Origin: Candidatus Micrarchaeia archaeon
GTDB lineage: Archaea > Micrarchaeota > Micrarchaeia > Burarchaeales > JACRGF01
Reading direction: 5' to 3'
DNA: 11,596 nt
NCBI GenBank assembly: GCA_038870455.1
Contig: JAWCPB010000013.1
Coordinates: 1-11,596 of the forward strand
A program made the translations under genes and the position numbers. This document shows, one piece after another, positions 1 to 11,596 of this stretch (positions within the stretch are counted from its first letter, which is position 1; every line of letters starts with the position of its first letter). The notes beneath the pieces are model-generated. The model was not told where the DNA came from, made no database searches, and was given only the letters and a program-made list of their open reading frames with translations.

Positions 1-529
1 CATCCAGCTTTTCGAATTTGTTCAGCTCAGCGAGCGCCTCCGCCGCAAACCTCCCCCCATCAACCAGATTGTCGACTGCAATCAGAAACGCATTGAAAGA
101 TTCTGGAGTCATATTCTCTCTTTTTTTTAGGAGAATCGTAAATTCGTCCAATGCATCTTTTGCATTTGGCAGCCAGCTAACTTTGACCAGAGTGAGGACG
201 TGGTGTTTGTGGGTAAACGGATCTTTCAGCATTTCTCCTATCACGCCATGGTTTACTAAGTGGTCGAGATATGATGTTTTAAGGAGCTCTTTCAGGAATG
301 GAATGAAAGGCTTTGGCACCTTTCCTAAGCGCATGCAACAGGCGATAAGGAACTGATATGCTTCAGGACGAAACTCAAAGTATTTCCTGGAATCCTCGTC
401 AGCCTTCTTCAATGCTTCGTCGGCCAGCTTCTTTGCCTTGCTCATCCGCTCTTGAATGTATCCTCGCAATGATAATCCTCGCAATGATAATCCAACAGGC
501 TCCAATCTGGATGCGGGGTAAGTTTGCAT
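1..529 (-). CDS. Hypothetical helical protein, 3' end truncated by the window edge
   Basis: Manual translation from ATG at 529 gives an open frame of 176 codons to the edge (MQTYPASRLEPVGLSLRGLSLRGYIQERMSKAKKLADEALKK...ELNKFEKLD). A TATA-like TTTTAAAA lies about 30 nt upstream. No recognisable motif. Confidence 0.8.
   Translation of the reverse strand, partial: MQTYPASRLEPVGLSLRGLSLRGYIQERMSKAKKLADEALKKADEDSRKYFEFRPEAYQFLIACCMRLGKVPKPFIPFLKELLKTSYLDHLVNHGVIGEMLKDPFTHKHHVLTLVKVSWLPNAKDALDEFTILLKKRENMTPESFNAFLIAVDNLVDGGRFAAEALAELNKFEKLD
460..493. repeat. Perfect 15-bp tandem duplication (ATCCTCGCAATGATA x2 plus ATCC)
   Basis: Read directly from the sequence. It is in frame and encodes GLSLR-GLSLR-G in the minus-strand ORF. 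Confidence 0.95.
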
Positions 530-552
530 CAACCAAATAATGTGCAAAAGCG

Positions 553-561
553 TTTTAAAAA
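553..561 (-). promoter_or_regulatory. Archaeal TATA box for the ORF starting at 529 (leaderless transcript)
   Basis: TTTTTAAAA on the minus strand, overlapping the DUF2085 stop codon. The TTTA starts 30 nt upstream of the ATG. Confidence 0.6.
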
Positions 562-1151
562 GCTAAGCGCGTTTCAAGTATTGATTGCCAGATTTGGTTG
601 AGTATCGGAATGATGTAAAGCGGCATGACAACGCCGATGAGCCCGCCCGTCAGCAGCCTCAGCGCGTTTGTGCTCTCCCTCAGCCCGAGGAACTGCGTCA
701 CGCCGTCCACTGCAATCGGAACCATCGCAGCCACAAGCAACCACTTGTTCGGCCATTTTCTCCCAGCCGCTCCGACAACAAGCGGCGCGGCCAGCCCGCC
801 CAACAGCATGCCGAAGAATATCGCCGTGTCCCTCGCGCACATCCCAAACTTGAATCCATGCCCCTGCGCGTTCCACACTTCAACCTGCTTTGAGTAGCTC
901 AGCGTGCCGTTCTGCGGCATGCAGTCGCCAACATGGTAGCCGCCATTGGCATACAGGCACAGCGAGCGCGAGGTCAGCTGATGGCACTGCGCGGCAAAGA
1001 AATCGTAGAGCAGGGGCGCGAGCGTGCTCTTCTGGCTCGCGAGCAGAGGCGCGAGGAGAATGAGCGCGCAGTAGAGCGCGAGCGCAATCATGTAGAGCGC
1101 ATAAGGGAGATAGCGAAGGACGTCGCGTGTTTTCAGTGGCTTACCTCGCAT
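555..1151 (-). CDS. DUF2085-family membrane protein
   Basis: Several hydrophobic helices plus family motifs CHQxxxRS, CARDxAIFFG, P(I)AVDGVTQ and RESTNALRLLTG. Confidence 0.85.
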   Translation of the reverse strand: MRGKPLKTRDVLRYLPYALYMIALALYCALILLAPLLASQKSTLAPLLYDFFAAQCHQLTSRSLCLYANGGYHVGDCMPQNGTLSYSKQVEVWNAQGHGFKFGMCARDTAIFFGMLLGGLAAPLVVGAAGRKWPNKWLLVAAMVPIAVDGVTQFLGLRESTNALRLLTGGLIGVVMPLYIIPILNQIWQSILETRLAF

Positions 1152-2026
1152 GTCATTCCCGTTCCTCTGATGTGCTTCTGCTTAGGCGTCTCGAACTGGA
1201 ATGCGGTGTGGCTTATGTTGTGTTTCCTGAGCCCTGCGGCAATCTTTTCCCCAATCGTGTGCGTGCTGCTCACGCGCCTGTCCCGCACCACGACGTGTGC
1301 AGTGACGTAGATGATGTCGCTGCAGATCGCCCAAACGTGCACGTCGTGCGCGCCCAGCACGCCGGGCACGCTCGTTATCGCCTTGCACACGCTCTCCGCG
1401 GTTATGCCGTACGGCGAGAACTCGAACAGTATGGACAGCGACGTTCTGGCAATGCGGTAGGCGGAGAAGAGGATGATGCCCGCGATGACGAGGCTCACGA
1501 GCGGGTCGAAAAGCGGCTGTCCTGTCAGCGCGATGAGCGCGCCCGCAACAACCACCCCGACGCTTGACAGCGCGTCCCCCAGCGCATGGAGAAGCGCAGC
1601 CCGTACATTCAGGTTGGCGTGCCTCCTCAGCCTCCACACGACAAAGGCGTTTGCGGCGAGGCCCGCCAACCCAATCCCAAACACCCCCGCAGCATTGACT
1701 TCCTGCGAGAAGGCGAGCCTGTTGAACGCCTCAAACACCACGAAAACCGTTATGACCACGAGCAGCGCGGCGTTGGCGAGCGCAGCCAGCACTTCCCCTC
1801 TGTGATAGCCGAAAGTCCTCCTGATCGTAGAAGGCTTCTGGGCGAGCTTGAACGCGATGAAGGCGAGCGCAATGGAGAGAAGGTCGCCGAAGACATGGCC
1901 CGCGTCGCTGAGCAGGGCCAGCGAGTTGCTCCACACCCCGCCCGCAACCTCCGCGGCGAACGTCACGAGCGTGATTGCGAGAACAGCCTTCAGCTCCTCC
2001 CCGACACTCCTGTGTTTTGCGGCCAT
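1133..2026 (-). CDS. czcD: Cation diffusion facilitator (CzcD/ZitB-like Zn/Co/Cd efflux) transporter
   Basis: SLALLSDAGHVFGD (TM2 HxxxD), TFGYHRGEVLAAL, LHALGD (TM5 HxxxD), and C-terminal HDVHVW / TAHVVV / HTAFQFE. Confidence 0.92.
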   Translation of the reverse strand: MAAKHRSVGEELKAVLAITLVTFAAEVAGGVWSNSLALLSDAGHVFGDLLSIALAFIAFKLAQKPSTIRRTFGYHRGEVLAALANAALLVVITVFVVFEAFNRLAFSQEVNAAGVFGIGLAGLAANAFVVWRLRRHANLNVRAALLHALGDALSSVGVVVAGALIALTGQPLFDPLVSLVIAGIILFSAYRIARTSLSILFEFSPYGITAESVCKAITSVPGVLGAHDVHVWAICSDIIYVTAHVVVRDRRVSSTHTIGEKIAAGLRKHNISHTAFQFETPKQKHIRGTGMTCEVSH

Positions 2027-2044
2027 GATTGGCTATGCGCCTTG

Positions 2045-2059
2045 TTTTATTAATTATTT
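2045..2059. promoter_or_regulatory. AT-rich bidirectional TATA region between czcD and folD
   Basis: TTTTATTAATTATTT sits in the middle of a 51-nt divergent spacer, about 27-32 nt from both ATGs. Confidence 0.6.
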
Positions 2060-2077
2060 GCACTAAACTCTTACGCC

Positions 2078-2914
2078 ATGCCCGCGAAACTCATTGACGG
2101 CAAGGCTGTTTCTGAAAAGGTTTTGCAAGAAGTCGCCACAGACATCAAGCGCAGCAACCTGCACCTCAAGCTCGTCTTCGTCCTCGTTGGCGACGACCCG
2201 GCCTCCCAGGTTTATGTCCGCAACAAGGAAAGGGCGTGCGGCCGGGTGGGCATCGAGAGCGTGGTGAAGCGCCTGCCGGCCTCCACGAGCGAGCACGAGT
2301 TGCTCTCTCTGATAGCCTCGCTCAACGGCGACCCCACCGTCACGGGCGTCATCGTACAGTCCCCCCTTCCGGGCCACATCGACGAGTCCAAAATCATCGA
2401 ATCAATTTCCCCCCTTAAAGACGTGGATGGCTTTCACCCGCTCAACATGGGCGCGCTCGTGGCAGGCAAGCCAGGGCTGTGGCCCTCCACGCCCAGCGGC
2501 ATACTGCGCCTGCTCGACGAGTATGGAATAGACCCGGCTGGCAAGCACGCTGTCATCGTGGGCAGGAGCTACATCGTTGGCAAGCCCTTCGCTCTCCTGC
2601 TGCTCAACAGAAATGCGACCGTCACAGTCTGCCACTCCCGCACAAAAAATTTGGCAGAGCACACGAGGAGCGCGGACATTCTTGTCGTCGCGGTCGGCAA
2701 ACCAAAACTAATCACCGCAGACATGGTCAAGCCCGGCGCGGTCGTCATCGACGTGGGGATAAACCGGGTTGAGGGGAAGATAGTTGGCGACGTTGATTTT
2801 AGGGAAGTCAGCGAGGTTGCGGCGCTCATCACCCCTGTCCCCGGCGGCGTGGGTCCCATGACTGTCGCCATGCTCATGAAGAACACGCTCATCGCGGCAG
2901 GCCTTCAAAAGTGA
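2078..2914 (+). CDS. folD: Bifunctional methylenetetrahydrofolate dehydrogenase/cyclohydrolase
   Basis: [19 protein letters not shown] (YxxxK), [43 protein letters not shown]. Confidence 0.97.
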
Positions 2915-2918
2915 TCCA

Positions 2919-4181
2919 GTGAGCTATGCACAGCTTCTGCGTTTCCTAAAGCGGCGCAGGAAGATGAAGGAGAAATGGGACTTGAAGAACATCCAGAGGC
3001 TTCTCTTTCTCCTCGGCAACCCACAGGACAATTTCAAGACCATCAATGTTGGAGGCTCGAACGGCAAGGGCTCGGTCACCGCAATGATCGCCGCCTGCCT
3101 CGCCGAAGCCGGCCACCGCACGGGTTCCTATTACTCGCCTCACGTCGATGGATTTCGCGAGAGGATTCAGGTCGATGGGAAAAAAATTTCCAAGCGTGAT
3201 GCCGCCGCTGCTTTCGCCGCCGTCCGCCCGCTTGTGCCTTCCTTCGCCAGCGATCCCCTGAGCTTCTTTGAAGTGGTCACAGCGATGGCCCTCCTTCATT
3301 TCTCACACAAGAAAGTCGATTATGCTGTGCTCGAGGCCGGCCTGGGCGGCCGTCTTGATGCCACCAACATCGGCAGACAGTCGGCATGCGTTATCACAAA
3401 CGTTTCCCTTGAGCACACCCAGATGCTCGGAAACACAATAGCCAGCATCGCAAGGGAAAAAGCCGCCCTCCTGCATCGAAACTCCGCCCTCTTCACGCTC
3501 GAAAAAAACCCTTCTGCTCTCTCCGCCCTCCGTGCGGCATGCGGCAGGACAGGCTCAAAACTTTTTCTCGTAAATCCGGAAATAGAGGACAACAGCAGGA
3601 GCTTTTTTTCCCCGCATTATGCAATCTCAACCTCCCGTACAACCTACAAAATTTCCCCGCATCTTCTCGGCGCTCACCAGGCGTACAACGCCGCGCTCGC
3701 AATCGCCGTGTGCGAGCATCTCGGCCTGTCGAAGAGGGCGATTGAGCGGGGCATCAACAACGCATTTGTTCCCGCTCGCATTGAGGTCATGCGCAAAAGG
3801 CCCCTCATCCTCCACGACTGCGCGCACAACCCCGCTGCCGCGGGCGTTCTCGCCGGCGCCGTCAAGCAGATACCGCACGAAAAATGCATCACCCTGCTTG
3901 GCGTGATGGCCGACAAGGATGCTGAGGGCGTGCTGCGCGCGCTCGCTCCAGTCACTGACGTTTTTGTCTGCAACCAGCCCAGCGTTGAGAGGGCGATGAA
4001 CGCAAACGTGCTCGCCGGCATTGCCCGCAAACTCAAGCCAACCCACATAGTCCGCGATGTTCGTTCTTCCATGCGGAAAGCGCTTTCTCTCGCGGACAAA
4101 AACGATTTAATCCTCTGCACGGGCTCCATCTACATGCTGGGCGAGCTCAGGGGCAAAAACGACTTGCCGGTGGCGCAGTGA
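2919..4181 (+). CDS. folC: Folylpolyglutamate synthase / dihydrofolate synthase
   Basis: GSNGKGS P-loop, SPH..FRERI, SFFEVVT, EAGLGGRLDATN, EH..MLGNT...IAREKA, DCAHNP, TGSIY. GTG start assumed. Confidence 0.95.
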   Translation: MSYAQLLRFLKRRRKMKEKWDLKNIQRLLFLLGNPQDNFKTINVGGSNGKGSVTAMIAACLAEAGHRTGSYYSPHVDGFRERIQVDGKKISKRDAAAAFAAVRPLVPSFASDPLSFFEVVTAMALLHFSHKKVDYAVLEAGLGGRLDATNIGRQSACVITNVSLEHTQMLGNTIASIAREKAALLHRNSALFTLEKNPSALSALRAACGRTGSKLFLVNPEIEDNSRSFFSPHYAISTSRTTYKISPHLLGAHQAYNAALAIAVCEHLGLSKRAIERGINNAFVPARIEVMRKRPLILHDCAHNPAAAGVLAGAVKQIPHEKCITLLGVMADKDAEGVLRALAPVTDVFVCNQPSVERAMNANVLAGIARKLKPTHIVRDVRSSMRKALSLADKNDLILCTGSIYMLGELRGKNDLPVAQ

Positions 4182-4741
4182 AGAAAAAACTCAGGCAGAT
4201 AATGCTCGAAAAGAGGAACGCGCTTTCGGAAGCCGAGCGCACCGAGAAGTCGGAAAGGATAATCGCAACGCTTTTCTCTCTTCCGGAATTCCGGGCCGCC
4301 CACGCCATCCTCTTCTACGCGAGCATCAAAAGCGAGGTGCAAACCCACAGGGCGATAGCGCGGGCACTCGCCCTTGGAAAAAGAGTATGCCTTCCGCGCG
4401 TGAACAGGGAAAAAAGGGAGCTTGAGCTCTATGAGGTAAGGAGTATGGGCGAGCTGAAGCCAGGCGTGTTCGGCATCCTCGAGCCCGTCCCGGAAAAGAG
4501 CGTGCGCGTCCAGCCCGGCGCGCTCGAGCTCGTCGTTGTTCCGGGCGTTGCTTTTACGGAGAAAGGCTGCCGCCTCGGCTATGGGATGAGGTACTACGAC
4601 GGGCTGCTCAAGCAGGTGAAATGCCCCGCCATAGCGCTCGCCTTCGAGCTCCAAATCATCCCGGCAATCCCAACCGAATCGCATGACGTGGATGTGCATA
4701 AGATAGTCACCGAAGAGCGGCTCATCGAGTGCAGAAAGTAG
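4178..4741 (+). CDS. ygfA: 5-formyltetrahydrofolate cyclo-ligase
   Basis: KKKLRQ..LEKR, SEVQT, FGILEP, VVPGVAF...GCRLGYG.. YYD, HDVDV..IVTE. GTGA start/stop overlap with folC. Confidence 0.93.
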   Translation: MKKKLRQIMLEKRNALSEAERTEKSERIIATLFSLPEFRAAHAILFYASIKSEVQTHRAIARALALGKRVCLPRVNREKRELELYEVRSMGELKPGVFGILEPVPEKSVRVQPGALELVVVPGVAFTEKGCRLGYGMRYYDGLLKQVKCPAIALAFELQIIPAIPTESHDVDVHKIVTEERLIECRK

Positions 4742-4771
4742 GTTTTTATTCCCCCCCGCCCTTTTCCAATC

Positions 4772-5392
4772 ATGCCGCCCATCCGCGTGGCCGTGCTCGC
4801 CTCAGGAAGGGGAAGCGACTTCCAGAGCATCATCGATGGCGTCGAGAAAGGCGAGGTGAATGCCGAGATCGTCGCGCTCATCACCGACAACCCCGCGGCC
4901 ATGGCCGTAGAGAGAGCCAGGAAACACGGCATTCCTTACTACATCATCCAGCCTAAGGACTTTCCAACAAGGGAACAGCACGACCACGCAATTCACCTCA
5001 AACTGGATGAGCTGCGGGTTGATCTGGTCGTGCTCGCGGGCTACATGCGGCTCATCAAGGACAGAGCTCTCCTAGAGGCATACGCGGGCAGGATGATCAA
5101 CATCCACCCCTCGCTGCTGCCAGCGTTTCCCGGCGCGCACGCCCAGCGGGACGCGTTCGCCGCGGGCGTGAAGGTCAGCGGCTACACGATTCATTTTGTC
5201 GATGCCTCGCTTGATGGCGGGCCGATCATCTGGCAGGAGGCCGTTGACGTCAGCGAGTGCAAGAGCGCGGATGAGGTCGCCGCAAAAATACTGGCGAGAG
5301 AGCACGTCGGCCTGCCAAAAGTGGTCGATCTTTTCGGTAGAGGACGGTTTGAAATAAAAGGAAGGCGGGTTGAGTTCATTCCCAACCCATGA
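4772..5392 (+). CDS. purN: Phosphoribosylglycinamide formyltransferase (10-formyl-THF dependent)
   Basis: VLASGRGSD, LAGYMR, INIHPSLLPAFPG (catalytic N/H), HFVDASLDGGPII (catalytic D). Confidence 0.96.
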   Translation: MPPIRVAVLASGRGSDFQSIIDGVEKGEVNAEIVALITDNPAAMAVERARKHGIPYYIIQPKDFPTREQHDHAIHLKLDELRVDLVVLAGYMRLIKDRALLEAYAGRMINIHPSLLPAFPGAHAQRDAFAAGVKVSGYTIHFVDASLDGGPIIWQEAVDVSECKSADEVAAKILAREHVGLPKVVDLFGRGRFEIKGRRVEFIPNP

Positions 5393-5398
5393 GCACGC

Positions 5399-6634
5399 TC
5401 ATTTCGTCGCGATGACCATTCCCGCAGGCTTTCTGAAGACATTCCCGACCTTCACGCCGAGAAGCACTTTCGTGCCCCTGCTCTCGGCGAGGTCGACGAG
5501 CCTCTGCGTGATTATGCCGTCGAAGACGATGGCGTGCGGCGCCTCGCCCTCGCTGAGTGCCTTGATGAGGTCCCGCACTGGCACCTCGCTCTTCAGGTTG
5601 CCCGCCTCGTCGTACAGCCTCGCGCGCAGCGTGTTCTCGAGCTCTCCCAGCGAGGCGAGAAGCTGTGGCGGAACTGCGGCCGCCGGCGCAGGAGCGGGCG
5701 CTGGCGCCGGCGATGGAGTTTCAGGAGGCAGGGCCGCGGCGTGCGGCCTTCTCGCCTCCTCCCTTGCAGCTTCCCTCGCGGCCTCCCTGTCCGCTCTCCT
5801 TCGCGCGGTGAGCCCCTCGATCTGGTCGATGGGCACGCGCGCCCGCAGCGCCTTGATGATCTCTTTCCTCGCCAGCTCCTCCACTTCCTTTCCGGGCGGC
5901 GCTCTGGCGACGAAGTCTATGTCAGTCGCCTGCGCGAGCTCCCGCAGGATGATGTCGCCCCCCCTGTCACCGTCCAGGAACGCGGTGACTTCTTTTTCCG
6001 CGCACAGCGCGGCCAGCGACTTGGGCACGTTCGCCCCGCCCACCGCGATGACGTTGTTCACGTCGTTCTTGAGCAGGTTGAGCACGTCCGCCCTCCCCTC
6101 GACTATCACCAGCGAGTCGTAGCTGGTTATGTTGGGCCCGCACGGAAGCTTCTCGGGCCCGTACTCCGCTATCTCCGCAACTTTCACCTCTGCCCTGACG
6201 AGCTCGCTGAGCTCCTTGCTCTCTGGAATCTCGTGGGTGAGCAGGTTTTTGAGCAGGGCCTTGGCCCTGTCCACGACCGCCTTGCGTTTTGTGTTGCGCG
6301 TGTCCTCAATCTTCTCGACAGAAATTCTGGCATCGCACGGCCCCACCCTATCCACAGTCTCGAGCGCTGCTGCGAGGATGCTCGTCTCGACCATGTCGAG
6401 CGAAGAGGGCAGCGTGAGCTTTCCGACGCTTTTTCCTCCCCTCACCTGCAGGTCGACCTCAATCCTGCCGATTCTGCCGTTCTTCTGCAGCTCCCGCAGG
6501 TCGAGCTCGTCTCCGAGCAAGCCCTCGGTCTGCCCGAACACCGCCCCGACTACATCGGGCTTTTCGACAAGCCCGCCTATCTCGATGTTCGCATACACCA
6601 TGTACTTCACCGTATCCACGTACGTCTTCGCCAT
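5399..6634 (-). CDS. dnaG: Archaeal DnaG (Toprim primase-like, exosome-associated protein)
   Basis: GLVEKPDVVGAVFGQTEGLLG.ELDLRELQKNGRIGRI, ETVDRVGPC, Toprim motifs IVEGRADV and FLDGDRGG, C-terminal FDGIITQRLVD. SD-like GGGTGA upstream. Confidence 0.96.
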   Translation of the reverse strand: MAKTYVDTVKYMVYANIEIGGLVEKPDVVGAVFGQTEGLLGDELDLRELQKNGRIGRIEVDLQVRGGKSVGKLTLPSSLDMVETSILAAALETVDRVGPCDARISVEKIEDTRNTKRKAVVDRAKALLKNLLTHEIPESKELSELVRAEVKVAEIAEYGPEKLPCGPNITSYDSLVIVEGRADVLNLLKNDVNNVIAVGGANVPKSLAALCAEKEVTAFLDGDRGGDIILRELAQATDIDFVARAPPGKEVEELARKEIIKALRARVPIDQIEGLTARRRADREAAREAAREEARRPHAAALPPETPSPAPAPAPAPAAAVPPQLLASLGELENTLRARLYDEAGNLKSEVPVRDLIKALSEGEAPHAIVFDGIITQRLVDLAESRGTKVLLGVKVGNVFRKPAGMVIATK

Positions 6635-7051
6635 TCACATCACCCGAACGCTTAGTTCAACCTTTTTCTCCATGCATTCCTTCCTGAGCTCCTCAAGGCG
6701 CCTCGCGGCGTCCTCTATGAAGCTTATTCCGAGCGCGTACCTGAGCGCCCTCCTCGCCTCGAGGTCGGCCCGCACCCCGTGGGCGGCGAGCGCTTCCTCG
6801 AGCGCCCTCGCCTTCTCCTCGCCTCTCCTGTCGAAGTCGGTGAGCACGAACGCCTTTTCTTCGCCTGCCACGCGGGCGGCGACCTCGTCCGCGCTCTGGT
6901 TGCAGAGTACGAACCTCGCGGCCACAATCCGCTCGAGCGCTGCCCTGTCCCTCGCTCCCTCGACTATGACCGCGCGGCCCTTCATCTCGGCAAGCGCGCG
7001 CTCAAGGCGCTTTGTCTTGGCCCGCAGTTCCCAGTCGCTGTTCGAGCTCAT
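6635..7051 (-). CDS. Small Toprim-domain protein (RNase M5-like family)
   Basis: VIVEGARD..AL and LTDFDRRGE Toprim motifs; abuts dnaG. Start uncertain: ATG 7051 preferred, ATG 6985 is an alternative. Confidence 0.85.
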   Translation of the reverse strand: MSSNSDWELRAKTKRLERALAEMKGRAVIVEGARDRAALERIVAARFVLCNQSADEVAARVAGEEKAFVLTDFDRRGEEKARALEEALAAHGVRADLEARRALRYALGISFIEDAARRLEELRKECMEKKVELSVRVM

Positions 7052-7265
7052 CAGCACCGATCTCCACAGCGAGGATTTTCCTCCTGCTTCCGAATCCACG
7101 GACGATGCGCACCCCGCACCCGAGAAGCCGCGAGAGCTTCTTGATGAGTTCGGCGTTTGCCCTGCCCCTCTCCGCGCTCTCGGTCACATTAACCGCGAGG
7201 CCCCTCGCGGCCCGTCGGACCCTGAATTCCCTGGAATTCGGGGTCACCGTGACTTCCAGCTCCAT
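7002..7265 (-). CDS. DUF167 / UPF0235 (YggU-like) protein
   Basis: VTVTPNS...V.VTESAERGRANAELIK.LS...V.IVRG..SRRK pattern, 87 aa. SD-like GGAGG / AAGGAG upstream. Confidence 0.9.
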   Translation of the reverse strand: MELEVTVTPNSREFRVRRAARGLAVNVTESAERGRANAELIKKLSRLLGCGVRIVRGFGSRRKILAVEIGADELEQRLGTAGQDKAP

Positions 7266-7306
7266 GCTCCTTCTTTTCCTCCAGCTGATGACAGAATGAG
7301 CGGGAG

Positions 7307-7375
7307 AAGTGTGCTGTGCAATGTTGACTGTTGTTCATCGATCGGCTGATGCTCCCACAGCCATCCTTGCACAGC
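7307..7375 (-). ncRNA. Putative structured small RNA; best fit is a single-hairpin archaeal H/ACA guide RNA
   Basis: 9-bp basal stem GCUGUGCAA/UUGCACAGC followed directly by ACA+CUU, a 6x6-nt internal pocket, an upper stem capped by a GGA/GAA K-turn-like motif, and a TATA box 31 nt upstream. Confidence 0.6.
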
Positions 7376-7398
7376 GCTGTCTATTATGCATTCGCTCC

Positions 7399-7406
7399 TT
7401 TTTAAA
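7399..7406 (-). promoter_or_regulatory. TATA box upstream of the putative sRNA and the DUF167-Toprim-dnaG unit
   Basis: TTTAAAAA just after the CBS gene stop. The spacing seen at other promoters here predicts a start at about 7375-7377. Confidence 0.65.
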
Positions 7407-7408
7407 GC

Positions 7409-7957
7409 CTATACCTCCTCGGCTTCCCTGCACTCGTCGCACAGCAGCCGGCCCCTCTCGGCCCGCAGCGTCTCGCTGTACAGCCCGCAGTTGTCGCACG
7501 CGCCCGTGTAGAACGTCGTTTTCTCGAACTCCCTTATTCTCGCGGCCTCCTTGACTATGTCGAGGTAGCCCGGGTATATGCGGAGGAAGTCGTCCTCGGT
7601 GATTATCCCCACTAGCTTTCCCTCGTCATTCACCACGGGCAGCCTCTTTATCCTGTGGGCCTTGAGCAGCAGCGCGGCTTCGTTCAGCGGCTCGCTGGCC
7701 TTCACCACCTTCAGCGGAGCGCCCATGATCTTTCCGACCTTCACTGCCTTGGCGTCCTTCCCTTCCGCCACGACCTTGAAAGCGATGTCGCGCTCGGTGA
7801 CTATCCCCACTGCCTTGCCCTCCTCCAGCACGACGATGGAGCCCACGTTGTTTTTCTTCATGAGCCTGGCCGCCTGCGCGGCGGAGTCGCTGGCCTTGAG
7901 GGCGACCACGCCCTTGGTCATGACGTCTCCCACTCGAATGTCTGTCTCGAGCTTCAT
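7409..7957 (-). CDS. CBS-domain pair protein with C-terminal Cys4 zinc ribbon
   Basis: Two CBS repeats (V.DVMT...VGIVTERDI; IM..P...IKRLPVV...LVGIITEDD) plus CDNC...CDEC. ATG 7957 preferred over TTG 7960 from TATA spacing. Confidence 0.9.
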   Translation of the reverse strand: MKLETDIRVGDVMTKGVVALKASDSAAQAARLMKKNNVGSIVVLEEGKAVGIVTERDIAFKVVAEGKDAKAVKVGKIMGAPLKVVKASEPLNEAALLLKAHRIKRLPVVNDEGKLVGIITEDDFLRIYPGYLDIVKEAARIREFEKTTFYTGACDNCGLYSETLRAERGRLLCDECREAEEV

Positions 7958-7980
7958 CAATGCAAGATTGTACGTAAGAG

Positions 7981-7989
7981 TTTAAAATT
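7981..7989. promoter_or_regulatory. Shared bidirectional TATA box (CBS gene / hjc)
   Basis: TTTAAAATT lies 31 nt before the hjc ATG (8012) and about 29-30 nt before the CBS ATG (7957) on the opposite strand. Confidence 0.65.
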
Positions 7990-8011
7990 GCTTGCTGTCA
8001 CTTTGCTCTCC

Positions 8012-8401
8012 ATGGCTTTCGGCAGTTACAGAAAGGGTGCGCGTGCTGAGCGAGAGCTTGTTTCCTTCTTCGACAGCAGGGGCTATTGCGTGATGAGAGC
8101 GGCGGGCTCCGGAGTCTCCTCTCTTTCCCCAGATCTGCTTGCCTTCAAGCGCGGCGAGCAACTCGCGGTCGAGTGCAAGTCCGTCAATGCCGACCGCCTG
8201 TCCATCGAGCGCGGGCAGTTCCTCGGCCTGAAGAAATGGGAGGACAACACGGGCATCGACGTGTATGTTGCGTGGCGCCTTCCGAAGGCTGGCTTCCGCT
8301 TCGCCCGCCTAGCCGAATTCGAGGAAGCGGGCAGCTCGTTCTCCATCTCTCGCGCGCGCATGCTTCTGCTGGACAGAAAGCCCGAGGATTTGGTGAAGTG
8401 A
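8012..8401 (+). CDS. hjc: Archaeal Holliday junction resolvase Hjc
   Basis: YRKGARAERELV..F...GY.VMRAAGSG, PDLLA, AVECKS (PD-(D/E)xK). Real start is ATG 8012, not 7655 as in the ORF track. Confidence 0.93.
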   Translation: MAFGSYRKGARAERELVSFFDSRGYCVMRAAGSGVSSLSPDLLAFKRGEQLAVECKSVNADRLSIERGQFLGLKKWEDNTGIDVYVAWRLPKAGFRFARLAEFEEAGSSFSISRARMLLLDRKPEDLVK

Positions 8402-9406
8402 ATGGTGCTGTGCGTCAGGGTGAAGCGGCAGGAGGCCGAGAGCGCGAGGAGGAAGCTCGAGGCCGAGGGAGTTCTCGACAACAGGTTTGCCCCCTCACGC
8501 GATGAGCATTTCGTTTTCTTTCCTGTCCTGCGCGTGCCCGAGGGCTTTGAGGCCGCCGAACTGCCCATGCCCGAGAGAAAGCCGAGGCAGCGCCCGCTCG
8601 ACAAGCTGCTTTCCCCTTCTCTCGCCAGAAAAGTCCCGCACTCTTATGATATAATAGGCGACATAGCAGTTCTCGAAATACCGCCCAAACTCGCCTCCCG
8701 CGCTAAAACCGTCGCAGAAGCCCTCCTGTCCTCCAATCCACACCTCCGCCTTGTCTTGAAGAAAGCGAGCGTCAGGAAGGGGGTCTTCAGGGTGAGGGAA
8801 TTGAAGGCGCTTGCGGGAAAAGGCTCCACCGAAACGATTCACAACGAGTACGGCATGCGCTTCAAGCTCGATGTCGCCAAGGCATTTTTTTCTCCCAGGC
8901 TCGCGAGCGAGAGACAGCGAGTGGCGAGCCAAGTTTCTCCGGGGGAGCGCGTGCTTGTGCTCTTCGCCGGCGTGGGCCCTTTTGCCATCGCCATCGCAAG
9001 GCGCGTGCCGAGCGCGAGCGTGGCCGGCGTGGAGCTCAACCCCACTGCCTGTGATTATTTCAAGCAGAACATTCGCCTCAACAAGTGCTGGAACGCCGAA
9101 GCCGTGTGCGGCGACGTAAAGGAAGTTGTTCCGGCCCGCTTCGCCTCGTGGGCCGACCGCGTGCTGCTCCCCCTCCCCAAGGGAGCCGGGGCTTTCCTCG
9201 GCGAGGCTTTTCTCGCGGCGAAGCCCGGCGGCATCATCCACTTCTATTCCTTTGCAAGAGAGGAAGAGCCTTTTGCAGCTGCAGAGCGCGTCATCGAACA
9301 GGCTGCTTCTTCAGCAGGCAGGCGCGTTGCCTTCCTCAACAGGAAAATGCTTCTTCCTTACGCACCACGCGTTGTGCAGGTGTGCGTTGATTTCAGAATC
9401 AGTTAA
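8402..9406 (+). CDS. trm5: tRNA (guanine-37-N1) methyltransferase, Trm5 family (Trm5a/Taw22-like signatures)
   Basis: N-terminal D1 domain, SYDIIGDIAV, G.FRVR.L..LAG, ETIH.EYG, FFSPRL.SER, FAGVGPF, ELNP, N..LNK, DRVLLPLPK. Confidence 0.9.
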   Translation: MVLCVRVKRQEAESARRKLEAEGVLDNRFAPSRDEHFVFFPVLRVPEGFEAAELPMPERKPRQRPLDKLLSPSLARKVPHSYDIIGDIAVLEIPPKLASRAKTVAEALLSSNPHLRLVLKKASVRKGVFRVRELKALAGKGSTETIHNEYGMRFKLDVAKAFFSPRLASERQRVASQVSPGERVLVLFAGVGPFAIAIARRVPSASVAGVELNPTACDYFKQNIRLNKCWNAEAVCGDVKEVVPARFASWADRVLLPLPKGAGAFLGEAFLAAKPGGIIHFYSFAREEEPFAAAERVIEQAASSAGRRVAFLNRKMLLPYAPRVVQVCVDFRIS

Positions 9407-9852
9407 GCGAGCTCGCTTTCCCCCCTGCCAAGCTCCCTGGCTTTCCTGCCGAACTCTTCGACGAGCGCCCTGTAGGCGACCTCCTTGCTCCTCAGGCTCT
9501 CTTTTCCCCCGTAAATTTTGTCCACGCGGGCAACCGCGTCATCGCGCTCCTGCCTCAGCAGGTTCCATATTCTCTCGATGGCTTTCGCCAGCCTCGTCTG
9601 GCCGAGCTCGTCCTGCCTCTGCAGGTCTGTCTCGAGCTCGCCCGCCTTCGCCTTGTAGGCTTTCTCTATTTCTGCAAGCGCCCAATTCTTGAGGCGCGTG
9701 TCTGTGATGAAGGCCAGCACTGGCTTTGCCTTTTCCTTCAGGAATGCGGTTATTCTCTCGCTGAGCGGGACGAGTTTGACGAGCTTCCCCGCCTCCTCCA
9801 CCCCTTTCCTCGCCGCCCTTTCCGCAGCCGTTTCCTCAGCCAGCCTCGCCAT
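9403..9852 (-). CDS. Hypothetical charged, coiled-coil-like protein
   Basis: E/K/R/A/L-rich helical ORF filling the trm5-scpA gap, with TTTATATA upstream at 9891-9884. ATG 9852 preferred over TTG 9864. Confidence 0.75.
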   Translation of the reverse strand: MARLAEETAAERAARKGVEEAGKLVKLVPLSERITAFLKEKAKPVLAFITDTRLKNWALAEIEKAYKAKAGELETDLQRQDELGQTRLAKAIERIWNLLRQERDDAVARVDKIYGGKESLRSKEVAYRALVEEFGRKARELGRGESELA

Positions 9853-9883
9853 GCCACTCGCCAAGACAATTCGCTTCCCTCTC

Positions 9884-9900
9884 TATATAAAGATTTATAT
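9884..9900. promoter_or_regulatory. Back-to-back TATA boxes (hypothetical gene on -, scpA on +)
   Basis: TTTATATA on the minus strand (9891-9884) and TTTATAT on the plus strand (9894-9900, 31 nt before the scpA ATG). Confidence 0.65.
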
Positions 9901-9924
9901 TCCTCCGTGGGATGATTTTCTCAC

Positions 9925-10665
9925 ATGCCCGGAGAGCCTTCGGCCGCAGCGACCTCGGCCGAGAACTTTGATCTGGAGCGCTTGGTGGCGCAGCCCACGT
10001 GGCGCGAGGTGCTCCTCGACCTAGTTGTCAAGGAGCAGCTTGACCCATGGAACATAGACCTCGCGCTCATCTCCGACAAGTACCTTCAGCGCTTGAGGGG
10101 CATGCAGCTGCTCGATCTCCGCATTCCGGCCAACATCATTCTCGCCGCGGCCATTCTCCTGCGCTTCAAGGGCGAGGCGCTGCGTCTCAAGGAAGAGGAG
10201 CAGGTTGCCGAGCCCGAAACTTTCATCGAGGGCGAGTCTTCGCTTGAGATTCCCATGCTTTCCCTGCGCGCGCGCATTCCGCCCAAGAGGCGCGTGACGC
10301 TGCCCGAGCTCATCGCCGCGCTCGAGAGCGTGCTCGAACGCCAGAGGGCGAAAGAGAAAGCGCCGCTCATCTCCCCGGCAGAGCCGCTTGTGATCGAGCT
10401 GCCTCAGCAGAACCTCGAGCAGCAGATGTCGGACATACTCAAGAGGCTGGGCGAGCTGGCGGACGCGGAGAATGTTGTCGCCTTCTCGGCTCTCCTGCAC
10501 GAGCGCACTCCCCTCGAGATAATAAACACGCTCATCCCGCTCCTCCACCTTTCCCAAGAGGGCAGGGTCTCTCTCGTCCAGGAGCCGCTTTTCTCCGAGA
10601 TTTTCATTCACGTGCTGAGTGGGGAACATGGAAGAAAAGCAAGAGGGAAAAGAGTCGCGGGCTGA
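9925..10665 (+). CDS. scpA: Segregation and condensation protein A (kleisin subunit of the SMC complex)
   Basis: LLDLV....LDPWNIDL..I.DKYL, ILAAAILLR.K.E.L, RRVTL.ELI.AL, and C-terminal winged helix LLHL...GRV.L.QE.LFSEI.I. Confidence 0.92.
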   Translation: MPGEPSAAATSAENFDLERLVAQPTWREVLLDLVVKEQLDPWNIDLALISDKYLQRLRGMQLLDLRIPANIILAAAILLRFKGEALRLKEEEQVAEPETFIEGESSLEIPMLSLRARIPPKRRVTLPELIAALESVLERQRAKEKAPLISPAEPLVIELPQQNLEQQMSDILKRLGELADAENVVAFSALLHERTPLEIINTLIPLLHLSQEGRVSLVQEPLFSEIFIHVLSGEHGRKARGKRVAG

Positions 10666-11179
10666 GTCGGCACCAGAGAGCGAGCTGCTGTTTCTCGACG
10701 TGCCGGAAGAGCCGGAGAGGAAGGAAGAGCCCTCCCCCCTCCGCGTCATCGAGGCGGCACTCTTTCAGTCCTCCAAGCCCCTGCGGCTCGAGGACTTCGC
10801 GCGCATCACCGGCATAGCCGCGCCGGGCAGCCTCGAGGAGCTTCTCAAACAGCTTCAGGCAGAGTACGACCAGCGCGGCTCGCCCATTCAAATTGTCTGT
10901 GAGAACAATTTGTGGGTCATGCGCCTGCGCGCGCCCTACGCTCAGAAGGTCGCAGAGTTCGCGAAAGAAGCCGAAGTCTCCAAAGGCGGCCTGCGCCTGC
11001 TCGCCTTCGTCTCGCGGAACGAGGGAGTCACGCAGGCAAAGGCCGTGAAGGTGCTCGGCAGCACCGTGTACGATTACGTGAACGAGCTCGTGGAGAGCGG
11101 CTTCATCACCGCGGAGAAGAATGGTCGCACACGCGCGCTCAAGACGACCCAGAAGTTCAAGGACTATTTCTCTGGATGA
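10628..11179 (+). CDS. scpB: Segregation and condensation protein B (kite subunit)
   Basis: IEAALF.S.KPL, L...Y......I.I, LS-like ..LRLLAFV, TQ..AVK..GS..Y.YV.ELVE.GFI, GRTR.L.TT.KF.DYF. ATG 10628 follows a G-rich SD-like site. Confidence 0.92.
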   Translation: MEEKQEGKESRAESAPESELLFLDVPEEPERKEEPSPLRVIEAALFQSSKPLRLEDFARITGIAAPGSLEELLKQLQAEYDQRGSPIQIVCENNLWVMRLRAPYAQKVAEFAKEAEVSKGGLRLLAFVSRNEGVTQAKAVKVLGSTVYDYVNELVESGFITAEKNGRTRALKTTQKFKDYFSG

Positions 11180-11258
11180 CCATCCGCTTGGCTTGTAGTA
11201 ATCCGCCAGATGCTCGGAAGATGGGCTTTCCTGGGAAACAAAGTGTTTCCTCACAAGG

Positions 11259-11265
11259 TTTATAG
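11259..11265 (+). promoter_or_regulatory. Candidate TATA box with flanking inverted repeats
   Basis: TTTATAG in otherwise GC-rich DNA, preceded by the palindrome GGAAACA-AAG-TGTTTCC (11234-11250). Confidence 0.4.
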
Positions 11266-11473
11266 CCTGATTGAGGAATTGTGTGCATAGCGGTTGAAAA
11301 GCCCCGCGAGGGGAAGAAGGCTCCTGTGCCAGGGCTTTTGGAGAAAGAGCCGAAGCAGCGCTTTACGCCTCGTGCGCGAAAGAGAATGTGGGTAGGTGCT
11401 TGGAAAGCGCCGCCAAGGACATGCCGCCAGAAATGAAGCAGCGGGCAGCGCGCACTGGCTCTAATGTGGTTCT

Positions 11474-11580
11474 GGCGCGGGGAAGGTGAAGCGAGAACGT
11501 GGTGCCGGCTCCAGAAGCCGAATGCACGGTAATGCTGCCGCTGTGCTGTTCGATCACGAGCCTGCCACGTGCAGGCCGCC
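11474..11580 (-). pseudogene. Frameshifted C-terminal fragment of a sensor histidine kinase (HATPase_c end)
   Basis: Restoring one base near 11564 gives GGLHVARLVIEQHSGSITVHSASGAGTTFSLHLP, which resembles the GLGL.IV..IVE.HGG.I.V.S..G.GTTF...LP consensus. Confidence 0.55.
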
Positions 11581-11596
11581 TGCGGGCCGTTCATCT

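Follow-up and report, generated by a model that had tools for sequence, protein, structure and literature searches.

Box H/ACA guide RNAs are hard to find by sequence, and to our knowledge reports of them come from only a few cultivated archaea. The rules for single-hairpin guides were derived by Muller et al. (2008) from 15 functional interactions of Pyrococcus abyssi (PMC2377435). According to this paper, the upper helix (H2) has 5 or 6 bp, mostly 6, and never more than one bulge, and 14 or 15 nt separate the ANA box and the target U. For their search descriptor, the authors required no fewer than 7 bp in the lower stem (H1) and 5-11 nt in each loop strand. The 3' guide interaction was reported to outweigh the 5' one, and one interaction of 4 bp, two of them G.U, showed no activity (PMC2377435). 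In a review, the K-turn is placed 5-6 nt above the pocket (PMC7991803).

The RNA described here is encoded in the genome of a Candidatus Micrarchaeia archaeon, in a window (the whole stretch of DNA analyzed) of 11,596 nt. With the Pyrococcus sRNAs Pab21, Pab91, Pab160/Pf9 and Pab19 (PMC2377435) it has in common a single hairpin, a lower stem of about 9 bp, a two-stranded pocket, an H2 of 5-6 bp with at most one bulge, and the tandem G.A pairs of a K-turn or K-loop beside H2. Further common traits are an ACA right after the lower stem, 14-15 nt from the target, and a (here predicted) rRNA pairing which leaves a UN. It differs from them in having no detectable sequence or Rfam relationship and shorter guide duplexes (4+5 bp), and in being a single-copy family that is confined to Micrarchaeota-titled records, with many members lacking the ACA. 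Moreover, the P. abyssi sites exclude the A loop, as judged by an offset derived from the text of PMC2377435.

Three other systems were considered for comparison. The 3' hairpin of yeast snR10 (PMC2879522) acts with an H/ACA pocket pairing on the same nucleotide as predicted here, in the loop of helix 92. Its target is the U after the G that pairs with A-site tRNA, and the loop is universally conserved. Unlike our RNA, however, snR10 is a eukaryotic snoRNA of two hairpins that has an H box, lacks a K-turn and has a separate processing role in its 5' hairpin; the likeness concerns target position and pairing model, and common descent is not claimed. The sR-h45 RNA of Haloferax volcanii (PMC7075261) is an H/ACA guide from an archaeon and acts on the peptidyl-transferase region of 23S rRNA, but it is reported to have two hairpins and the targets 1940, 1942 and 2605 (H. 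volcanii numbering). The L7Ae-binding K-turns of mRNA leaders (PMC6298567) resemble our RNA as K-turn hairpins at a transcript 5' end, before protein genes, whereas the abstract of that paper mentions no pocket, ACA ruler or rRNA complementarity. Our literature search found no paper linking Micrarchaeota with such a guide.

We consider it likely that the locus encodes a guide sRNA of the box H/ACA type, a single hairpin of about 66-70 nt that is transcribed from its own TATA box and starts at about G7375. An earlier note on this DNA, made from its letters without database searches, had proposed a pseudouridylation guide, and this reading gained support, as the computable tests turned out favorable or could be accounted for. 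A target was not named there; the uridine U2554 was proposed in the follow-up analysis reported here.

The Locus and Its Hairpin

The host genome (1.04 Mb in 51 contigs, 60% G+C) is 90% complete. The hairpin spans positions 7375-7310 of the minus strand, in the spacer between a CBS-domain gene and a DUF167 gene (Table 1). DUF167 is followed by a small ORF without assigned function and by a Toprim-domain protein, all on the minus strand, as are the flanks. This Toprim-domain protein is the gene that had been labelled dnaG in the earlier note.

Table 1. Features of the RNA locus, listed in the direction of the minus strand.
Feature	Position	Strand	Remarks
CBS-domain gene	7409..7960	-	Upstream of the RNA; Pfam PF00571, E = 3.6e-32; stop TAG = 7411-7409
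TATA-like box TTTAAAAA	7399..7406	-	31 nt before first stem base G7375; A/T-rich octamer at the same aligned position in 24/24 homologs
Second A/T-rich element AUAAUA	7382..7387	-	About 10 nt upstream of the stem
Lower stem H1, 5' strand GCUGUGCAA	7367..7375	-	9 bp with 7313-7321
5' guide strand GGAUG	7362..7366	-	Invariant in the order; complements CAUCC, 3' side of the rRNA A loop
Upper helix H2, 5' strand G-CUGUG	7356..7361	-	G7361 pairs with U7327
K-turn non-bulged strand G(3n) G(2n) A(1n) G(-1n)	7352..7355	-	Read directly from the sequence
Apical C-stem and loop	7341..7351	-	Weak in the window copy; 2-4 bp in relatives
K-turn bulged strand C(-1b), GAU (L1-L3), G(1b) A(2b) A(3b)	7334..7340	-	
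Upper helix H2, 3' strand CAACAG-U	7327..7333	-	One bulged A, 7331 or 7332
3' guide strand CAAC(A)	7322..7326	-	CAAC complements GUUG, 5' side of the rRNA A loop
Lower stem H1, 3' strand UUGCACAGC	7313..7321	-	Covarying partner of 7375-7367
ACA box	7310..7312	-	Directly 3' of H1; 14 nt from the 3' base of the H2-closing pair
Pyrimidine-rich motif CUCCCGCUCAUUCUGU	7291..7306	-	Downstream of the ACA; aligned in most homologs
DUF167 (YggU family) gene	7002..7265	-	Directly downstream of the RNA; Pfam PF02594, E = 1.5e-13

The hairpin letters and coordinates of the earlier note were all found in place on the minus strand, including the 9-bp basal stem, the ACA directly after it and the upper stem CUGUG/CAACAG with its one bulged A. 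For the pocket, the strands GGAUGG (7366-7361) and UCAACA (7327-7322) are there as described, and the 6x6 geometry with a top 15 nt from the ACA can be refined, since the invariant pair G7361.U7327 can close H2. When it is closed, a 5x5 pocket results, with its top 14 nt from the ACA. The note had also equated the spacing of the TATA-like box with that of other genes of the window, which holds roughly: their A/T-rich boxes lie 28-33 nt before the start codons. AUAAUA may be a promoter element close to the start; many homologs have their A/T-richest 8-mer 8-13 nt upstream of the stem. The RNA is predicted to begin at G7375. At the other end, CUCCCGCUCAUUCUGU may terminate the transcript, direct its processing or serve as the leader of the gene that follows.

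The 69-nt RNA folds with -29.8 kcal/mol compared to a mean of -17.2 (sd 2.84) for shuffled sequences (z = -4.44), and none of 200 shuffles folded as well. The folds of the opposite strand and of the whole spacer were less remarkable. Both the minimum free energy (MFE) and the RNAalifold structures close the pocket, its strands being partly self-pairing. Such partial self-complementarity may come from the fact that the guide would pair with both strands of one rRNA hairpin stem.

Conservation, Covariation and Distribution

Using a 121-nt query, the hairpin was detected in 21 genomes of the same order with 76-94% identity and E values from 1e-8 to 1e-48, while the neighboring DUF167 protein shows merely 41-62% identity. 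The hairpin is a conserved RNA gene. The spacer between the CBS-domain and DUF167 genes, singled out in the earlier note for comparison among relatives, indeed contains the same hairpin there, with covarying stems and with loop strands, K-turn and ACA invariant within the order. Details were obtained from an alignment of 24 order-level copies (A1), which also served as the source of a covariance model (R1). Over the three helices, 91.9% of the cells pair, and this value drops to 24-39% when the partners are slid by 1-3 columns. Compensatory changes were found at 10 of 17 pairs; none of 500 shuffles reached the observed values. H1 pairs in 99.1% of the cells and shows compensatory change at 4 pairs, and 4 of the 5 tested pairs of H2 covary. 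The pair G7361.U7327 is invariant and is predicted by RNAalifold. At class level compensatory changes were observed at 14 of 17 pairs (7 of 9 in H1), in an alignment that was fitted to the model and includes five spurious opposite-strand rows.

Sequence variation is found in the stems; all 24 order-level copies agree in GGAUGGC, GUCAACA, the K-turn positions and the ACA. GGAUGGC was found in 59 of 59 class-level homologs. GUCAACA is present in all 16 order-level rows of a second alignment (A2) and in 35 of its 42 rows from outside the order. Varying stems combined with invariant loop strands represent the conservation pattern expected of a guide.

The covariance model found one copy in 27 of 28 relatives of the same order. 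Among 151 genomes sampled over the class, 75, including the host, contain the RNA, one of them with two copies. An exact-motif scan of one genome per species (185,579 species) yielded 79 matches, of which 33 were confirmed by the model. All 33 belong to records titled Candidatus Micrarchaeota/Micrarchaeia, Burarchaeum, Norongarragalinales, 'ainarchaeum' or uncultured archaeon; of the 46 bacterial matches none passed the model. The RNA is absent from the annotation of this whole class of small-genome (DPANN) archaea. Rfam models miss it, and the expectation that standard annotation would overlook the RNA was borne out: Rfam 15 over the window at gathering thresholds gave no match, described archaeal H/ACA families included, and at E <= 10 on positions 7200-7480 solely two noise matches appeared, both outside the hairpin.

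A home-made H/ACA descriptor applied to the host genome recovered the RNA and 17 other candidates. Sixteen of these lie inside open frames of at least 144 aa, and the remaining one has a weak stem at a contig end; all were rejected.

The K-Turn

Strands and positions were named by the usual K-turn nomenclature. The earlier note had seen a K-turn-like GGA (7355-7353) opposite GAU-GAA (7339-7334), with register and orientation right. On the non-bulged 5' strand we read G7355 (3n), G7354 (2n), A7353 (1n) and G7352 (-1n), on the bulged 3' strand C7340 (-1b), G7339 A7338 U7337 (L1-L3), G7336 (1b), A7335 (2b) and A7334 (3b). By this strand assignment, the pocket-side upper helix is the non-canonical stem and the apical stem the canonical one (C-stem). 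The tandem G.A/A.G pairs, the -1 G-C pair and the U at L3 are invariant in 24 of 24 copies, and A(3b) is conserved in at least 90% of the homologs. The second pair of the apical stem (28-42 in alignment A1) covaries with A-U, U-G, C-G and U-A. In the window copy G7352-C7340 is the only standard pair of the C-stem; the element there therefore resembles a K-loop. The MFE fold pairs CAUC with GAUG instead, which would compete with the K-turn.

H/ACA Distances and the ACA Box

The hairpin geometry fits the published rules for archaeal H/ACA guides on four rulers at once. H1 has 9 bp compared to at least 7 bp, and H2 has 6 bp (the G.U and 5 further pairs) with one bulged A. The loop strands have 5 nt each with G7361.U7327 closed and 6+6 otherwise, and the ACA of the window lies 14 nt from the H2-closing pair. 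This agreement of four independent rulers speaks against a reading in which the H/ACA likeness is coincidental and the RNA is another structured one, a rod-like K-turn hairpin that binds L7Ae and a further protein. In its favor, a closed helix containing G.A and A.A mismatches can be drawn in place of the pocket, much of the class does without the ACA, and no Rfam family matches. It would have to explain, apart from the rulers, a unique rRNA complement at a known pseudouridine site and the fact that the RNA never occurs in genomes lacking Cbf5 (with the exception of the gapped host assembly). We regard such an RNA as highly improbable.

In alignment A1 the ACA is present in 24 of 24 order-level copies and it was found in three further ones, while one genome of the same family (G002) has UCA. 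In alignment A2 the ACA stands at 14 nt in all 16 order rows. Within the order, the RNA falls under the definition of an archaeal single-hairpin box H/ACA RNA, belonging to no described family. Outside the order the ruler position is occupied by ACA in 9 of 42 rows and by any ANA in 15 of 42; several rows have UCA or CCA and others nothing alike. This loss of the ACA is the main departure of the RNA from the H/ACA family definition. The departure is softened by a report that a single-hairpin guide does not need the ACA when its pairing is typical (PMC7075261).

Candidate Partner Proteins

Of the partners named in the earlier note, Nop10 and L7Ae were found in the host genome, the L7Ae family with two genes, whereas cbf5 is missing from the assembly. 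In the 90%-complete host assembly, TruB_N, the CBF5 model and TruB_C_2 were all without match. In a genome of the same genus, cbf5 lies 20 kb from the RNA. When this region was laid on the host, the syntenic place of cbf5 coincided with a contig gap: contig C39 ends just before the gene, and C13, the contig of the window, starts just after it. We attribute the missing gene to about 3 kb, containing cbf5, that remained unassembled between C39 and C13.

TruB_N was detected in 112 of the 151 class genomes. All 74 relatives bearing the RNA have Cbf5 by this domain, the lists having been compared by eye. In three families without TruB_N, the RNA occurs in none of 35 genomes (f13 0/21, f17 0/13, f23 0/1), a co-absence which may reflect very few loss events, as these genomes are kin. 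Two families have Cbf5 with little or no RNA, namely f12 (Cbf5 8/9, RNA 0/9) and f15 (Cbf5 14/15, RNA 1/15), and a relaxed search for the RNA in f12 gave only noise. Gar1 (PF04410) was not found in the host, and none of the 151 class genomes scored above the cut-off of this model, which has low sensitivity and misses one of four archaeal controls (Sulfolobus).

The Predicted rRNA Target

The rRNA of the host genome is not assembled, and the search used rRNA operons from five relatives instead, one of which belongs to the same genus. The 6x6 register was tried against the LSU and SSU rRNA of these relatives, allowing up to 2 mismatches or requiring a run of 8 or more pairs, and yielded no conserved site. 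Its only match, a weak 5+3 one at the universal 5' end of 16S, was judged to be chance. The target register came second, after the 6x6 register had failed. In the 5x5 register the guides are GGAUG and CAAC(A), and a site in the A loop, present in all five operons, is the sole one with at least 8 contiguous pairs in four of them. The fifth operon (G002, intron-rich) offers two further matches, both with G.U pairs. The site, GG-GUUG-UU-CAUCC-AUUAAAG, allows 4+5 Watson-Crick pairs around an unpaired UU. Using the rRNAs of the same-genus relative, 93 of 5000 shuffled guides reached a 4+5 site with G.U pairs allowed and 11 of 5000 with Watson-Crick pairs alone; multiplied by about 3 for the registers tried, these chance figures amount to roughly 0.7-6%.

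Alignment to the annotated E. coli 23S gene assigned the loop to U2552-C2556 in helix 92, with U2554 as the first unpaired U. The E. coli G2553 is taken by us to be equivalent to G2922 of yeast. The yeast A loop contains Gm2922, the pairing partner of A-site tRNA, and immediately 3' of it Psi2923 (PMC9851907); this pseudouridine is made by snR10 (PMC2879522). Furthermore, the most 5' unpaired U of a run was reported to be the one converted (Majumder et al., 2020; PMC7075261). We give somewhat better than even chances to the prediction that the RNA guides modification of LSU rRNA at U2554 of the A loop (E. coli numbering).

The A-loop sequence GGGUUGUUCAUCC is common across the class, with a subset having A at the second unpaired position. 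This sameness would explain why the guide strands never vary. As guide and target are both invariant, no compensatory change between them can be observed. The 3' guide duplex, with 4 bp, is at the short end of what is known to work. Cases of possible guide-target covariation were inspected and rejected: in f14 the 3' guide carries A->G with an unchanged A loop, giving a wobble and no compensation, and in f12 the A-loop stem is changed, with the RNA not detectable even at E <= 5. The examined f15 genomes have the same A loop.

The architecture would serve equally well an H/ACA-type RNP RNA that does not guide U2554 and instead has another RNA target or acts as a non-catalytic chaperone opening helix 92 or other rRNA. 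A processing role of this kind is known for some eukaryotic H/ACA snoRNAs. The shortness of the 4-bp 3' guide duplex and the absence of the ACA from most class-level homologs are in line with it. So is the complementarity of the 5' strand and its neighbors (AAGGAUGGC) to a conserved GCCAUCCUU elsewhere in LSU rRNA, but the GCCAUCC site, complementary to the 5' strand, has no U in position and no 3'-strand partner nearby. In 29 whole genomes the 6+6 target pattern occurred in counts like those of a reversed-pattern control, i.e., at chance level. As the A-loop site combines the right UN geometry, the ruler distances and a known pseudouridylation position, a role apart from U2554 is considered unlikely.

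Several further target candidates were dismissed. UGUUGA in the L1-stalk region is not conserved among relatives. A 12-bp perfect complement was found in uS7 of one genus (g17); the host uS7 has three mismatches there, and the host's one-mismatch match lies in a different gene. The 11 ARAGORN tRNAs of the host (intron-bearing tRNAs left out) contain no site with at least 7 pairs.

We infer the transcript ends, the protein contacts and the modification reaction as follows. L7Ae would bind the K-turn above the 6-bp upper helix, and Cbf5-Nop10 the 9-bp lower stem together with the ACA. The pocket strands would pair with the A loop (helix 92) of the LSU pre-rRNA by CAAC-GUUG and GGAUG-CAUCC. The UU would be left unpaired, and its first U (U2554, corresponding to U2923 of yeast 25S rRNA) would enter the Cbf5 active site for conversion into pseudouridine.

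We counted the following points against the guide reading: the 4-bp 3' duplex, the register found at the second attempt, the self-pairing of the pocket, the loss of the ACA outside the order, the lack of Gar1, the Cbf5-bearing families without the RNA, the lack of Cbf5 in the host assembly, the single-pair C-stem and the invariance of both guide and target.

Linkage to DUF167

The ATG of DUF167 lies 44 nt beyond the ACA, and no TATA-like box was seen between the RNA and this ATG. Among 41 genomes searched for DUF167, 22 have both genes, and in 19 of them DUF167 directly follows the RNA on the same strand; 3 of the genomes with this neighborhood belong to other families. Where DUF167 is absent, the small Toprim protein comes after the RNA. 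The lack of a TATA-like box and the gene order also speak for a cis-acting 5' leader, in which an L7Ae-binding K-turn hairpin regulates DUF167, the small Toprim protein and DnaG, with no free sRNA being formed, and L7Ae was reported to regulate translation via K-turns of 5' leaders (PMC6298567). A leader of this type would, however, leave unexplained why the loop strands are invariant and complement the A loop, why the ACA keeps the exact ruler distance throughout the order and why the RNA is absent together with cbf5. In three genomes (G009, G014, G020), moreover, RNA and DUF167 are located on separate contigs. Regulation in cis as the sole function appears quite unlikely to us. Leader and guide roles are compatible, as an sRNA could be processed from a longer transcript, and the sRNA may be made from the 5' end of such a transcript. 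The DUF167 upstream regions of f12, f15 and f18 genomes contain no such hairpin.

Implications

If the guide reading is true, the covariance model adds one RNA gene to the annotation of about half of the Micrarchaeia sampled, and a pseudouridine is predicted at a central ribosomal position, in the A loop beside the G that pairs with A-site tRNA. The families without both Cbf5 and the RNA would then provide natural negative controls, and the lineages with ACA-less guides would probe the need for the ACA in vivo. The DUF167 gene that travels with the RNA would obtain its first functional lead.

A wider reading can be formulated, which at present appears doubtful to us. It regards the RNA as one lineage-wide guide of the Micrarchaeota for the A-loop uridine that snR10-type snoRNAs modify in eukaryotes, acting in most lineages of the class in a minimized RNP devoid of ACA and Gar1, with DUF167 as a partner. 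RNA-guided pseudouridylation of the A-loop uridine would in that case be an archaeal trait predating eukaryotes, and a guide without ACA and apparently without recognizable Gar1 would represent a naturally minimized H/ACA RNP. Conserved co-transcription would mark DUF167 as a new partner of the RNP or of LSU maturation. The co-transcribed set in the wider reading comprises DUF167, the small Toprim protein and DnaG.

Cbf5 and the H/ACA protein set

The absence of Cbf5 from the window's own assembly (G000) is an assembly gap adjoining the contig that holds the window. When positions 68000-80000 of contig C6 in the same-genus genome G001 (locus L140) were compared with the G000 contigs, approximately 3 kb of G001 including cbf5 lacked a counterpart. 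This missing stretch fell exactly between the ends of two G000 contigs, C39 (base 19) and the window's contig C13 (base 28162).

Among the 151 sampled genomes of the class Micrarchaeia, the TruB_N domain, used for the detection of Cbf5, gave no match in three families represented by 35 genomes, mostly 92-97% complete, and copies of the RNA were not found there either. The joint absence suggests that the whole H/ACA system, along with the Cbf5-made Psi55 of tRNA, was lost in part of the class. For many other relatives the TruB_N domain was split into two matches within one open frame, covering profile positions 1-57 and 70-149 (e.g., G001:C6:73955-74296). This suggests that their Cbf5 catalytic domain carries a divergent or inserted segment. 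Using the Gar1 Pfam model, 0 of the 151 genomes scored over the cutoff and 7 weak matches were obtained, with the same model also missing a Sulfolobus control. Gar1 of the class is either very divergent or lost.

Size variants of the RNA, the A loop and rRNA genes of the relatives

Some class-level homologs of the predicted guide RNA carried apical insertions (loci L112, L115, L132, and L134 of genomes G088, G145, G103, and G033, respectively), extending the RNA to approximately 100-120 nt. These homologs retained the lower stem and the pocket as well as the flanks of the K-turn.

The A-loop position corresponding to E. coli 2555 is normally conserved. In a subset of the class (G082, G085, G100, G109, G118, G121, G127, and G133) A replaced U at this second unpaired position of the loop. 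The variation affects exactly the base that stays unpaired under the proposed guide. In genus g17, the uS7 gene (L060, L063, and L065) contains, around a GAU codon, 12 bases that pair without mismatch to the 6+6 pocket, the loop register of the earlier note. As the site was not conserved in uS7 of G000, we rejected it as a target and attributed the match to coincidental codon choice.

The rRNA genes of five relatives (G001, G002, G008, G013, and G019; loci L050-L059) were far longer than the models. Matches to the small-subunit model of 1478 positions spanned 2018-4492 bases, and those to the large subunit up to 4889 bases, which points to large insertions or introns.

Flanking elements and the DUF167 neighbor

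The DUF167 (YggU) gene at 7002-7265 of the window is located 3' of the RNA. This order, with the two on one strand, was found in 19 of the 22 genomes having both and extends across several families. In the window, the stretch between them lacked a promoter-like box. The arrangement may mean that the two are functionally connected, or only that DUF167 is expressed from the sRNA promoter.

Sequence elements flanking the predicted guide RNA in the window
Element	Position	Strand	Remarks
A/T-rich element, additional to the TATA box	7382-7387	minus	second such element; 8-13 nt 5' of the RNA start in most homologs
Pyrimidine-rich motif CUCCCGCUCAUUCUGU	7291-7306	minus	just 3' of the ACA; kept in most same-order homologs

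The pyrimidine-rich motif may act in termination, in processing or as a leader. At loci lacking DUF167, a motif resembling it was still present.
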